Assembly (NCBI GenBank): GCA_030610945.1
Contig: JAUWQV010000001.1
Location: 25,901-89,900, forward strand
Length of the DNA stretch: 64,000 nucleotides
Direction of reading: 5' to 3'
Source of the DNA: Methanocellales archaeon
GTDB taxonomy: Archaea; Halobacteriota; UBA148; JAUWXC01
Shown here: positions 1 to 64,000 of the stretch, piece by piece
Layout of the letters: every line of letters begins with the position of its first letter
How positions within the stretch are numbered: the stretch's first letter is position 1
Notes under the pieces: generated by a model
Database searches by the model: none
Told to the model about the DNA's origin: nothing
What the model saw: only the letters and a program-made list of their open reading frames with translations
Made by a program: the position numbers and the translations under genes

Positions 1-1377
1 TTTTCTCAAGCAATTGATTATCTGGCTGGTCACTCGTTTGTGCTCCTCGTTAGTTTCAAACTCGATGATATCGGTCCTCAATCTTTTTGCCAGTGATGAT
101 GGTAAAATTTTCAGGGCGTCCGTGTTAAAGTAAGACATGGCATCCTCCAAGTCCTTTTCAAAATTCCTGTAAACGCCTTCAAAATACTCTATATCTTTGT
201 CACGTAGCGCGTTTATCCCCAAGATTTCTGGCGGCAGGCCGATGGAGTATAAAGAAGCGCAAAACACTATTGCCCTGGGCAGAGACATCCCTTTTATAGA
301 GCGCGAGTACCCGAAGAGACCTATGTGCAACTTCCTTCTTCTTCGTTGGGGGACGTATGTGGCTACTTGGTTAATCAAAGGAGCCAAAATCTGGACCTGC
401 TTTCTGTATTCTCTCGATACCCTCTCGACTATTTCCAGGCACCTCTCCTCATCGACGGGTACCGGTTTATCTCTTTTTCTCCTTTTAATCTCGTCGATAG
501 CTCCCTTCACGTTTTCCTCGGGATAATCATACTTGAAGGCTGATTGTACCGTAAACGTCTGTACACTGGGATATTCGCCAAGACAGTTGTCTACGTTTAT
601 CGGCTTGAAATTGCCTCTAAAAGGCGCAGAGCCTAGACCAATAATAGGTAAAATCTCCACGGAAATGTTCCCTGCAAGTTCATGAAGCCTTTGCAAGGCT
701 ATTTTATTAATTAGTATCGCACTTACAGAGCCATAATTCTCCGCAGGGTCACTCCTTGCGAGAAAGACGCGCTGATATTCAATTTTTTTGTCCTTAAGAT
801 ACTCTTTGACCATATTGTGTGCGTTGAGCATATGCTCTTTATCTTCAATTAGAGGGATTACGTTAATCTCCTTGGGCTTGAATTCACCAATCCACTCGGC
901 AATCGTAGCATCTCCCTTAAAGAATGGCTTATCCTGCTTCCCTACAACGAAATTTTTGTAATAATGGTAAATCCTATTCAAGCACTTGGGCGATGTTGTC
1001 ATGGGCAAGATTACTTCAAATATCGGCGAGATATCTTCTTGATAGAAGAGTTTGGCTACGTCAAAGGAGCGCGGAATGCTCTCCAAAGTCTCCAGCAATA
1101 TCTTTGCTTCGCTCTTCTCGAAAGTAGGATTGGGGACTCTCAACGTGAGGAATACGTCTTTTCCCAGTTTATTGGCCTTGAAGAAATGCTCATACTTCGT
1201 CAGTAGTTTTTTAACCACGAAGTTGTCAACCTCTTTCCCTTCATGGTCCCACATTTGCTCTTCACAGCCTAAATGGGAGAACGCATAGTATGCCTCTCTT
1301 ATCTCATCCTCTCCTCCGAGGATGGTATCCTCTGCAAAAAAGGGAGATGTCACATTATCTGGATGCTGTGAACTCAT
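1..1377 (-). CDS. ppcA: Archaeal-type phosphoenolpyruvate carboxylase (PepcA family), partial: N-terminus in window, C-terminus beyond window start
   Basis: Not in the ORF track because there is no stop in the window. Manual minus-strand translation from ATG (rev) at ~1375-1377 gives MSSQHPDNVTSPFFAEDTILGGEDEIREAYYAFSHLGCEE... as an open frame all the way to position 1. The S/T-Q-H-P-D-N N-terminal motif and length are consistent with archaeal PEPC. The plus-strand ORFs listed over 197-1288 are antisense shadows. Confidence 0.6.
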   Translation of the reverse strand, partial: MSSQHPDNVTSPFFAEDTILGGEDEIREAYYAFSHLGCEEQMWDHEGKEVDNFVVKKLLTKYEHFFKANKLGKDVFLTLRVPNPTFEKSEAKILLETLESIPRSFDVAKLFYQEDISPIFEVILPMTTSPKCLNRIYHYYKNFVVGKQDKPFFKGDATIAEWIGEFKPKEINVIPLIEDKEHMLNAHNMVKEYLKDKKIEYQRVFLARSDPAENYGSVSAILINKIALQRLHELAGNISVEILPIIGLGSAPFRGNFKPINVDNCLGEYPSVQTFTVQSAFKYDYPEENVKGAIDEIKRRKRDKPVPVDEERCLEIVERVSREYRKQVQILAPLINQVATYVPQRRRRKLHIGLFGYSRSIKGMSLPRAIVFCASLYSIGLPPEILGINALRDKDIEYFEGVYRNFEKDLEDAMSYFNTDALKILPSSLAKRLRTDIIEFETNEEHKRVTSQIINCLRK

Positions 1378-1476
1378 ACATCTTGGTATTTTCATCGCAT
1401 CGCCATTCTATTCGTGAGCATTATATAGTTAATGTTGATTGAAAGGCTTAATATTCTATAAAACTATGATTGGACG

Positions 1477-2400
1477 ATGATGATCATATGGCAGCACTTA
1501 TTGCTTTTCGTCATCGGGCTCGTTTTACTGGTCAAAGGATCTGACTATCTGGTAGATGGGGCGTCGCGTTTGGCTACGGGCTTGGGCGTATCATCCATGG
1601 TCATCGGGTTGACCATCGTCGCATATGGAACATCATTACCAGAATTTGCAGTGAGCTTTGTGGCGTCTTTAGAGGGCATAGATGACATTGCCCTTGGAAA
1701 CGTAATCGGGTCAAACATAGCAAATATCTGCCTTGTTCTGGGTCTGAGCGCAGCAATACGGCCGTTGAAAGTGCACATCTCAGTCATAAAAAAAGAGATG
1801 CTCATCATGCTGGGAGCTGCTCTTGCCATGACTTTTATGTTATTGGATGGTGTGATTGATAGAATAGACGGTGTGATATTATTAATCGGACTTGTTGCAT
1901 ATCTGATTTTTTTTGTGCACGAAGCTTTTCAGGCGAATAAGACTGGCACAGCACATCAACACGCTCCTTTTTGGCGCAACGTCCTTATGACAATCTGCGG
2001 CCTGGTGATGATTGCATTAGGTGCCAGGTTGCTGGTCGACTCATCAGTGAGCATCGCTCGCCAAATAGAGGTGAGCGAGTATATAATTGGCTTGACAGTC
2101 ATCGCAATAGGGACGTCACTGCCAGAACTTGCGACGTCGGCAATGGCATCGTACAAAAATCAAAGCGACATTGCGGTGGGCAACATCATAGGAAGCGTTT
2201 CGTTTAACATACTGCTCGTTATCGGTGCGTGTGCGGTGGTACTGCCACTCGCCTTACACACGTTCATCGACTTGTATCTAATGTGCGGGGTGTGCGCACT
2301 CATACTGGTACTATTCTGGACAGGATTGACGTTGACGCGCCGGGAAGGCGTGTTGTTGTTGATTGGTTACGGCGCGTACATGGCATATCTATTTCTCTAG
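1477..2400 (+). CDS. Na+/Ca2+ exchanger (CaCA/YrbG family) membrane protein
   Basis: Two internal repeats carry the alpha-motifs GTSLPEFAVS and GTSLPELATS. Polytopic hydrophobic sequence, 307 aa. Confidence 0.8.
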   Translation: MMIIWQHLLLFVIGLVLLVKGSDYLVDGASRLATGLGVSSMVIGLTIVAYGTSLPEFAVSFVASLEGIDDIALGNVIGSNIANICLVLGLSAAIRPLKVHISVIKKEMLIMLGAALAMTFMLLDGVIDRIDGVILLIGLVAYLIFFVHEAFQANKTGTAHQHAPFWRNVLMTICGLVMIALGARLLVDSSVSIARQIEVSEYIIGLTVIAIGTSLPELATSAMASYKNQSDIAVGNIIGSVSFNILLVIGACAVVLPLALHTFIDLYLMCGVCALILVLFWTGLTLTRREGVLLLIGYGAYMAYLFL

Positions 2401-2474
2401 GTCTGCGACGCTAACGCTAATCTCGAATGGGCTCAACCTGATAAAACAATTAGAAATGTCTCCATTATGCAGGT

Positions 2475-2783
2475 TCACGAACTTATCTGTTCAGCTGCAA
2501 ACCCCCTACTGGTAAGTAGTCCTTTTACTCTATTTTTGTGGTTTCCCTGTAACTCTATCCTTTTGTCTTTGATTGTCCCTCCGCATGCAAGTTTTGACTT
2601 TAGGTAAGTGGAAAGTTCATTAATATCAATCTCATCGGGGTCCAATCCCTCAATGATAGTAACTGCCTTCCCGTATCTCCGGGTATCAAGTTTTACCACT
2701 ATTCTCTGCTGTTCTTTTGCAACCTCTTCGCAGATGCAAAGCTCGCTCGGCAGGCCGCAAATTGGACACATTTCTGAACTCAT
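2475..2783 (-). CDS. Translation initiation factor SUI1 (aIF1)
   Basis: 102 aa. N-terminal C-x2-C...C-x-C zinc knuckle followed by a SUI1-fold region ([13 protein letters not shown]...LACGGT). Confidence 0.85.
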
Positions 2784-2866
2784 CTTTGTAAAGACCTCCA
2801 GAAGCGGTTATATAGCTTATATTAGATAAACTTATGATGTGTCACGAATACTATAATCCCGCATAA

Positions 2867-2941
2867 GGGCTCGTGGTCTAGTTGGTTATGACGTCGCCTT
2901 GACATGGCGGAGATCGCCGGTTCGAATCCGGCCGGGCCCAT
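2867..2941 (+). tRNA. tRNA-Val (anticodon GAC)
   Basis: Cloverleaf folded by hand: acceptor gggctcg/cgggccc, T-arm gccgg-ttcgaat-ccggc, anticodon loop ttGACat. No CCA encoded. Coordinates +/-2. Confidence 0.8.
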
Positions 2942-3051
2942 CAACCTTTTAAAAAAGGGTTGATTAAAATGTGCTGCATTCGCTTCGCTCAACAGCACGA
3001 AACATATAAACTTAAAAAAGACATGAAATATTGGCTGAAAAGTGTGATTTT

Positions 3052-3125
3052 GCCCTGGTAGCTCAGCCTGGGAGAGCGTGCGGCTGAAGACCGCATTGTC
3101 CCCGGTTCAAATCCGGGTCAGGGCA
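3052..3125 (+). tRNA. tRNA-Phe (anticodon GAA)
   Basis: Acceptor gccctgg/tcagggc, D-arm tagctcag, anticodon stem tgcgg/ccgca with loop ctGAAga, T-loop ggttcaaatcc. Coordinates +/-2. Confidence 0.8.
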
Positions 3126-3155
3126 TGCGCATTCGCTCAAACGAAGTGCAACTTT

Positions 3156-3227
3156 GCGCTGGTAGTGTAGTGGCTATCACTATGGCTTGCCAAGCCATAA
3201 ACCCGGGTTCGAATCCCGGCTAGCGCA
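3156..3227 (+). tRNA. tRNA-Gly (anticodon GCC)
   Basis: Acceptor gcgctgg/ctagcgc, anticodon stem atggc/gccat with loop ttGCCaa, T-loop gggttcgaatccc. Coordinates +/-2. Confidence 0.8.
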
Positions 3228-3247
3228 TGACGAACGAAGTGAGGAAT

Positions 3248-4459
3248 CTAAAAACTATCCAGCGTTTTCTGAAATTTAAAATCATGTATAAGTTTTGCCT
3301 CTTTCTTCCATCTGTGCAGTGGAGTTCTTATTCTCGTAGCGATGTCGTTGAGTGCAGCATCGGCAGTTTCAAACCGCTTTGGCCCTTGCATCATTGCATT
3401 TCTGACTGCCTCCCTAATCACCCATACACCCAATGGCGCCCAATAATCTGGTAGAATCTCCCGCACGATAAAAATCGATGCCTGTCTTTTAATTCGCTCA
3501 AGATATTCAACAGCGCTGAGACGTGCTGCATAATATCCCCCGGTTAAAAGGGAATACGCCTTCTTGCCAGCATAACCCTCCCTGTCAGCGCCAATCCACG
3601 TGCCTTCACTTACCCATGCAGACCTCGGCATCCATATCTCTATCAACTCAAAGGAAAATGGGCGAGGGAGCAAAAGTATCTCGAAATGGTTGCCAAATTT
3701 CTGTGTGCTGAAAAGTCTGATGCCATCCAATACAGAGTGGTCCTTCACCCTTTCGATTAACTCCTTGCCAACTATATCGTCTGTAGCTGTAATTGCCCAT
3801 CTTGTTGGAACGAGTCGACGGTCATTTTTCCGCCCCAACAGCCCGACGGAAAGAAGCCGGTTAATATGATAAACTGAAATATCGCCCCCATACAACTCTA
3901 CTGCAGCATCTGTAGCCAAGACATCCGTATCAGAAACCAAGCGGTCAACTTTCCGTGGAACAGACGGGTTTTCAGTTATGCTCATATCCTTGAGTATGCC
4001 AGAAGGCCCCATTGGACTCAAGACGCCGTCAAAGCGCACCTCCATCTTAGGCGGCTTGAGAAATCTGACTTCTGTGTCAACTGGTGCAGACGCCATCGCG
4101 AGTTCTTGTGTTTTAATTAAAAGGCGATTGTCCAGCGCGCGTGGACTTCTGATATTCAACTGGGTGCTGGACCGAACGAGATTTGAGCGCAATCCGATTA
4201 CAGCATCTATTCCCTTGTCCAGCCATTGGGTAGGGTCGCCATATATTCGCGCGTCCTTGGCAGCGGTCTCTGGAGGGACCAATGGACCTGCCCTAACCTC
4301 TGGGTACCCGGCCTGCCCGACGAATACAGACGGGGGAGATGCACCAAAGATGCTGTCACCTACAGAGATGCGTTTCACTGCACCAAGTTTTGCGAGTATG
4401 GGGCAAAAAGGTCGCCCGCAGAATCCCCTGCCCTTGCATATGACGCACCGAGTTTCCAT
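3248..4459 (-). CDS. nreA: NreA-like DNA repair protein (Nre family)
   Basis: 403 aa. The N-terminal Cys cluster METRCVICKGRGFCGRPFCP is typical of the archaeal Nre family. Overall length and composition also fit. Confidence 0.65.
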   Translation of the reverse strand: METRCVICKGRGFCGRPFCPILAKLGAVKRISVGDSIFGASPPSVFVGQAGYPEVRAGPLVPPETAAKDARIYGDPTQWLDKGIDAVIGLRSNLVRSSTQLNIRSPRALDNRLLIKTQELAMASAPVDTEVRFLKPPKMEVRFDGVLSPMGPSGILKDMSITENPSVPRKVDRLVSDTDVLATDAAVELYGGDISVYHINRLLSVGLLGRKNDRRLVPTRWAITATDDIVGKELIERVKDHSVLDGIRLFSTQKFGNHFEILLLPRPFSFELIEIWMPRSAWVSEGTWIGADREGYAGKKAYSLLTGGYYAARLSAVEYLERIKRQASIFIVREILPDYWAPLGVWVIREAVRNAMMQGPKRFETADAALNDIATRIRTPLHRWKKEAKLIHDFKFQKTLDSF

Positions 4460-4616
4460 ACATGAACTCGTTTGAATACGACAAGATATAAAAGATACGG
4501 CAACAAGATAATCGACTTGTCATTAGCTCCTATGTAATCTTATGTGTACCACCCAGAGGAAGGGTCGGGTATTGGTTAAAGTATAAAAGTATATAAGTGA
4601 AGTCATTAGTTTTAAT

Positions 4617-5459
4617 TTGATGGCATCTACTATTGACTTTGATTGTGTGTATAAGAAAATCCAATCACGAGTGGATGAATACAATAAATTAAATATATGG
4701 TTAACATGCGTCTTTGTATGTGGTTTAGTTTCTTTTTTCATCCTTTATTTCAATATTTTATTTAAATTTCTCTCCAGCTCTATATTTTTTGTTATACTAG
4801 CAGTATTTTTAATTTGTGTAATAATTGGCTTGAAAATTAAAATCAAATCTAGCAGACTAAAAATAACAAATAGATATAGAATAATCTACTACTTACAAAA
4901 TATTAAAAAAGCGATTCTTGTCGACGACTTTAGTTCTGCAAAAGCTGGCATTAGTTCTTGCGTACTATTTTTGAATGATTTGATTGAAGAATATAAATAT
5001 ACAGAGTTTACCGAGGAGATAGTAGAGAGTTTGGTCAAAATTGAGGCCATACTTAGAAACTATGCATACCCCATTATATCGGAAGATTCTCAAAAATATC
5101 CTTTAAAAGTAAGTACAATCTCTGATTATTTGGATGTGGCATCAAGGCAAATTTATCTTAACAAACTAAAAGAAGCTACAATGTTCAGCACTAAAGGCTT
5201 TGAAGAAGTCGAAGTTCCAATCAAGTCTGTTATACCGTTATCGAGATTTCGAATAGGGGCAGATAAGTTAGTAGGATATACACAAACTAATCCATCAGCT
5301 CGATATATTGGCACTTCTTTAATTGCGTTTATCGTAGTTTTTGGATTTGACATGGCACTAAAAAGGGATTTGAATGTTGTCAAATTTGACATGCTAACCA
5401 TTTTGGGTATCTCTGTAATGATCGCCACTGGTATTATGTCCTCTCGGAAAAGTAAGTAA
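4617..5459 (+). CDS. Hypothetical membrane protein (2 N-terminal and 2 C-terminal TM helices, soluble middle) in an AT-rich islet
   Basis: Long ORF with strong AT bias (about 30% GC) compared with its neighbours. Hydrophobic segments at both ends. No recognisable family. Confidence 0.5.
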   Translation: MMASTIDFDCVYKKIQSRVDEYNKLNIWLTCVFVCGLVSFFILYFNILFKFLSSSIFFVILAVFLICVIIGLKIKIKSSRLKITNRYRIIYYLQNIKKAILVDDFSSAKAGISSCVLFLNDLIEEYKYTEFTEEIVESLVKIEAILRNYAYPIISEDSQKYPLKVSTISDYLDVASRQIYLNKLKEATMFSTKGFEEVEVPIKSVIPLSRFRIGADKLVGYTQTNPSARYIGTSLIAFIVVFGFDMALKRDLNVVKFDMLTILGISVMIATGIMSSRKSK

Positions 5460-5476
5460 CTGTACTTATACTTATT

Positions 5477-5965
5477 TTACCATGAATATTGATCGATTAC
5501 GTTTCCGTTCTGATCTAGCAGTGTTACTGAATCATGAGTGTTTGCTAGGTAAAGCCCACGTGTGTATCTAGTGGGATTGTATGTTGACCCATATACTGTC
5601 CAGTATCCTCCGGGTGTTATGGTTGTCCCGCTTGGTATTATGTAAGTGCCTTCTTCATCTGTGAGTTTCCATCCGCTTATGTCTACTGTAGTGGTGCCTG
5701 TATTTTTTAGTTTAATCATTTAATCGTCTGGTTCCGGTCCAGGTGGGTCATATATAACTTGGTAGATTATCACGCTGACTGCTGGGCTGGGAGTTGGCGT
5801 AGGTGTAGGCGTAGGAGTTGCAGTAGGTGTTGGACTCAGAGTTGGAGTGGGCGTAGGTGTAGGAGTCGGCGTTGGTGTTGCTTCTGGGGTGCTGTTCTCA
5901 ACACATCCAGTGACCATCGCGACGATAAGCAGCGTTGCCAGCATCATAGTGATCTTTTTCATCAC
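5477..5965 (-). pseudogene. Lamin-tail-domain (LTD) lipoprotein interrupted by an in-frame TAA
   Basis: ORFs 5720-5965 and 5477-5719 are in the same frame and separated only by TAA (plus strand tta at 5720-5722). The upstream part has a signal/lipobox (MMKKITMMLATLLIVAMVTGC), a PT-repeat linker, and the start of the LTD (VIYDPPGPEPDD). The downstream part continues the LTD (MIKLKNTGTTTVDISGWKLTDEEG...). Confidence 0.6.
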
Positions 5966-6036
5966 TTTCGCCCTCCACTCACGCCCAGTGTAAAGTCGGC
6001 TCTTTTATCAAAGGTATGATAATCTAATCCAAATAT

Positions 6037-6231
6037 CTAAATTACGACTAATATTACCCCAAAAAATATTAGTGGCAATCCAACAATCATACCAATTCCA
6101 GTAAGACTAAAAATTATTCCAGCAACAATTAAAACTGCTCCAGTCGCTTTTCTAATTGGTTCAAAGAAGAGAGACGCTAATCCACCCATAAATAACAACA
6201 TTAGCAGCAGTAATTCAGTTGGGCCTATCAT
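6037..6231 (-). CDS. Small hydrophobic protein (2 TM), hypothetical
   Basis: 64 aa and almost entirely hydrophobic. Lies at the edge of the AT-rich islet. Could be spurious. Confidence 0.3.
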   Translation of the reverse strand: MIGPTELLLLMLLFMGGLASLFFEPIRKATGAVLIVAGIIFSLTGIGMIVGLPLIFFGVILVVI

Positions 6232-6311
6232 TAATATATCCTCATTCTCTTATTATAACCCGATGGGAATATTTAAGTTTTGTTAATGTCGTAACGTTAG
6301 CGAGTGAGTAC

Positions 6312-7097
6312 ATGGCTTTACTAGAGGTCAAGGACCTTCATGCAAAGGTGGATGGCAAGGAGATTTTAAGAGGAGTCAACCTTGAAATAGGTAAGGGGGA
6401 AGTGCATGTCCTTCTGGGCCCCAATGCATCCGGCAAGACGTCCCTGGCCCTGACGCTAATTGGAATGCCTGCGTATGAAGTAACAAAAGGCGAGATGCTT
6501 TTTGATGGAAAAAATATTATCAATTTAGATACAGCACAACGCGCGAAAAAAGGGATGAGTTTCGCTTTCCAGTTTCCGCCTGCAATTAGAGGAGTGAAAC
6601 TCCGTGATATAATCAGGCTATGCGGCGGGAAAGACCATTGGGATCCAAGCAAGGTGCCTGAGGAAAAATTTGCCACCGAGATGCTTGAAAAGGTCGGGCT
6701 GCCCCCTAATTTTAAGGACAGGGACATAAACGTTGGTTTTTCTGGCGGTGAGAGAAAAAGGTCTGAACTGGCGCAAATTCTGGCAATGAAGCCGCGATTT
6801 ATGGTTTTAGATGAGCCGGACTCTGGCGTGGATATCGACTCCCTGAAGCTGATCGGGAAACGGATAGATGAGTTTGTCAAGGAAACCAGGAGTTCGCTGC
6901 TTTTAATTACCCATTACAGGCACATCTTACAATATGTTGAGAGCGACTTTGCTCACGTAATGTGCAGGGGCAAAATAGTCGTCACAGGCAAGCCAGAAGA
7001 CATCTTATCGAGGATAGAAGAGGAAGGGTACTGTGCGTATGTTGATATCTGTCCGCCTGCGATAAAGAAAGAGGCGGAAAAGCTTATGCGTGACTGA
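6312..7097 (+). CDS. sufC: Fe-S cluster assembly ATPase SufC
   Basis: ABC ATPase motifs: Walker A GPNASGKTS, signature FSGGERKR, Walker B MVLDEPDSG. I prefer the internal Met (MALLEVKDL) as the start. It lies immediately upstream of a SufB/D homologue. Confidence 0.85.
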   Translation: MALLEVKDLHAKVDGKEILRGVNLEIGKGEVHVLLGPNASGKTSLALTLIGMPAYEVTKGEMLFDGKNIINLDTAQRAKKGMSFAFQFPPAIRGVKLRDIIRLCGGKDHWDPSKVPEEKFATEMLEKVGLPPNFKDRDINVGFSGGERKRSELAQILAMKPRFMVLDEPDSGVDIDSLKLIGKRIDEFVKETRSSLLLITHYRHILQYVESDFAHVMCRGKIVVTGKPEDILSRIEEEGYCAYVDICPPAIKKEAEKLMRD

Positions 7098-7103
7098 GGT
7101 TGC

Positions 7104-8354
7104 ATGTTTCCAAAATGGTACACTGAGAAAAGAAGAGAGGCAAAAGAGCTTTTAAAAAAGGCGAAACCTGCTAAGTATGGTCTAGATGTAGACCTGAATG
7201 CCTTTAGTTTGCAGGCGCCTTCTCATGCAAAAATAAACGAACTGGCGAGCCTTGAAAAAGATGTTAGGGACGCTTCTAAGGTGGTGGGAACCAGAGACGA
7301 CGAAGAATACAGAAGTGGCACCTATTTTCAATATGACAATGATGTGGTGTACCTACAACACAACAAGTCGTTAAAAGAAAAGGGATTAGTCATTCACAGT
7401 ATAGATGATGCGGTTCAAATGTATCCCTGGCTGGAAAAATACTGGTTCAAGGAACTGCCCATGGGACTGGACAAATACACCACATATGTAGCGGCAAACT
7501 CGGTTGGTGGTGCCTTCGTCTGGGCACAGGAAGGTGCCAGAATAGAACACCCAATCCAGGCATGCCTGTTCATGGGAGCTGACAGGGCGATTCAAGCGCC
7601 ACACAACATCATCGTTGCCGAGCCCCACTCGAAGGTTCACCTGATAACCGGCTGCACCGTTCATCCCAAGTGTGAGACTGCAGCGCATGTCGCCGCAACC
7701 GAGATTTATGTCAAGGAGGGGGCAGAAGTTACCTGGTCGATGATACATTCCTGGGGAGAGAATTTTCATGTAAGACCAAGGACGGGTGCCATCGTCGAAG
7801 ATGGCGGGACTCTCATGATGAATTATGTCCTGTTATCGCCAGTTAAGTCTATCCAGATGTATCCCACTGTTGTCCTTAAAGGCAAAGGAGCAAGGGTAAG
7901 TTTCAGAAACCTGATTTTGGGCAGGGGCAAGTCAAACATCGACGTCGGCAGCGGTATTATTTTATCTGGTGAAGAAAGCAAGGGGGAGATTAACAGCAGA
8001 GCGGTCATAATGGATGAAACGACAATAGACATGAGGGGTCTGCTGCGCGGAAATAAGCCGGGCACCAAGGGGCATCTTGAGTGCAGAGGGTTGCTGTTAA
8101 GCGATAAGGCAAAAGCAAGAGCGCATCCAAATCTCGATGCCAGGACAAATGAAGCTGACCTGACCCATGAAGCGGCAGTCGGGAAGATTGCAGAAGAAGA
8201 ATTATTTTATCTCATGACCAGAGGGCTGAGCAAGGATGAAGCGACCTCCCTGATAGCAAGGGGCTTTCTTGACACGGATATCCCAGGCCTGCCGCCAGCG
8301 CTTCAGAAGGAAATTGGCAGAATAGTCTCAATGACGACAAGGGAAGTCATGTAA
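7104..8354 (+). CDS. sufB: Fe-S cluster assembly protein SufB/SufD family
   Basis: 416 aa. The C-terminal beta-helix region is typical of SufBD. Forms an operon with sufC. Confidence 0.8.
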   Translation: MFPKWYTEKRREAKELLKKAKPAKYGLDVDLNAFSLQAPSHAKINELASLEKDVRDASKVVGTRDDEEYRSGTYFQYDNDVVYLQHNKSLKEKGLVIHSIDDAVQMYPWLEKYWFKELPMGLDKYTTYVAANSVGGAFVWAQEGARIEHPIQACLFMGADRAIQAPHNIIVAEPHSKVHLITGCTVHPKCETAAHVAATEIYVKEGAEVTWSMIHSWGENFHVRPRTGAIVEDGGTLMMNYVLLSPVKSIQMYPTVVLKGKGARVSFRNLILGRGKSNIDVGSGIILSGEESKGEINSRAVIMDETTIDMRGLLRGNKPGTKGHLECRGLLLSDKAKARAHPNLDARTNEADLTHEAAVGKIAEEELFYLMTRGLSKDEATSLIARGFLDTDIPGLPPALQKEIGRIVSMTTREVM

Positions 8355-9164
8355 ATAGCGCCATAATTTTGGTTGTGTAGATTTTTCCAATCCCGGGATG
8401 CCAACTGCATCAGCCCTGCACTGCTTGCAGCAGGTCAAAAGCCGCATGTGCTTTTTCACCGCCAACCTGGCAGCATCCATCTGCGCACAGCTTGGCCGCT
8501 CTTTCCCCCTGAACTCGCCCAAGGGAATCAGTGGCATGACATTCATGATGTATGCATACTTAGACGCCCATCGCGCTATCTTCTCGACTTCATGCTCGTT
8601 GATGCCCGGAATCAGCACGGTGTTTATTTTTACAGTAATGCCCAGTTCATGCGCGAGTTCAACCCCCGACTGCTGGTTCTCAAGCAGCACCTTAAAATCC
8701 CTGCTCCGCCTTCCGTCAACAGTAATCCATCTGTAGATTTTTCTGGCAGAATCCACGCTTGCGGCATTGACTGTGACCGTCAAGAAGTCCAGATTCATCT
8801 CATGAAGCGGCCTAACCTTGTCTAGCAGCAGTAGCCCGTTGGTGCTCATGCACGTTTTCAATTGGGGGAAGTGTTTCTTGATGAGCGCCAGCGTCTCAAA
8901 CGTTTGGCGATTTGCCAGAGGGTCACCTGGCCCGGCAACGGCTGCGATCATGTTACGGGGCTCTGCCTTGATAGCGCGCCTTACAACGGAGACTGCTTCC
9001 GAAGGAGATATGACCTTGAGGGTTGCACCCGGTATGCTTGGCATCCCATCAACGCAAACGCCTGCCTCACAGTATCTACACTTTATATTGCACTTAAGCG
9101 CAACCGGCAGGTGTATTCTACCAACGCGATAATGCGCCTCGTTGTCAAAGCAAGGGTGTTCCAT
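8328..9164 (-). CDS. NifB-like radical SAM protein (catalytic domain only, no NifX domain)
   Basis: HPCFDNEAHYRVGRIHLPVALKCNIKCRYC aligns with the NifB N-terminus (HPCYSEEAHH...CNIQCNYC), including the CxxxCxxC radical SAM motif. 278 aa. Confidence 0.65.
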   Translation of the reverse strand: MEHPCFDNEAHYRVGRIHLPVALKCNIKCRYCEAGVCVDGMPSIPGATLKVISPSEAVSVVRRAIKAEPRNMIAAVAGPGDPLANRQTFETLALIKKHFPQLKTCMSTNGLLLLDKVRPLHEMNLDFLTVTVNAASVDSARKIYRWITVDGRRSRDFKVLLENQQSGVELAHELGITVKINTVLIPGINEHEVEKIARWASKYAYIMNVMPLIPLGEFRGKERPSCAQMDAARLAVKKHMRLLTCCKQCRADAVGIPGLEKSTQPKLWRYLHDFPCRH

Positions 9165-9167
9165 TAT

Positions 9168-11600
9168 TCATGCCTCGCGCAGTACTTCCACTTTGGATTT
9201 CTCCTCTGGCGTCATATATACCCGGATCTTGCTGGGGAATCTATCTGCCACTTCTGTCAGATGTGTGATTAATATGACCCTGTCGAAGAACTCGCCCATG
9301 TCAAACAGTTTCTTGACGAAGAGCCCTCTGCTAACCTCTGTGTCCAGGGAGCCTAAATCGCCTTCATCGATGAACAGCGTTTTCATTCTTCCAAAGGTCC
9401 TGCCAACCTGTGGCATGCTCGCAAGTTCCTTGGCAATCGCGAACCTCAGCGCAGCGTTAATCTGCGTTTTTTCACCACCAGAAAACTCCTGCACATCATG
9501 GAATTCTCCCTCTGCGCCTCCGACATCGATGCGCACGCCGTACCTACTATTTTCCTCATAGGGAACTATTCGGACATTGTTAAAACGCCCGTCCGTTAGG
9601 TCAGATAGATTAGAAGATGTTTCCCTGGCAAGTTGCGGGAGCAGTTGCTCTATTGCATACATCACGATCCCCTTCTTGTGGAATATCTTATCCTTCAGCA
9701 GCGTCAGCACCTCGGCGCTCTCCCGCAGGCCTTTAAGAGTGACCTCAAGCGATTCTATTTGCTGGCTAATCGCCTGAAGGTCTGCTATCTCCGTTCCCAG
9801 TCGCCTCGCCTCCCCTTCTTTTCCATGAATAATGGCTTCAATGCCTCTCATTCTTTCCTGCAATTCCCTTAACTCACGCTCCGCCACTTCGTAGTTACTT
9901 TCAGACACTTCAAGCAGTTTCAGCGACTGTTGCAGCTGTTCTAATTCCATCCCCTTTTGCCCCTTCTGAGTAGTCAAATCCTCGATGAGTTTCGAGACGT
10001 CGCCAATCCGGTCAAGTTCATTTCTTTTCTGCTCGAGTTCGGTCTTCTTCCGGCGCAAGTCCTCCAGTTTCTGCCCTAACTCCTTGAGCTGTTCCTGCTC
10101 TGAAACTCTAAATCCAGCAGAATCGACCTCAGCCTGAATTTCCTTTATCCTTGCATCAATCTCTCCCCGTTTCACACGATATGCTTCCTCCTCCCTTTCC
10201 ATATCGCCCTTGATTCGCACCATCTGGCTCTGCAATTCGGAGAGGATAAAGGAATCCGCATTTATTCTCGACGCCTGGGAAGAAAGGATGTTTAGTTCAT
10301 TTTTCGACGTCTCCCGCTCCCTGGCAAGACTGGCAATAAGTTCGTCCCTGCCACTTAACCATTCAATTTCCTTTTCGATCCTTGTGATGCGCTCGCCGAG
10401 TGCGCCCTCTTTCCTGAGAAGCGAAAATGCCTCATCCTTCCCTATGTCAGTGGTGATTTTGCCAAGTCTTTCTTCCTGTGCACTTATCAGAGAGGAGAGT
10501 CGCTCCACCTCGTGTTGATGTTCGTCAGCCATCGTGCGCTTCTGGTTTTCGTATATCTGCATACGTTCCCGCAACTCTGTGGTTTTGCGCTCCTTTTCCT
10601 TCAGTACATCCCATTTAGATTGCATCGATTCATAGCCACTTGTCTCCTCACCCAGTTGGGCAATCGATTGCTTTAGTTCCATTGCCTTTTGATTATCTTC
10701 GCGTGCCTTTGTGATTTTTGCGCCCATTTCGGCTACGGCTCTGGACATTTCGGATGCCTTTGCTCTCATCTCCACAAATCTCTCATGTTCGCTTTTCAAC
10801 TTCGCTAACAAGCCTTCCTTTTCTGTAATCGCCCTCTGCAACTCGCTTAATCTTGCCTTTTTGCCCTCGACCTCTTTTTTCATCGCAGTGAGTTCTTCTT
10901 GCTTCTCTGGAAGTTTCGCCTGCTGCTCCATACGCACGGTTAGCTCTGACGTCACGCCCTCTATCTTCAATCTGATGCCATTCACTTTCTCTGCCACGAT
11001 GTTTTGCGCTTTTTCAAATACCTCCAGCCTGAAGAGTTTTTGGAAAATCTCGAGCCTGTCAGCACCACTTTGCGCACCTAACTCCTTCATCTCGTCCTGC
11101 CTAACGAAGGTTGAGTTTCTGAAGCCCACATAATCCAGGCCGATGATTTCCTGTACTTTCGCATCCAGTTCAGGGATAGAGCCGCTAATCGGCAGACCGT
11201 TTCTTTTAAGAGCGATATAGGAGGCCCCAGAGGAGGTTAGCCCGCGCACCACCTCATATTGGTCGCGCTCTTGTGCAAACGTTATCTTGACATGTCCCCC
11301 TGGCTGGCATATATCATCGATTTTGACATTCGGCAAATCCGTCCTGGAAGTGCGCTTGTACAACGCAAAGGTGATCGCGTCCAACAGGGATGTCTTGCCC
11401 GAGCCCGTTTTACCCACAATCACGGTAAATTTCTGCGGGAAATGAATCGTGCATTTGTCCAGGTATCTCATGAAGCCCTTGAGCTCAATCTCACTTATAA
11501 CAAAACCATCGCTGCTGCTTATGGGGATTTCAACAGGCGTTTCCCTTGCATCCTCCAACACCACATCCCCTAAGAACGATGCCAGCGTCCTACTCTGCAT
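9168..11600 (-). CDS. rad50: DNA double-strand break repair ATPase Rad50
   Basis: 810 aa. N-terminal Walker A (GKTGSGKTSLLDAI), a long coiled coil, and C-terminal signature (FSGGEKT) and D-loop (LFIDEG). Adjacent to mre11. Confidence 0.9.
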   Translation of the reverse strand: MQSRTLASFLGDVVLEDARETPVEIPISSSDGFVISEIELKGFMRYLDKCTIHFPQKFTVIVGKTGSGKTSLLDAITFALYKRTSRTDLPNVKIDDICQPGGHVKITFAQERDQYEVVRGLTSSGASYIALKRNGLPISGSIPELDAKVQEIIGLDYVGFRNSTFVRQDEMKELGAQSGADRLEIFQKLFRLEVFEKAQNIVAEKVNGIRLKIEGVTSELTVRMEQQAKLPEKQEELTAMKKEVEGKKARLSELQRAITEKEGLLAKLKSEHERFVEMRAKASEMSRAVAEMGAKITKAREDNQKAMELKQSIAQLGEETSGYESMQSKWDVLKEKERKTTELRERMQIYENQKRTMADEHQHEVERLSSLISAQEERLGKITTDIGKDEAFSLLRKEGALGERITRIEKEIEWLSGRDELIASLARERETSKNELNILSSQASRINADSFILSELQSQMVRIKGDMEREEEAYRVKRGEIDARIKEIQAEVDSAGFRVSEQEQLKELGQKLEDLRRKKTELEQKRNELDRIGDVSKLIEDLTTQKGQKGMELEQLQQSLKLLEVSESNYEVAERELRELQERMRGIEAIIHGKEGEARRLGTEIADLQAISQQIESLEVTLKGLRESAEVLTLLKDKIFHKKGIVMYAIEQLLPQLARETSSNLSDLTDGRFNNVRIVPYEENSRYGVRIDVGGAEGEFHDVQEFSGGEKTQINAALRFAIAKELASMPQVGRTFGRMKTLFIDEGDLGSLDTEVSRGLFVKKLFDMGEFFDRVILITHLTEVADRFPSKIRVYMTPEEKSKVEVLREA

Positions 11601-12789
11601 GCAGCACCTCCTTCAGCGCATTCCTGCCTTCCTCCAGCAGCTTTTCGCGCTTGGGGTGGGTTTGATAATTTGAATCGATGAATTTCCTGAGTAATTCAAA
11701 TGGATCCATTGTGTAGCTGGTGAATCCAACCTTTTCTCCCGATTTTTCGTGCCAGTGCACATCATAGTTAAACGCGCCGTTTAGCCTTTCAGCAATCTTG
11801 TACTCGGCGACCTTGCCCCTTACCCCTTCGTCAATTTCTATTTCCAAACGGACCAACTTGTCTGTCACGTCCGGAATGGCATCTAAAATTTTTAGAGTCG
11901 GATCATCGTTTGCAGTCACTTCCACGTTAATCTTCAGCATGTCCCTTGTCGGCAACTCCACGAATCGCCATTTCTCCTGCTCGGATGGGCTGATTACAAC
12001 AAAGCCCTTCTTGTCGTCTTTTTCCCCCCAATCAATTCTCTCGACTGCGCCCGTATACACAATCTCAGTCCCCTGAGCATGCATTACCTGATGGAAGTGG
12101 ATGTGCCCAAAAACCGCAAGGTCCACAGCAGGGACCATATCCTTTCTGAATGAGAACTCGCCTGGCAAGACCTCCGGATATGCGAGTCTCTCCCCCAATC
12201 TTGCACCCTCGACATAGTAATGGGCAAGCAGAAGTTTAAAATCTGCATTTAACTCATCAGACCGGTCATGAATCCACTGTTTCAAAAATTCCTGGCCCTG
12301 GGAGAAGAGCTGCTCTTGTGGAATTTCCCTGTCCGATTCGCCAACCAGGCCTGCGATGTCCGCCGGATGCATGTATGGAATGATAATGCAGCCAATAACC
12401 TTGCCATCAATCTCAAATCTCTCCACCGCTGGCTTCCGATACACGCTGACATGAGGATAACCCCTAAAATCATCGATGGATGTGCCCCTGTTGCCATGGG
12501 GCTGGTCATGATTGCCCGCAAGTATCCAGACCTTGATATTTGCCCTTGCTAACGGCTCGATGACATCCCTCCTAACCAGTTCGCGAAAGGTTGGACTGAC
12601 ATGCGTCCTGTCAAAAAGGTCGCCGACGATGATGAAGAGTTTTGCGCCGTTATTGATGGCAAACTGAGCTGCCCTGGCAAAATTGTTATGGATGTCAAAA
12701 ACCCTTTTTGAAAGGCCTGTTTCCGGGTCGATCTGGAACCCAAAATTAACGCCCTCGTGAACATCTCCTACGACGATGATTTCATTCAT
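11590..12789 (-). CDS. mre11: DNA repair nuclease Mre11
   Basis: Calcineurin-like phosphoesterase motifs (VVGDVHEG, GDLFD, GNHD). Overlaps rad50 in an operon. Start placed at the internal Met (MNEIIVVGD). Confidence 0.85.
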   Translation of the reverse strand: MNEIIVVGDVHEGVNFGFQIDPETGLSKRVFDIHNNFARAAQFAINNGAKLFIIVGDLFDRTHVSPTFRELVRRDVIEPLARANIKVWILAGNHDQPHGNRGTSIDDFRGYPHVSVYRKPAVERFEIDGKVIGCIIIPYMHPADIAGLVGESDREIPQEQLFSQGQEFLKQWIHDRSDELNADFKLLLAHYYVEGARLGERLAYPEVLPGEFSFRKDMVPAVDLAVFGHIHFHQVMHAQGTEIVYTGAVERIDWGEKDDKKGFVVISPSEQEKWRFVELPTRDMLKINVEVTANDDPTLKILDAIPDVTDKLVRLEIEIDEGVRGKVAEYKIAERLNGAFNYDVHWHEKSGEKVGFTSYTMDPFELLRKFIDSNYQTHPKREKLLEEGRNALKEVLHAE

Positions 12790-12893
12790 TGTTGTCACTG
12801 ACTCTTTATATTGGTTAGTTAAAAGGTTTGTCGATATGGAGTAAAACAAATCAAGCGATAACTTTTTTGCCATCTACATCATAGCTTGATGCG

Positions 12894-13133
12894 GTGAATA
12901 ACATGGTCGTCGGAGTTACAATGATAAACGTCGTTCCAGGAGAAGAAAGGTCAGTCTATAACGAACTGATGAAAATGGGGGAGATCAAAGATGTCTTCCA
13001 CGTATTTGGTGAGTATGACTTCGTCGTGGTCATGGAAGTCGAGGGTCTGAGCACCCTGAACAAGCTGGTGGACCAGATAAGGGAAATAAATGGTGTCACG
13101 GCAACCAAAACTATCGTTGGTGCCGAGCTTTAA
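12894..13133 (+). CDS. Stand-alone Lrp/AsnC C-terminal (RAM) ligand-binding domain protein
   Basis: 79 aa. Resembles an AsnC-type regulatory domain without the HTH (…VFHVFGEYDFVVVMEV…). Confidence 0.6.
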   Translation: MNNMVVGVTMINVVPGEERSVYNELMKMGEIKDVFHVFGEYDFVVVMEVEGLSTLNKLVDQIREINGVTATKTIVGAEL

Positions 13134-13312
13134 TTTGCGTATTTTAAATATATTTCAAAACATAGATCTAGAGAGGATGATAAACGCAGTGATGCAAGGG
13201 TGTAAACTCGGAAAAATAGCAGTAACAGTTAAATAATTGCCCAGCATATTATATGCAGGGGTGGGCAAAAACACCTCTTTTTGACTTTATTAGTCGTATG
13301 AAAGGTGAGTGA

Positions 13313-15184
13313 ATGGCAAACTTGATTGCAGAGGAATTAGCAAAGAAGCAAAAAGCGATAAGCGTTGCTGAGTTCTTTGAAAAGAACAAGCAAATACTCG
13401 GATTCGACTCGGCGCCGAGATGTCTTATTACATGCGTCAAAGAGGCAGTAGATAATGCATTGGATGCCTGCGAGGAAGCTGGCATTCTTCCTGATATTTT
13501 AGTGCAAATTGAGAAAGCAGACAGAAATAACTATAGAATCATAGTCGAGGACAATGGCCCTGGAATCGTCAAAGCACAGATACCGAGAATTTTTGGTAAA
13601 TTGCTCTATGGCTCACGATTTCACGAACTAAGGCAGAGTAGGGGGCAGCAAGGCATCGGCATCTCAGCAGCAGTGCTTTATTCACAGCTAACATCGGGAA
13701 AGCCCACCAAGATCACCTCTAGAATCGGGAAAGACCGGCCCGCGCATTATTATGAATTAATCATCAATACCAAGACCAACGAGCCGGAGATTGTAGCCGA
13801 AAATGTGGTCGAGTGGGATAGACCGCATGGAACCAGGAGCGAGATGGAACTGGAGGGCGCATATGTCAAAGGGCGCCGCCAGTCCGTCTATGAATATCTC
13901 AAGGACACGGCAATTGTGAACCCGCATGCACGAATCACGTTAATTGAACCTGATGGCAATGAGGAGATGTTTGAGCGCGTAACTGACCAGGCGCCCCTAA
14001 AAGCGGATGCGATTAGGCCACATCCAGAAGGGACAGAACTGGGCACTCTAATCAAGATGCTCAGATACACAGACCGCTACAAGCTGATGTCGTTTTTGAT
14101 GAACGAATTTGCCAGGATAGGACGAAAGACAGCTGAAGATCTGTGCAAAGTTGCAAACCTAGACCTAGAGGCGAATCCAAACGACCTATCAAGAGATCAG
14201 GCATTGCGACTTCTGGAGGCGTTCAAAACCGTCAAGATAACGGCCCCTCCCACTGACTGCCTATCGCCAATTGGCAAGGACTTAATCTATAAAGGGTTGG
14301 AGAAGGAGTACAACGTCGACTTCATCACAACCACCACGAGACCGCCTGCAGTGCATTCTGGCAACCCGTTCGTGGTCGAGGCGGGCATCGCCTATGGCGG
14401 CAGTCTGCCGAAAGAGGATAAAATTACCATACTTAGGTTTGCTAACAGGGTGCCGCTGCTGTACCAGCAGGGCGGATGTGCTATTACGCACGCCATCGAG
14501 AGGATGAATTGGAGGCAGTACGATGTGGACCAACCGGGGGGGAGTGGGATTCCTATCGGTCCGATAGTCGTGTCCATCCATGTCGCATCCACGAAGGTTC
14601 CGTTTACGTCTGAATCCAAGGATGCAATAGCGGATATACCAGAGATAATAGACGAGGTTGAATTAACAGTCAGGCATATTGCCAGAGACTTGAGAAATTA
14701 CCTTTCGAGGCAGAAATTGCTGGAGAAGCGCAAGGAAAAAGAGGAGATTATCAAGAAGGTTCTGCCAAAAATGGTCACAAAGGTCTCTTCAATCCTTGGA
14801 AAAGAGGAGCCCGACATTATGCCAATTGTGGCGAACATCATGGGCAATGTCCTTGTCCAGCGGAAAATCACGGGAGATAATGACCAGCGCGAGGTAACGA
14901 TTCGACTTAAAAACTTTGGGGAGCATGCGAGGACGTTCAAATTGCATGAACTGTCCAAATATGAACTCGTAAAGGCGGACCCAGCAGCAAAGGTTGTGGA
15001 AATGAATGGCGATGCCGCCCAGATATGGAAGATATCGCTTAAACCAAACGAGGAAAGAATGCTGCAATATAGCATCAAGCACGATGGAGATCTAGAATTC
15101 CCCATGCCCGTAGTCGAGGACATAGATGGCGAACTGGTCACCGGTGCAAGGGCTTTAGAGCTGGAAGGGGTTGAGGAAGAATGA
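13313..15184 (+). CDS. top6B: DNA topoisomerase VI subunit B
   Basis: GHKL ATPase (Bergerat fold) motifs ([22 protein letters not shown]). 623 aa. Overlaps top6A. Confidence 0.9.
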
Positions 15185-16281
15185 GCGCAAAAGTGAAAAC
15201 AAGAGAAAAAGATGAACTGACAAAGAAAAAACTGCTCGACCTCATAAAAGAGTTTTACGGCCAATTACAGAGTGAGCAGGTTCCGTACCTCAATCTGCCG
15301 ACCAGGACAAAAGCCAATATTGAGTATAATGATGTATCAGAGGTGTGGGTTTACGGCAGCAGAGAGAGCATGAGGAGTGCAAAAACCGTTAGGGGTGCAT
15401 ACCAGTTACTCAAAACCTCGTATGTAGTAGATTTTCTGAATGCCCAGTTAGACCAGTCAAAATCTTCCACGTTGAGAGAGCTGTACTATATCTCCGAGAA
15501 CTGGGATTTGGCAAAATTCAGGGAACAGCAGGAAAGCGACAGGCTGATTGAAGACCTAGAAATCGTGAGCGAATTGCAAAGGGAGAACTTCCATATCAGG
15601 CCAGAGGAGGATGGCGCCTCTATCATAGGCCCCATTAAAATCAAGGAGCAGACGAGAAGGGGCACAAAAGTAATCCATTGCCAGGATGATGTCGGCGATG
15701 CCGGATACCAGATCCCAAATAATGTTAATAATATAGAGTTCTTGGAGCACGATGCAAAAATGATAGTGGCGATAGAGACTGGTGGTATGAAGGACAGGTT
15801 GATTGAGAACGGCTTTGATGAAAAGTTTAACGCAATTATCGTGCACCTGAAAGGCCAGCCGGCCAGAAGCACACGACGGTTGCTCAAACGGATGAATGAA
15901 GAGTTGAAGATTCCGGTAGTAGTATTCACCGATGCGGACCCGTGGTCCTATAGGATATTCGCCTCCGTGGCGTATGGGGCAATTAAGAGTGCTCACCTAT
16001 CAGAATACATGGCAACTCCTGCAGCGCAGTTCATCGGCATTAGCCCTTCGGACATAGTCAGCTACGAATTACCGACCGATAAGTTGTCTGACCAGGACAT
16101 AAAGGCACTGCACTCGATGCTCTCTGACCCGAGATTCAAAACGGAGTTCTGGGAGAATGAGATTAACCTACAACTTGAGTTAAACAAGAAGAGCGAGCAA
16201 CAGTCACTGGCAAAGTATGGACTGGATTACGTGACGGACAAATATCTGCCAGAGCGCCTGACTGAGATGGGCGTAATTTAG
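15181..16281 (+). CDS. top6A: DNA topoisomerase VI subunit A (Spo11-like)
   Basis: 366 aa. Winged-helix and Toprim-like regions. Start is translationally coupled to top6B. Confidence 0.9.
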
Positions 16282-17129
16282 AGCCTCTCGATTTTTCTGA
16301 AGGTGGATACCTCGCGCAGCAGATTGTGCAGCGTTGGTGGCAATTTTCCCTTCAGCATGTAAATGCTCCATGCATAATACGCATAAGCGTAGATGCCGAG
16401 AACGATATAAAGAGAGCCGAACATAATCTCGCTCGGCAGCAGGATATCCATAAGGATTGTGATAGTCGGGATTACCAGAATTGGCACACAGCCCCAGACC
16501 CAGATGCCAAGATTATACCACATGTTGTATTCGGTGGTAATGCCAAGCCACCATATGAAGAACATCGCTGTAATGACATATGGCACAAATCCCCTAGGAT
16601 ACTGCACCATAAACACGAACGCTGCGAATGTGATGTTTATCAGCACGACGATTTTAATGAGAAATGCGATTGGGTCAGATGAAGCTATCAGGTCACTTAA
16701 TCTTGGAGAGGTTACGCCACCAACCATTTTCATGCTACCAGATGAATCAATGCGCTCCTTGAGGTCGTCGATGCTTGTGTCCACCATATCCATCTTTCTA
16801 ATTACTCCCTCCAAATCGACGCGTACCCCTGCAATCTCCCTGAGTAGTGGCTTTAGCCGCTCGTACACACCTTCTTCAAACACAGTGTCCATCAAGCTCT
16901 CAAATAAAAGTGCCTGCTTGATTACGGAGAATGCGCCCAGCCCTGCACCTATGCCGATAAACAAGATGATTGAATTCTTGACGAGTTCCAACTTGCTGAA
17001 TTCGTCGGTAAAAACATAGATTAACGGGAATATGGAGATATAAATCAGGAATAGGGACGCGCACAGGGCGCAAAATATGTTTAACTTCTGGATAAGCGAT
17101 AATCGCTGCCTTGTGCCTATGCGTTCCAT
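16278..17129 (-). CDS. Hypothetical polytopic membrane protein, last gene of the cytochrome module
   Basis: Hydrophobic N-terminal and C-terminal halves separated by a soluble segment. Start set at the internal Met (MERIGTRQ) to avoid overlap with the upstream cytochrome. Confidence 0.45.
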
Positions 17130-17157
17130 AGTGCTCTCTTTTCTTATCTTTATGATA

Positions 17158-17964
17158 TCACATATATCTTTGCTTCGTTGGATTTTGAGCATCATGCAGA
17201 TAATGAGTAGTGCTCACGGGAACCGGATTCACCCCGATATGGCTGTGACATCCCATGCAGGTCCAGAAGCCCTTGGATATATACATACTGTTAGGAGCAA
17301 CGTTTCCGCCGGGCTGGCCGAATGGGCTTCCGTCAACGTGGGATGATTCCTCTTTACTGGCACTGGCATAAAACGGCACATGAATGTTGCCCTCGCTCAA
17401 TAAATAGCCCGCGTGCACAACGCTTGAAGAGGTGTCCGGGAACAAATCCGGATCGTTGTATTGATTAACCGCATTGCCGTGACACCTGTCATCATCGCAG
17501 CCCCTCGCAGTCGTGTTCGTATGCGTGGCGCTGATGCCAAAGAGCGTTGCCTTGTGGCACAGGAAGCACATCTCATCAGTGGTGATATTTCCGCGACCGT
17601 CTTCATCAAGGCTCACAAGCAATAGTTTTCCATCGCTGTCCCTCTGCCATTTTCCCTCAGTGATGTTCCATGTCCATATACCCTTGTCAGTTGTGTTTAT
17701 CACCCCATTTACTGCATCGTAATCGATTCCGCCAATCGCCAGGTATGTGGTATAGTTTACATTGCCTGCCGCCCTCTTATGCGCTACAAATGCAGGCTCG
17801 CTCATATTTGCGCTCAATTGCTCCGCCACGTCGTTATGGCAGCGCAGGCATCCTACTCTGCTCGCAAAAAGGTGCTGGCCCGCGAATAAAGAGTAAACTG
17901 CTGGCAGCACGAATAATATCATGGCTACCATCGCAATGATTAATAGTACGGTCTTTTGTTTCAC
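17158..17964 (-). CDS. Multihaem c-type cytochrome (3 CxxCH plus one CX4CH-like site), secreted
   Basis: CLRCH, CFLCH and CMGCH, plus CDDDRCH. N-terminal signal peptide with a conserved ...LFVLPAVYSLFAGQH segment shared with the 18852-19424 paralogue. Many N-x-S/T sequons. Confidence 0.8.
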   Translation of the reverse strand: MKQKTVLLIIAMVAMILFVLPAVYSLFAGQHLFASRVGCLRCHNDVAEQLSANMSEPAFVAHKRAAGNVNYTTYLAIGGIDYDAVNGVINTTDKGIWTWNITEGKWQRDSDGKLLLVSLDEDGRGNITTDEMCFLCHKATLFGISATHTNTTARGCDDDRCHGNAVNQYNDPDLFPDTSSSVVHAGYLLSEGNIHVPFYASASKEESSHVDGSPFGQPGGNVAPNSMYISKGFWTCMGCHSHIGVNPVPVSTTHYLHDAQNPTKQRYM

Positions 17965-18009
17965 AGACTACCACCATCGAGTATTTATATAATTTATATG
18001 TTATATTGA

Positions 18010-18741
18010 CTAAATACTTTTTGTACGAAATTCTTCGAGAGTCATGTAGAGGTAGAGCGCAATCATGAGGACAAACAGCATAAGTCCTGCAGTCTGCACC
18101 GATTGCACCAGCGTTTTTACGAACCCAAATTCCTCCCCGTATTTGCCAATCCTTGCTATGCTCGCATCCTCGATGAAGTAATTGCCCAGGTCCTTGATTA
18201 CTATGGGCTTTTTATTGAACAGGATTGCCTGTCCTTGGATATCGTCCCTGTGCACGACCCAGGGATCAACTCGGGGATTGGCATCACCTTTGGTCCTGTA
18301 TACGCTGTCCTCGACGGAGTAGACCCTGTGTACCACGGGATTGAATACCTGTGATGTATGGAACATGATGATGTCCCCCTCCTGCAGGTCCACGAAAAGG
18401 TTCTGCATCAGGATTAAGTCGCCCTTATTGAATGCCGGCGCCATAGAGCCCGAGCCAATCGCCACGAAGGCGATGATATTCAGGTAAAGGATTATTCCCA
18501 AGAGCACCACGATGACTAATGGCAGCGCAGACATCACGATGCGCGGTCTTTTAGAAAGTTCCTCATACCTGCGCATGATTATGTCGACCTTGTCCTCCCT
18601 GTTGCGCTCAACAAATTTATCTGCGATTTTCCCGAGCAAGGCAAATGGATAGATGGAGCTCCTTCTCTTGACCATGTAGAGCGCGCAGAATAGGATTGCC
18701 AAAATGCCAGTCCAGATGATTAAGCCAATCGTATTGCTCAT
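18010..18741 (-). CDS. Type I signal peptidase (S26 family, archaeal Sec11-like)
   Basis: Catalytic Ser box GSGSMAP and His box (HRV). Flanking TM segments. 243 aa. Confidence 0.75.
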   Translation of the reverse strand: MSNTIGLIIWTGILAILFCALYMVKRRSSIYPFALLGKIADKFVERNREDKVDIIMRRYEELSKRPRIVMSALPLVIVVLLGIILYLNIIAFVAIGSGSMAPAFNKGDLILMQNLFVDLQEGDIIMFHTSQVFNPVVHRVYSVEDSVYRTKGDANPRVDPWVVHRDDIQGQAILFNKKPIVIKDLGNYFIEDASIARIGKYGEEFGFVKTLVQSVQTAGLMLFVLMIALYLYMTLEEFRTKSI

Positions 18742-18851
18742 ACCAGCCTCAGACGATATTCAACATCTTCAATAAAAAGAAGATATAAACTAAAAAAGAA
18801 AAAGATGGTGGTCTTAAACCACCATTTTATTGCTTAGTTGTCGCAGTTACC

Positions 18852-19424
18852 TCAGTAACCGCCACCAGATGTCGTGGTCTCGTTGGTGCCTTCTGCAGTG
18901 AAGTCACTGAGGACCCATTCGCCTGCATCGTGTCCAGCTGTAAAGCTCAGAGTGGTTGCCCTTTGCCATGTGATGTTCACGCCGATGTGTGTGTGGCATC
19001 CAATACAGGCTTCATTAGCGCCCTCCATCAGAGTTGCATCATCTGCGCCTGCGTCTCGATAGAACTCTGTGTGAGATTCGTCTATAGCGTTCAGCTCAAC
19101 TGCTACATTGTCGTGACATACAATGCACTGCGGTGATATCGAAGCGTGCTGGGCATCGCTGCTGAATTGCGTACCGCTCATGCCACCACCATCATCACCC
19201 TTAGCATGTCCTTTGGTCTGGTGACAAAATTGGCAGCTCATTCCCTCGTGAGCCGTGCCCGCTTTTAATTCATCGTATTCCGCACCGTGGCATTTACCAC
19301 ACTGGACGTCTTCTCCCTCAATGAACTGATGCTGCCCTGCAAACAATGAAAGCGCTGATGGCAGTACGAACAGGCCAACTGCTAACACTGCGCATACTAA
19401 CACAAGTGTTTTATTTCTTACCAT
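18852..19424 (-). CDS. Tetrahaem c-type cytochrome, secreted
   Basis: CGKCH, CQFCH, CIVCH and CIGCH. N-terminal signal ...LFVLPSALSLFAGQH and C-terminal ...CHTHIGVN are shared with the 17158-17964 paralogue. Confidence 0.8.
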   Translation of the reverse strand: MVRNKTLVLVCAVLAVGLFVLPSALSLFAGQHQFIEGEDVQCGKCHGAEYDELKAGTAHEGMSCQFCHQTKGHAKGDDGGGMSGTQFSSDAQHASISPQCIVCHDNVAVELNAIDESHTEFYRDAGADDATLMEGANEACIGCHTHIGVNITWQRATTLSFTAGHDAGEWVLSDFTAEGTNETTTSGGGY

Positions 19425-19548
19425 TTTGTTTTCTCCCTTTAATCATTCACATTTTATTAGGGGACGCCTTGCACTTGGCGCCATAAATCCCACTTAGGAT
19501 CTTCTTAGGTGGTTGTTTGCTCTGTAAATATATAAATTCTTTGCTATG

Positions 19549-19959
19549 TTAGTCCCAAACCATCGTAATCTCGTTATTCGCAACGTAACCGCCGGATTCA
19601 TCCACAATTTGCACCCAGATACGCAACGTATCGCCTGATTTCGGCTCTTTTCCGTCTTTGAAGCCGGCGGTGAGTTCATAGGTTCTTGGCCCTGTGTAGT
19701 CCGTGGACGTCCAGAAGTTGATCATGTCCGTGCCTTGCAAAACCCACACATACACGCCCGGCATATGCGGCGGATAATCCTTCGGGCGCTTGAGTGCATC
19801 CATGGCGCCCTGCTCAGCCTCAATGGTTTCGATGGTTGGCGCATCAGTCGTGCCGCCAATCGTTGTCGTGACCTTCAGGATTGGCACGGTAAGACAGCCA
19901 GAAATGCTGGTGACGAGGAAGATGATTAGGATTAAGGAAAATAGTTTGGAAATCTTCAT
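19549..19959 (-). CDS. Putative lipoprotein/secreted protein, hypothetical
   Basis: N-terminal signal with lipobox-like ISGC. No recognisable domain. First gene of the co-directional cytochrome module. Confidence 0.45.
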   Translation of the reverse strand: MKISKLFSLILIIFLVTSISGCLTVPILKVTTTIGGTTDAPTIETIEAEQGAMDALKRPKDYPPHMPGVYVWVLQGTDMINFWTSTDYTGPRTYELTAGFKDGKEPKSGDTLRIWVQIVDESGGYVANNEITMVWD

Positions 19960-20237
19960 CTGTGATACTTCCATATTATATAACCCTTCAAACGCTGATA
20001 AAAGTCTTCCTTTGGTTTATTTAAATCTTTTTATCTAATTGACGAAGTTCTACTGTTAACCTAATCTTTGTCCGCTGATATGATTCTAATGCTCCGCCAT
20101 TTCTTCTAACTCCTCGATTGGCACGTGCTTGGACTTTTTTGTGCCGATTAATACCCTAAGCGGGTCTTTTATCGTTCTAAATCTCTTGATTGTAGCCTCT
20201 TTAACCATAGAATCCCCGTGATTTTTTAAATTTAAAT

Positions 20238-21254
20238 CTATCGCTCTTTCATGCCTGTTACATTCATTTTAAATCCGCATTTCGGACACTTATTGCCTGC
20301 ATCAAGATGGTTAATCACGCTGTACCCATGGCGCTCGATGAGAATCTCATCACATTTAGGACAGAACGTGCTCTCATATCTGTGCCCGAGCACATTGCCG
20401 ATGTAAACATGGTCAATGCCGCATTCTTTTGCGATTTTATGTACCTCTTCCAGCGTCTCCACGGGCGTTGGCGGAACGTCTGTCATCTGGTGGCATGGGT
20501 AGAAACGCGAGAAGTGAACCGGCGTATCTGCTCCAATGCCGACAACCCATTCGGCGAATCGCCTGAGCTCCGCTGGGCTGTCATTATGCCCTGGAATAAC
20601 CAGGTAGGTGACCTCAAGATGAATCTTCTTTTTCTTCATACGTTCGCATGTCCTGAGAACAGGGTCAAGTTTTGCACCGCTGATGCGCCTACAAAACTCA
20701 TCGGTGAACGCCTTGACGTCGACGTTGGCTGCATCCAGATATGGCGCTATCTTGTTCAATGCCGCCTCAGTCATATACCCATTGGTCACATAAACCGTGT
20801 ACAGGCCAGCCTTCTTTGCCAGTTTTGCGGAATCATATGTGTACTCAAACCAGATGGTCGGCTCGTTATATGTCCAGGAGATGCCCTGGCAGCCGTATTG
20901 CTTCGCCAGTTCGATTGACTCCTCAGGAGTGGTCTCCTGCGTGGACACCTCTTCCACACTTGCAAATGCGATTCCATAATTCTGGCAGTGCTTGCACCTG
21001 AAGTTACAGCTCACAGTTCCGAGCGAGAGTGCCATTGACCCGGGATAAAAATGGAACAGCGGCTTTTTTTCTATCGGGTCGACGTTAATCGAAGATACGG
21101 AGTTGTATATCAGCGTGTAGAGTTTGCCGCCCTGGTTCTCCCTGACGCGGCATATGCCCTTTTTTCCCTCTGCAATGATGCACTGGTGAGCACACAGATT
21201 GCACTGCACCTTGCCATCTACTAGAGGCTTCCAGAGCATTGCTTCTTTTTTCAT
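20238..21254 (-). CDS. AmmeMemoRadiSam-system-type radical SAM enzyme (PflA-like activase family)
   Basis: CNFRCKHCQN radical SAM motif plus an N-terminal Cys cluster (CNLCAHQC...GICRVR), typical of this family. 338 aa. Confidence 0.7.
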   Translation of the reverse strand: MKKEAMLWKPLVDGKVQCNLCAHQCIIAEGKKGICRVRENQGGKLYTLIYNSVSSINVDPIEKKPLFHFYPGSMALSLGTVSCNFRCKHCQNYGIAFASVEEVSTQETTPEESIELAKQYGCQGISWTYNEPTIWFEYTYDSAKLAKKAGLYTVYVTNGYMTEAALNKIAPYLDAANVDVKAFTDEFCRRISGAKLDPVLRTCERMKKKKIHLEVTYLVIPGHNDSPAELRRFAEWVVGIGADTPVHFSRFYPCHQMTDVPPTPVETLEEVHKIAKECGIDHVYIGNVLGHRYESTFCPKCDEILIERHGYSVINHLDAGNKCPKCGFKMNVTGMKER

Positions 21255-21257
21255 ATC

Positions 21258-22214
21258 TCACCTGAAATGTTCGTATCCTCTTGCCTCAATCTTTTCGGTC
21301 ACGCCGTTCTTTTTAATTAGAATATCGCTAGAAGTAACCTCGCCTATCACGGCAAACTGGCACGCCTTTTCTGCATTCTCTAAATAGTCTGGCTTAACGG
21401 TAAACAGAAGTTCAAAATCACCAGCGCCACATAAAGGCAAATCAAGATCAGTGGAAATAACTTTAGTTTCATCCAGGACTGGCAACTTATCACCATAAAT
21501 CAGAAAACCGACGCTGCTCGCCTTGCTCAAGTCATGCAGCGAAAGTGCAAGACCATCGCTGAGGTCCATCATGGATGTCACCGCGCCGGACGTTGCCAGT
21601 GCGATTGCCTCTTTGACCCTTGGCTGGGGCTCAAACAGCTTTTTTGTCACCACATCTTTAACGTTTTGCTGGATATCCATCTTCATCACCCTAAGACCTG
21701 CCTCTGCTGTTCCCAACTCGCCAGTCACGCAGACCAGATCGCCTACATGCGCTCCGCTGCGCTTCAACAATTTATCCTTTTTTGCGCTACCGAGGGCAGT
21801 GCAGACTATAGTAAGTTCATCATGCTCATCCGTGTCCCCGCCAACGATATATGCATCAAACTTCTTTGCGCACGCATTCATGCCATCAACGATGTCATCA
21901 ACGAATCCCACGTCAGCCTCCTTGGGAAGTCCCATAGCAGCGACAATAGCAAACGGTCTTCCGCCCATTGCAGCGATGTCACTCAGACTCACGGCAACCG
22001 ACATCCAACCCATCTGCCATGGCGCCATCCCATCCGGAAAATCCGTGCTCTGGTGAAGCATGTCGGTGGTCATAAGAAGGTATTCATCGCCATGGTCCAG
22101 GACAGCACAATCATCCTCTCCGGCGCCAAGGACTGCGTTATGTGGCAACAGTTCTGAGATTCTATTTATGAGGGCGCGCTCTCCTATATCTCGAACTTTC
22201 ATCGAATCATACAT
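21258..22214 (-). CDS. thiL: Thiamine-monophosphate kinase ThiL (AIR synthase-related family)
   Basis: PurM-like N- and C-domains (GEDDCAVL, MTTDML...). I prefer the start at the internal MYDSMKVRD, because the listed 5' extension overlaps the divergent gene. Confidence 0.7.
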   Translation of the reverse strand: MYDSMKVRDIGERALINRISELLPHNAVLGAGEDDCAVLDHGDEYLLMTTDMLHQSTDFPDGMAPWQMGWMSVAVSLSDIAAMGGRPFAIVAAMGLPKEADVGFVDDIVDGMNACAKKFDAYIVGGDTDEHDELTIVCTALGSAKKDKLLKRSGAHVGDLVCVTGELGTAEAGLRVMKMDIQQNVKDVVTKKLFEPQPRVKEAIALATSGAVTSMMDLSDGLALSLHDLSKASSVGFLIYGDKLPVLDETKVISTDLDLPLCGAGDFELLFTVKPDYLENAEKACQFAVIGEVTSSDILIKKNGVTEKIEARGYEHFR

Positions 22215-22242
22215 ATACCGATGAGAGAATAATAACCTTGTT

Positions 22243-22941
22243 GTGCCAGTATCGAGAAGGGATTTTCTCGGAATCATAGTAGGAACTGGAACGGGTCTCA
22301 TTGGTTTATCAGTTGCCAGTTGCCTTAATCGTCTAAGAGGGGGTGATGTGACGATGTTGCCAACGCCGAGATTGACGGGAAAGATGTCATTAGAAGAGGT
22401 AGTAAAGAAAAGAAGGTCGAGAAGAAGTTTTAGAGATGAGTCCCTGAGAATGGACCAGCTTTCGCAAATTCTCTGGGCAGCGCAGGGAATAACAGAAGGA
22501 TTTAAGAGAGCGGCACCATCTGCCGGTGCAACGTATCCGCTTGACTTATATGTTGTTGCAGGCAAGGTGGAAGAACTGGAAACAGGAGTGTATCACTATG
22601 ATCTAGGGAATCATTCACTCTCACTTCACGCAGAAGGAGATTTTCGGACTGATCTGGCAAGAGCGTGTGCAGCCCAAGGATTCATAGCAGATGCGCCTGT
22701 CTCGATAGTAATAACGGCAGAATATGAAAGGACTACGCAGCGATATGGAGAGAGGGGCATCAGATACGTGCACATAGAAGTCGGGCATGTAGGGCAGAAT
22801 ATATATCTTCAAGCAGAGGCATTGGGTCTTGGAACGGTGGCGATAGGAGCGTTTTACGATGATGAAATCGCGAAACTGCTACGTTTCCCAGAGGGGCATC
22901 AACCATTATATGTCATGCCAGTTGGATATGTAATGCAGTAA
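22243..22941 (+). CDS. SagB-type dehydrogenase / nitroreductase-fold protein with Tat signal and lipobox
   Basis: Twin-arginine motif SRRDFLG with hydrophobic stretch ending ...SVASC. Nitroreductase-like core. 232 aa. Confidence 0.65.
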   Translation: MPVSRRDFLGIIVGTGTGLIGLSVASCLNRLRGGDVTMLPTPRLTGKMSLEEVVKKRRSRRSFRDESLRMDQLSQILWAAQGITEGFKRAAPSAGATYPLDLYVVAGKVEELETGVYHYDLGNHSLSLHAEGDFRTDLARACAAQGFIADAPVSIVITAEYERTTQRYGERGIRYVHIEVGHVGQNIYLQAEALGLGTVAIGAFYDDEIAKLLRFPEGHQPLYVMPVGYVMQ

Positions 22942-22954
22942 ATCAGGTGATTTC

Positions 22955-24160
22955 TTGACCCATCCCACACTGGATATCAAAGGCTCCAGGGGCAGTGAGC
23001 TCTCTGGCAAGAAAATCGTGTTAGGTGTTACGGGCAGCATAGCAGCCGTTGAGACGATTAAATTGGCGCGTGAATTGATCAGATACAGCGCAGACGTTTA
23101 TGGTGTCATGACTAAGGATGCTCAAAAAATTATACACCCGTACGCATTGCAGTATGCAACCGGGAGAGATGTAATCACCGAGATTACAGGAGATGTCGAG
23201 CATATTGAGTTATGTGGAAACCGAGAGGGCAAAGCCGACCTGCTGTTAATTGCTCCCTGCACGGCAAACACGATTGGCAAAATTGCGACTGGCGTAGATG
23301 ATACTCCTGTGACGACGTTTGCATCCACCGCGATAGGTGCTGAAATCCCAATTATCATTGTTCCCGCAATGCACGAATCGATGTACTCACAGCCGATTGC
23401 TGCTGAAAACATCCAGCGGTTGAAAAAAGTTGGAATCGAATTTGTGGGTCCCCGCTTGGAGGAGGGGGGGGCAAAGATTGCAGATACAGAAGATGTTATC
23501 CTGCGCGTGTTGCGCTCTCTCTCAAAGAAGGAGTTGAAAGGAAAAAAGGTGCTGGTCACCGGCGGCGCAACCGCAGAGGCGATCGACCCGATACGAATAC
23601 TCACGAACAGGAGCTCGGGAAAGACGGGTTTGGAACTGGCAAGAGAGGCATTCATCAGGGGAGCGGGCGTAACCCTTGTGCAGAAGGGCAAATGTCCATA
23701 TGCAGATATTCAAAACATCTACATCGAGAGCGCCAAAGAGATGAGCGATGCCGTGTTAGGTGAGCTAAAAAAGGGGTATGATGTATTCATCTGCGCCGCT
23801 GCTGTCTCGGATTACACCATTGACAAGTCTAAGGACAAGATTCCCTCCGGGCAGGAGCTAACGTTGAACCTCAAGCCCGTTCCAAAGGTAATAGAAAGAG
23901 TCAGAGCTGAGCATCCTAGATTATACATGGTCAGTTTCAAGGCTGAAACCAACGTTCCCAAGGAGGAGTTGATAGACAGGGCAAGGTCGATGAAGGATAC
24001 GATTAAGTTAAACCTGGCCGTAGCAAACGACGTTGGCAAAGGTGGAATCGGAGGGGAGGAAAACGAAGTATACATCATCGGCGATGAAATTACACATGTT
24101 AAAGGTTCCAAACGAGAGATTGCAAAAAAGGTAATAGACGCAATAGTTGGAATGTTATGA
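22955..24160 (+). CDS. coaBC: Bifunctional phosphopantothenoylcysteine decarboxylase / phosphopantothenate-cysteine ligase CoaBC (Dfp)
   Basis: N-terminal flavoprotein domain (GVTGSIAA) and C-terminal DFP/CoaB domain. 401 aa. Confidence 0.85.
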   Translation: MTHPTLDIKGSRGSELSGKKIVLGVTGSIAAVETIKLARELIRYSADVYGVMTKDAQKIIHPYALQYATGRDVITEITGDVEHIELCGNREGKADLLLIAPCTANTIGKIATGVDDTPVTTFASTAIGAEIPIIIVPAMHESMYSQPIAAENIQRLKKVGIEFVGPRLEEGGAKIADTEDVILRVLRSLSKKELKGKKVLVTGGATAEAIDPIRILTNRSSGKTGLELAREAFIRGAGVTLVQKGKCPYADIQNIYIESAKEMSDAVLGELKKGYDVFICAAAVSDYTIDKSKDKIPSGQELTLNLKPVPKVIERVRAEHPRLYMVSFKAETNVPKEELIDRARSMKDTIKLNLAVANDVGKGGIGGEENEVYIIGDEITHVKGSKREIAKKVIDAIVGML

Positions 24161-25011
24161 ATGTTATGAAAGCTAAGGCATACGCGCCGTCGCACATCAC
24201 AGGCTTTTTTGAGATTTGTGAGTCTGAAAAACCTGAGCGCACGGGATCCAAGGGCTGTGGATTTACGCTACAGGCCGGAACGGTGACGGAAGTTGTGGTC
24301 AAGGATGGAGAGGCTATATCCATTCAGTTAAACGGCGTCGAGAGAAGTGCGCCTACAACCGAGTCAGTCGTGAGGGAATTGGCAGCAAATCGCTCAGTCG
24401 AGGTGCGCAGCAAGATAGATGTCCTAATTGGATGTGGCTTTGGAGCCAGTGGAGCGGGCGCGCTGAGCACTGCGCTGGCGCTGAATGAAGCACTATCACT
24501 CATTTTCACATACGAGCAAGTTGCAAAAGTCGCTCATATAGCTGAAGTAGAGAATAAAACTGGTCTGGGAGACGTAATCGCGCAGTCAACCGGCGGCGTG
24601 GTAATACGAAAAGAGCCGGGAGCACCAGGAATAGGCGTTGTTGACAGGATTCATGTCGGCGATGTTAAGATTGATTACGTGGTGTTTGGCGAAATTAACA
24701 CAAAGGATGTTCTGAAAGATGTGGATATGAAGAGGAACATCAACAAGGCAGGAAGAGAAGCCATGAAGGGATTGCTCCAAAGACCAACATTCGATGAATT
24801 TGTTCAACTATCCAAAAAATTCGCCATCCAAACAGGGCTTCTAAGCAACAGAGCAGCTGACGCGATAGAAGCGGTCGAGGCTGCAGGCGGCATGGCAAGC
24901 ATGGTGATGTTGGGTGATGCCGTGTTCGCAATTAATGGGTACGAAGCGCTGAAGGAATTTGGGGATGTTAAGACGAGTGAAATATGCCATCAAGGGGCGC
25001 GATTGTTATGA
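24157..25011 (+). CDS. Pantoate kinase (archaeal CoA pathway, GHMP kinase family)
   Basis: GHMP kinase-like N-terminus (APSHITGFFEI). Sits between coaBC and the PPS gene, as in other archaea. Confidence 0.7.
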   Translation: MNVMKAKAYAPSHITGFFEICESEKPERTGSKGCGFTLQAGTVTEVVVKDGEAISIQLNGVERSAPTTESVVRELAANRSVEVRSKIDVLIGCGFGASGAGALSTALALNEALSLIFTYEQVAKVAHIAEVENKTGLGDVIAQSTGGVVIRKEPGAPGIGVVDRIHVGDVKIDYVVFGEINTKDVLKDVDMKRNINKAGREAMKGLLQRPTFDEFVQLSKKFAIQTGLLSNRAADAIEAVEAAGGMASMVMLGDAVFAINGYEALKEFGDVKTSEICHQGARLL

Positions 25012-25745
25012 CTACTATAATCCCAAAGGACCATCCACGCTATGAATCACTGATAATCAGGGAGAGGCTGGTGGATGGATTCAAAGCGGGCATCGTGTGC
25101 GAAGAAGGATTGATTGCACATGGAAGAGGAGAGGCGTTCGACTACCTGCTCGGCGAAAGGACGATAGAGCCCGCAATGACGGCAACGAGGGTTGCGGTTG
25201 CAGCAATGCTAGCGGCAAAGCACCCGGTCATCTCAGTCAACGGTAACAGTGCAGCGCTTGTGCCGGATGAACTGGTGCGTCTAAGTGAAAAAATTGGCGC
25301 GCCGCTCGAGGTAAACCTGTTTCACAGGACAGAAGACAGGGTGGATAAGATAATCCATCATCTGGAGACACATGGAGCAAAGAATGTCCTGGGAAAAAAA
25401 GCAGAGGCGCGTATTCCTGGAATTTCGCATGAGAGGGCTAAGGTGTGCAAAGAAGGCATATACAGCGCAGATGTTGTACTCGTGCCCCTGGAGGATGGAG
25501 ATAGGTGCGAAGCACTCGTAAATATGAACAAAAAAGTAATCGCAATTGATTTAAACCCATTATCGAGAACAGCGCAGACCGCAAGCGTTACGATTGTGGA
25601 TAACGTGGCCAGGGCAATACCCAATATGATAAAACTGGTTGATGAGATGAAGACCTTACCTGAATCTGAATTGGGACATATGCGCACCTCATACGACAAC
25701 AAGGCGATGTTGGAAGAGGTAATCAGAAGGATTAAAATGCTTTAA
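24984..25745 (+). CDS. Phosphopantothenate synthetase (4-phosphopantoate--beta-alanine ligase, COG1701 family)
   Basis: 253 aa. Family-like N-terminus, and position downstream of pantoate kinase. Confidence 0.65.
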   Translation: MPSRGAIVMTTIIPKDHPRYESLIIRERLVDGFKAGIVCEEGLIAHGRGEAFDYLLGERTIEPAMTATRVAVAAMLAAKHPVISVNGNSAALVPDELVRLSEKIGAPLEVNLFHRTEDRVDKIIHHLETHGAKNVLGKKAEARIPGISHERAKVCKEGIYSADVVLVPLEDGDRCEALVNMNKKVIAIDLNPLSRTAQTASVTIVDNVARAIPNMIKLVDEMKTLPESELGHMRTSYDNKAMLEEVIRRIKML

Positions 25746-25772
25746 AGAACTGGTTAGACTTAGGATGCTGGC

Positions 25773-27065
25773 ATGATGATTAAACGAATTTCTGAGCTGG
25801 GCGACGCACAAATGGAAAAGTTGCTGCGCAGCGATGTCAAGGATGTCACGAGCGCTGTTAAGCGGATTTTAGAAGATGTGCAGAGAAATGGCGATAGCGC
25901 CGTCGCCAAGTACACGAAGAAGTTTGACGGTGTAGCGCTGAAAAACCTTGAGGTTACAGAAGAGGAAATTAGAGATGCGGAGGTATCCGTAGATGCAAAA
26001 CTCATCAAGCACCTCGAGAGGGCGGCACTCAACATATCCGCATTCCACGGCGAGCAGTTGAATGATGAGTTATGGCTGAAGGAGTTTGGACCCGGGATAA
26101 CGCTTGGACAGAAGACCACACCATTGGATAAAATCGGCGCATATGTTCCAGGTGGTCTCGCATCTTACCCATCTACTGCGCTGATGACTATAATCCCGGC
26201 AAAAGTGGCTGGTGTCCCGGAAGTGATCATATGCACTCCACCCAGGCCAGATGGTACTGTAAACCCTCTCACGTTAGCAGCAGCCGACATAGCAGGCGCA
26301 GACAGGATATTCAAGGTTGGAGGGGCGCAAGCAATAGCGGCAATGGCATATGGCACGAAGAGCATCCCAAAAGTGGACAAAATAGTCGGACCTGGAAATG
26401 TATATGTAACGGCCGCCAAGATGCTGGTGCGCAACGATGTGGAAATCGACTTTCCTGCAGGACCCAGCGAGGTTGTCATTTTAGCAGACCAACCTTTTGA
26501 GAAAAGCTTGACCAAAACCGCGACAATTATCGCATCAGATATGGTTGCACAAATGGAACACGACCCCGCATCGGTTGCCATTCTGGTCACAACGTCTCAA
26601 AAATTGGCAAAGGCGGTTGATGTCGAGGTGAAGAAGCAAATGAAGGAGGCGCCACGAAAAGATATAATCGCCAATGCGCTGAAGAAGAGCGCGATCCTGA
26701 TTGCAGACGACTTGAAGCAGGGCATAGAGTTCGTCAATGCTATTGCGCCAGAGCATCTTGAACTCATAGTTCCAGAGCCGATGAAGGTGCTGAAGGATAT
26801 CAGGCATTCAGGCGCAATTTTCGTTGGAGAATACTCCCCTGTAGCGGCAGGAGACTATGCGTCTGGAACGAATCATGTGCTGCCAACGATGAGATACGCT
26901 AGGGTACTTTCTGGCTTGGACACGCGCCATTTCACGAAGAGATCCAGCGTCCAGATTATAACTAAATCAGGGCTGCGCGACCTGAAGGATACGATAATAG
27001 CGCTCGCCGAGGCAGAGGGGTTGGAGGCGCATGCAGAATCGGTCAGGAAGAGGTTTGAGAAATGA
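25773..27065 (+). CDS. hisD: Histidinol dehydrogenase
   Basis: 430 aa. NAD-binding and substrate motifs typical of HisD (…GPGNVYV…, …HLE…). Confidence 0.85.
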
Positions 27066-28378
27066 TGGGCAAAAAGTTGCGTACTCATTACTCCAGAGAG
27101 ATAACGCCTGAGGATGATGGCAAGAATGTTACCGTCGCAGGATGTGTTCATGAAATTAGAGATTTAGGCGGTCTCACCTTCATCGTTCTCAGGGACAGGG
27201 ATGGAACGATGCAGGTCACGTTAGTCAAGAACAAGGTCAAGGATAATTTGTTCGATGTGGTACGAGACCTAAGCAGGGAGTCTATTGTATCTATTTCAGG
27301 TGCCGTCAAACAGGAGAAGAAGGCACCCAATGGCTACGAGATAATTCCCAATGAGATTATGGTGCTAAGCAAGGCAAAATCGCCTCTTCCTTTGGATGTC
27401 ACGGGAAAGGTCGGCGCTGATTTGGATACGAGATTGGATGCAAGATTCATGGATTTGCGAAGGGCAGAGATTCAACCGATATTCAAAATTAGGCACCATC
27501 TGCTGACTGCAGTCAGGGATTTTTTGGAGAGCAAGGACTTCATAGAAATACAGACGCCCAAGATCGTCGCCACTGCCACTGAAGGTGGGACAGCGCTGTT
27601 CCCCATCACCTACTTCGAAAGAGAGGCGTTTCTTGGCCAGAGTCCGCAGTTGTACAAGCAAATCATGATGGCAACCGGCCTAGACAGAGTGTATGAAATA
27701 GGCCCCATCTTCAGGGCAGAGGAGCATGACACGAGAAAGCACCTGAACGAGGTAACGTCAATCGATGTGGAGGCTTCCTTCGTGACGCACGAAGAGGTGA
27801 TGTCGATACTGGAGGAGACAGTCAAACACGTCTATGCTCATGCCCAGGAACATTGCGAGCGCGAGCTTGGTACCGTAGGCGTTGATTTGCAAATGCCAAA
27901 GACGCCATTCAAACGGTTGCGATATGAGGATGCACTTGACATCGCCAGAAAGCACAAGGAATGCAAGGACATGGAATGGGGAGATGACCTTGATACAGCA
28001 GCTGAAAAGGCCATCGGCAAAGAAATAGGAAAGCATTACTTTATAGTAGACTGGCCTACTGAAATCAAGCCGTATTACGTGCAGCCATACGATGACAAAC
28101 CTGAAATATGCAAGGCATTTGACCTGATGCATCCAAAGATGGAGTTGGCATCAGGGTCGCAGAGGGTCCACTCGTATGACCTCTTGGTAAAAAGAATCAA
28201 GGCGCAGGGACTGGCCCCAGAAGGATTTGAATTTTACTTGGATGCGTTCAGGTACGGAATGCCACCCCACGCGGGATGGGGCATGGGCGTGGAAAGATTG
28301 CTCATGAGCATGTTGGGCTTGGCAAACATTCGAGAGACGGTTCTGTTCCCAAGAGATAGAAGAAGACTCTCCCCATGA
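27062..28378 (+). CDS. aspS: Aspartyl-tRNA synthetase (archaeal type)
   Basis: N-terminal OB anticodon-binding domain and class II catalytic core (FRAEE, GxGxGxERL). 438 aa. Confidence 0.85.
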
Positions 28379-28457
28379 TTGATGATTGCCCCAACATTTA
28401 TATATCAACGACTAATTTGTATTAAAAAGGAGAAATATTAAAAGGAGAAGATGATAC

Positions 28458-28781
28458 ATGGCCATATTACCAGCAGGCATACACCCTGCTGAGATTGTCT
28501 TTACTTTGCTCTTCGCGTGGGCAGCGTGGCTATTTGCCACTACAATAAAACAGAAAAGGCATGAAAAAAGAGAGATAGAAGAAGGCCATGGATTATTCTT
28601 GGTGGCAGGGCTTGTGGCATGGACATTGGCATCTCTTGTAGATGCACTCGACAACCTTCCTGTTTCTGGAATAAGGGCATTGGACATTTGTGAGCACTGG
28701 GTATTCTTAATTGGAGCGGTTGCACTCGCGGTAGGGTTGAGCAAACTTTGCAGAAAATATGAAGAACTGATCAAGAGGTGA
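28458..28781 (+). CDS. Small membrane protein (3 TM), hypothetical
   Basis: 107 aa. TM-charged loop-TM-TM layout. Stop/start overlap with the next gene. Confidence 0.4.
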   Translation: MAILPAGIHPAEIVFTLLFAWAAWLFATTIKQKRHEKREIEEGHGLFLVAGLVAWTLASLVDALDNLPVSGIRALDICEHWVFLIGAVALAVGLSKLCRKYEELIKR

Positions 28782-29119
28782 TGATGATGGCATGGATGGA
28801 ATTGGTCCCAAACGCCCTGGCTTTTGTATGCCTTCTCTATTGCACACACGTAGCGCTAAAGATGAAAAAATTAACAGAAAAAGCATCACCAGCATGGCTA
28901 CTTATCAGTGTTGGATTGGCATTTCTTACAATATATGCACTTACCAACATCATTGAATTTGGATTAGAAGTTAGCACAATTAACGGCATCCTCAAAATAG
29001 CAGAAGAGCCAATAGGAATAAGCATGGACAGGGCAGAAATGGGCATAGTCAATGCAGGCGCAGCATTTCTAGTAGCAGCCGGTTTGACATTAAAGCACTC
29101 AGTGATAAAACCAATTTGA
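28778..29119 (+). CDS. Small membrane protein (3 TM), hypothetical, similar topology to upstream neighbour
   Basis: 113 aa. Same layout as the 28458-28781 product. Translationally coupled to it. Confidence 0.4.
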   Translation: MMMMAWMELVPNALAFVCLLYCTHVALKMKKLTEKASPAWLLISVGLAFLTIYALTNIIEFGLEVSTINGILKIAEEPIGISMDRAEMGIVNAGAAFLVAAGLTLKHSVIKPI

Positions 29120-29289
29120 GCCATCCAGCACCATAAGATATATCTCTTGTTTGTCGCATTATATTCTAATGAGGGGATGAAATGCGCGATGGGTTCAATG
29201 GACTCTGTAGTCCGTTTAGCGGCTCTAGACAGAAACTTGAACAATCCCTTATTTTTGATGTTGTAATGAAAAGATGGTAGGGGTCTGCC

Positions 29290-32200
29290 TTGTATATTAA
29301 AGAGATTGAACTCCAAAATTTCAAATCCTTCAAACACAAGACGAGAATTCCATTTTTCAACGACTTCACGACCATCTCCGGACCTAACGGCTCGGGGAAA
29401 TCGAATATCATCGACGCCATCCTTTTTGTTCTGGGTCTGTCCACCTCGAGACTAATGAGAGCCGAGAAACTTACAGACCTTATTTATAATGCCAATGGGA
29501 GGAATAATCCCAATTTCGCTGAGGTAACGATACGATTTGACAACACCGACAGGGAAGTGCCATTAGATAGAGACGAGATAACGGTCACCAGAAAGGTCCA
29601 AAGGACAAATGATGGTGGATACTACAGTTATTACTACCTTAACAACAGGGCATGCAACCTAAGCGATATCCACACATACCTCTCCAAGGCCAGGATTTCG
29701 CCAGATGGGTATAACATCATCATGCAGGGGGATGTCACCTATATCATCGAAATGAGCTCTGTGGAGAGGCGCAAACTCATAGATGAAATAGCAGGCGTAG
29801 CGGAGTTCGATGCAAAGAAGAAGCAATCGCTTAGTGAACTCGAAACCGTTTGGGAACGGATAGAACGGGTCGATATAGTACTCTCCGAGGTTGGCATCAG
29901 ACTGATGCAACTACAAGAGGAGAGAGGGCAGGCACTCAAATACAAGGCGCTGATGGATGAGAATAGGCGTTATGAAGCGTTTACATTGCTTTCAAAACTG
30001 AAGAGTGTGGAAGACGAATTGAAAAAGTCAATGAAAAAATTAGATGGGAGGAATCTAAAAAAGGATGGCCTGGCCAAGGAGCTAACAGAGATTAGAGGCA
30101 GGATATCCACAGTGGATGAAAAACTGCGCGTTTTGAATGAAGAGATTACCCTGAAAGGGGAGGACGAGCAGATAGAGGTTAAAAAAGAGATCGAAGAGAT
30201 AAAGGGCGAGATTGCCAAACATCAACATGCTATTGGATTTTTCAAAACCGAAATTGGCAGCATTGAGGAAGGGCGAAGGAAGGCGCTGATAGAGATTGAT
30301 AAGACCAGGGAGAAGATTGAGAGCCTAACGGCAAAGATTGGAGATGAAGAAGTCAGGAAAGGGGGCATACTGGCAGAGATAAAGGAGAAGGAGGCTCAAT
30401 TAAAGACCGCCCAAGATAAGACTGCCAAAGTGGATGCAAAATTTGCTGACGTGCGGAGCAGGCTTACAACGCTCAAAGAGCAGTTAGAAGGAGGGAAAAA
30501 CGAGAGAAGTGAGTTGTTCAGGGCAAAAGATAGATTGCTCGACAGCATTCGACGTAAATCCTCTGAAGAAGGAGACATCAAACGCGAGATAGAAAGGTCC
30601 AAGGAGCAAATAGCCGAGACCGAAGTGATGATGAAGCGGGTTCACAAGGAGCTCAAAGACTTGGAAGAGGAGAGGACAAAAGTCTCAAGCAGTGTAGACG
30701 AACTGGAGAGTAAGAAATCTGCGCTGAAAGGCGAACTGGATAAAATCGAACAAGAACTCTGGAAACGGCAGCAAGAATATGTAAAAATAGAGGCGCGCGT
30801 CAAGGCATCAGAGGAGTTGGGGGGCTACAGCAGGGCTGTAAGCACGATTCTAAATGCAAAAAAGCAGCACGAACTATCAGGCATTTATGGGGTCATTGCT
30901 GAACTGGGCAAGGTCGATGAAAAATGCGCTTCTGCGATAGAAGTTGCAGCTGGCAACAGGATGCAGTGTGTGGTCGTGGATGTTGACGAAGACGCTGCAT
31001 GCGCAATAGAATTTTTGAAGAATAAAAAATGTGGCAGAGTCACATTTTTGCCATTGAATAAGATGAAAACCAGATCATTGCCCAAGTTGACCAAGAAGGA
31101 TGGGGTAATTGATTACGCGATAAATCTCGTTGATTATGATGCCAAATTCGAGCCTGTATTTCAATATGTCTTTGGCGACACGATTGTAGTAGAGAATCTG
31201 GACATAGCAAGAAAATTGATGCCCGGAAGAATGGTGACGCTGGACGGGGAATTAATCGAGAGAAGCGGTGCGATGACAGGGGGCTCCTTGGCAAGGAGAT
31301 TTGCCTTCACCACGGCAGAGAAGAGTCTCAAGAAATTAGCAGAACAGGTCACAGTATACGAGACAAAACGACGCCAATGCCTTGATAAGATAGATGCAAT
31401 CGAGGGAGAGATATCCTCTATCCAGAGAGGCACGCTGGACATCGACACAGAGATTGCCGGGAAGAAACGAAGGTTAGTGGAAGGAGAAGAGTTGATAAAC
31501 ACAAGCAATGAGGTCATCAAAGCCAAGGAAGAAGGGCTCGCGTCCATTATGGGCGAGAGGAAGAAACTGGGAGAAGAGATGAACGCCATGGAAGAGAAAT
31601 GCACGAGCATGGATTCCCAGATCGCTGAGACGGATGAGGAGATTAAAAAACTGGAGAAGTTACTGAAGGATTCAGAGATTCCAGGGCTGATGAAAGAGGC
31701 AGAAGATATCACCACGGAGACGCGCAGGCTGGAGAACAGGATACGTGACATAGACGCAGAAATAGGCACCATAAACGTAGAAAAGAACTTTTCGAGTTCA
31801 AAGATCAATGAACTCAAAGAGAGAACAAAGGAGTTAGAGGAGAAGAAGAAGCAGCTGAGGGAGCAGGTATCAACAGGCGAGGAGGAGATTGTAACCCTTG
31901 AGGGGAAATTGGAGGATAAAAAACAGCGCGAGAAGACGTTGGAGGGCGAGTTAGTCGACCTGCGCGGCAAAAGAAATGTGTTGCTTGAGGAGATGTCCAA
32001 GATAGATGCCGAGAAAAACGATGTACAGAAGCAGCTGGAGAGGATTGACGCACAGATAGAGATGCTAGAGGCAGGCAAAAACGAATTACAAGCTCAATTT
32101 GATGCAATTAAGAAGGAGGTTGATGAGACGGGTGTTGCAAAGGTGGATGAGGTGCCGCCACACGATGTAGTGGTGGAGAAAATTGCCTCGCTCAAGGCAC

Positions 32201-32802
32201 AGATGGCAGAATTAGAGCCAGTGAACATGCGGGCGATTGCGGAGTACGAGGAAGTGGAAACGCGACAGCGCGATTTGCAGAGCAAGAGGGATGTGTTGTT
32301 CAAGGAGCATAATGACATCATTGAGAGAATAGAGCGGTATGAGTCTATGAAAAAGGATGCGTTTATGCAGAGTTTTTGTGCAATCAACGCCCACTTCAAG
32401 GAGATTTTTGCAGACCTATCAGATGGAGAGGGTGAGCTGGTACTGGAAAACTGGGATGACCCCTTTGCAGGTGGACTGACGATTAAAGCCAGGCCCTCAG
32501 GAAAGGCTGTCAGGCGCATGAGTGCTCTGTCCGGTGGAGAGAAGAGTCTGACTGCGCTGGCGTTTCTATTTGCAATTCAGAGGCACAGGCCTGCACCGTT
32601 CTATGCACTGGATGAGATCGATATGTATCTTGACGGCGCAAATGCTGAAAGAGTTGCGAGCATGATTAAAAATATATCCAAGGGTACGCAGTTCATCGTT
32701 GTATCGCTAAGGGAGTCCATGGTGAGAGCGGCGAACAGGACGATCGGCGTAACCATGCAGGAGGAGAACATATCAAGCATTACGGGCGTGGTGTTGAATT
32801 GA
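29290..32802 (+). CDS. smc: Chromosome segregation protein SMC
   Basis: 1170 aa. N-terminal Walker A (GPNGSGKSN), hinge, and C-terminal signature LSGGEKS with D-loop. Apparent TTG start. Confidence 0.9.
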   Translation: MYIKEIELQNFKSFKHKTRIPFFNDFTTISGPNGSGKSNIIDAILFVLGLSTSRLMRAEKLTDLIYNANGRNNPNFAEVTIRFDNTDREVPLDRDEITVTRKVQRTNDGGYYSYYYLNNRACNLSDIHTYLSKARISPDGYNIIMQGDVTYIIEMSSVERRKLIDEIAGVAEFDAKKKQSLSELETVWERIERVDIVLSEVGIRLMQLQEERGQALKYKALMDENRRYEAFTLLSKLKSVEDELKKSMKKLDGRNLKKDGLAKELTEIRGRISTVDEKLRVLNEEITLKGEDEQIEVKKEIEEIKGEIAKHQHAIGFFKTEIGSIEEGRRKALIEIDKTREKIESLTAKIGDEEVRKGGILAEIKEKEAQLKTAQDKTAKVDAKFADVRSRLTTLKEQLEGGKNERSELFRAKDRLLDSIRRKSSEEGDIKREIERSKEQIAETEVMMKRVHKELKDLEEERTKVSSSVDELESKKSALKGELDKIEQELWKRQQEYVKIEARVKASEELGGYSRAVSTILNAKKQHELSGIYGVIAELGKVDEKCASAIEVAAGNRMQCVVVDVDEDAACAIEFLKNKKCGRVTFLPLNKMKTRSLPKLTKKDGVIDYAINLVDYDAKFEPVFQYVFGDTIVVENLDIARKLMPGRMVTLDGELIERSGAMTGGSLARRFAFTTAEKSLKKLAEQVTVYETKRRQCLDKIDAIEGEISSIQRGTLDIDTEIAGKKRRLVEGEELINTSNEVIKAKEEGLASIMGERKKLGEEMNAMEEKCTSMDSQIAETDEEIKKLEKLLKDSEIPGLMKEAEDITTETRRLENRIRDIDAEIGTINVEKNFSSSKINELKERTKELEEKKKQLREQVSTGEEEIVTLEGKLEDKKQREKTLEGELVDLRGKRNVLLEEMSKIDAEKNDVQKQLERIDAQIEMLEAGKNELQAQFDAIKKEVDETGVAKVDEVPPHDVVVEKIASLKAQMAELEPVNMRAIAEYEEVETRQRDLQSKRDVLFKEHNDIIERIERYESMKKDAFMQSFCAINAHFKEIFADLSDGEGELVLENWDDPFAGGLTIKARPSGKAVRRMSALSGGEKSLTALAFLFAIQRHRPAPFYALDEIDMYLDGANAERVASMIKNISKGTQFIVVSLRESMVRAANRTIGVTMQEENISSITGVVLN

Positions 32803-33464
32803 TAGACGAGCCGGTTGAAATCTTGGTAAATTTGGCTAAAGACAGTGAGATTGACCCCTGGAACATTGATATAGTGGATGTTACCGATAAATTCCTCAAA
32901 AAGTTGGAGGAAAGGGAGCAATTAGACCTATGGGTATCTGCCAGAACGCTTCTATACGCCTCGATATTGCTGAGGATGAAGTCCGAAGTACTGGTGGAAG
33001 ATGATGATAAAAGAGACGAATGGGATTTCTTTGGCTTTCAGCCAGAGTGTTTCCAGGATTTCCAGATAGAAACATATCCGCCACTACAACCAAGAGTACG
33101 CCGACAGTCAAAACGACCCGCCACATTGGCAGAGCTGATAGACGAGCTGAAAAAAGCAATAGATGTAAAAGAGAGAAAAGAGATACGGCGCATAAAAGAG
33201 AGAAAAAAGTACAGTCCAAGGGCGGAGGATGTCCTTAGAGTCCTAGAACGAGAGGATATGGAGAATAGGATTCAAACAGTGATGAAAAAATTGAAGGGGA
33301 TATTCAAAAGGCAAAAGAAGGTCGTATTTTCAGAGCTAGTAGAGGAAAGAACTCCTGCAAACATCGTTCAGGCGTACATTCCGCTGTTGTTCCTGGCAAC
33401 CAGGAAGAAGGTAAAGTTAGAACAGAAAGAGTTGTTCGGCGACATATATGTACAACCCAGGTAA
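32799..33464 (+). CDS. scpA: Segregation and condensation protein A (ScpA, kleisin)
   Basis: Coupled to smc. Size and acidic/helical composition are typical of ScpA. Confidence 0.7.
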   Translation: MIDEPVEILVNLAKDSEIDPWNIDIVDVTDKFLKKLEEREQLDLWVSARTLLYASILLRMKSEVLVEDDDKRDEWDFFGFQPECFQDFQIETYPPLQPRVRRQSKRPATLAELIDELKKAIDVKERKEIRRIKERKKYSPRAEDVLRVLEREDMENRIQTVMKKLKGIFKRQKKVVFSELVEERTPANIVQAYIPLLFLATRKKVKLEQKELFGDIYVQPR

Positions 33465-33470
33465 GAGAGC

Positions 33471-33980
33471 ATGAATGATAAAGAGATATTAGAGGCCGCG
33501 CTTTTTGCCGTAGGCCATCCCTTGGATGTGAAGGAGTTGGCAACGCTGGTAGAGAAAACGCCCGAGCATGTGTTAGAGCTGTTAAAATCCCTTGTAGATG
33601 AATACAAAACCAGAGAGACGTCGCTGGAGCTGGTTGAGGAGGGGGGCAAATATGTGATGCAGGTCAAACCAGCATATGCAGAAAAAGTACAGGACATAGC
33701 GCCCAAGGAATTCGAAACGCCCGTGCTAAGGACCTTGGCAGTTGTTGCCTACCATCAGCCGGTCACCCAGGCAGAGGTAGTCAACATCAGGGGAAACAAG
33801 GCATACTCACAGATTGCTGCGCTGGAAGAGAGGGGATTGATTAAAAGCGTGCCCCACAGAAGGACGAAAATGCTGACTACTACCTCAGCCTTCGTAGAGT
33901 ACTTTGGGATAGAGACAAACGACCCGAAAATAATCAGAAAGATGATCGAAAAAGTGGCGAAAGAGCGAGTCTCCACCTGA
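33471..33980 (+). CDS. scpB: Segregation and condensation protein B (ScpB)
   Basis: Two winged-helix repeats. Operon with scpA. Confidence 0.75.
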   Translation: MNDKEILEAALFAVGHPLDVKELATLVEKTPEHVLELLKSLVDEYKTRETSLELVEEGGKYVMQVKPAYAEKVQDIAPKEFETPVLRTLAVVAYHQPVTQAEVVNIRGNKAYSQIAALEERGLIKSVPHRRTKMLTTTSAFVEYFGIETNDPKIIRKMIEKVAKERVST

Positions 33981-34152
33981 TTTTAGGATTACTTTCGCCC
34001 CACTCTTGCTAAATCTCCATATATGCATCAAGAGTAAGGAAGATATTGAAAGTAACCTCCTGGGCGCAACTGCATCCCCTTACACGTTTCTAGGCTGGAT
34101 GCGGTTCCCCTCCCCTCTTTTTTAATCAAAATTCACTGAGATAGTTTTATAA

Positions 34153-34170
34153 GTAATACCATGGTATTAC
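34153..34170. promoter_or_regulatory. Perfect 18-bp palindrome GTAATACCATGGTATTAC, ~17 bp upstream of the antitoxin gene: putative autoregulatory operator
   Basis: The sequence equals its own reverse complement, seen directly. Position is typical of an RHH antitoxin operator. Confidence 0.55.
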
Positions 34171-34186
34171 TTTGAGAGGGTAGCGC

Positions 34187-34420
34187 ATGAAAGTGGTCAC
34201 AGCCAAGGTCCCGGATGAACTGACTAAGATGATGAAAAAGTGCATCAAGGAAAAGGGGTATTCGTCTCAATCCGAGCTCGTGAGAGATGCTATAAGGAGA
34301 ATGCTAGAGCCTGAGCTCAAAGAAGAGATAATAATGGATATCATCGAAGCCAGGGAGCAAATAAAGAGGAGAGAGACTATTTCCTTAGAAGAGCTAGAGA
34401 AGAGCCTGGAAGGACCCTGA
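34187..34420 (+). CDS. Ribbon-helix-helix (CopG-like) antitoxin
   Basis: 77 aa, RHH-like N-terminus. ATGA overlap with the downstream RelE-like toxin. Confidence 0.7.
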   Translation: MKVVTAKVPDELTKMMKKCIKEKGYSSQSELVRDAIRRMLEPELKEEIIMDIIEAREQIKRRETISLEELEKSLEGP

Positions 34421-34695
34421 TGTATGCAATTGAATTCTCCAAGCTCGCTGGAAAGAGGTTTAGCAAACTGGACAAATCGATTAAAAAACGAATCATCGAT
34501 AAACTAAAGGAAATAAGGAAGTCAAATAAATCTCGACGCTTTCTTGAGTCGTTAAAAGGAGTTACAGCCCGAAAGCTCAGAATCGGAGATTATAGACTCA
34601 TTGTAGACGTTGACGATGAGAATAAGGTTATCTATATCCTCACATTGGGGCATAGAAGTGAGATATATAAAGAGCTCCATGAGTTCGAGGAGTGA
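34420..34695 (+). CDS. relE: RelE/ParE-family type II toxin
   Basis: 91 aa with the RelE-like C-terminal motif (...RLRIGDYRLIVDVDDENKVIYILTLGHR). Confidence 0.75.
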   Translation: MYAIEFSKLAGKRFSKLDKSIKKRIIDKLKEIRKSNKSRRFLESLKGVTARKLRIGDYRLIVDVDDENKVIYILTLGHRSEIYKELHEFEE

Positions 34696-34710
34696 TTTAA
34701 AACAGAAAAA

Positions 34711-35373
34711 TTAAAACCTGGACAAACTTGACTGTCCATGCTTTTTTAATGCTACCTGCGCCGTCTTCCAGGAGTGGCGCACAAAAGTTGGTAAAGAGTC
34801 GTGTTCCTTAATCCATTTCTCCAAGAAATGCACTGTCCGGGAGTCTGAGGGATAACCAGAGCCGATCTCCTGCCCGATTCGTTTTTCTAAAGCGCGCACC
34901 GCCTCATCGCGTCTCACCTTTGCCAGGATGGATGCGGCTGAAACTATTGGATACTTGACATCTGCGTTGTGCTCTGAAATTATGTCAACGGGTGCGCCAT
35001 ACTTCTCGCGCACGTTTTGCGCAAATCGCATAGGATTTACATCTGCTGCATCAAGAAATGCCCTGTCTGGCTTTAGGTCTTTGAGAACTTTCGCATGGCT
35101 GATGACCATAATCTCGTTCATCGTCATCTTCTCGCGGAGTGCGTCGATTTGCCCTGCGCTGACTTCGAGGATATGGTATTTTGCGACTTTTCTTATCTCC
35201 TCTGCCAGAAATTCCCGCCTTCGCGGCGAGAGTGCCTTGGAATCTCTGAGGCCCAGTCGCTCTAGGGATGCGATATGCTTCTCAAATACCATCACACCAG
35301 CGACGACCATAGGTCCCACAACAGGACCTTTGCCAGCCTCATCGATGCCTGCAATTTTCATGCTACTCGACAA
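34711..35373 (-). CDS. rnhB: Ribonuclease HII
   Basis: N-terminal GIDEAGKGPVVGPMV catalytic motif. Confidence 0.85.
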   Translation of the reverse strand: MSSSMKIAGIDEAGKGPVVGPMVVAGVMVFEKHIASLERLGLRDSKALSPRRREFLAEEIRKVAKYHILEVSAGQIDALREKMTMNEIMVISHAKVLKDLKPDRAFLDAADVNPMRFAQNVREKYGAPVDIISEHNADVKYPIVSAASILAKVRRDEAVRALEKRIGQEIGSGYPSDSRTVHFLEKWIKEHDSLPTFVRHSWKTAQVALKKHGQSSLSRF

Positions 35374-36046
35374 ATATTTTCTCCAATTTCTTTATGTGCT
35401 CTGCTGTTGTGAGAACTACAACGGAGTCGCCTACCTTTATTATCGTTTTACCCCTTGGGAAAGTGACGTGTTTCCCCCTAAGTATTGCAGTAAGCACGCA
35501 ATCACTTGGAAGTCCCAAGTCTGCTACAGGTTTGCCAACAGCCGAAGAGTTTTCATGTATTGTGAACTCCACCATCTCAATGTCGCCCTCCTTCAATGAC
35601 AAAAGTGTCAGGAGTTCCCCGGATGTAATGGCATTCTTTAAAACTATGGACGCTGCTGTTACAGTACTGACCGCAACATCGATGCCCAAATCCTTGAATA
35701 CTGCCTCATTCTTAGAATCATTGACCCTTGATATCGTCTTGGGAACTTTGAAGTTCTTTTTCGCCATCTGGCAGGATACGAGATTTGTCTTATCCTCCCC
35801 TGTAACAGCGACGAGCGCGTCTGCCTTGGCAGTACCGGCATCCTCTAAATACTTGGCATCAGTCCCATCACCATGGATGACAAGAATGTCGAGCTGTTCA
35901 GCCAGACTCTGACAAACATCTTTATCCGATTCCACCACCGCAACCTTTCTTCCCTCTTGAGATAGTGATTTTGCGAGGAAACTGCCAATTCTCCCTCCAC
36001 CCACGATGACTATGTACATATTCATCCTCTCCGCGATATTATCCAT
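35363..36046 (-). CDS. trkA: Trk potassium uptake system NAD-binding subunit TrkA
   Basis: Rossmann GGGRIG motif plus an RCK C-domain. Confidence 0.8.
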   Translation of the reverse strand: MDNIAERMNMYIVIVGGGRIGSFLAKSLSQEGRKVAVVESDKDVCQSLAEQLDILVIHGDGTDAKYLEDAGTAKADALVAVTGEDKTNLVSCQMAKKNFKVPKTISRVNDSKNEAVFKDLGIDVAVSTVTAASIVLKNAITSGELLTLLSLKEGDIEMVEFTIHENSSAVGKPVADLGLPSDCVLTAILRGKHVTFPRGKTIIKVGDSVVVLTTAEHIKKLEKIFVE

Positions 36047-37512
36047 TCAAATGGGGTTGCAATCGATATTAATACTGCCCATAATTCCAACCTGCCAAGA
36101 ATCATGCCGATGATTTCCATTATCTTGCAGGAAACAGGCATACCCGGTCCAGTTATTCCCGTGGAAAGACCAACCGTTCCCATAGCCGATGCATACTCGA
36201 ACAGAGCACCCATCATAGAATATCCGCTCAGCAAGAAAACAATGACGCCTGCTATATAGAGCAGGATATAGGCAAACACAAAAATCGATATTTCCATGAA
36301 CAGGTCAGGAGTGATGGTTTCTTTCTCACCTGTACACCACGCCGTTCTTCCGATTACAGCACTCTCTGGAAGCAATCTCATCTTTATCTCCCAGAAAATC
36401 GATTTCGCCATGATGCCTACTCTGTATCGTTTTATGCCGCCAGCAGTAGAGCCGGTGCTCCCCCCCATGCACATCAATACCACCAGCGAGAATAGCACCA
36501 GATGCCCAAACTGGCTCATGCTCTGTGGAGACGTGGTCATATACCCCGTGGTCGTCAGAGCGGAAATAACGTTAAACAATGCGTGCCTGAATCCCTGCAA
36601 AGGGGTATGATAAAAACCATAGACCAAACCATAGGTAACGATGGGCAAGAATATGATAATGGATGCGTACACGACCTTGAGCTCAATGTCTTTTATAGCC
36701 TTGCCAAGTTTACCTGACAACAAAAGATAGTGAAATGCAAAGCTCAGGCTGCCTAACAACATAAGAACCATGGTGACCATTTCAATCTCCAGACTTTGAT
36801 AGGCGCCTATACTCCCAGCCCTAGTGGAAAAACCGCCAGTTGATAGTGCACACATCGAGTGATTTATGGAGTCGAATAAAGGCATACCAGCGACATAGAA
36901 TAATCCTATCCCTATGAATAAGTACAAAAGGTAAATCTTGAGAATCATCCTGACGGTATGTCTGATGGCTGGCAGCAACCTCTCCGTCCTCGCCTCTGCC
37001 GAGTAGACGGATGCGACGCCACTTTTCGGGCCTATGAGGGCAGTTAGCATGAGAACGGCAAGTCCAGCCCCTCCAATAAATTGCATGAGACTGCGCCAGA
37101 ACAGAAAGATGTGAGGACATGTTGCCACGCTGACCATTGTCAGACCGGTTGTCGTCCATCCAGAGACGGCTTCAAAAAAACCGTCGATTGGGCTGAGAAT
37201 AAAACCGATGACAAAAGGGGCTGCACCGAACATGCACGCCATAACCCAAAACACCCCAATGAGAATTAATGCTTGAACCCTCCCCAATGGTGCCAGCGCA
37301 GGGTCCACTCTGAAAAATCTCCAAAGTACAAATCCACCAGCCAGAGCCAAGAGTCCTGGGATAACAAAGGAGTAAGCGTAGACGATCTCATTGGGATATG
37401 CTATGATTAAAAGTAAGGGTATAAACAGCATTCCGCCCACACCCATGAGTAAAAATCCAGAATAACTGATTATCAAACGGTTACGCAGCGTTTGCACATC
37501 TACATCATCCAT
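36022..37512 (-). CDS. trkH: Trk potassium uptake membrane subunit TrkH
   Basis: 496 aa polytopic protein with TrkH-like repeated pore-loop architecture. Flanked by two trkA genes. Confidence 0.8.
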   Translation of the reverse strand: MDDVDVQTLRNRLIISYSGFLLMGVGGMLFIPLLLIIAYPNEIVYAYSFVIPGLLALAGGFVLWRFFRVDPALAPLGRVQALILIGVFWVMACMFGAAPFVIGFILSPIDGFFEAVSGWTTTGLTMVSVATCPHIFLFWRSLMQFIGGAGLAVLMLTALIGPKSGVASVYSAEARTERLLPAIRHTVRMILKIYLLYLFIGIGLFYVAGMPLFDSINHSMCALSTGGFSTRAGSIGAYQSLEIEMVTMVLMLLGSLSFAFHYLLLSGKLGKAIKDIELKVVYASIIIFLPIVTYGLVYGFYHTPLQGFRHALFNVISALTTTGYMTTSPQSMSQFGHLVLFSLVVLMCMGGSTGSTAGGIKRYRVGIMAKSIFWEIKMRLLPESAVIGRTAWCTGEKETITPDLFMEISIFVFAYILLYIAGVIVFLLSGYSMMGALFEYASAMGTVGLSTGITGPGMPVSCKIMEIIGMILGRLELWAVLISIATPFEWIISRRG

Positions 37513-37518
37513 TTGACA

Positions 37519-38190
37519 TCAACTCTTGGCCAAGACGTCTTTAACCTTTCCCGATGCGCCAGCCAGATTCGCAACGACTACAATGTCACCCTTCTGGAGC
37601 GTTGTAGTATTATCAGGTATTATCGCTTTTGAACCCCTCACAAGAGCCGCTATAGTGGAGTCCTTTGGTAAGGGGATATCCTTCAGCGCCTTTCCAACAA
37701 CAGGGCCTTTTACCTCTATCTTGTTGATCTCGATGCCGCCCTTATTAACCGTCATGAGTGCAATCAAGCCCGGGTGCATAATGGCGTTCCTGATATGCGC
37801 CACCGCAATTGCAGTGGGGCACACAGTAGCATCGATACCTGCATCCCTGTAAAGGGGTTCTTTCTCTGGATCGTTGACTCTTGCAATAACATTTTGAACC
37901 TTGAACACCTGTTTGGCAATCTGAGAGGCCATTAGATTGGTATTATCATCATCGGTAGCCGCCACGAAAACGTCTGCCTTGCTTCCGCCCGCCTTTGTTA
38001 ACACATCCTGGTCAGTTCCATCTCCCTCGATGGTCAATCCATCAAAAGTAGGACCAAGCTCTTGGAAATGAGATGCATCCTTGTCTACAACAACAACGTC
38101 ATTTCCATTCATCGATAACAACTGAGCCAGACCGCTGCCAACCCTGCCACACCCGATTATTAGCACATACATCATCAATTCACCACACAA
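37519..38190 (-). CDS. trkA: TrkA-family NAD-binding subunit (second copy)
   Basis: GCGRVG Rossmann motif plus an RCK_C domain. Confidence 0.8.
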   Translation of the reverse strand: MCGELMMYVLIIGCGRVGSGLAQLLSMNGNDVVVVDKDASHFQELGPTFDGLTIEGDGTDQDVLTKAGGSKADVFVAATDDDNTNLMASQIAKQVFKVQNVIARVNDPEKEPLYRDAGIDATVCPTAIAVAHIRNAIMHPGLIALMTVNKGGIEINKIEVKGPVVGKALKDIPLPKDSTIAALVRGSKAIIPDNTTTLQKGDIVVVANLAGASGKVKDVLAKS

Positions 38191-38194
38191 ACCA

Positions 38195-39373
38195 TCATAA
38201 TAAGTGCCTCAACTCCCAAAGCATTTTTGGGTTCCTCCTGGTAATCTCTGTGAGCAAGCTAGTTGCGGTCAGCTCGCCGAAATTGACGTCTTTTATAGAG
38301 TGTGCAAGCATGTTCAATTGTTCATCAGGCATCTTGGTGAGGACTTCCTTAGCATGAAGGGATTTGTCGAGACTATCCTCAATGGCGGATTTCCATCGCG
38401 TTTCATACTCGCTCAGCACCTTTGTTGACGTATCACCCTTCGATATCGCCTTCGCAGCCACCTCTCCGGCGATTTGTCCGGTTATCATAGCATTGACGAT
38501 TCCACCCCCTGTGATGGGGTCTGTCATCCTGGCAGCATCGCCCACGAGCATCAGTCCATTTGTTATTGTGCGCTCCAGCGGACCGCTGACGGGCACGCCC
38601 CCAACAATTATTTCGAGTATGTGCCCATCTGAACAACTCTTGTCAACAAATTTTTTAAGGAAGTGAATTGCCTTCGTGCTGCCAACCCTGCTTCCCAAGA
38701 CACCAACACCGACATTTGCCTCATGCTTGCCCTTTGGGAATATCCACGCATAGCCCCCTGGTGCGATTTCATTGCCAACGTAAAAATCACAGTAATCTTG
38801 GTCGAAGTCAATGTCAGCCATCAAAAACTCAGCGCATGTTTCGATGTCCGATAACTTGAGCGTTGTATTAATGCCTGCCCAGCGCCCAACTTTTGACTCC
38901 ACGCCATCTGCACCTATGACGATGTTTGCCCGGACTGTAAAATCATCTCCAAAATGCTCCCCTCTGATACCCCTTACGAAACCGTTCTCTATGATTAAAC
39001 CGGTTGCCCTTGTTTTCACCATCACCTCTGCACCTGCTCTCGCTGCCTGGAGAGCGAGCGCTCTGTCGAAAATCTTGCGCTCAAGCACATAACCCACCTC
39101 TGGCCCGGCTATATCCTCTGACATCTCAATTGCCGTGCCGTCTGGAGAATAGATTCTAGCGCCCTTGACCTCGGCAGATATCCATGAAGGGTCTGACTCT
39201 ATAAACGGCTTTATGCTCTCTTTGCCCACGCCCTCTGCACACCGCACAGGGTTGCCAATCTCCGCTCTTTTCTCGATTAACAGCACATCTAAACCGTGCT
39301 CAGCTGCCGTTTTCGCTGCAATTGAACCTCCTGGTCCAGCGCCCACAACTAGGACATCATATTCATCCTTCAT
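38195..39373 (-). CDS. Geranylgeranyl reductase (digeranylgeranylglycerophospholipid reductase)
   Basis: FAD-binding GAGPGG and archaeal GGR-like sequence. 392 aa. A ferredoxin gene follows immediately downstream. Confidence 0.8.
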
Positions 39374-39548
39374 GCTGAATCTCCAATGCCCCGACAGGAC
39401 AGACTTTCACACATATTCCGCATTCTATGCATTTATCACTGACTTCTACCCATGCATCTACTAAGTCTATTGCATTTTCCGGGCAAACCCCCACACATGC
39501 ACCACAATGGCCGCATTTATGTCTATTTATAACTATCACATATTTCAC
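39363..39548 (-). CDS. 2x[4Fe-4S] ferredoxin (putative GGR electron donor)
   Basis: Two CxxCxxCxxxCP motifs in 61 aa. Overlaps the 3' end of the GGR gene. Confidence 0.8.
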
Positions 39549-39599
39549 CTGAATAATGATTATATCTACTAATGCTAAGCACTAAAATCTTTTTGAGCC

Positions 39600-41255
39600 T
39601 TAGCACCTCACAGCATTCACAATAACAGGATTTAAACCAGCAAACTTCCTGATATATTTTACTCGTTCATGTTTCAATTGAGTGGCATACGCTTCAATTT
39701 GCGCTTCGGAATAAAACCGGGTTAAGTCGAACCTTGTCATATCCATTCCCTCCACTTTCTTTGGAACCTGAACGCCAAAGTAGGGTTCACGCGTCCATTC
39801 GATGGCACCTCTGGCTATTCCTCTTATGATTGCAGCCATCTCAGATATCTCCACCCTTGCCACCTTTTGCTTTATTACTATGCCATCCTCGCTTTTCTCC
39901 ATAATCTCGCCAACACCACCGGTATTCAAGAGATAACATTGAATTTTGTCGCCATGTCTTTTGAGGAACTCATAGAATATGTTGCCCTCCTCTGCCTCAT
40001 CGCCTATGATAAATGGATTGGTACCCACAACCCTGACAGATTCACCCACCCTGCGTGGGTCACTGGCTGTGGTCTCTATAGATTCACCGAGCATAAATGT
40101 GGCAGCAGCCTGTTCATGTGTCAACTTCGATGCGAGGGGCACGATTGTGTTCCTCCTGGTGATGAATAAAACTATCATTCCATCGAGTTCATTAATAAGA
40201 GGCAAATCAACGCTATAGCATACGTGCTTATCGCCCAAATCCGCCCTCTGAATTACACCCCGGCCATTGCCGGTGAGCGTTTCATCCAAAAAGGAGACTT
40301 TACCGTGGTAGTCGACCATAACATTTTCAAAAACTGCGTCTTTCTTCGTCGCAGCGTTGTGGATTAGTGGGTGATTGAGCGGGTCGATATCGGTCTTTAG
40401 GAAAAATCCCCTTTCAGGACCAAGAGCTGAGCCATCCTGGCAGAGGAAAACGACATCATCTTGGACTATTTCTATACCTTCACCTTCTCCATTCAATCCA
40501 TGGTCGTGGCACGTATGCGTTGTCTTGCCCGTACCAGAGAGTCCGAACAGGAGCGTGCCATATCTTTGTATCTTGCCAGTCTTATCCCTTGCTCGAATAA
40601 TCTTCGCTCCGGCATGAAGACCTAACATCCCTCTTTGCTTGGCATGCCACATTGCCAGCCTGAGGAATGCTTTTTTGGATTCGCCCAAGTAATCCGTACC
40701 AAGGACATAAGTGATGCCTATTTCTGGAAAAACGAGTATTTGTCTATCCTTTTCATGCCACTCAGGCACCTGGATAAGGCAAAAGTCAGGACCTTTACTA
40801 TTCTTTGAGTCAAAAAGTAACGTGCTCCACATGTAAGCGATGCGCGCGCTATCCTTACGTTGAGTCGAGAGAAACATTGTGCAGTTAGGAGTGAAATAAG
40901 GATTGGCACCCATCGTCCCCTTCACGCAGATTAACGGAGCCTTTTTCAGATATTCGTGCACCGATTCTATTGTTTTTGAGGCGTTCTGGATGATGGCTTT
41001 TTGTTTTTTACTCGGAGCTGGCAGCATGAGTTCTGGGCTACCAAGGTACACGGTCAGACCAGCACTTCTATTTCGTACCGTGGATACGAAAACGTAATTT
41101 CCAAACTCAGTCAGTATGCCGCTTTGCTCCGCTGTCTTGCGCAGTTCCTCGGGCGCAGGATGAGACACGTTGGGTTGATGTTCCAATCCCCTAACAAATG
41201 ACATGACTTCTTGACGCACGTGCTCAATATCTGTCCGCTCCATTGAGTTCACCAT
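39600..41255 (-). CDS. pckA: Phosphoenolpyruvate carboxykinase (ATP)-like
   Basis: GLSGTGKTT kinase-1a motif in the PckA-typical context. 551 aa. Confidence 0.6.
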   Translation of the reverse strand: MVNSMERTDIEHVRQEVMSFVRGLEHQPNVSHPAPEELRKTAEQSGILTEFGNYVFVSTVRNRSAGLTVYLGSPELMLPAPSKKQKAIIQNASKTIESVHEYLKKAPLICVKGTMGANPYFTPNCTMFLSTQRKDSARIAYMWSTLLFDSKNSKGPDFCLIQVPEWHEKDRQILVFPEIGITYVLGTDYLGESKKAFLRLAMWHAKQRGMLGLHAGAKIIRARDKTGKIQRYGTLLFGLSGTGKTTHTCHDHGLNGEGEGIEIVQDDVVFLCQDGSALGPERGFFLKTDIDPLNHPLIHNAATKKDAVFENVMVDYHGKVSFLDETLTGNGRGVIQRADLGDKHVCYSVDLPLINELDGMIVLFITRRNTIVPLASKLTHEQAAATFMLGESIETTASDPRRVGESVRVVGTNPFIIGDEAEEGNIFYEFLKRHGDKIQCYLLNTGGVGEIMEKSEDGIVIKQKVARVEISEMAAIIRGIARGAIEWTREPYFGVQVPKKVEGMDMTRFDLTRFYSEAQIEAYATQLKHERVKYIRKFAGLNPVIVNAVRC

Positions 41256-41299
41256 AATGCCCTTTCCGATACGATATCATAACTATAAAAATCAATCGA

Positions 41300-42505
41300 T
41301 TACACGAAATCAGATATATAGCGCTGGGATTTAGGCACTCTGGACCCCTTTGGCAACTCAACCCTGCCGTATTGGCCTCCGCCGCCGGGATGAAGGATTA
41401 TCCTGCCTTCCCTGAAGGCAACGATGGCGTCCCGCACACTTTCGTCAACCATGTTCAATTGCTCGATGTCAGCATCGACCAAAATCGTTACCTCATTGCC
41501 TAACGCACTCACCATCGTGCCCCACACATCTCTTACCGCTTTGGTATTCGAGTCAGATACGCCAAGCGCCAGGGCAATTATTTCTGCCAGTGGAATCAGC
41601 CTGAGATATGGTGGCCTGTGCTGTGGATGTCTTGGTTTCTCGTAATCGGCCAGTTCACTCACCCTGTCGCGAACGCCCTTTTTGATAAGACCTCCGCAGG
41701 TGCAACGCCATTTCCGCTCCTGGCACATCTGAAGAGAATAATGCTTATAACACCGTATACAGGCACTTTCATTATATTTTCCCTCTTCTGGCGGAAGGCC
41801 AACATTTAATATAGGCTTCCTGCCGTTCTTGCGCAGAATCGCCTGCTTCAACTCTTCAAACGTGGGCGCATCCACCTCAAATCGGTTGAACTCCCTTGCA
41901 AGCCTGATGGGCCATGGACTGTGGGCATCGGAATTTGTCAGAAATGTCAGATTTTGCAATTCAGCAATCCTGTCAGCATAGTCAGAATCTGCGCTCAACC
42001 CCAACTCGATGAACGCCACATGAGATGCCATAGGACCATAGCAGTCGATGAGACTGTCAAAGTAGGCATACATCGCAGTCCATGGTGTAAACGCATGAGA
42101 GGGACCAAATAACGCACCCACATCCTTTGCATGTTGCGCAAGTTGCTCCCCATTCAGGCGCACCTTTGGTCGTCCATCAGAGGCAAGATTGGAAAAAGAC
42201 GCCAGGCGTTCCTGTAATTCTTCCGCCTTTGAAATGGATGGAAGAATCAGTAAATGATGGACCCTAGCAGAGTCCTCTATCTCGCATGTAAGAACAAAAC
42301 GTGTGTCATTGGCAACAAATGTGCCCTCATCCACGGGTTTTAATGCCTTGATGTCCGACAGCCATTTAGGGTGAAGGCAATCGCCCGTGCCAATGAGCCC
42401 TATGCCCTTTTTCGCAGCTTCCCGCGCGAGCGTTGACAAATCCATCCTAGCAGATGTCGCAGCAGAATACTTGGAATGAATATGCAGATCGGCATTCATG
42501 TGCAT
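41300..42505 (-). CDS. PHP-domain phosphoesterase with C-terminal Zn ribbon (COG1379/TIGR00375 family)
   Basis: N-terminal HIHSKYS PHP motif and C-terminal CIRCYKH...CTCGG. Confidence 0.65.
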   Translation of the reverse strand: MHMNADLHIHSKYSAATSARMDLSTLAREAAKKGIGLIGTGDCLHPKWLSDIKALKPVDEGTFVANDTRFVLTCEIEDSARVHHLLILPSISKAEELQERLASFSNLASDGRPKVRLNGEQLAQHAKDVGALFGPSHAFTPWTAMYAYFDSLIDCYGPMASHVAFIELGLSADSDYADRIAELQNLTFLTNSDAHSPWPIRLAREFNRFEVDAPTFEELKQAILRKNGRKPILNVGLPPEEGKYNESACIRCYKHYSLQMCQERKWRCTCGGLIKKGVRDRVSELADYEKPRHPQHRPPYLRLIPLAEIIALALGVSDSNTKAVRDVWGTMVSALGNEVTILVDADIEQLNMVDESVRDAIVAFREGRIILHPGGGGQYGRVELPKGSRVPKSQRYISDFV

Positions 42506-42509
42506 AGAA

Positions 42510-43286
42510 TCATCCGATGTATCTCAGGTCTTCCTCTGTACTAATGGGCTTTAACTGTGCCTTTTCCATTTCCCGCAACTTGGCAACGATTTTTTCCATA
42601 TCCTTTGCCCTGGATTCTAGGGCGCCCATATCGATATCTATGGTAAGAATCTTGGATAACACCTTGAGGACAGCTTGAGCACTACTCGGGTCCACCAGAT
42701 ACCCGGAGGTTTCACCCATAATACAGACGGCTTCAATCCCCCTGAGTTTGCCTAATCCAAGAAGCAATCCTGAGGCGCCGATGATGCCTCCGCCTGGCTC
42801 ATTCTCTTGGAATAGAACACCATATTTCTTCATCTCATCTACTAATTCTAGCGTATTGGCAGCGCCTAACACACGTGGCGTATCGACTAATTGACCTATA
42901 CCATAGCCGCCCAGCGTATAGATTCGCTTAACCCCGTACTTCTCTGCAATATTAAGGTATACCTCGGCAAGTTCATAATGACCCTCGTTGGTCACGCTCT
43001 GATAATCCCCAATTAGAAGCAGGAGGTTGTGTTTTTTGTCCGCATACACCTCATTTCTCACAAGTTTTACCGTGCCGTCATCCGCCACCAGGACCTGTGG
43101 GGGAAAATGCGGCGAATACACCTCAATGATTTTCTCAGCACCCAACTCCTCCACCATGTGCTCTGCCACTAACTTTCCCACGTGCCCCACGCCTGGCAGC
43201 CCTTCCACTATGACGGGGTTTTTTAACTTCACGTCCTTGAGTTGAATAACTGTGGTCTCCTTTATTTGATTGAGTCGCTCTGGCAT
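42510..43286 (-). CDS. Proteasome assembly chaperone family protein (PAC2/COG1938)
   Basis: 258 aa. N-terminal GLPGVGHVGKLV motif. Confidence 0.65.
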   Translation of the reverse strand: MPERLNQIKETTVIQLKDVKLKNPVIVEGLPGVGHVGKLVAEHMVEELGAEKIIEVYSPHFPPQVLVADDGTVKLVRNEVYADKKHNLLLLIGDYQSVTNEGHYELAEVYLNIAEKYGVKRIYTLGGYGIGQLVDTPRVLGAANTLELVDEMKKYGVLFQENEPGGGIIGASGLLLGLGKLRGIEAVCIMGETSGYLVDPSSAQAVLKVLSKILTIDIDMGALESRAKDMEKIVAKLREMEKAQLKPISTEEDLRYIG

Positions 43287-43432
43287 TTCTTCATCATCCT
43301 CCTATACTTGCCATAAGGGTCCTTGGGCGAAAATCTAGGCGGTATAGAACTCCTTGTTTTTTTACCACAATTCGGGCATGTGTCTTTGAGGGTATAAGTA
43401 CCGCACTCGCATTGGCGTATTTTCGATTTCAT
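43262..43432 (-). CDS. nop10: H/ACA RNP protein Nop10
   Basis: Below the ORF-track size cutoff. Manual translation: MKSKIRQCECGTYTLKDTCPNCGKKTRSSIPPRFSPKDPYGKYRRMMKK..., Zn ribbon plus the PPRFSP motif. Lies between PAC2 and aIF2alpha, as in other archaea. Confidence 0.75.
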   Translation of the reverse strand: MKSKIRQCECGTYTLKDTCPNCGKKTRSSIPPRFSPKDPYGKYRRMMKKCQSDSIK

Positions 43433-43444
43433 GTTTATTCCAAG

Positions 43445-44239
43445 TCAAGACGTGCTCAGCTGCCTGTGAAACTCCCCCACACCGCCTTTGGCCCTAACGA
43501 TCTCAATAGCGGCATCAGCTGCCTTTCTGAGCACATTTTCCGCTTTTTTGTAATCGGGTGCCACTACTCTAATCCGATAACGCGGCGCACCCACATAACT
43601 GAGTTTAAGGTTAACCTCAGGCGCTTCAACTTTTCCTGCCACTCTCAACGCCTCCTTGATTATCTGTACTCCATTTGGAAGCGGACACGTTAGGTCAACA
43701 TAACCAGTAATAGTAACTTCTGAGATTTTTACGTTTTCCGCTGCAATCTTTGCGATGGCATCAGCGTATTTTCTCGGAATGCCGAGCTTTATGATGGCCT
43801 CTGCGCCGTTCACAGCGACCTCTTCGAATGCAGAATAGAGGTTACCAAACTCCTCAAATAACGTAGATATGACATCGTGCATGCCTTTAACGTCAGTGCC
43901 TAAAGATTCGGCGACAATATGCATCCATTTTTCCGCCTTCTGCTCGTTCTTCCAACTCTGTATCTTCTCCTTGCGCTGGTGCTCGTTTACATCCTTCAGT
44001 GAAAGGTCGATGTGCCCTTTGGACGAGATGTTTAACACCTTGCATACGACCTTCTGCCCTTCCTTGATATGGTCGCGGACATATTTTATCCATCCTGAGG
44101 CAACCTCCGAGATGTGGATTAAGGCCTCTTTTCCGTCATATTCGTCCAAATTGACGAACGCACCGAAGTCGGCCACCTTTTTAACAGTGCAGACGACTAA
44201 GTCTCCCTGCTCAGGGTACTCCTCCCCTGTGAGCGTCAT
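43445..44239 (-). CDS. Translation initiation factor 2 alpha subunit (aIF2alpha)
   Basis: N-terminal S1 domain, then helical and alpha/beta domains. 264 aa. Confidence 0.85.
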
Positions 44240-44400
44240 AACACCTCTAGGACCTTCGTCTTTATTTTCGCCTTTCCACCAGTGGGTTCAGCCAGCGTCC
44301 GGCCGCAGACAAGGCACACTATAACTGAACTGGCTTTCTCAAAAATAACCTGTTCATTCTCGCAATCGTCACACTTGACCTTAATAAATTTGCCGCCCAT
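44236..44400 (-). CDS. rps27e: Ribosomal protein S27e (eS27)
   Basis: Below the ORF cutoff. Manual translation: [54 protein letters not shown] (C4 zinc finger). ATGA overlap with aIF2alpha. Confidence 0.8.
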
Positions 44401-44402
44401 GG

Positions 44403-44684
44403 TTACTCCACCAACTCGAATTTAGAGGCCCTAAAGCAAGGCCTTTGATGCGCTTTTTTACACTCTGTACACCTATAACGCAGAAACACCCTCTTTGTTG
44501 GCTTATCTCCGCCTGGCACCTTGGAGAATTTTCCCAGGTTGCCGATGCCTTTTGTCCTCTCTTTCTGTCGTGCAATCCATGTCAATGTCGAGGTGCGTCC
44601 TTTCTTGACTTTTTCCACTTCGTGCATTGTATGCTTTTTGCAGTAAGGACAATGCGTCTTAAGTTTTTTAGGCATCTTCATTTT
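44403..44684 (-). CDS. rpl44e: Ribosomal protein L44e (eL42)
   Basis: [18 protein letters not shown]...CTECKK C4 zinc-ribbon r-protein. Confidence 0.85.
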
Positions 44685-45300
44685 TATCACTCTTTCCAAC
44701 TTTAATTGCTACAGCAACATGCCTATCGCACAAAGCCTTGGCATTTACCTCTGGCAAAACCGCCACGTCTTCGTTTGATAACTGATAACTGCGTCCATCA
44801 GTACCCATAAATGTAGGAATGTCCTTAAGCACCCTAACGACGGTAAACTCCTTCCCTATATCCGTTCTCTTTAATAAAGAGCTTTCGGTGCGCCTGGGTG
44901 TTTTCTCTGTTTTTTCTGCCACCTTGGGTTGAACGATGGAGCCCAATATCTTGGATTTACCTTCCTGTATTGAGCAGACCAGTTGCTCGAAGATTTTTAG
45001 TTCCTCCTGGGTTGCACCATCTGGCTGAATATCCAATCCAAATGCCCTTGTAGATGCCATTTTTACGATTTTCCCCAGACGCCGCTTGAATATCTCGTCT
45101 ATAACGCACCTGGCACTTTGTAGCTCGTCCTCAATCATCGCTACTCTGGCAGCATCCGCATGTCTTTTGCGATCCTCCAGCTCGTTGATATAGGCTCTAA
45201 CATTCTCATAAAAATCATGTCCAAGCGCCTGCAAACCTTGTGAGCGCCTCTCATTCACCTGTATCAAACGCATATCTTCAAGATTCATATTCAGCTGCAC
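44668..45300 (-). CDS. GINS complex subunit (Gins51/Gins15-like), putative
   Basis: About 200 aa helical protein immediately upstream of priS, matching the conserved gins15-priS arrangement. Identification is by context plus weak sequence features. Confidence 0.45.
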
Positions 45301-46459
45301 CCCTGCACATCAAAAAGACAGCAAGATGTTCGGGAAGTTTCTGTTTCCCCTTTCTTAGCCTATATTCTTCGCCTTTTATCTCTACGTTGCTTGCCTTGAT
45401 AACGTTTACCCCAACGCTTTCATCTCCGAAAACAACGGCATCCCTTAATGGGTTGAAGTCTTTAAGCGTGTCAAGTGTCAGGGGCGTGACACGAAAACTA
45501 GACCCGCCATGAAGGGATGTCGGGAGGCGTATCAACCGCTTCGTATCTGCCGTCACGGGTTCGTCGATCTTAACGCCTATGTCGGCAATAGCCATTTGGA
45601 CAAGTGATCTCCAGAAGGTTATTGGAATCTTCCTGGATACATCGAGATTGCCCTTTTTGATGCTATCGATATTACCTTTGTCCCTTGCCACCCTTAGGAT
45701 TTCTAACGCCCTCTCATCACCAATGCCCCCAAAGCTCTTGAGAATCTGCACCGCCTGCTTATCCTTTTTGCGACCTAAATCCACTAAAAAAGAGATAACC
45801 CATCTATTGATTCTGCCTCCCCAACCAGCATCCCTGTATGAAGACATACGAACGGTCTCGGCACTTATGCGCCCTACGTCTCCGTATACGACTCTTTCGC
45901 CAAAGATTCTGTCTAACTCAAGCTCCAAACCAGTAATATAATCCACAATTTCTCTTCGTTCGGGGCTTTCTAAGCCAATCACATTGGGATCTCTCACGTG
46001 AATGTGATAGCCTCTGCCTCCGGAAAAAATGACTTGCATGTAATCCTTACCAAACCCAAAATCTGAGAGCAGGAAGTCGATGAGCTTGAGCGTTTCATCC
46101 TTCACCTTTTGGAGCATGTCGCCATAGGTTGTCCATTTTAGGTTAAGGTGGTCCGCATCCAAGTCGAATATTAGGTCTGCTCCTTGCCATCCTTTCTCCT
46201 TCATGGTCGGAGCAGATGGATTAGAATAATATGCGGAGGAGTGAAACACGTGTGCAGGCACCATGCTCTTGATGTAGTCAACAGCCTCGCCCTCACTCGT
46301 GAAGGATTTATGGCGGCGCATAACTATGTCTGGATACGATTCATCGAAGAAGATAAAACCCCATTCCCTCTTTTCGAATTGTGGTGGCAACAGGAGGCTT
46401 GCGCTACTATAATACTCCCTGAATTTGTCCCGCAAGAATTCCTTTGTTTGAACTTGCAT
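45278..46459 (-). CDS. priS: DNA primase small (catalytic) subunit PriS
   Basis: 393 aa. Catalytic acidic motif LIFDLDADHL, as in archaeo-eukaryotic primases. Confidence 0.8.
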   Translation of the reverse strand: MQVQTKEFLRDKFREYYSSASLLLPPQFEKREWGFIFFDESYPDIVMRRHKSFTSEGEAVDYIKSMVPAHVFHSSAYYSNPSAPTMKEKGWQGADLIFDLDADHLNLKWTTYGDMLQKVKDETLKLIDFLLSDFGFGKDYMQVIFSGGRGYHIHVRDPNVIGLESPERREIVDYITGLELELDRIFGERVVYGDVGRISAETVRMSSYRDAGWGGRINRWVISFLVDLGRKKDKQAVQILKSFGGIGDERALEILRVARDKGNIDSIKKGNLDVSRKIPITFWRSLVQMAIADIGVKIDEPVTADTKRLIRLPTSLHGGSSFRVTPLTLDTLKDFNPLRDAVVFGDESVGVNVIKASNVEIKGEEYRLRKGKQKLPEHLAVFLMCRGAAEYES

Positions 46460-46486
46460 GGTCGATAATTAATTGAACTTCCCCAT

Positions 46487-47272
46487 TTAAAACCAATACC
46501 TCAGCGATGCCAGGCACCCTATCACGAAGAATGTCATAGCCATCACAGCGATGTCCTGCGCTCCGATTCGTTTCTCACTGACGTACATCTGCGAATCGGG
46601 ATTATACCCCCTGCTCAACATGCTCAGATACACCTTTTCTCCCTGCTCGTATGCCCGAATGAACAGCGTGCCTATGGTGTAACTAATCTGCTCCAATATC
46701 CATTTGTATGGCTTACCCCTAACGCTAAAACATCGAGTCTTCTGCGCCGTGCGTATTCGCTGGAATGCGTCGTAGAACACGAACAGATACCGGGTCATTA
46801 GTCCCAGCAACAGGGCAAACTCCCTGGGCAATCCCAGTCTCCTCGCAGAACCCACCAATTCCTGCATAGGCGTCGTGGACGATAGAAGGATGATAGCGGT
46901 CACGCACACGATGAGTTTGAAGAATAACAGCAGCCCAAAGAGGATGCCTTCATACGTGATTGTCAGGCCAAATGGAAGAGAGTACAATACGATGCCGGTT
47001 CGTATAAATGGTTGAAATAGTGCGATAATACCACCAAAGGGGAGGATTAAAAGGATTCTCGTCATGACGTAACGCAAACTGAGCTTGGATAAGAGTAGGA
47101 GAAGAAAGAGGTATGATTCCAAGAGCAAAAGAGGAATGACATCTGGCGCGGTCACCGCATAGAGTATTATTCCAAGTGCCATGATTATTTTAATGCGACC
47201 GTCAAGTCTGTGTACGACGCTATCCTTGTAAACCTCTCTTTCTATGTGCGCTATGGATGAATGAAGCCCCAT
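46487..47272 (-). CDS. cbiQ: ECF-type Co/Ni transporter transmembrane component CbiQ/NikQ
   Basis: 261 aa polytopic protein with CbiQ-like conserved Arg/Gly region. Lies in the cbiMNQO gene order. Confidence 0.75.
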   Translation of the reverse strand: MGLHSSIAHIEREVYKDSVVHRLDGRIKIIMALGIILYAVTAPDVIPLLLLESYLFLLLLLSKLSLRYVMTRILLILPFGGIIALFQPFIRTGIVLYSLPFGLTITYEGILFGLLLFFKLIVCVTAIILLSSTTPMQELVGSARRLGLPREFALLLGLMTRYLFVFYDAFQRIRTAQKTRCFSVRGKPYKWILEQISYTIGTLFIRAYEQGEKVYLSMLSRGYNPDSQMYVSEKRIGAQDIAVMAMTFFVIGCLASLRYWF

Positions 47273-47273
47273 A

Positions 47274-48104
47274 TCATGCCCTCAAAATGCGCAGTAATTC
47301 TTGCTTGGCTTCACCGAGGGTCAGCGGCGTCGTATTCAGCGACACACCCTCCTCTTTTAGGGATTCAAATAACTGCGCTATCAATGGCAATCGCAAGCCC
47401 GCTTTTTCAATCGCATCCCTCTGCGAAAATACCTCCCTCGGCGTCCCCTGCGTTATCATGCGCCCCTTGGAGAGTATGACAATCCTATCAGCGAACAGTG
47501 GCACCTCGTCAACGTCCTGCGTGGCAACTATTATCGTCATCCCAAAATCGTCGTTCAGCCTGCGAATTAACTGCACTACCATAGCGATGCCGTTAGGGTC
47601 GAGATTCGCTGTTGGCTCATCCAACACCATCACCTGCGGTTCCATTGCAAGGATGCCGGCAATCGCAACTCTTTTCTTTTGACCACTGCTGAGATGATGT
47701 GGGACCTTGTCCTCATATCCGGCCATTCCGACCAGTTCAAGCGATTCCTTTACCCTGTGCTCCACCACGTCTTTTGACAAGCCGAGGTTCATAGGGCCAA
47801 ATGCTACATCTTGCCTGACCGTTGGCGCAAAAATCTGGTCGTCCGGATCCTGAAAAACCAAGCCGACAGTCTTCCTAACGTCAAGAATGTTCTTTTTTGT
47901 TATCGACTCGCCCTTCACTAAAACAGTGCCGCTTGTAGGCTTTAATATGCCATTAAAATGCTTGAGCAACGTCGTCTTACCTGCGCCGTTGGCACCGAGA
48001 ATGGCGACAATTTCACTACGCTTGACGATGAAATCGACATCGTCTAATGCCCTGGTTCCATTATGATAGACATAGGTCAAATTCCGCGCTTCAAGTATGT
48101 GCAT
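47274..48104 (-). CDS. cbiO: ECF transporter ATPase CbiO/NikO
   Basis: ABC motifs GANGAGKTT, LSSGQKKRVAIA and VLDEPTANLD. Confidence 0.85.
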   Translation of the reverse strand: MHILEARNLTYVYHNGTRALDDVDFIVKRSEIVAILGANGAGKTTLLKHFNGILKPTSGTVLVKGESITKKNILDVRKTVGLVFQDPDDQIFAPTVRQDVAFGPMNLGLSKDVVEHRVKESLELVGMAGYEDKVPHHLSSGQKKRVAIAGILAMEPQVMVLDEPTANLDPNGIAMVVQLIRRLNDDFGMTIIVATQDVDEVPLFADRIVILSKGRMITQGTPREVFSQRDAIEKAGLRLPLIAQLFESLKEEGVSLNTTPLTLGEAKQELLRILRA

Positions 48105-48114
48105 GACATCACAG

Positions 48115-48387
48115 CTATGTTTTTTTGAGTATCATGCCAGCGCCGTAAGCCATGACCAGCATCAATAATGTGCCAATCATGATGGCGAGCACTTCCCCCG
48201 TCCGACCCATGCCCTCTATCGCATAGTCAGGCATTGGCGAGTTAAACGCAACATAATCCATGCCCTCTGCACTCGAAAATTTTTCCGCCGCACTCTCCAA
48301 TCCATCAGGATTGCTCGATGCCAGAAAAGGCGCCAGTCCCGCTATGAGCAATGCGATTGCAATTCCAAATACAAGCGTCTTTCTCAT
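48115..48387 (-). CDS. cbiN: CbiN/NikN-like small membrane component (PDGLE motif)
   Basis: 90 aa. Signal/TM, PDGLE motif, and a C-terminal TM. Lies between the M and Q components. Confidence 0.65.
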   Translation of the reverse strand: MRKTLVFGIAIALLIAGLAPFLASSNPDGLESAAEKFSSAEGMDYVAFNSPMPDYAIEGMGRTGEVLAIMIGTLLMLVMAYGAGMILKKT

Positions 48388-49025
48388 GCGCTCACCTTCC
48401 TCTCTGAAGGCAATATATCCGGCCTGACGTTCAGCACGACACCGATGACGATAGCCGTAATGACGCCTTCACCAATGACACCTATGACTGCATGGTACAA
48501 CCCCATGAAATACAATCCTTCAACAAGGGGAAACGTTCCTGCCAGCCACAACTCCACAGCGCATACCAGAGCCGAGACAAATAATCCAAGCCATGCTCCG
48601 ATAAAGGATGCTGCGACGATTTTGGTGCCGAGTTTCTTGAACCCCTCATAGGAATAGTAGCCAACAAAACAACTTATGATGCCCATGTTGAGTATGTTCA
48701 CTCCCAAAGTGGTGATGCCTCCATCAGCAAACACGAAGCCCTGAACCAGCAACACCAGCGTCAATAACAATACGCCTGCCCATGGGCTTCCCAAGATTAT
48801 GGCCGCCATTACCGCGCCAACCATGTGCCCGCTGGTGCCCCATGGTATCGGCAGGTTCATGGCCTGAATGGCGAAGATGCCTGCTGCAAGTGTCGCGAGC
48901 AGCGGCACTTTCAGCTCATCCATTTCCTTACTTGCCCACCTCAAAGACGCAAGAATGAAGGGGGCCGCTACTGCGAAATATATCGCGCATTGCCATAGTG
49001 GTACAAATCCATCTGGTATGTGCAT
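48384..49025 (-). CDS. cbiM: ECF Co/Ni transporter substrate-specific component CbiM/NikM
   Basis: N-terminal MHIPDG motif, characteristic of CbiM/NikM. 213 aa polytopic. Confidence 0.85.
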   Translation of the reverse strand: MHIPDGFVPLWQCAIYFAVAAPFILASLRWASKEMDELKVPLLATLAAGIFAIQAMNLPIPWGTSGHMVGAVMAAIILGSPWAGVLLLTLVLLVQGFVFADGGITTLGVNILNMGIISCFVGYYSYEGFKKLGTKIVAASFIGAWLGLFVSALVCAVELWLAGTFPLVEGLYFMGLYHAVIGVIGEGVITAIVIGVVLNVRPDILPSERKVSA

Positions 49026-49110
49026 TTTATCACCGTGTTAAGTTTAAACAAAAAAGTAATACTAATTCGCACTTAAATATGTTTTGGTGTGACTAAGAAA
49101 GTGTTATTTA

Positions 49111-49139
49111 TTGCTACGAAATATATACGAAGGTAGCAA
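49111..49139. promoter_or_regulatory. Dyad TTGCTAC-N15-GTAGCAA in the nikR/cbiM divergent intergenic region: candidate NikR operator overlapping a TATA-like element
   Basis: The half-sites are exact reverse complements, seen in sequence. The spacer contains aaatatatac. The dyad lies 10 bp upstream of the nikR start. Confidence 0.4.
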
Positions 49140-49148
49140 GGTGATATC

Positions 49149-49571
49149 ATGGAACAAGAACTGATGAGAATAGGTGTATCGCTTCCTGCGAATTTGCTGA
49201 GCCGCTTTGACACTATCATCGCGCAACGCGGGTATTCCTCCCGATCAGAAGGAATAAGAGACGCGATCAGAGACTACATCGTAGATTATGAATGGCTGAG
49301 TGGGGAGAAGGGCGAGAAGGTCGGTGTGATAACGCTCATCTACAACCACCACCAGCGTGGCCTGACTGACAGGCTTACAGATCTACAACATGAATCTTTG
49401 AAATTGATAGAGTCATCGCTTCATGTTCATCTGGACCACGACCATTGTATGGAAGTCGTGCTGGTCAGAGGCGATGCAAAGGATATCAAAACCCTCGTGG
49501 AAAAGATGATGGCGCAGAAGGGCATGAAGCACGTGAAATTGACGATTACTTCACCAGGAGAGGGATTGTAG
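49149..49571 (+). CDS. nikR: Nickel-responsive transcriptional regulator NikR
   Basis: N-terminal RHH domain (SLPANLLSRFDTIIAQRGYSSRSEGIRDAIR) and C-terminal ACT-like domain with HxxxxxxxxHxH-type His/Cys ligands (HHQRG...HVHLDHDHC). Confidence 0.85.
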   Translation: MEQELMRIGVSLPANLLSRFDTIIAQRGYSSRSEGIRDAIRDYIVDYEWLSGEKGEKVGVITLIYNHHQRGLTDRLTDLQHESLKLIESSLHVHLDHDHCMEVVLVRGDAKDIKTLVEKMMAQKGMKHVKLTITSPGEGL

Positions 49572-49970
49572 GCCGCACGATTTGGCGTGTTCTTCGAGTT
49601 TGCGCTTATTACTACTGTAAAACAGATGGCCCTCACAATCACAGTCACTTGAGCCAAAGCCTTTTATGGAGTTGAAATGGGCAGCCAGATTTTTTGCGAT
49701 ATCGCACTCCTTTCTCTCGCTGCCCTCAACGTAAAAGATTTTCTTGACCATTGCGTGTGCAAGCAGATAATCGATGTGCCAGTAAAGCTTTTTCTCTGTT
49801 CTCAGGTGCCGCGCTATCCTCGCCTCCAATCCGTTCAGGGCAGAGCCGACATATGCATAAAAGCCGGCGTGAAATTTTATTTTTCCCAGCCTACCAACTT
49901 GAATGTCCATGCTCTTGGGAAGTTCTATGAGTAAGACGTATGTACCCTTTTTATAATTCGCCACATCCAA
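49551..49970 (-). CDS. DUF123/COG1833 GIY-YIG-like (Uri superfamily) endonuclease
   Basis: YVLLIEL...FHAGFYAYVGSA core is typical of DUF123. C-terminal Cys cluster (CDCEGH). Confidence 0.6.
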   Translation of the reverse strand: MDVANYKKGTYVLLIELPKSMDIQVGRLGKIKFHAGFYAYVGSALNGLEARIARHLRTEKKLYWHIDYLLAHAMVKKIFYVEGSERKECDIAKNLAAHFNSIKGFGSSDCDCEGHLFYSSNKRKLEEHAKSCGLQSLSW

Positions 49971-50110
49971 TACACTCCATCCTCAATTAACACATGCTCT
50001 TTCCAAGCATACTATGACGTCGTTTCACGACTTTGTCAGTTGTTCAGCATCTTCTCCCCATTAAACTATATATCGCTCGCGAGTGATACAACTTATAGGG
50101 AAGGGGACTA

Positions 50111-50836
50111 ATGAAAGATCTCTTATTGATACTGCTCTTAATTTTCGTTGGACAGACTCTTGGATCATTAATAGGTCTCATCAAAAAACCAAGTAAAGTT
50201 GCCTTATATGGCTCTATATCATTTGCAGCGAGCATGATGATTGCCATATCTTTTGTTCAATTAATACCCGAAGGCTTAAAATACACGCCTCCATTTTTGA
50301 TAGCAATCTCGTTTTTCGCTGGTATGACAATAATGTGGATAGCCGATCGTTTACTGCCCCACATCAATCCGGAGCTAATCAAAAAAGAAAAGCCCTCCGT
50401 TAAACGAAGTGTTACCATGTTGGTCATCGGCATTGCCTTGCACAATATCCCAGAAGGTTTGGCAATAGGAGTTGGTTTTACAATAACTGCGAAATTGGGA
50501 ATCGCTATTGCGTTAGCCATTGCAATACAGGATCTCCCGGAAAACATTGCGACAATTGTTCCATTATATAATTTGACTAAAAAAAAGATGAAGTCGTTTA
50601 TCATCCTTACCACCACGGTACTGTTCGAGGTGGTTGGATTTATCCTAGGATATTTAGCTTTGAAAGGGGCGTCGTTGTGCTGGCTGGGGGCTTCACTGGC
50701 GCTTGCGGCAGGATTCATGGTTTACATTTCAGTCGAAGAATTGATACCTTCAGCACAGGTAAAGAGATATCCTAAAACGGCGGCGACAGCCATGATTTTA
50801 GGTGTGGTGTGTGTTTTATTAACCAGTATCATATAA
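50111..50836 (+). CDS. ZIP-family zinc/iron permease (ZupT-like)
   Basis: HNIPEGLAIG signature. 8 TM, 241 aa. Confidence 0.8.
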   Translation: MKDLLLILLLIFVGQTLGSLIGLIKKPSKVALYGSISFAASMMIAISFVQLIPEGLKYTPPFLIAISFFAGMTIMWIADRLLPHINPELIKKEKPSVKRSVTMLVIGIALHNIPEGLAIGVGFTITAKLGIAIALAIAIQDLPENIATIVPLYNLTKKKMKSFIILTTTVLFEVVGFILGYLALKGASLCWLGASLALAAGFMVYISVEELIPSAQVKRYPKTAATAMILGVVCVLLTSII

Positions 50837-50861
50837 CCAAAATTGAGAGATACTCACTATG

Positions 50862-51296
50862 TCACACCTTGCCCTCGAGCCAGCCAATTTTAACGCCAAT
50901 TTTCCGATCAAACTCCGGAACATGTGGCTTGATATCCAAGAGCGGTGTGCCGTCAAGCATGTCAACACCTCTTACCCGCAGGATGTTCCCATTACATTCC
51001 AACAGCTCCACGATGGTGAGTCCTATCGGGTTTGGTCTGCTAGGGGACCTTGTAGCAAAAAGGCCACGTAAATTTTCATCCAAAAAAGGCCTCACGAGAA
51101 GTGAATATCCCTTGGATTTATTGAACAGATATAAGATTATAAGGTGAGAAAAACCTTCGATATCTTTCAACCCTTTCTCGTACTCTTTGAAAACCTCGAT
51201 CTCACCAATTTCCTCTGATTTATATGCTTGATAAGGCGCCTCTCCATCGCTCTTGTAGGGTGTGTGTATTATTCCTATTGATTTTAATTCCTTCAT
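50862..51296 (-). CDS. TrmO/TsaA (YaeB)-like tRNA methyltransferase domain protein
   Basis: The N-terminus IGIIHTPY... and the ~145 aa size match the TsaA N-terminal beta-barrel domain. Confidence 0.6.
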   Translation of the reverse strand: MKELKSIGIIHTPYKSDGEAPYQAYKSEEIGEIEVFKEYEKGLKDIEGFSHLIILYLFNKSKGYSLLVRPFLDENLRGLFATRSPSRPNPIGLTIVELLECNGNILRVRGVDMLDGTPLLDIKPHVPEFDRKIGVKIGWLEGKV

Positions 51297-51419
51297 CTCA
51301 TCCTCCTATCGCCGACATATCTACCCAATGAAAAATAATTCATGTAAAGGTTTTTATCCATTGATAGAGCAACAACCTCACTTTAATTGAATTGATGGAT
51401 GTTAGATCAACTTTTCAGT

Positions 51420-52001
51420 TCACTTTTCCATTCCAAACTTCCTTCGGTAATACTTTGAGTAGATTGCCCCTGCAGGATTATGCGCCAGCACCCTGTCTTT
51501 CACGATAAACGTCGTCACTGGCGCCTCTGAATGTTTTGAAAACAGAATATCATGTCCAAGACACAAGCCGCAGATTATATTCAAATCCGTATCCTTCTCG
51601 TTCAACGCCATCGCCTGCCCTATTGGATTGCACATCGCCTCGTATCTATCATCTTTTATCTTCTCCAGGCCGAAATCCTCCTTGTCGATCCCGCAGATTT
51701 TGCAGCAAACAGAGTAAACCTCAAAGTCCCTTTCCAAGATTTCATGCAATACTCTGGCTTCTGACTCCAATCCAATACAGAATGCGATCCCAAGCGTTTT
51801 GTAGCCCATGTCCTTACAAAACGCCATCAATTCCTCCAGCCGCGTGAGTTCCATGTAGTGTCTTGCCTCAAGATTTGCCGCAGTAGCCATTATCTTTAGG
51901 TTCTCATCTTCGGCTTTGTAAGTACCCACAACTTTTTCTTTGATGGTAGTGCAATTCTTCCCTTGATAGCATTTCTTTTCATCACATAGAGCGCATTTCA
52001 T
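51420..52001 (-). CDS. DUF1847-like Cys-rich metal-binding protein
   Basis: 193 aa with multiple Cys pairs (CALCDEKKC, CCKIC, CGLCLGH). Confidence 0.45.
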   Translation of the reverse strand: MKCALCDEKKCYQGKNCTTIKEKVVGTYKAEDENLKIMATAANLEARHYMELTRLEELMAFCKDMGYKTLGIAFCIGLESEARVLHEILERDFEVYSVCCKICGIDKEDFGLEKIKDDRYEAMCNPIGQAMALNEKDTDLNIICGLCLGHDILFSKHSEAPVTTFIVKDRVLAHNPAGAIYSKYYRRKFGMEK

Positions 52002-52998
52002 CTTTACTCACCACAAAATACGTTTGGTTTTTATGCATCTTTTTCACAACCCGCCTGTCATCTACCAACACCCCTAGATATTTTACAACCTCATTTCGAT
52101 GAATCCCCAACACATTCGAGATGTCCTCTACCGTGCATGGCCTTCGTTCTAAAAGCGTTAATATACTCTTCTCTACACCTTTTTCATACGCCTTCATCGC
52201 TTTTCTGGCATGCGGCGTGATTATCTCCGCTTTTTTGCCAAACATCTTACATATCTTTCGCATCTGATTGGCATCAACGGGCATGGCAAAAGATTCGCAT
52301 GGCGGACGTACAACCGTGTTCAACTGAATTTTGTCAGGATTTATTTCATTAATGATGCCTGCCATTTGTTCTATCTCGCCCACACCATCATTTACCCCTT
52401 TTACCAGCATGACCTCCAGCCAAATCTCGTTGTCAAACTCTTTTCTGAACTTTTTTAATCCGTCAATAATATTTTCTATCCTCAAGCCATTATGCGGCCT
52501 GTTCACCCTCACAAAGACATCCTGCGTCACAGCATCCAGAGAAGGGAGAACTAAATCAGCACGCCTTAATTCATCCCGCACCCGTTTCTTGAAGAGCAAT
52601 GAGCCATTCGTTAAAACCGCGACCGGGATATCGGTCATTCGCTTAACCTCCTGGACCATTTCGCCAATTTTTGAGTTCAAGGTCGGCTCACCAGAGCCAG
52701 AAAATGTGATGTAATCTACTTTGTCATGATCTTCGGTGAGATAACTTTTTAGCTCACTTATAATCACCTGCTTGGAAACATATTCTCTTCTCTGTATCGT
52801 CTTATTCGTCGTTTGTCCCAACTGACAGTACACGCAGTCAAAAGAGCACGTCTTGTATGGAACGATATCCAGCCCTAAGGAAAAGCCCAATCGTCGGGAC
52901 GGCACCGGTCCAAAGACATGGTGTTGATTCATGATCTCAAACCTCCTTGCTCCATCCTGCTCCGTTCGTCTCGAAAGCATCTGGGAATCGCCGCGCAA
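51982..52998 (-). CDS. Radical SAM protein (CxxxCxYC), unknown function, C-terminal wHTH-like tail
   Basis: FGPVPSRRLGFSLGLDIVPYKTCSFDCVYCQLG. 338 aa. First listed Met may be upstream of the true start. Confidence 0.65.
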   Translation of the reverse strand: MRGDSQMLSRRTEQDGARRFEIMNQHHVFGPVPSRRLGFSLGLDIVPYKTCSFDCVYCQLGQTTNKTIQRREYVSKQVIISELKSYLTEDHDKVDYITFSGSGEPTLNSKIGEMVQEVKRMTDIPVAVLTNGSLLFKKRVRDELRRADLVLPSLDAVTQDVFVRVNRPHNGLRIENIIDGLKKFRKEFDNEIWLEVMLVKGVNDGVGEIEQMAGIINEINPDKIQLNTVVRPPCESFAMPVDANQMRKICKMFGKKAEIITPHARKAMKAYEKGVEKSILTLLERRPCTVEDISNVLGIHRNEVVKYLGVLVDDRRVVKKMHKNQTYFVVSKDEMRSM

Positions 52999-53590
52999 TT
53001 TCTGATTTATGTATGGTACAATGACATGGGACCAAGAGAGGTATGTCCTTCAGTAAATCATAATCATCAAATCCATGAAACCCTCCAATCACGCCATACA
53101 CAGGTCCAAGCGATGATGCGTTATTCAAAATTATGGATAGCCCAGGATGGGCGCAGCCTGTTATTACAATTATGCCTTTTTTCGTCTCGAGAAGGAGAGA
53201 TTGCTCTTGTATACCCGTCCCAAGCACGCCCGTCGTATAAGCACGGTCGCATATTTTTGCGGGTCCATCAACCTCAACCAACCTGGCCCTTGATGTAATT
53301 TCATCTTTCAAGCGCTTTGAGAATGACGATGGCACGTATACATCAACATCTGGATTCACATCCAGCAACCGCGCCAGTCCGCCAATGTGGTCCCAATGGT
53401 CGTGCGACAACACGACGATGTCGATGTCCCTGGGATTGATGCCCAGCGCCTTCAAATTGAACAGCAATATTGTACCATCCCAGCCCGTGTCAAACAAAAC
53501 TTTTTTCTCATTCTCAACGAGGCAAGAAAACCCCCAGCCAGATTTCAAGTTTAGGGGCGCTTCATTATCGTAAATTACTGCAATCCTCAT
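52937..53590 (-). CDS. MBL-fold metallo-hydrolase
   Basis: HDHWDHIGG motif. 217 aa. Confidence 0.75.
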   Translation of the reverse strand: MRIAVIYDNEAPLNLKSGWGFSCLVENEKKVLFDTGWDGTILLFNLKALGINPRDIDIVVLSHDHWDHIGGLARLLDVNPDVDVYVPSSFSKRLKDEITSRARLVEVDGPAKICDRAYTTGVLGTGIQEQSLLLETKKGIIVITGCAHPGLSIILNNASSLGPVYGVIGGFHGFDDYDLLKDIPLLVPCHCTIHKSEIARRFPDAFETNGAGWSKEV

Positions 53591-54442
53591 TTAAACACCA
53601 ATACAGAACAGTATCAATCCCACAACCAAGCCAAATGCGACGTTGAAGGCTTTAACATAAAACGTGTCCTTAATAGAGTAAGAAAGCAGGGGCAGCAAGC
53701 CGTGACCATCCTGAACTATAGAACTGACAAGCAGGACGGAAAAAGGAGCGAGCCCATGGAAGTACAACAAAAGGAATATTAAGTGTGGTCCTGACTCGGG
53801 GATGATTCCGACCAGGGCAGCCAAAATAATCAATAATAGTGTATTTTGCGGCATAATCGTCGCTAAGTCAAATTTGAACAGGATAAGCTGGAGTGCAAGC
53901 ATGGTGAAAAACAGCCATAGGAACAGTCGTGGCAGATGTCTTTTAATGATATGATTGTAGACATGCTCTTTAAGAAAATGTTTAATGCTCAGCTCTTCTT
54001 CTTCATGAATCTCGATCTCACAGGGCTGGCAGGTCTTCAATTTGACCTTTCTGGCGACCCAATCAGCCAAGTAACCGGCAATTATTCCCAGTACCAAGCA
54101 GATGGCAAATATCAATAAAGCTGTTCTCGGCATCATGGCCAGCATCACAAATGCCCCATCTCCAGCAGTAGCGATCATCACCGCTACTAGGGCACCGAAA
54201 CCAACCAGGCCATGAACGTACAGGGAAACTATGAAGAAGGCGTCAACACAACCGGGCACCACTCCAAGGAAGGAGGAGATCACATACTGGTTTGAGGGTT
54301 TTCTAGTAATCTTTTCTCGGATCTTATCTTTAAACCTTAACTCCAAGTACTCGGTCAATATCATCAACGCTAAAACTATCAAAAGTATCTTTAGGGTCCC
54401 GAGAAGGATTTCTGAAATGAGCGTTTGAAGCATGTGTTTCAC
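53591..54442 (-). CDS. Polytopic membrane protein, putative permease (unassigned family)
   Basis: 283 aa and about 8 TM, with two-repeat architecture and conserved GDG and PESGPH motifs. Confidence 0.4.
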   Translation of the reverse strand: MKHMLQTLISEILLGTLKILLIVLALMILTEYLELRFKDKIREKITRKPSNQYVISSFLGVVPGCVDAFFIVSLYVHGLVGFGALVAVMIATAGDGAFVMLAMMPRTALLIFAICLVLGIIAGYLADWVARKVKLKTCQPCEIEIHEEEELSIKHFLKEHVYNHIIKRHLPRLFLWLFFTMLALQLILFKFDLATIMPQNTLLLIILAALVGIIPESGPHLIFLLLYFHGLAPFSVLLVSSIVQDGHGLLPLLSYSIKDTFYVKAFNVAFGLVVGLILFCIGV

Positions 54443-55296
54443 TCCAAAGCACGTGTTATATTATTCCACATTTCCCCTATCTTTCTTGAAACTTCCCCAT
54501 CGGAGAATTCAACTACGGGCTTCCCGGCGACCATGGCCTCCGTGACAATTGGATCGTATGGAATTTTACTTATCACATTCACGCCACTTTTTCGACAGGA
54601 CTCGACTATCTGATTGGTATTTTCCTCGTTGATATCATATTTATTAATACAGACTAAAGAGGCTATGCCAAAATGGCGAGTTAGTCCTAAAATCCTTTCC
54701 AGATCATGCAAACCCGACATCGTTGGTTCGGTGACGATTAGCGCCATATCAACTCCAGCAAGGGACGCTATCACAGGACAGCCTATGCCAGGCGGACCGT
54801 CTATCAAGATTAGCTCTCTTCCCTGCTCCTCGGCCATTTTTCGTGCCTTATTTCTGACAAGAGCGACCAATTTTCCAGATGCTTCTTCAGCGATGCTCAA
54901 TCTGGCGTGGACCATTGGACCGTACTTGGTTTCAGAAATAAATGCATATCCAGAAATCTTTTCCCTGAGCATTATGGCGTTCTCAGGGCAGACGTATGCG
55001 CATACGCCGCAGCCCTCGCATAAAATGGGGTCTATCGTGTGACCGCGTATTGCGCCGAACTTACACGCCTTCTCACATCTCCCGCAATCTATGCACTTTT
55101 CTTCATCTACCACTGCTTCCTTCGAGCCCTTAAACTCCTCTTTTTCCTTCAGACGTGCCTCGAAAAGCAGATGGAGATTCGGTGCATCCACATCACAGTC
55201 TGCTATAACATGGTTGTGCGCCAACACAGTAAAGGATGCAACGATGATCGTTTTTCCGGTTCCGCCTTTTCCGCTTATGACGACCAGCTGCTTCAC
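54439..55296 (-). CDS. MinD/CooC-like P-loop ATPase with inserted 2x[4Fe-4S] ferredoxin domain (COG1149)
   Basis: Deviant Walker A GKGGTGKT plus CIDCGRCEKAC...CEGCGVCAYVCP. Confidence 0.8.
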   Translation of the reverse strand: MKQLVVISGKGGTGKTIIVASFTVLAHNHVIADCDVDAPNLHLLFEARLKEKEEFKGSKEAVVDEEKCIDCGRCEKACKFGAIRGHTIDPILCEGCGVCAYVCPENAIMLREKISGYAFISETKYGPMVHARLSIAEEASGKLVALVRNKARKMAEEQGRELILIDGPPGIGCPVIASLAGVDMALIVTEPTMSGLHDLERILGLTRHFGIASLVCINKYDINEENTNQIVESCRKSGVNVISKIPYDPIVTEAMVAGKPVVEFSDGEVSRKIGEMWNNITRALE

Positions 55297-56132
55297 TGAC
55301 TGTTCACCACACTTTTTATGTGCTCAAAAACACCTGAGAATTTTTCTTTCCATTCTGGCATCTTCAAGACAAACGGTACGCCGCGTGAGTATAGCTCTGC
55401 AATCTTTCTATCCATGGGAATTGTGAGCAAGATTGAAATGCCCTCTTCGCTGCAGTACTCCTGGACTTTGTGGTCTCCGATTCCCTCGCGGTTTATTATA
55501 ACTCCAAACGGGATTTCCATTTTCCTCAGCACTTCTACAGCCAATTTAAGGTCATGCAAACCAAAGGGCGTTGGCTCGGTTACAAGTATGCAGTAATCGC
55601 TTCCATGCACAGCCGCTATCACGGGGCAAGATGTCCCAGGTGAAGCATCGATGATTACAGTTTTATCGTTATCGATCTCATTCTTTACCCCCCTTACCAC
55701 CGGAATTGCCATGAGTTCGCCTATGTTGAGCTCACCATACACGAATTCGATGTCCCCTGCCTCCCCCTTTTTGACCACACCAACTTCTCTATCTTCTTCA
55801 GCAATTGCATTTTTGGGGCAAACGATCGAGCAGCCACCACATCCGTGACAGAGTTCCGGGAACACCATGATCTTGTTCTTGAGCACAGCAAGTGCGTTAA
55901 ACTCACAGAATTCAGCACATTTTCCGCAGTAGTCACACCTGGTTTCGTCGACCGTTGGTACTGCTATGTAGACTAACATCTGCTTTTGGATCTCTGGCTG
56001 CAAGAAGATATGTGCGTTCGGCTCTTCGACATCGCAGTCCAAGAGTTGAACATTTGTGAGAGACAGTGCCATGTTTGTGGCTATGGTGGTTTTTCCCGTG
56101 CCGCCCTTGCCACTTGCTATGGAGATTATCAT
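55293..56132 (-). CDS. MinD/CooC-like P-loop ATPase with inserted ferredoxin domain (COG1149), paralogue
   Basis: GKGGTGKTT plus CDYCGKCAEFC...CHGCGGCSIVCP. Confidence 0.8.
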   Translation of the reverse strand: MIISIASGKGGTGKTTIATNMALSLTNVQLLDCDVEEPNAHIFLQPEIQKQMLVYIAVPTVDETRCDYCGKCAEFCEFNALAVLKNKIMVFPELCHGCGGCSIVCPKNAIAEEDREVGVVKKGEAGDIEFVYGELNIGELMAIPVVRGVKNEIDNDKTVIIDASPGTSCPVIAAVHGSDYCILVTEPTPFGLHDLKLAVEVLRKMEIPFGVIINREGIGDHKVQEYCSEEGISILLTIPMDRKIAELYSRGVPFVLKMPEWKEKFSGVFEHIKSVVNSQ

Positions 56133-56141
56133 TAGTAGCCC

Positions 56142-56513
56142 TTATCTCACTAATTCTGTGTTGTGTTCTTTACAGGCATTTTCGTCAGTAGCCACTTGAA
56201 GCTTTCCAGACTTCCAAGCATTGATCGCATCCTTCACAGTTCCATTAGCGCCTACAAAGACCTCGATGCCAAATTGCTCGAACATCTGGATTGCCCTCGG
56301 ACCTAAACCAGAACAGAGCATCACATGCACGCCTTTTCTTGCTATCAGTTCAGGTGGAAGCCCTGTGCCACCCATATGCTCGCTCGTATTTGGAAAAACC
56401 TCTACCTCGTTGGTCTCCGTATCCACCAGCGTATAATATAGGCATCTTCCGAAGTGTGGAGATACCACATCGTCCATACCACTTTGCCCTATTGTTGGTA
56501 CACATACCTTCAT
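56142..56513 (-). CDS. NifX/NifB-C-like dinitrogenase FeMo-cofactor-binding-domain protein (COG1433)
   Basis: MKVCVPT...SPHFGRC...GVHVMLCSGLGPRA is a hallmark of the PF02579 fold. I prefer the internal ATG start, so that it clears the upstream Zn-ribbon gene. Confidence 0.7.
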   Translation of the reverse strand: MKVCVPTIGQSGMDDVVSPHFGRCLYYTLVDTETNEVEVFPNTSEHMGGTGLPPELIARKGVHVMLCSGLGPRAIQMFEQFGIEVFVGANGTVKDAINAWKSGKLQVATDENACKEHNTELVR

Positions 56514-56530
56514 ACTATCACCTATCGATC

Positions 56531-56686
56531 TCATTTTTCCCTGACCATTTTGCTTCCACATTTCGGGCAAGTTTGATCAAAGCATGGCGTCCCTGCAATA
56601 TGCGGGGTTTTATGTCCACAATTTGGACATACACAGTTACCACCAGGGCCTAAACCAGAACCGCCCATTCTCTTTTGTCCAGCCAT
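56531..56686 (-). CDS. Zn-ribbon mini-protein with Gly/Pro-rich N-terminus
   Basis: Below the ORF cutoff. Manual translation: MAGQKRMGGSGLGPGGNCVCPNCGHKTPHIAGTPCFDQTCPKCGSKMVREK. The N-terminus resembles the DUF5320 N-terminal motif. Confidence 0.5.
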   Translation of the reverse strand: MAGQKRMGGSGLGPGGNCVCPNCGHKTPHIAGTPCFDQTCPKCGSKMVREK

Positions 56687-56705
56687 TATATCTACCTCAT
56701 GCCAA

Positions 56706-57284
56706 CTATTTTCTAAGTTCTGCCAGTCTCTTCTTGAGTTGATCCAATTGCTGTTCTAATGTCTTTACCTGAGTTTCCAGCATCTGCAGTTCTTGCTCTT
56801 TAGGCACCTGAGACGTTGGCATTGGTGGCATTATTGGAGCGGTTGTAGGCGCCTGCTGCATGAGCCCCATGCTCATCCCCCGGCCACCTCCACGTCTCCT
56901 GCCCCCGCCCATTCCCATGCCGCCAAACATTGGCGCTGTTGCCGTGGTAATCGGAGAGAGTTCGCCTTCCAAGTATTTTGTCACTGCATCTCTCACGCTA
57001 ATCCCCTGTACGGATATCATCTCAATGCCAACTTGATTCAAAACCATGGATGCGTTGGGACCATAATTGCCGGCTATCACCGCCTTTGCGCCTTGACTGA
57101 CGATTGACTGGGCTGCCTGGATTCCAGCGCCGCCCGTTGCACCTGCATATTGATTTTGAATTACCGAGCTATTCTTGATTTTCTTTCCTTCAACATCTAC
57201 GACCGTAAACGTCGGGCATCTTCCAAACACCGGGGATACTGTATCGTCCAAACCCCCTGCGGTTGTTGCAACTACTATTTTCAT
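56706..57284 (-). CDS. NifX-like domain fused to a Gly/Met/Arg-rich linker and DUF5320-like C-terminal coiled coil
   Basis: N-terminus MKIVVATTAGGLDDTVSPVFGRCP (NifX fold). C-terminus ...LETQVKTLEQQLDQLKKRLAELRK, as in DUF5320. Confidence 0.65.
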   Translation of the reverse strand: MKIVVATTAGGLDDTVSPVFGRCPTFTVVDVEGKKIKNSSVIQNQYAGATGGAGIQAAQSIVSQGAKAVIAGNYGPNASMVLNQVGIEMISVQGISVRDAVTKYLEGELSPITTATAPMFGGMGMGGGRRRGGGRGMSMGLMQQAPTTAPIMPPMPTSQVPKEQELQMLETQVKTLEQQLDQLKKRLAELRK

Positions 57285-57453
57285 TTTTTCACCTCATTTT
57301 TTGAAGCTCTTTGAGCCGTTTCTTAATTTCTTCTAATTATTGTTCTATTATTTTTGCCTGACTTTCCAATATCTGAATTCTCGTCCTTTTGATATTTGTA
57401 CCAGCGGCATGCCAGTTGGTACTGATATCCCTGCTGCTTGGGGCGTGACCTGA

Positions 57454-57470
57454 CTCATATAAAATATGAG
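57454..57470. promoter_or_regulatory. Inverted repeat CTCATAT-aaa-ATATGAG in a 240-nt intergenic gap inside the cluster
   Basis: Exact 7-bp arms, seen in sequence. AT-rich and TATA-like. About 170 nt upstream of the NifX-DUF5320 gene. Confidence 0.35.
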
Positions 57471-57525
57471 CTACCCTGTATTTAACCTCTGTAGACTGTT
57501 TGTGACTTTGTAAAGGAAATCTCTT

Positions 57526-57888
57526 TTATTTCTTGGAAAGTCCTTCCAGCCTTCCTTTTATAGCTTTGAGTTCTTCTTCCATAGATTTGACCATTTCTTC
57601 AAGATATGTTTTTTCCTCTTCTTTTGTTGGTTCTGGGTACACATAGGGTTGTGTGAGTTCCGGTGTAGGTCCATAATATCTGTGATAGGGTCCTGGATAC
57701 GAGCAATATCCTCGTCTCCAGAATCCTCGACCGAAACCTCTACCTCTAGCGAATCCTCTTCCGAATCCTCGAACAGATGCGTTCGTATATCCCGGCACTG
57801 AATAGCCTATGCAGTATCCTGCTCGCCTACCTGTCATGGGCCCCATGCCCATTGGTCCTGTTCCATCTCCACCTGGCATTCTTTTCAC
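57526..57888 (-). CDS. DUF5320 protein with RGF/RG repeat region
   Basis: MKRMPGGDGTGPMGMGPMTGRRAGYC N-terminal motif, RGFGRGFARGRGFGRGFWRRGY repeat, and C-terminal coiled coil. Confidence 0.65.
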   Translation of the reverse strand: MKRMPGGDGTGPMGMGPMTGRRAGYCIGYSVPGYTNASVRGFGRGFARGRGFGRGFWRRGYCSYPGPYHRYYGPTPELTQPYVYPEPTKEEEKTYLEEMVKSMEEELKAIKGRLEGLSKK

Positions 57889-57891
57889 CTC

Positions 57892-58065
57892 CTATTTTAA
57901 TGAAATCGCAATATTAGGGCAGACATCAACACATGCACCACACTCTGTGCATAGCGCTTCATCAACTGAAGCAATGTCACCGTTCAGTGATATTGCGCCC
58001 CCTGGGCACTCATCAACGCATACCCCACATCCTAAACACTGGTCCACATCAACTTTTGCTGGCAC
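57892..58065 (-). CDS. 2x[4Fe-4S] ferredoxin (probable GTG start)
   Basis: Below the ORF cutoff. Manual translation: (V/M)[28 protein letters not shown]...[19 protein letters not shown]. Coordinates +/-2. Confidence 0.55.
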
Positions 58066-58074
58066 ATTATCACC

Positions 58075-58920
58075 TCACTCTTTTAGCGACGCCTCTATTT
58101 TATCTACGATTCCCATAAACGACTTTGCAGTATGTGAATTGGGCTCTAACATAAGCGGCTCTCCCGCGTCTCCCATCTCACAGACCTTGTAGTCAATTGG
58201 GATGCTCCCAAGGAATGGTACACTTAACTCCTTCGCAGACTCCCCGCCGCCGCCTGTCTTGAATATATCAACAGTATTGCCACAATGAGGACAAACGAAA
58301 CCGCTCATATTTTCTACAATTCCAATCACCGGGATATGAAGCTGCTTCGCGAAGTTAACGGCCCTCCTTGAATCCAATAGCGCAACCTCTTGTGGCGTCG
58401 TTACGATGACTGCATTGCTGTTTGGAATTAATTGTGCAATGCTAAGCGGCTCATCACCTGTCCCAGGTGGCAAATCCACTATCAGATAATCTAGTATGCC
58501 CCATCTTACCTCTTTTGTAAATTGTTCTATAGCCTTCATCCTAAGAGGGGCACGCCATATAATGGGTGAATCTTTTTCCATCAAAAACGCCATAGAAACC
58601 ACCTTGATAGGAGATGCTCCGTCAATTGATGCGAGAACTGGTTCGATGTAGGTGCCATTGCTATACAAGCTACCAGCATCAAGCCCCAGCATTTTTGGAA
58701 CATTTGGCCCAGTTATATCTGCATCAAATAATCCAACATTGTACCCCCTCATTGCGAGACCAAACACCAAGTTAACCGCTACTGTTGTCTTTCCAACGCC
58801 GCCCTTGCCGCTCATCACCATAATGCTATGTTTTATGTCCCATGTGTGTGAGTCTTCGTCTTGGTTGCCCACTAGTTCTTCCGATTTGTGTAATTTAGGT
58901 TTTTCCTCTAACATATCCAC
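58075..58920 (-). CDS. Mrp/NBP35/ApbC-family Fe-S cluster carrier ATPase
   Basis: GKGGVGKTT deviant Walker A, and a CxxC near the centre (CPHC). Confidence 0.8.
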
Positions 58921-58925
58921 ATCTC

Positions 58926-59354
58926 CTAACCTCTCACATAGCCCCTATCTTCAGGGGCCCTGTGAATATTCGCTGAGCTGCACTTGGGGCACTCAACGGG
59001 CCTTCCCGTTCCGTATGATTCTTCCCATTCATTGCCGCAATCATGGCATTTGAATCTCCTCGCTGCCATCTCATAATTGCCTCCATGAATTTTTATTGCC
59101 TTGCCGTTGACCAAAGCGTCTGCGATTTTTTTTCTTGCAGACTCCAAGAGCCTGTGGAGCGTCGGCTGTGAGATAGTCATCTTCTCAGCCGCTTCTTTTT
59201 GTCCCAGTTCCTCTATACTGTTAAGCCTAATTGCCTCGAGTTCGTCAACCGCTAAACTAACTTCTTCCATGTCTGCTAGGGGTATTCCTCTTGGCTTGAA
59301 ATATGTAATCCCGGGTTCAAACCAGACTCGTCTATTCTTTCTGGGCCTGACCAT
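58926..59354 (-). CDS. DUF134 (UPF0251) HTH protein with C-terminal Zn ribbon
   Basis: Sigma-70-region-4-like HTH ([24 protein letters not shown]) plus CHDCG...CPKC. Confidence 0.65.
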
Positions 59355-59406
59355 GTTATGAATATATATTCATAACACATTTAAATGTTTTGCTAAATAT
59401 TTCGCA

Positions 59407-60633
59407 TCATAGAATGAGATTAAGCAAACCACCCACCAGCAAGGCAGAGGTAATCATGATCACAGCGGATTTGGCCATATCCACTACCCCCAGCTCTTTA
59501 GTTAAAACGACAAATGTAGCCACGCATGGAAAATACATCGCCAGTACCACGCTGGCCACTATCGTTTGGGACATCGTCAAACCAAGGGGCAAAAGCATCC
59601 CTATAGCCACATCTTTACGCAGAAAGCCAACTATGAGCGCCCCAACCGCCTCTTCTGGCAGTCCGAGCAGGCCAACCACTATAGGAGCGGTGATTTTGCC
59701 TATGAATTCGATGATCCCCAATATATAAAGAACATTTACGACGAATACGCCCAGCAGCACATACGGAACTGCCTCCCCCAGAAAGAACCGTATTCTCATC
59801 CACAGTTTCTTCAGTAATGCACCCCAATATGGAATCCTATAGGGTGGGACTTCCATGAATATCTCTGGACTCTCGCCCTTCAAAATTTTGTTGAGCAAAA
59901 GTCCAAGGACTATCCATACCATGAAAAGTGTCAAAAAAACGATTCCCAAACCCTTCGCACCATATACTCCTACTAGACCAACTATCATGGCGAGCTGAGC
60001 CATACAAGGAACTGCTATCGCCATAAGAGTTGCAGCGATGAAAACCTGCCTCTTCGTCTCCATGACTCTGGTGGATAGAGCTCCAGGAACGTTGCACCCC
60101 AGGCCGAGCAGGAATGGGATTATGGCTAAGCCATGCAAGCCTATTCTGTGCATTACGCTATCTATCAACACAGCTAATCTTGGCAAATAGCCACTGTCTT
60201 CTAGAAAACCCAGTACCAGATAAAATGCAAAGACATAAGGCAAAACCATTGCAAAAGGAACATAGAGCCCGGTGGTTAGCAAACCCATGGACTGCACATA
60301 ATCTACTTTTCCCTCTATTAGCGTTCCAATCAAAACGTCATGGACAAACCCGGGACCCAGTAGCTCGCTCAATTTCATCACTAGAGGAGCATAAATATCA
60401 AATATCGGCTCGAATACGTAACCGATTAGCCCTTCGCCAACAAATCTTATAAACCCGAAGGTTAGAAGCAGGACCACTATGGCTATGGGAAGACCGGTCA
60501 TGGGCTTAATGCTCGCGTCTCCCATTCTCTCTAAAAAGGTGTGGTGACGATGGGTCACGGTCTGTACCTGACTGACTATTCTGCCAACCGCAGCCCATCT
60601 TTGCTCATCAGTACGTTCATCGTTGACTGGCAT
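59407..60633 (-). CDS. feoB: FeoB C-terminal part (GDI-like segment plus membrane/nucleoside-recognition domains)
   Basis: Polytopic. Start assigned to MPVNDERTDEQRW, which has a GGGGAAAG RBS-like sequence upstream. Overlaps the G-domain ORF by 17 nt in another frame. Confidence 0.7.
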   Translation of the reverse strand: MPVNDERTDEQRWAAVGRIVSQVQTVTHRHHTFLERMGDASIKPMTGLPIAIVVLLLTFGFIRFVGEGLIGYVFEPIFDIYAPLVMKLSELLGPGFVHDVLIGTLIEGKVDYVQSMGLLTTGLYVPFAMVLPYVFAFYLVLGFLEDSGYLPRLAVLIDSVMHRIGLHGLAIIPFLLGLGCNVPGALSTRVMETKRQVFIAATLMAIAVPCMAQLAMIVGLVGVYGAKGLGIVFLTLFMVWIVLGLLLNKILKGESPEIFMEVPPYRIPYWGALLKKLWMRIRFFLGEAVPYVLLGVFVVNVLYILGIIEFIGKITAPIVVGLLGLPEEAVGALIVGFLRKDVAIGMLLPLGLTMSQTIVASVVLAMYFPCVATFVVLTKELGVVDMAKSAVIMITSALLVGGLLNLIL

Positions 60634-61132
60634 CTTTCCCCCTGGCCACTGTACAAAGCATAGCCTCTGACAACTTGGAGACAAGTTCTTTGACCCCTTC
60701 GCCAGTAATGGCAACCGTCGGCACTACTGGAACACCTAAAAGTTCTTCAAGTTTTTCCACGTCGATGATGATGCCTTTGTGCTTTGCCTCGTCCCACATG
60801 TTAAGCGCTATGATTGCTGGTGTTTTCCTTTCCAGTAGTTGAAGCGCCAGGTATAAACTCCTCTCCAGATTTGTAGCATCCACCACATTGACAACCAAAT
60901 CTCCCTTTTTCAGCATCTCGACAGCCACTTCCTCTGCCTTGGAGAACGGTTCCAGAGTGTACGTCCCAGGTACGTCGATTACTTCTGTCCACTTATTCCC
61001 AAGCTTCATTGTGCCCTTCTTGAACTCAACAGTAGTACCAGGATAGTTTGAAACTATGACATTTACTCCTGTTAGCCGGGAGAATATGGCACTCTTCCCC
61101 ACGTTGGGGTTTCCCATCAGAAGTATTCTCAC
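60617..61132 (-). CDS. feoB: FeoB N-terminal GTPase domain (separate ORF)
   Basis: G1 GNPNVGKS, G3 DVPG and G4 NMWD. 171 aa, ending at the TGA at 60617. Confidence 0.8.
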   Translation of the reverse strand: MRILLMGNPNVGKSAIFSRLTGVNVIVSNYPGTTVEFKKGTMKLGNKWTEVIDVPGTYTLEPFSKAEEVAVEMLKKGDLVVNVVDATNLERSLYLALQLLERKTPAIIALNMWDEAKHKGIIIDVEKLEELLGVPVVPTVAITGEGVKELVSKLSEAMLCTVARGKDASQR

Positions 61133-61359
61133 CCCTTCACCTCTACAAAGATTTTTGTTGCCATTCCCCTTCCGATTGCGACCCTGGCTCCATCTACTTC
61201 AACGACAATCGGACCCCTAAGGGGCCCAGAAGTTATCTTTCGAACCGTCTTCTCAACTCTGATGCCCAGTGATGCCATACGCCTTTGAAATCCTGTGCCG
61301 CCTTCTAGGTGTTTTACTATTGCAACTTTTCCGATGCCCAGTTCAGTCAATGTGATCAT
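61129..61359 (-). CDS. feoA: FeoA
   Basis: 76 aa SH3-like FeoA. Coupled to feoB. Confidence 0.8.
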   Translation of the reverse strand: MITLTELGIGKVAIVKHLEGGTGFQRRMASLGIRVEKTVRKITSGPLRGPIVVEVDGARVAIGRGMATKIFVEVKG

Positions 61360-61787
61360 AGAAACGTCTCCTTTTTAATACAACATGATGCCCGCGCAAT
61401 TGGATTTCCGTCAGGGCATTGCTGAGGATGTTTCATCAGCGAGCAAAATCGTCGCTCCACATCATCAGATATCACATGCTCCAGCCTGCATGCCTCCTTG
61501 TGTGCGCTATCTTCACCCATCTCCAGAAAATCAACCAGAAATCGTTCCAATAACCTGTGCCTCCGCTTTACTTTCCGGGCAATATTCAGCCCTTTTTTAG
61601 TTAGGGATGCCCCATAGTATGGCCGATAATCTATATATTCTTCCTCAGCCAGCTTCTGTAGCATCTCTGTTACGCTCGCGGGTGCCACCCCCATAAGAGA
61701 TGCAATTTCGGTGGTCTTCGCTGGTTTTCCACCTTCGGTCAAGGTGTGTAACGCCTCAAGATATTCCTCAGGTCGCTCCTCGTTCAT
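61356..61787 (-). CDS. DtxR/MntR-family metal-dependent transcriptional repressor
   Basis: N-terminal HTH and metal-binding helical domain. TATA-like tttatatttttt about 30 nt upstream on the coding strand. Confidence 0.8.
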   Translation of the reverse strand: MNEERPEEYLEALHTLTEGGKPAKTTEIASLMGVAPASVTEMLQKLAEEEYIDYRPYYGASLTKKGLNIARKVKRRHRLLERFLVDFLEMGEDSAHKEACRLEHVISDDVERRFCSLMKHPQQCPDGNPIARASCCIKKETFL

Positions 61788-61833
61788 ACAACCAGATTTT
61801 TAGGGATGCCAAAAAATATAAAGGTTTGCATGC

Positions 61834-62859
61834 CTACTTGCCCTCTTGGACCTTATGTGCATAATACAGCTTCTTGCGATAGAAACTCAGCGGATGCGAA
61901 ACTCTTTCGCACAATGTCTCCTTCCCAACACAGTTGCCATACGTCGCCATTGTTGCACATGAAGGGGCAGTATATGCCGTCCCGGACGAGCCAAGGATGT
62001 GCTGGACCTGATACCTTGTCTTCTCTTCATCGAAGTCAGGCAAAACCCTGTAGATGTCGATGATTTGGTCTGCACTCATCCCTATATTGGACAGGAAAGA
62101 TGTAAGTGCAAATCGCGCGGAATGCGCGAGGTTTTGCCCACTTTGAACAGTAGCTAACATGTGCCTGATGCACGGCGGAAAACATTCTGAGTTAATTTCA
62201 GCAAACTCATCTATTTTGAGCTCGGATTTGCGTTGTTCCAGATGGCCTTTGACTTCCTCAATGTGCGAGGATAGCGATTCGCACACATCCTCTGGGACAT
62301 CTACAGGAAGCGATGCCTGAATTTTCTCCCGTATCGCCTCCTGAAGCAGTCTGGCAAACTCCCCCTTGGCCATGAGCACATAACTTTTCTCCAAGCGGCG
62401 ATTCGCCAATTTCCATTTTGGGTCCCCCATCCTGCTGGCAAACCGCAGATAATTGGTGAAGTGCATCTGGAGCTCGTTCCCTATGGTAGTGCACTGGATG
62501 CCGAACTCTTTTCCCACTTCTTCTAAAAACGCGGGAGATTCAGACTTCATCTGCGCATACGCTGCTTTGGCTTCAACCAATGCATATCTCCGGATAAGAT
62601 AATAGTCCCCTATGCACGAAATGATAAGCCTGGCAAGCGGATAAGAGAAAAGTTCCACCTCAGCCAGGATGTCGTCGCCAAATGACTTTTTTATTTCTCC
62701 ATCTATGGCTTGAATAACTCTCTCTTTTGCCCTGGCAATGACAGCTTTTCCAAACTCGCCATCACTTAAGAAATCCTCCAGCGATTTGCCAGAGCGTTTT
62801 ACATAATCGGATGCTTTGGAAGTAAAAGGATAATATGCAAGCCTTAACTCCATATTCAA
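61834..62859 (-). CDS. priL: DNA primase large subunit PriL
   Basis: 341 aa, with C-terminal Fe-S cluster cysteines. Overlaps the PCNA stop. Confidence 0.75.
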   Translation of the reverse strand: MNMELRLAYYPFTSKASDYVKRSGKSLEDFLSDGEFGKAVIARAKERVIQAIDGEIKKSFGDDILAEVELFSYPLARLIISCIGDYYLIRRYALVEAKAAYAQMKSESPAFLEEVGKEFGIQCTTIGNELQMHFTNYLRFASRMGDPKWKLANRRLEKSYVLMAKGEFARLLQEAIREKIQASLPVDVPEDVCESLSSHIEEVKGHLEQRKSELKIDEFAEINSECFPPCIRHMLATVQSGQNLAHSARFALTSFLSNIGMSADQIIDIYRVLPDFDEEKTRYQVQHILGSSGTAYTAPSCATMATYGNCVGKETLCERVSHPLSFYRKKLYYAHKVQEGK

Positions 62860-63596
62860 TCCGATTCGATTCTTGGAGCAAGTAGGTATTCAACCTTGCC
62901 CTTGCCGCCTGCTACGCCGAAGTTGATCTTAATAGGATAGTCCTTCCCGAGATGGAGCGTAACCTCATTTGCCTTGTTGATTGCCTTGCCCATATCGCTC
63001 AGGTAATCAAGCGAAAATAGAGAACGTGCTGGACCGGATGTGTCCAAACCGATCAGTTCGTCTTTAGTTAGTTGAAGCTTAACCCGATTTGTATCGCCTT
63101 CTGCTTCCATAAAAAACGCGCTTCCATCAACACCAAACGCCAGGTGGTCGCTCACCTTCTCTGCCGCCTTGATGGCCCTATACAAATCCCTTCCCTTTAA
63201 TGTTACCTTTGCAGGTAGCTCCAGATTTGGCACCTTCGGCTCCTTTCGCATCGCTGCAAGGTCGAGCAGTGAAAGCGTATATGCCAGTCCGCCCATTTTG
63301 AGGAGCAGGTTATGTGCCTCTGGGTCCAATTTGAGCTCTATTTTGTCTGACCTCTCAGCCATACTCAAGATATCCATGAGCGTCATCAAACTAAGCCCAA
63401 TCTCGCCATCTGTGCACTCATATGATTCAAATGCATCTGGATGAAGGTCAAAAGATATCATTGCAACGTTTGCCGGATCTACTGCCTTGATGCTGATGCC
63501 ATCTTTGTTAAGCCTAAATTTCGCCTCATCTACAAGAGTGGAGACTGCCTCAATTGAGTCCTTAAATATGTCTGCGTTGATTACAGCCTTGAACAT
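62856..63596 (-). CDS. pcn: DNA polymerase sliding clamp PCNA
   Basis: 246 aa with two-domain PCNA fold signature. Confidence 0.85.
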   Translation of the reverse strand: MFKAVINADIFKDSIEAVSTLVDEAKFRLNKDGISIKAVDPANVAMISFDLHPDAFESYECTDGEIGLSLMTLMDILSMAERSDKIELKLDPEAHNLLLKMGGLAYTLSLLDLAAMRKEPKVPNLELPAKVTLKGRDLYRAIKAAEKVSDHLAFGVDGSAFFMEAEGDTNRVKLQLTKDELIGLDTSGPARSLFSLDYLSDMGKAINKANEVTLHLGKDYPIKINFGVAGGKGKVEYLLAPRIESD

Positions 63597-63673
63597 TTTT
63601 ACACCCTTTCTTGATAGGAACCTATCGGCTTATAATCATTTTGATAACAAACAAAGAGTTCGTCTTAAATATT

Positions 63674-63982
63674 CTACGAGTATTCTCGCCAGGTTTTGTC
63701 GCACTTCGTGCACCTGAAGAATCGCACCTCGCCCTCATCTGCGGAGCGCAGCTGGCGGAGCCACCAATATGCCTTATTGTTTCCGCATTCGGGACAGCGT
63801 GCCTTTATAGTTGGCAATCCTGCCCGCTCCTTTTCCTCGATGACAGGCATCTCTTTTTCGTGCATAGACTCTTTGGAGATGAATGTTGTATCGTCTCTTT
63901 TTTCGGTATGCCCGCACCTGCGACACTTTAACTCGTCACCTGACGGCAACAGCATACTACCGCATTTTTGACAGAATTTCAT
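63674..63982 (-). CDS. tfs: Transcription factor S (TFS) / RpoM-like
   Basis: N-terminal Zn ribbon CQKCG..CRRCG and C-terminal TFIIS-type ribbon CPECG...RCTKCDKTW, with acidic hairpin residues (ADEGE). Confidence 0.8.
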   Translation of the reverse strand: MKFCQKCGSMLLPSGDELKCRRCGHTEKRDDTTFISKESMHEKEMPVIEEKERAGLPTIKARCPECGNNKAYWWLRQLRSADEGEVRFFRCTKCDKTWREYS

Positions 63983-64000
63983 CGATATTCTCCTTGGCAT

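Follow-up and report, generated by a model that had tools for sequence, protein, structure and literature searches.

Why does a gene for a signal peptidase lie between the genes of two exported multihaem cytochromes, and what does the membrane protein encoded next to them contribute? This question is raised by five co-directional minus-strand ORFs (lipo, cytA, signal peptidase, cytB and memb; positions 16278 to 19974) in a 64-kb stretch of archaeal DNA, the whole of which is referred to as the window. The lineage is close to 'Ca. Serpentinarchaeum' Met12, i.e., the archaeon is Serpentinarchaeum-like. An ORF check found all five genes of the cluster where the original prediction had placed them (Table 1). 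Moreover, its proposal of a specialised peptidase amid exported small multihaem cytochromes is backed by comparative evidence and literature. We suggest, with a probability of roughly 70%, that the cluster serves the biogenesis of AvECN/MmcX-type multihaem cytochromes outside the cell, with dedicated removal of their leader.

Table 1 Features of the cytochrome-signal peptidase cluster in the window.
Feature	Coordinates	Strand	Remarks
lipo, small exported protein	19549..19974	-	136-141 aa; ORF list and gene caller
TATA-box-like TTTATATA	19529..19536	-	~100 nt upstream of cytA start; read from sequence
cytA, tetrahaem c-type cytochrome, AvECN family	18852..19424	-	190 aa; four CxxCH
End of cytA leader, PSALSLFAGQH	19329..19361	-	residues 22-32; alignment and logo
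Hairpin ATGGTGGTTTAAGACCACCAT then T-runs	18805..18825	-	27 nt past cytA stop; terminator-like site
Archaeal/ER-type signal peptidase I (S26B), 3-TM subfamily	18010..18741	-	243 aa; TIGR02228
cytB, cytochrome, three CxxCH and one CX4CH	17158..17964	-	268 aa
End of cytB leader, PAVYSLFAGQH	17872..17904	-	residues 21-31; comparison with cytA leader
CDDDRCH in cytB, CX4CH candidate haem-binding site	17479..17499	-	residues 156-162; conserved in homologues
memb, polytopic membrane protein	16278..17195	-	283 aa from likely start 17129

CytA is a relative of a solved nanowire subunit

Among the ORFs of the window, cytA and cytB are the only ones with at least two CxxCH motifs and the only ones carrying SLFAGQH. 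Judged by its sequence, CytA belongs to the AvECN family and is a homologue of a solved nanowire subunit. The CytA family profile matches AvECN (PDB 8E5G_A) with E=8.4e-39 over residues 3-241, nearly the full length and including the leader. The four CxxCH motifs of the two proteins are in register and additional histidines are conserved; the leader (AvECN: LPSTTSLFLGQH) and a C-terminal NEACI[GA]CHT motif are also common to both. AvECN, however, is the solved Archaeoglobus veneficus filament (F2KMU8, PDB 8E5G; Baquero et al. 2023), whereas CytA is known from sequence. From the ~35% identity between them we extrapolate that CytA would polymerise in the window's organism as the probable major filament subunit. 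The extracellular destination originally proposed for the cytochromes agrees with the presence of this extracellular filament in the family. The 199 CytA relatives reside in EET-type archaeal genomes, and the homologues differ in a hypervariable core. The predicted structures of CytA and Memb were of insufficient quality for use; from the Memb model (AF2, pLDDT 46.8), the helix layout only was taken.

Synteny and family membership make MmcX of 'Ca. Serpentinarchaeum aceticum' Met12 the likely equivalent of CytA; its expression, about 10 times the median, is the highest of any Met12 gene. MmcX was modelled as AvECN-like and gave electron uptake when expressed in Shewanella (Suzuki et al. 2024). 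The Met12 locus is syntenic with the window, i.e., a gene for a 137-aa protein and MmcX are followed by Top6A/B and SbcDC. It differs, however, in carrying an 8-haem paralogue in place of the window's peptidase, cytB and memb, and Met12 leaders have LFTGMH (GMH) instead of LFxGQH (GQH). This lipo-MmcX locus is without peptidase or memb, yet MmcX is strongly expressed; hence, housekeeping Sec11 may suffice. The accessible AvECN and MmcX papers contain no mention of a peptidase.

CytB belongs to a distinct cytochrome family that has only the leader with the haem-1 module and the C-terminal CxGCHSH motif in common with CytA. The N-termini share 24 of 57 residues (E=2e-12), and 9 of 11 are shared in CxGCH[ST]HIGVN. 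The claim that the two cytochromes are paralogues holds for the first 53 columns, which align profile-profile with 99.8% probability, but not for the middle ~180 residues, which are not alignable. CytB is rich in sequons, as had been noted, with 6 N-x-S/T sites relative to 2.4 +/- 1.4 in shuffles (P about 0.016). Close homologues are found at four loci (L002, L008, L165 and L166) and in Methanoperedens (L026 and L015, 41-42% identical). The non-canonical CX4CH site picked out in the original prediction is conserved as GCDDD[RT]CHGN in the 41%-identical Methanoperedens homologues, and RZB29223.1 has CDDDWCH at the corresponding site in the alignment of Suzuki et al. 2024. CDDDRCH is a candidate for binding haem.

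The cytochromes share a conserved leader

CytA, CytB and the cytochromes of the related loci all carry a leader of ~30 residues that ends in LPSxxSLFxGQH. In a 29-sequence alignment, P22, Q31 and H32 of the CytA leader never vary, and L27, F28 and G30 reach at least 90% conservation. A logo of 140 unique leaders, a sample with some bias since the leader motif was part of one retrieval pattern, gives P 99%, F 95%, G 96%, Q 100% and H 100%. Ordinary signal peptides are much less conserved than this leader. Its motif occurs in 154 ORFs, 153 of which also have at least one CxxCH, and in profile-profile comparison no part of the CytA and CytB families other than the leader region can be aligned.

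Two candidate signal-peptidase sites are present in the CytA leader, ALS|LF and LFA|GQ, with the invariant Gln-His alongside. Cleavage after SLFA, as first proposed, is possible, but judged by the family logo a cut after xxS, two to three residues nearer the N-terminus, agrees better with the -3/-1 rule. The proposed site is probably a few residues off, and the cut that we infer would fall just before or within LF(A/S)GQH.

The signal peptidase and its membrane protein partner

The peptidase scores 72.6 bits against TIGR02228 (archaeal signal peptidase I; cutoff 51.85) and 27.3 bits against PF10502 (cutoff 22.9). Its catalytic residues Ser99 (in SGSMAP), His138 (in HR) and Asp153 (in GDA) are intact, and S99, M100, P102, H138, R139, G152, D153 and A154 do not vary among the 14 to 24 subfamily members compared. 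Three hydrophobic segments were found; an extra N-terminal TM is followed by a ~45-aa basic cytoplasmic linker, TM2, the catalytic domain, a conserved extension and a C-terminal TM. This 3-TM architecture is common to 24 subfamily members, and beyond the subfamily homology scores fall from 116 to 66 bits. Collectively, the peptidase looks both active and specialised. A dedicated rather than housekeeping role is suggested by relatives, e.g., Met12, which has a separate canonical 172-aa Sec11 (Suzuki et al. 2024).

Memb matched no family in Pfam or NCBIfam and is rare: 1.84 billion proteins yielded just 79 cluster representatives. About six TM helices are predicted, with TM2 and TM3 joined by a long helix on the cytoplasmic side, and a Trp-rich motif, [FM]WW..[IV]T.E[YF].LW.....W.W..P, is conserved; N-terminal TPR fusions imply an N-in topology. 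The gene lies downstream of the peptidase gene, adjacent or one gene on, at 23 genome loci and 35 metagenome loci.

Gene context and distribution make it most likely that Memb is the "8x TMH" protein of Chadwick et al. 2022. In both systems a peptidase and an unannotated polytopic membrane protein are encoded beside multihaem cytochrome genes. The gene order BSM_13360/BSM_13380 in the ANME-1 metagenome cytochrome cluster (Meyerdierks et al. 2010) matches the peptidase/memb order, with one gene between them as in the ANME-1 loci found here. In contrast to the ANME pair, the window pair occurs in a non-methanotrophic lineage and flanks nanowire-type subunits, not CcmF2 and MHC-B. Moreover, the "8x TMH" protein has eight TM segments and a large outside loop, whereas Memb is predicted to have about six and a cytoplasmic coiled segment. 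Both the peptidase and "8x TMH" pair (Chadwick 2022) and MmcX/AvECN (Suzuki 2024, Baquero 2023) have been described before, while the link of the pair to nanowire-type subunits, the family-wide cytochrome leader and the hypervariable CytA core were not found in the reachable literature. The original prediction had recognised neither the nanowire homology nor the published pair.

Linkage across archaea

The peptidase, Memb and leader-bearing cytochromes co-occur in both directions, so that the suggested association of the peptidase with cytochromes is seen from either seed. Starting from cytochromes, the peptidase is present in 25/84 loci, always co-directional and with memb next or one gene later. 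These 25 loci come from Methanoperedens, ANME-1, ANME-2c, Syntrophoarchaeum, GoM-Arc1, Archaeoglobi and the window's clade; the likeness to ANME, Methanoperedens and Ferroglobus-type archaea drawn in the original prediction is borne out by related loci from exactly those lineages. Starting from the peptidase in metagenomes, where most contigs are short, a cytochrome with at least two CxxCH lies within 3 kb in 59 of 80 loci, memb is present in 35, and one or both in 68. Chadwick et al. (2022, PLoS Biol) described the signal peptidase and 8x TMH pair as confined to ANME, Syntrophoarchaeum, Argoarchaeum, Geoglobus and Ferroglobus, and reported that ANME-1 genomes devoid of cytochromes have neither this peptidase nor the accompanying membrane protein. 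In several genomes, one locus has the peptidase while additional cytochrome loci lack it, an arrangement that fits peptidase action in trans. The remaining 12 of the 80 peptidase-seeded loci have neither cytochrome nor memb. Since some of these sit amid housekeeping genes (aIF5A/agmatinase; UbiA/EPSP synthase), the 3-TM subfamily might be a general peptidase in some lineages.

A model for cytochrome biogenesis and its alternatives

In the model that we favour, CytA and CytB (and, elsewhere, one to six further cytochromes) would be made with the shared leader, comprising a basic N-terminus, a conserved hydrophobic helix and then P-S-x-x-S-L-F-x-G-Q-H. The Sec system would put the leader into the membrane, and haem would be attached outside. 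The 3-TM Sec11/SipW-type peptidase of the cluster, and not a housekeeping one, would recognise and cut the leader, probably together with the adjacent six-TM Memb, which would thereby participate in leader processing. Freed CytA would enter a haem-stacked filament like that of A. veneficus, with CytB and Lipo as accessory components (base, tip or anchor). Possibly, the peptidase also licenses cytochrome assembly.

Alternatively, the peptidase and Memb might be a pair for haem handling or maturation (Chadwick et al. 2022). The peptidase would then remove signal peptides of multihaem cytochromes generally, with no device for filament assembly or sorting, and Memb would be a CcmC- or CcmF-like factor attaching haem to unusual or very large cytochromes. 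This idea, which we regard as unlikely, would account for clusters that also contain cytochromes with 7 to 34 haems and CX4CH sites. It would also give the conserved Trp-rich motif of Memb a role; with the N-in topology, however, taken from a low-confidence model and the TPR fusions, that stretch is at the cytoplasmic end of TM4/TM5 rather than in an outside loop, and the external loops have only 2 to 4 residues. Nor does Memb have a family-wide conserved His (the only candidate, H268, is missing in P0235) or a match to a haem-handling family in Pfam or NCBIfam.

A reading in which the peptidase is no more than the general Sec11 of this archaeon, located in a cytochrome locus by accident and with no dedicated relationship to it, appears quite improbable. 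The window has no second S26 gene besides the cluster peptidase, the catalytic core is ordinary for an archaeal signal peptidase I, and some subfamily members have housekeeping neighbourhoods, as discussed above. However, the adjacency to cytochrome and memb genes is kept across orders with wholly different flanking genes, and the subfamily has two extra TM segments and the conserved extension. Met12, Syntrophoarchaeum and Methanoperedens each have a separate single-TM Sec11 of ~170-200 aa (Suzuki et al. ortholog table), and the absence of this peptidase from cytochrome-free ANME-1 also argues against a general role. Least probable of all, in our view, is an uncleaved N-terminus. Both cytochromes would in that case stay anchored in the membrane as tetrahaem proteins of the NrfH/CymA kind and exchange electrons with a carrier there; LFxGQH would form a site for the carrier or for haem at the membrane surface, and the nearby peptidase would have no connection with them or just a housekeeping role. 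CytA does show a weak full-length match to NrfH (TIGR03153, E=4.4e-5; residues 16-147, profile 4-136 of 138), but at 23.5 bits against a cutoff of 134.2, and the NrfH structure 2J7A_C gives E=0.24 compared with 8e-39 for AvECN. The conserved hydrophobic helix (A 88%, A 83%, G 91%) is unusual for a cleaved signal peptide, and an invariant His precedes the first CxxCH by 10 residues; however, the first CytA haem motif is CGKCHG and not the CxxCHxM of NrfH, and 98-99% of leaders have small residues at -1 and -3 relative to the candidate site, as in signal peptidase I substrates. Furthermore, the AvECN filament was solved after shearing from cells, which is hard to reconcile with a membrane helix on every subunit, and the linkage to the peptidase is too consistent for chance.

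Comparison with bacterial systems

In the Bacillus subtilis tapA-sipW-tasA operon, a dedicated ER-type signal peptidase serves the subunit of an extracellular fibre and an accessory protein. As in the window, a gene for an ER/archaeal-type S26 peptidase lies between those of secreted proteins that it presumably processes. The likeness to SipW is an analogy only: the window peptidase partially matches the SipW equivalog (37.8 bits; cutoff 190), its presumed substrates are haem proteins unrelated to the TasA fold, and the extra TM segments and constant six-TM partner have no Bacillus counterpart. The Geobacter nanowires OmcS, OmcE and OmcZ are likewise extracellular polymerising multihaem cytochromes with inter-subunit histidine-haem bonds, and OmcZ is matured by the protease OzpA, proteolytic processing being tied to filament formation. 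The Geobacter loci, however, have no sequence relationship to that of the window, the archaeal cell envelope is without an outer membrane, and the protease class and cleavage logic of OmcZ/OzpA differ from those of the window peptidase.

Lipo and candidate regulatory elements

For lipo, gene calling and a TATA-like box both point to a start at 19959, giving 136 aa; the TATA-like TTATATAA overlaps the first ATG. An N-terminal hydrophobic segment ends in a lipobox-like ISGC and is followed by a ~110-aa beta-rich domain that, like the rest of Lipo, matched no family in Pfam or NCBIfam. The ISGC is in keeping with the lipoprotein proposed for this gene, but its Cys is not conserved across the family. 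Homologues of lipo adjoin cytA-type genes in 23/84 loci. The TATA-box-like TTTATATA may be a separate archaeal promoter for cytA, which would fit the expression of MmcX far above that of its neighbours in Met12. The terminator-like hairpin ahead of the peptidase gene has a 9-bp stem followed by CTTTTTCTTTTTT and could act as a terminator or attenuator-like element.

Organization of the cytochrome module

The original prediction placed five co-directional genes at 16278-19974, and all five ORFs are present on the minus strand (see table). Among the ORFs of the 64 kb window, only cytA and cytB have at least two CxxCH motifs. They alone carry SLFAGQH as well, which had been put forward as a motif for defining the substrates of the signal peptidase; this result covers the 64 kb window. 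Neither lipo nor memb matches a family in Pfam or NCBIfam. The ISGC lipobox of lipo recurs in its close relatives and in some Methanoperedens homologues, and the designation lipoprotein suits the protein of the window rather than the family, most other members of which lack the Cys and look TM-anchored.

Features of the module and its transcription signals
Feature	Position in window	Strand	Description
lipo	19549-19974	minus	Small exported protein, 136-141 aa; N-terminal hydrophobic segment ending ISGC
lipo-cytA spacer	19425-19548		Insertion hot spot, empty in the window
TATA-like box TTTATATA	19529-19536		About 100 nt upstream of cytA; read by eye
Hairpin	19490-19512		Within presumed 5' leader of the cytA transcript
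cytA	18852-19424	minus	190 aa; four CxxCH motifs
Variable core of cytA	19024-19330		Compare L002:3847-4168 and L165:1881-2078
Hairpin	18805-18825		9 bp, followed by T-runs; 27 nt after the cytA stop
Second TATA-like box			Ahead of the peptidase gene
S26 signal peptidase	18010-18741	minus	243 aa
cytB	17158-17964	minus	268 aa; three CxxCH motifs and CDDDRCH
memb	16278-17195	minus	Hydrophobic protein, 283-305 aa

CytA and the nanowire family

A profile of 18 cytA-family members matched chain A of PDB entry 8E5G, the Archaeoglobus veneficus extracellular cytochrome nanowire (AvECN), with E=8.4e-39 and 136.5 bits; positions 2-194 of the query align with chain residues 3-241, the leader included. 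This entry scores far above every other in the PDB, and the sequence homology of cytA to the solved subunit is significant over the full length. Across the family the four CxxCH sets (C42/C45/H46, C64/C67/H68, C100/C103/H104, and C140/C143/H144) are invariant, as are the additional residues H32 and H118, while H59 and H93 are conserved at 90% or more. Four CxxCH motifs together with four extra His are as many as bis-His ligation of four haems requires, and we infer that H32, H59, H93, and H118 act as the distal ligands. According to a review, three of the four haems in AvECN obtain their distal His from another subunit. The AF2 model of cytA is poor (mean pLDDT 44.6 from 18 sequences); for MmcX, the presumed cytA counterpart in 'Ca. 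Serpentinarchaeum aceticum' Met12, an RMSD of 3.4 Å to 8E5G has been reported (Suzuki et al. 2024).

Is cytA instead an anchored quinol dehydrogenase of the NrfH/NapC/CymA type? This possibility was considered because of a weak match to TIGR03153 and the conserved hydrophobic helix. The match amounts to 23.5 bits against a cutoff of 134.2, PF03264 and the structure 2J7A_C give E=0.18 and E=0.24, respectively, and the first haem motif reads CGKCHG rather than the CxxCHxM expected of this type. Given the far stronger homology to AvECN and a cleavage site that conforms to the rules, we rejected it as the main reading. The AvECN homology thus makes cytA a probable nanowire-type subunit, for which filament formation is predicted.

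When one genome for each species of archaea and bacteria was scanned with a trimmed cytA-family alignment as seed, 199 relatives were detected, and the 77 loci retained belong to Methanoperedens, ANME-1, ANME-2c, Syntrophoarchaeum, GoM-Arc1, Archaeoglobaceae, and similar lineages. The kinship originally drawn with archaea that perform extracellular electron transfer is borne out by the related loci in Methanoperedens, ANME-1, ANME-2c, and Archaeoglobi.

Variable core of cytA

Comparison with two close relatives (L designations denote related genome or metagenome loci) separates cytA from its neighbors. At the protein level, identity to L002 is 91% for the signal peptidase, 93% for cytB, 98% for memb, and 52% for cytA; for L165, where memb lies beyond the contig, the values are 95% (signal peptidase), 85% (cytB), and 58% (cytA). 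The DNA of the cytA flanks, leader, and 3' end is 87-94% identical to close relatives. Similarity is kept through the leader, lost over approximately 200-300 nt encoding haems 1-3, and returns before the last haem motif. Likewise, 16 metagenomic cytA variants have a near-identical leader and C-terminal module and are 48-70% identical overall. In clusters at 90% identity cytA is the single member, while those of its neighbors hold at least five. As judged from these alignments cytA is a mosaic, and the pattern suggests that its core has been shaped by cassette exchange or by diversifying selection on the major subunit.

In several relatives, other ORFs occupy the stretch from lipo to cytA. Two reverse-strand ORFs are inserted in L002 (2140-3752), an 18-haem cytochrome in L166 (2553-4315) and L008, and a 23-haem cytochrome in L167 (666-2723).

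A common leader on different cytochromes

The conserved N-terminus of about 30 residues, here called the leader, was examined in 140 unique sequences from related loci, aligned on Gln-His. Its basic N-terminus leads into a hydrophobic helix in which certain small residues are fixed (Ala 88%, Ala 83%, Gly 91%). After the helix come Pro (99%) and S-T-V-S-L-F(95%)-[S/A/G]-G(96%)-Q(100%)-H(100%), a degree of conservation that is partly an artefact of retrieval, as one of the search patterns was [LV]SLFAGQHx[FW]. Neighboring leader-bearing paralogues were retrieved without this pattern. In an independent alignment the only near-universal residue is the His, and GMH, GEH, GSH, and GTH occur as variants (Suzuki et al. 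2024). The motif is present in 154 ORFs, 153 of which also contain at least one CxxCH. Its bearers include four-haem AvECN-type proteins, the cytB type, three-haem proteins of about 110 aa in ANME-1, and 7- to 11-haem proteins in Methanoperedens. The ANME-1 protein lies between the peptidase and memb in four clusters (L045:12806-13141, L057:2801-3133, L061:12401-12745, and L066:3029-3373), and its leader variant is ISLFGGDH, with Asp replacing Gln.

Cleavage had been predicted after SLFA. Such a site, after LF[S/A/G], is one of two candidates and fits 92% of the leaders; AvECN has Leu at -1. The other candidate, xxS|LF (ALS|LF in cytA, VYS|LF in cytB), fits better, with small residues at -1 and -3 in 98-99% of leaders and Pro at -5. 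On these grounds a mature N-terminus LF(A/S)GQH is favored over GQH.

The two cytochromes of the window share their ends, as the original prediction stated: 24 of 57 N-terminal residues (E=2e-12) and 9 of 11 around the last haem motif. Their description as paralogues is appropriate for a common module of leader and haem 1 and for the short C-terminal motif, but it does not extend to a common whole fold. When the family profiles were compared with hhalign, only the first 53 columns aligned (99.8% probability), corresponding to the leader and haem 1, and phmmer matched cytB to 8E5G over residues 4-65 only (E=0.005). Neither method detected full-length homology of cytB to the AvECN/MmcX family. 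The comparisons indicate that cytB belongs to a different cytochrome family bearing a cytA-type leader.

The unusual CX4CH site of cytB, CDDDRCH, is kept as CDDD[RT]CH in Methanoperedens homologues of only 41-42% identity, and a published alignment contains the variant CDDDWCH (Suzuki et al. 2024). This conserved site plausibly binds haem. The high density of glycosylation sequons attributed to cytB also holds, with six N-x-S/T compared with 2.4 +/- 1.4 in shuffled sequences.

The signal peptidase

The peptidase scores 72.6 bits against the archaeal signal peptidase I model TIGR02228 (cutoff 51.85) and 27.3 bits against PF10502 (cutoff 22.9). Ser99 (SxSMxP), His138 (HR), and Asp153 (GDA), the catalytic residues, are invariant in 14 to 24 members of the subfamily. 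By sequence it is an archaeal/ER-type signal peptidase I (S26B), predicted to cleave signal peptides. A common layout is found in 24 peptidases: an extra N-terminal TM segment, a basic linker of about 45 residues, TM2, the catalytic domain, a conserved extension (KP[IV]V..G.YFI...YG.EY), and a C-terminal TM segment. Beyond this 3-TM subfamily homology scores drop from 116 to 66 bits. Word-indexed protein searches recover just the close relatives of the peptidase and memb; the distant members came from locus scans and an exhaustive HMMER search.

The comparison with a dedicated peptidase such as SipW, which serves TasA, holds in part. The genomic linkage to presumed substrates is consistent, and SipW/TasA is a fair functional analogy, but the SipW equivalog model NF046067, with a cutoff of 190 bits, gives a score of 37.8. 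The peptidase may thus be SipW-like in role while not being a SipW by membership. Relatives encode a separate canonical Sec11: in the table of Suzuki et al., Met12 has a 172-aa protein (ATZ61127.1), and Syntrophoarchaeum and Methanoperedens have one in each genome. There are also 3-TM peptidases in housekeeping neighborhoods, next to aIF5A and agmatinase genes in L103 and L118 and to UbiA-like and EPSP-synthase-like genes in L136 and L144. At these four loci neither a cytochrome nor memb is within reach, and the peptidases could be general peptidases in their lineages.

Linkage of peptidase, memb, and cytochromes

The co-occurrence proposed in the original prediction was followed in both directions. 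Among 84 cytochrome-seeded loci, in which all ORFs were compared by BLAST, homologues of the signal peptidase are present in 25, of memb in 23, and of lipo in 23. The recurring order, on one strand, is an optional lipo, one to six cytA-type genes, the peptidase, optionally another leader-bearing cytochrome, and memb. In the reverse direction, a metagenome scan seeded with the peptidase subfamily gave 80 loci, many on contigs of just 1-5 kb. A cytochrome with at least two CxxCH motifs lies within 3 kb of the peptidase in 59 of these, memb within 4 kb downstream in 35, and one or both partners are nearby in 68. Of the 20 peptidase-seeded loci whose sequence extends 3.5 kb or more downstream, 14 have memb. 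The association predicted for peptidase and cytochrome is thus seen from either side.

In the genome set, peptidase and memb are adjacent or one gene apart at 23 loci, distributed over Methanoperedens, ANME-1, ANME-2c, Syntrophoarchaeum, GoM-Arc1, and Archaeoglobi. In eight metagenome loci (L130, L137, L141, L143, L146, L147, L151, and L152) the two genes are convergent, tail to tail, mostly with no multihaem cytochrome directly beside the pair. Since this subgroup keeps the pair where no cytochrome is near, peptidase and memb appear to form the constant core. Several MAGs have one locus with the peptidase and extra cytochrome loci that lack it, as expected for action in trans.

The memb family is rare, with 79 representatives among 1.84 billion in an exhaustive HMMER search. 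In three of these (P0212, P0213, and P0217; 587-663 aa) the memb core is fused to N-terminal TPR domains and long acidic linkers, with no signal peptide. A fourth, P0235 (1483 aa), has memb between a large exported beta-propeller/Ig-like region with a TM segment and a long cytoplasmic region of Lys/Glu-rich repeats. The TPR fusions lacking a signal peptide, together with the fusion to an exported domain and TM segment, imply a cytoplasmic N-terminus for the memb core. Fusions to enzymes or cytochromes were not seen among the family members. A hydropathy scan and the helix layout of an AF2 model that is otherwise unreliable (pLDDT 46.8 from a 7-sequence alignment) and was used for this layout only suggest six TM helices whose outside loops are very short. 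They also suggest that a long helix on the cytoplasmic side connects TM2 to TM3 and that the turn from TM4 to TM5 has a Trp-rich stretch.

Published precedents and the Met12 locus

A nanowire-type cytochrome and a pair of a peptidase and a TMH protein have each been published. Chadwick et al. (2022) described two highly conserved genes, one for a "signal peptidase" and the other for an "integral membrane protein (8x TMH)"; every ANME group has them, as do Syntrophoarchaeum, Argoarchaeum, Geoglobus, and Ferroglobus. The pair is absent from cytochrome-free ANME-1, and a role in cytochrome maturation was proposed. In their table the ANME-1 genes are BSM_13360 (peptidase) and BSM_13380 (8x TMH), with one gene between them. 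The ANME-1 loci studied here have the same one-gene gap, filled by the three-haem leader-bearing cytochrome. From context and gene order we take memb to be the 8x TMH protein, although Chadwick et al. report eight TM segments and a large Trp-rich outside loop, whereas six are predicted here from a poor model. A peptidase is not mentioned in the accessible AvECN and MmcX papers or nanowire reviews. According to a 2025 preprint and a 2026 review, the export and assembly of such filaments are still unexplained, as is whether Methanoperedens produces any. In the accessible literature we found no report of the juxtaposition of a nanowire subunit with the pair, of a family-wide leader tag, or of a variable core in the major subunit.

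The topoisomerase VI subunits encoded in the window cluster, at 90% identity or more, with those of MAGs labelled Methanosarcinales or Methanocellales archaeon. The nearest described organism is Met12, from serpentinizing springs. Its locus is syntenic with 13313-19974 of the window and comprises a 137-aa protein, MmcX, an 8-haem paralogue, small genes, Top6A/B, and SbcDC. Where the window has peptidase, cytB, and memb, Met12 has the 8-haem paralogue with PIN and other small genes, and both of its leaders read LFTGMH rather than LFxGQH. MmcX is expressed at about 10 times the genome median and its downstream neighbor at about 0.5; it has been modeled as AvECN-like, and electron uptake was shown in Shewanella (Suzuki et al. 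2024). Met12 retains lipo and MmcX, lacks both peptidase and memb at the corresponding position, encodes a canonical Sec11 of 172 aa at another place in its genome, and has GMH leaders; it is the main counter-evidence to a dedicated pair. It can be read in either of two ways: cells can do without the dedicated pair, or the leader and its machinery vary together.

A possible route to nanowire assembly

The homology, the intact catalytic residues, the gene linkage seen in both directions, and the abnormally strong conservation of the leader led us to propose that the peptidase, probably together with memb, recognizes and removes the leader. On release of the N-terminus, the invariant His beside the cut would come to ligate a haem, which would tie cleavage to polymerization. 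A broader and more tentative reading, to which we assign a probability of roughly 0.3, is that leader, 3-TM peptidase, and six-TM memb work together as a system devoted to sorting and assembling the cytochrome nanowires of archaea. In this scenario, the leader helix (AxxAxG...P) would be recognized inside the membrane. A cut beside LFxGQH would release the N-terminal arm, and its invariant His would become one of the three distal ligands that AvECN-type subunits receive from other subunits. As the freed arm would supply a distal ligand, cleavage would license polymerization. Other leader-bearing cytochromes, cytB among them, as well as the 7- to 34-haem proteins of other clusters, might serve as base, tip, or connector subunits and pass through this peptidase-memb machine. 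The hypervariable core of cytA would then result from diversifying selection or cassette exchange affecting the wire's exposed surface. As for the original interpretation of the module, the finding is real and the reading largely right.

Extracellular cytochrome filaments are thought to mediate electron transfer between archaea and either minerals or partner bacteria, both in methane and alkane oxidation and in serpentinizing systems. The locus in the window and about a hundred related ones place nanowire-type genes beside a specialized peptidase and a rare membrane protein, and a single recognizable leader is common to all the associated cytochromes. This juxtaposition, together with the leader tag and the variable core, makes archaeal nanowire biogenesis experimentally approachable: it offers candidate machinery, a sequence tag for listing substrates in any genome, and the testable idea that cleavage controls polymerization. 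Moreover, the Met12 counterpart of cytA is the proposed electron entry point in an electron-fuelled acetogen. Hence, differences between strains, in the presence of the peptidase pair or in the cytA core, could bear directly on energy metabolism.

Transcription signals and surroundings

The TATA-like boxes, the hairpin with T-runs, and the hairpin at 19490-19512 suggest that cytA is transcribed strongly and apart from peptidase-cytB-memb, as would fit the expression pattern in Met12. A scan for sigma-70 promoters gave nothing above shuffled sequences, as expected for an archaeon. The flanks of the module are housekeeping genes (topoisomerase VI B/A, Mre11/Rad50, ThiL, an AmmeMemoRadiSam radical-SAM enzyme, SMC, a tRNA synthetase, and others), and a scan of the 64 kb window found no Ccm genes, further cytochromes, or second S26 peptidase. 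AIRS and radical-SAM genes recur beside cytA-type genes. We regard this as coincidence rather than a conserved link, since the genes concerned are ThiL and AmmeMemoRadiSam in the window and methanogenesis marker 2 and CofH in L004.

Two other genes of the window may be recorded. An ORF of 280 aa on the plus strand (4617-5459) has no match in Pfam or NCBIfam. Adjoining ThiL, also on the plus strand (22243-22941), is a gene for a SagB-type dehydrogenase of the nitroreductase family (TIGR03605, 148.7 bits), with no obvious peptide-maturation partners seen and a Tat-like N-terminus, RRDFL.

Follow-up and report, generated by a model that had tools for sequence, protein, structure and literature searches.

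An archaeal gene run of the orange protein type, most likely engaged in iron-sulfur cluster handling, in a Methanocellales archaeon

Results

Core Genes of the Cluster

The window analyzed here is a 64,000-nucleotide stretch of the genome of a Methanocellales archaeon. The original prediction had placed 13 co-directional open reading frames in it, and all of them were found on the minus strand at the expected coordinates, with family assignments that were borne out by Pfam and NCBIfam. The adjoining iron genes were also confirmed: dtxR, feoA, and a split feoB (59407–61787, minus strand; feoB G domain at 60617–61132, membrane part at 59407–60633) lie immediately upstream of the cluster, and NikR, CbiMNQO, and a ZIP permease are encoded nearby. 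The co-directionality alone is weak evidence, because the minus-strand run goes on through feoAB, dtxR, priL, and PCNA to the end of the window. All genes described below are on the minus strand.

The Mrp/NBP35-type Fe-S carrier ATPase (58075–58920) matched Pfam ParA/NUBPL at 1.2e-94 and carries a GKGGVGKT Walker A and a CPHC motif. Its best NCBIfam model was MrpORP, with 332 bits over model positions 3–250 of 365, which was under the cutoff of 450, and its score lay below the equivalog cutoffs of ApbC and MrpORP alike. It corresponds to the P-loop domain of MrpORP/Orp9. It has the Walker A and CXXC motifs of the Mrp/NBP35/ApbC carriers (ApbC, Cfd1-Nbp35, and Ind1) as well as the strong Pfam match, and an Fe-S scaffold or carrier role is expected for it likewise. 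[quoted passage not shown] Next to it lies a gene for a 57-aa 2x[4Fe-4S] ferredoxin (57892–58065), and a similar small ferredoxin was found in 9 of 80 related loci.

Two MinD-type ATPases follow further downstream. ATPase A (55293–56132; CbiA/ParA and Fer4), of the Orp3/Orp4 class, has more than 8000 homologs and an inserted 2x[4Fe-4S] ferredoxin domain, and its paralog ATPase B (54439–55296; likewise CbiA/ParA and Fer4) has the same insert. In the AF2 model of ATPase A (pLDDT 82), the closest folds were MinD, FlhG, ApbC, HypB, and NifH. The SIMIBI fold and the deviant Walker A, which are common to these ATPases and the maturation enzymes NifH/BchL, CooC, ATPase-type HypB, and MinD, suggest an ATP-dependent dimer. 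Seven residues past the switch II Asp there is a conserved Cys (DASPGTSC and DGPPGIGC), presumably at the same spacing as Cys132 of NifH. The structure comparison did not separate likeness to a NifH-type electron donor from likeness to a MinD/HypB-type chaperone, which weighs against the interpretation that we favor below. Unlike the known SIMIBI ATPases, both proteins carry a whole 2x[4Fe-4S] ferredoxin domain after the P-loop region, and no solved structure with this architecture was present among the structure matches.

In the NifX-DUF5320 fusion protein (56706–57284; Pfam Nitro_FeMo-Co 3.6e-22 and DUF5320 1.2e-10), the NifX-fold domain is followed by a cationic segment rich in Gly, Met, and Arg, then by a Pro-rich stretch, and finally by the coiled coil that forms the DUF5320 C-terminus, and about 75 of its best 120 relatives have the same two domains. 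The single-domain NifX-fold protein (56142–56513; Nitro_FeMo-Co 1e-21) is of the orange-protein/Orp8 class. Its gene starts at 56534 in an independent gene call of the same contig, and its PDB matches were 1T3V, 1O13, 2YX6, and the D. gigas ORP 2WFB (1.2e-9). NifX, NafY, and the NifB C-terminal domain, which are also of this fold family (Pfam Nitro_FeMo-Co), bind anionic metal-sulfur clusters non-covalently and carry them as nitrogenase cofactor precursors. Unlike these carriers, the window proteins have no nif genes nearby, and they group with uncharacterized COG1433 structural-genomics proteins and the orange protein, not with NifX proper.

A separate DUF5320 protein (57526–57888; Pfam 3.5e-31) has a Cys-containing motif at its N-terminus, RGF/RGW repeats, a region rich in P and Y, and a coiled coil at its C-terminus. 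Between the two NifX genes lies a 51-aa Cys4 mini-protein gene (56531–56686; CVCPNCG...H...PC...CPKCG). It is absent from the independent gene call, but we consider it real, since the same Cys pattern occurs in relatives at 34 of the 80 related loci. Most of these relatives have an N-terminal MPRGDGTGP motif and a Gly/Arg-rich segment. The mini-protein is probably the counterpart of Orp5/Dde_3197, whose [2Fe-2S]-binding homolog we take to be small and Cys-rich. Cationic Gly/Arg-rich segments were common to four protein types of the cluster, namely the DUF5320 protein, the mini-protein, the NifX tails, and the DUF134 tails, and those of the mini-protein and DUF134 were seen in relatives; they are analogous to the segment of the thioferrate-storage protein IssA. 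We found no description of this set of glycine/arginine-rich proteins.

Accessory Genes

The ArsP_2 family permease (53591–54442; Pfam 2.4e-41) also matched the NCBIfam model "arsenic efflux protein" (arsenic_eff) with 138 bits against a cutoff of 100. Its gene shared the cluster's orientation in just two loci, those of the close relatives L001 and L082, and the sole other match (L054) was on the opposite strand. It is a lineage-specific addition. Downstream of it are genes for a metallo-beta-lactamase-fold (MBL) protein (52937–53590; PDB 7DCK, 2.8e-40) and a radical SAM enzyme that ends in a winged-helix domain (51982–52932). The latter starts at 52932 in the independent call, giving 316 aa and no overlap with the MBL gene, and it often lies immediately downstream of ATPase B among the 80 loci.

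The Cys-rich DUF1847 protein (51420–52001; Pfam 1.5e-57) has a generic alpha/beta fold in its AF2 model (pLDDT 90). It is loosely associated with the core. When loci were anchored reciprocally on DUF1847, the ATPase pair was found in 9 of 13 full-flank loci, some of them near-duplicates, and DUF1847 occurs without the ATPases in, for example, Methanolobus and Methanobacterium. A TrmO/TsaA-like gene (50862–51296), which adjoins DUF1847 in L090, L102, L138, and L166, is a possible fourteenth member.

DUF134 and a Candidate Operator

The first gene of the run encodes a DUF134 protein (58926–59354; Pfam 7.6e-30) with an HTH and a C-terminal CxxC...CxxC ribbon, and with weak further matches to sigma-70 region 4 and Zn-ribbon. 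It is likely the transcription regulator of the cluster. Directly upstream of its start codon lies a perfect 22-bp palindrome, GTTATGAATAT/ATATTCATAAC (59355–59376), a candidate operator that is unique within the window (chance expectation 0). In many loci of both domains, a 20-bp palindrome of the TTATGAGCATATGCTCATAA type precedes DUF134 or another gene of the cluster, and the identical 20-mer stands before DUF134 in L122. A position weight matrix of the palindrome gave 42 matches compared to 2–9 in shuffles, with 8.1 sites per 100 kb inside cluster spans and 1.3 outside, and the sites were associated with the presence of DUF134 (p = 1.4e-4). In an independent locus set of 0.81 Mb, the matrix gave 6 matches compared to 4–8 in shuffles and thus no overall enrichment; the sites preceding DUF134 were the sole exception. 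The palindrome is a possible conserved control site for the cluster. In addition, the 241-nt intergenic gap at 57285–57525, which contains the inverted repeat CTCATAT-TTT-ATATGAG (57454–57470), is probably a second promoter region; it had no Rfam match and its RNA folding was not unusual.

Conservation of the Gene Neighborhood

To describe the neighborhood, we used 80 loci anchored on one MinD-type ATPase, of which 30 had at least 7 kb on each side (full-flank loci). They came from anaerobic Archaea and also from many anaerobic bacterial phyla, so the cluster is not peculiar to archaea. The predicted co-conservation of the core was upheld, with the paralogous ATPase adjoining the anchor in 79 of the 80 loci. 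Among the 30 full-flank loci, a NifX-domain gene was present in 30, Mrp in 21, DUF5320 in 15, DUF134 in 13, and the Cys4 protein in 12. The accessory genes were less frequent: radical SAM, DUF1847, and MBL recurred beside the core in 8, 7, and 6 loci, respectively (20–27%), and ArsP_2 was found in 1. The grouping exceeds chance.

These counts bear on whether the run is only a juxtaposition of two or three unrelated operons in a region rich in metal genes: feo/dtxR, DUF134-Mrp-ferredoxin-DUF5320, NifX to the ATPases, and ArsP_2-MBL-radical SAM-DUF1847. The 241-nt gap splits the run, priL and PCNA share its strand, and the NikR/CbiMNQO/ZIP adjacency is absent from the other Methanocellales locus, all of which fit this explanation, as do the confinement of ArsP_2 to close relatives and the DUF1847 genes without ATPases. 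It is nevertheless unlikely, in view of the two halves of the core recurring together across phyla in shuffled order, the palindrome preceding, at other loci, members of either half, and radical SAM, MBL, and DUF1847 occurring beside the ATPase pair far above chance. The ArsP_2 and DUF1847 distributions do, however, contradict a single obligatory 13-gene pathway.

Comparison With the Desulfovibrio ORP Complex and IssA

The gene run is an archaeal version of the partly studied ORP cluster of anaerobes. Judged by sequence, the Mrp/NBP35 ATPase, the two NifX-fold proteins, the Cys4 mini-protein, and the two ATPases correspond to the five protein classes (Orp3/4/5/8/9) known from the Desulfovibrio ORP complex. 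In the published work, Orp3 and Orp4 resemble MinD and have two ferredoxin motifs, Orp8 resembles NifX, and Orp5 has a [2Fe-2S]-binding protein as a homolog; Fe-S binding, in vitro [4Fe-4S] transfer from MrpORP to Orp3/Orp4, complex formation, and regulation have been described. The earlier view that no biochemical function had been assigned was therefore incorrect.

In both systems, a pair of neighboring, paralogous MinD-type ATPases carries two [4Fe-4S] ferredoxin motifs per protein, and the Mrp/NBP35 ATPase shows a deviant Walker A together with a CXXC motif. Both also encode a NifX-fold protein of one domain and a small Cys-rich protein, and both are limited to anaerobes. Moreover, Desulfobacterales loci in the 80-locus set have an MrpORP-type fusion with the same neighbors. 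In contrast to MrpORP, the window Mrp has no fused NifX-like (Di-Nase) domain; that domain has a gene of its own. The cluster genes of the window are co-directional, whereas the ORP genes form two divergent operons, and in place of sigma-54/OrpR control there are the DUF134 gene and the palindrome. Beyond the ORP set, the window cluster adds DUF5320, the NifX-DUF5320 fusion, the ferredoxin, ArsP_2, MBL, radical SAM, and DUF1847.

A second comparison concerns IssA of Pyrococcus furiosus (PF2025), an iron-sulfur storage protein with a NifX-like domain and a cationic Gly-rich tail that binds thioferrate. NifX-DUF5320 is likewise built from an IPR003731/NifX-like domain at the N-terminus and, after it, a cationic, Gly-rich, probably disordered segment, and its cluster is linked to iron plus sulfide supply. 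A literal IssA-type C-terminal tail occurs in some related loci (Thorarchaeota L041 and L055). Unlike in IssA, the Gly/Arg(/Met)-rich segment of NifX-DUF5320 is internal, and the protein has few aromatic residues. By the published IssA and IssX sequence criteria, it would fall into neither group because its last 40 residues are a glycine-free coiled coil, and this counts against the interpretation that we favor. Its gene is also clustered with those of ATPases, while the work on IssA dealt with that protein alone. Furthermore, P. furiosus forms thioferrate-like particles without IssA, which may detoxify, not store; this argues against a storage reading.

Iron Context

The predicted metallocluster-handling neighborhood was supported, although the proposed "unidentified metal cofactor" was not. 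Feo and/or DtxR were present in 9 of the 80 loci. L122 has the order DtxR-FeoA-FeoB-DUF134 as in the window, L082 and L083 have DtxR within the cluster, and NifU_N directly precedes ATPase A in L085. Among 206 extra ORFs in the clusters, 29 were NifU_N/IscU and 10 Fur, DtxR and Feo also recurred, and there was no Mo/W family among the 25 commonest families. This points to ordinary iron-sulfur chemistry, and Fe-S cluster handling, not a novel cofactor, is most likely the task of the gene run. In published proteomics of Methanococcus voltae on pyrite, Mvol_0689 and Mvol_0693 (IssA-like) and Mvol_0691 and Mvol_0692 (CbiA/MinD family with Fe-S motifs) rise 2.3–5 fold, together with FeoA, FeoB, and DtxR. 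This set appears to be the same cluster as that in the window.

These results also bear on two other explanations. In the first, thiomolybdate or tungstate-copper would be handled: the NifX-fold "orange proteins" and Met/Arg-rich segments would bind Mo(W)-S-Cu clusters from sulfidic habitats, and the radical SAM enzyme and ATPases would work in detoxification or in Mo/W cofactor supply. The D. gigas orange protein, a homolog of the window NifX protein, carries a [S2MoS2CuS2MoS2] cluster, which speaks against iron-sulfide as the ligand. The Gly/Arg-rich segments are also rich in Met, with about 12% in the tails, so that they could bind soft metals instead. The best NCBIfam matches of the radical SAM enzyme, all sub-threshold, were MoaA and a tungsten-cofactor maturase, and one locus (L083) has an SBP_bac_11 binding protein. 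The lack of Mo/W transport and molybdopterin families among the 25 commonest, the recurrence of NifU_N, Fur, DtxR, and Feo, and the response of the apparent M. voltae homolog to the Fe/S source make this explanation improbable.

The second is a MinD-like positioning or cell-division module whose Fe-S clusters are redox sensors tying division to anaerobiosis. It was the first proposal for the ORP complex, and its discoverers, who call the role unclear, favor a link to cell division, which counts against our reading. The ATPases have the MinD fold, MrpORP is polar, Orp3/4 were reported to have a MinD-like C-terminal amphipathic helix, and loss of OrpR in D. vulgaris leads to morphological defects. 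But MinC, MinE, FtsZ, and Cdv were absent from the 25 commonest extra families and from three Pfam-annotated neighborhoods, the genes that do recur nearby encode Fe-S scaffolds, iron regulators, and iron transport proteins, and the M. voltae induction tracks the iron/sulfur source. We thus give a division module little credence.

Discussion

We are fairly confident that this is an ORP-type Fe-S handling locus. That it is a composite iron-sulfur homeostasis locus, in which Fe-S storage and trafficking are built on an archaeal ORP-type core, is the explanation that we favor with some reservation. The homology, the co-conservation, the iron and Fe-S context, the palindrome, and the common Gly/Arg-rich segments come from this analysis; for homologs, others have shown Fe-S transfer from MrpORP to Orp3/4, ORP complex formation, IssA thioferrate storage, and the Feo/DtxR co-induction of the apparent M. 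voltae version.

The storage and mobilization mechanism is more doubtful, and we offer it tentatively. [4Fe-4S] clusters would be assembled or carried by Mrp/NBP35 and loaded onto the two MinD-type ATPases, the ferredoxin insert of each holding two clusters. Together with the NifX-fold proteins and the Cys4 mini-protein, ATPases A and B, probably paired, would mobilize or convert iron-sulfide species at the expense of ATP and of electrons supplied by the small ferredoxin. DUF134 would govern transcription by binding the palindrome at its own promoter, and the neighboring FeoAB and DtxR would supply and sense Fe(II), with ArsP_2, MBL, radical SAM, DUF1847, and the TrmO-like gene as presumed accessories.

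The ORP-type core was already known; the palindrome, the Gly/Arg-rich segments common to several cluster proteins, and the link to the M. voltae proteomics are new. The NifX-fold domain and the cationic Gly/Arg-rich segments may hold anionic iron-sulfide material as IssA does thioferrate, a role that would make the locus a buffer and a store from which Fe-S is released.

Gene Content of the Locus

This gene run represents an archaeal form of the ORP-type cluster, so called after the "orange protein" complex of Desulfovibrio (Orp3/4/5/8/9), in an iron and Fe-S context, and it most likely serves in the buffering, storage and trafficking of Fe-S. All 13 ORFs of the original prediction were found on the minus strand, and their family assignments were borne out by Pfam and NCBIfam. 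One half of the cluster encodes DUF134 with a C-terminal Cys4 ribbon (58926-59354), Mrp/NBP35 (58075-58920; Pfam ParA/NUBPL, 1.2e-94), a 2x[4Fe-4S] ferredoxin (57892-58065) and a DUF5320 protein of 120 aa (57526-57888; PF17253, 108.7 bits against a cutoff of 27). Across a gap of 241 nt (57285-57525), the other half begins with a 192-aa fusion of Nitro_FeMo-Co and DUF5320 (56706-57284; DUF5320 at the C-terminus, 42.9 bits against 27). It continues with a 51-aa Cys4 mini-protein (56531-56686), a single-domain Nitro_FeMo-Co protein of the NifX fold (56142-56513; Pfam, 1e-21) and two CbiA/ParA ATPases with inserted Fer4 motifs, ATPase A (55293-56132) and ATPase B (54439-55296). An ArsP_2 permease (53591-54442), an MBL-fold protein (52937-53590), a radical SAM enzyme with a C-terminal winged helix (51982-52932) and DUF1847 (51420-52001) complete the series. 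A separate gene call of the same contig agreed, but the starts of the radical SAM and NifX genes were slightly shifted. Automatic annotation of the public contig (L081) left out the Cys4 mini-protein gene, though the gene is conserved in related loci. Among named relatives, Methanocellales MAGs come closest.

The predicted flanks were also present, with dtxR, feoA and a split feoB upstream and ZIP, NikR and CbiMNQO genes downstream, where a TrmO-like gene and DUF123 lie as well. The NikR/CbiMNQO/ZIP neighbours are not common to a second Methanocellales genome (L082), in which DUF123 (15412-15804) stands immediately after DUF1847; in the window DUF123 (49551-49970) lies close to the cluster. 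Since the TrmO/TsaA-like gene (50862-51296) adjoins DUF1847 in the window and in four metagenome loci (L090, L102, L138 and L166), the cluster may reach one gene beyond the span originally predicted. The split feoB consists of an ORF for the G domain (171 aa, 60617-61132) and one for the membrane domain (59407-60714), which overlap by about 17 nt if the membrane part begins at the ATG at 60633. N- and C-terminal FeoB are separate ORFs also in L005 and L027, two of the loci anchored on ATPase A, so the split may be natural and not a frameshift.

Conservation Across Genomes

Homologues of ATPase A number more than 8000 at E < 1e-10. A scan with one genome per species gave 80 loci with ATPase A identities of 53-78%, which belong to Archaea (Bathyarchaeia, Methanocellaceae, Methanophagales, Methanosarcina, Methanohalophilus, Methanothrix and Thorarchaeota) and Bacteria (Dehalococcoidia, Omnitrophota, Desulfobacterales, Clostridia, Ignavibacteria, Planctomycetes and others). 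To score gene presence, the window proteins were used as queries against ORFs from all six frames of these loci. ATPase B directly follows ATPase A in 79 of the 80 loci. Thirty loci had 7 kb or more on each side; among these, a NifX-domain gene was always present (30/30), followed by Mrp (21), DUF5320 (15), DUF134 (13), the Cys4 mini-protein (12), radical SAM (8), DUF1847 (7), MBL (6), Feo (4) and ArsP_2 (1). Co-directionality by itself says little, because the minus-strand run goes on through priL and PCNA. A chance meeting of unrelated neighbouring operons has some support. That explanation is a poorer fit to the gene context than the Fe-S reading.

The order ATPase B-ArsP_2-MBL-radical SAM-DUF1847 is kept in the closest relatives (L001 and L082), with the other half of the cluster rearranged. 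Thirteen metagenome loci anchored on DUF1847 with at least 6 kb on each side, near-duplicates included, contained the ATPase pair in 9 cases, radical SAM in 7 and MBL in 7. In Methanolobus, DUF1847 occurs with MBL, CobW and CbiX and without the ATPases, and in Methanobacterium it stands alone. By these locus counts and the DUF1847 anchoring, the core is firm, the accessory genes recur but are only loosely attached, and the permease is lineage-specific. An apparent DUF1847-radical SAM fusion in one locus (L157) was rejected as an ORF-calling artefact in GC-rich DNA. In Ca. Hecatella orcuttiae (L083/L084, 5175-17512), a whole ORP-type cluster of about 12 kb separates the ribosomal protein genes L3-L4-L23 from L2-S19, as though it had been inserted into their operon. 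This position, together with ATPase A identities of 53-67% between Archaea and Bacteria, suggests horizontal transfer of the cluster.

Relation to the ORP Complex

In D. vulgaris, Orp3 and Orp4 are MinD-like proteins with two [4Fe-4S] motifs each, Orp5 has a [2Fe-2S]-binding homologue and Orp8 is NifX-like. Orp9, or MrpORP, consists of an Mrp fused to a NifX-like domain and passes [4Fe-4S] on to Orp3 and Orp4 in vitro. The window has two adjacent paralogous MinD-like ATPases, each with CbiA/ParA and two Fer4 motifs in Pfam, as in Orp3 and Orp4. Its single-domain NifX-fold protein matches the orange protein structure of D. gigas (2WFB, E = 1.2e-9), as expected of an Orp8 counterpart. [quoted passage not shown] Its best NCBIfam model is MrpORP (332 bits, below the cutoff of 450), which is covered over positions 3-250 of 365, the P-loop part; both NifX-fold proteins of the window match positions 261-365, the C-terminal part. 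The Desulfovibrio Mrp is fused to a NifX-like (Di-Nase) domain at its C-terminus, whereas the window encodes Mrp and the NifX-fold proteins separately. The Desulfobacterales among the 80 loci have the fused form beside the same neighbours.

The 51-aa Cys4 protein, also conserved in Desulfobacterales loci, is a candidate of the Orp5 class, likened to Orp5 and Dde_3197 by description only. The small Cys-rich Dde_3197 is presumably the [2Fe-2S]-binding homologue of Orp5. The original prediction had held that the core pairing lacked an assigned biochemical function. That is wrong, because the ORP complex has been described and each of its five protein classes has a counterpart in the window (that of Orp5 by description only); the claim does stand for the physiological function, as the authors on the ORP complex themselves describe its role as unclear. 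In D. vulgaris, ORP genes are expressed from sigma-54 promoters that the redox-sensing EBP OrpR activates; the locus of this archaeon has no EBP gene and carries DUF134 and a palindrome instead.

Structural models were compared with known folds. The model of ATPase A (pLDDT 82) was about equally similar to MinD, FlhG, ApbC, ATPase-type HypB, Cfd1 and NifH, so that the comparison suits a NifH-like enzyme as well as a chaperone-like one. None of the solved structures in this comparison contains the inserted ferredoxin domain. A role in cell division, in keeping with the MinD-type fold, has some support, and it agrees less well with the gene context than the Fe-S reading does. Both ATPases have a Cys seven residues past the switch II Asp (DASPGTSC and DGPPGIGC), and in both a DCDV motif follows the P-loop; in ATPase A these residues are invariant in an alignment of 12 sequences. 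The spacing from Asp to Cys presumably matches that of the cluster ligand Cys132 of NifH. Such motifs hint at a possible subunit-bridging metal site besides the ferredoxin insert. DUF1847, modelled at pLDDT 90, has conserved cysteines and an alpha/beta fold of a generic kind.

Gly/Arg-Rich Segments and IssA

IssA of Pyrococcus furiosus, to which the MrpORP paper refers, has a NifX-like domain followed by a cationic, glycine-rich disordered tail. This protein stores iron and sulfide as anionic thioferrate and is able to rebuild ferredoxin clusters in vitro. The 192-aa protein of the window has a comparable layout, with an N-terminal NifX-like domain (IPR003731; Pfam Nitro_FeMo-Co at residues 13-105 of 192) followed by GGMGMGGGRRRGGGRG, a Pro-rich stretch and a coiled coil. 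The published limits are pI >= 9, fewer than 5 Cys and 20% Gly or more over the final 40 residues for IssA, and pI >= 8, fewer than 10 Cys and 10% Gly or more for IssX (Vaccaro et al., 2017). With a pI of 9.5 and 1 Cys the window protein lies within both sets of limits on charge and cysteine, but it belongs to neither class overall because it ends in a coiled coil devoid of glycine. Its cationic Gly-rich segment is internal (residues 106-150, 27% Gly, pI 11.5), whereas that of IssA is a terminal tail. Among 105 relatives, none fitted the IssA and 6 the IssX criteria; a literal IssA-type terminal tail occurs in the Thorarchaeota loci. Judged by layout and these criteria, the window protein may work like IssA rather than be a member of that family.

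About 75 of the top 120 relatives of the fusion protein contain both Pfam domains, and the first 50 residues of the tails of such two-domain relatives have a median of 30% Gly, a net charge of +4 and 12% Met. Similar segments were found in three more protein types of these clusters. DUF5320 starts with MPxGDxTGPxGxGPMTGRxAGYC and goes on with GRGW/GRGF repeats, a stretch rich in P and Y and finally a coiled coil. In most loci the Cys4 mini-protein has an MPRGDGTGP start and a Gly/Arg-rich run, both of which the window copy lacks, and many bacterial copies of DUF134 have a Gly/Arg-rich tail behind the Cys4 ribbon. In two of the 80 loci (L039, 9428-10000; L046, 342-911), a single protein combines a NifX domain with both a Gly/Arg-rich segment and the mini-protein's Cys4 knuckle, which suggests that the three are functionally linked.

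Candidate Operator Upstream of DUF134

A perfect 22-bp palindrome with the halves GTTATGAATAT and ATATTCATAAC (59355..59376) abuts the DUF134 start codon and occurs once in the window. The same palindrome type, with the consensus halves TTATGAGCAT and ATGCTCATAA, lies upstream of DUF134 in other loci, including those of Zixibacteria, Ignavibacteria, Dehalococcoidia, Desulfobacterales and archaea. The sequences TTATGAATATATATTCATAA and TTATGAGCATATGCTCATAA are predicted candidate DUF134 sites. A position weight matrix made from 12 sites gave 42 matches in 1.16 Mb, compared with 2-9 in shuffles, and most of the 30 non-training matches lay upstream of a DUF134, DUF5320, NifX-type or ATPase A gene, at a distance of 300 nt or less. 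Site density per 100 kb was 8.1 within cluster spans versus 1.3 outside (p = 2.7e-4 for non-training sites), and sites were present in 15 of 25 loci with DUF134 versus 9 of 55 without it (p = 1.4e-4).

In an independent set of loci (0.81 Mb), there was no overall enrichment (6 matches versus 4-8 in shuffles), and only sites upstream of DUF134 stood out. The top match was the exact 20-mer of the window, 20 nt upstream of DUF134 in the related locus L122. Putative autoregulation of DUF134 through the palindrome is well indicated by these site distributions, and the binding protein would presumably be DUF134 itself; a literature search found no report of DUF134 as a regulator. Because the independent set favoured only DUF134-upstream sites, a regulon beyond the DUF134 promoters is suggested by the first locus set only.

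A regulatory RNA in the 241-nt gap was considered and rejected (no Rfam match at E <= 1; folding z-score 0.12). The gap also contains CTCATAT-TTT-ATATGAG (57454-57470), in which a TATA-like core is flanked by arms that look like the operator half-sites with their order exchanged; the operator matrix gives it no score.

Metal Context of the Clusters

Among 206 other ORFs that lie co-directionally within the 80 clusters, a Pfam scan found NifU_N (IscU-type scaffold) in 29, ARMT1-like in 15, SAM methyltransferases in 14, DUF364/DUF4213 in 10, FUR in 10 and CGGC in 4, and no molybdate, tungstate or molybdopterin family was among the top 25. Feo and/or DtxR occurred in 9 of the 80 loci, in unrelated phyla. 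DtxR lies inside the cluster in L082 and in L083 of Ca. Hecatella orcuttiae, and the DtxR-FeoA-FeoB-DUF134 order of the window is repeated in L122. Because of this NifU_N, FUR, Feo and DtxR context, and with Mo/W families missing from the top 25, iron and ordinary Fe-S chemistry are indicated. The proposal of a pathway for an unidentified metal cofactor was not borne out; the observation behind the original prediction was confirmed and its interpretation only in part. A homologue of Orp8 binds a Mo-Cu sulfide cluster, and handling of Mo-Cu thiometallates has some support, but it suits the gene context less than the Fe-S reading.

The ArsP_2 and arsenic_eff models matched the permease above cutoff. 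An arsenic-resistance unit of ArsP_2, MBL and radical SAM was considered as a possible reading; no ars genes lie near the permease, and its context is the Fe-S gene cluster. ARMT1-like (DUF89) phosphatases, SAM methyltransferases, DUF364/DUF4213 ("putative heavy-metal chelation"), DUF169 and CGGC genes are recurrent in the 80 clusters. Together with radical SAM and MBL, these might make or modify a small molecule.

Expression of Related Genes in Methanococcus voltae

On pyrite, M. voltae induces two "IssA-like" proteins, Mvol_0689 and Mvol_0693, to which the authors' discussion is confined. Their supplementary table lists Mvol_0691 and Mvol_0692, with predicted Fe-S motifs, as cobyrinic acid a,c-diamide synthase, an annotation that corresponds to the CbiA/MinD family. 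These were up 5.0-fold and 2.6-fold, alongside the radical SAM protein Mvol_0698 (4.0-fold), FeoA (211-fold), FeoB (14.7-fold) and DtxR (12-fold). Judged from the annotation table, Mvol_0689-0693 appears to have the same NifX-ATPase-ATPase-NifX arrangement, which links published proteomics to this cluster type, a link unremarked before.

Discussion

Within the Fe-S reading, the mechanism of storage and mobilisation, the ligand of the Gly/Arg-rich segments and the binding of the palindrome by DUF134 are inferences. A broader reading, which we consider rather unlikely, is that the ORP complex and IssA-type thioferrate storage are two faces of one ancient system of anaerobic Bacteria and Archaea. 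The cationic Gly/Arg-rich disordered segments of DUF5320, the Cys4 mini-protein and the tailed NifX-fold proteins would then scaffold an anionic iron-sulfide polymer. A heterodimer of the ferredoxin-bearing MinD ATPases would load this polymer, or reductively unload it into [4Fe-4S] for Mrp and IscU. The pool would be sensed by DUF134, with the regulon controlled through a 20-bp palindrome conserved in both domains; DUF134 itself has a Cys4 ribbon and a Gly/Arg-rich tail in many species.

Anaerobes use very large numbers of Fe-S proteins, and the ORP complex is widespread, with homologues in both domains. The predicted regulator-operator pair of DUF134 and the palindrome and the predicted ligand-binding module of Gly/Arg-rich segments are testable handles, and related clusters are present in assemblies of Methanosarcina and Methanohalophilus, both genera with cultured members. 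If storage and mobilisation hold true, the system would provide a ferritin-like function for sulfidic, oxygen-free life.
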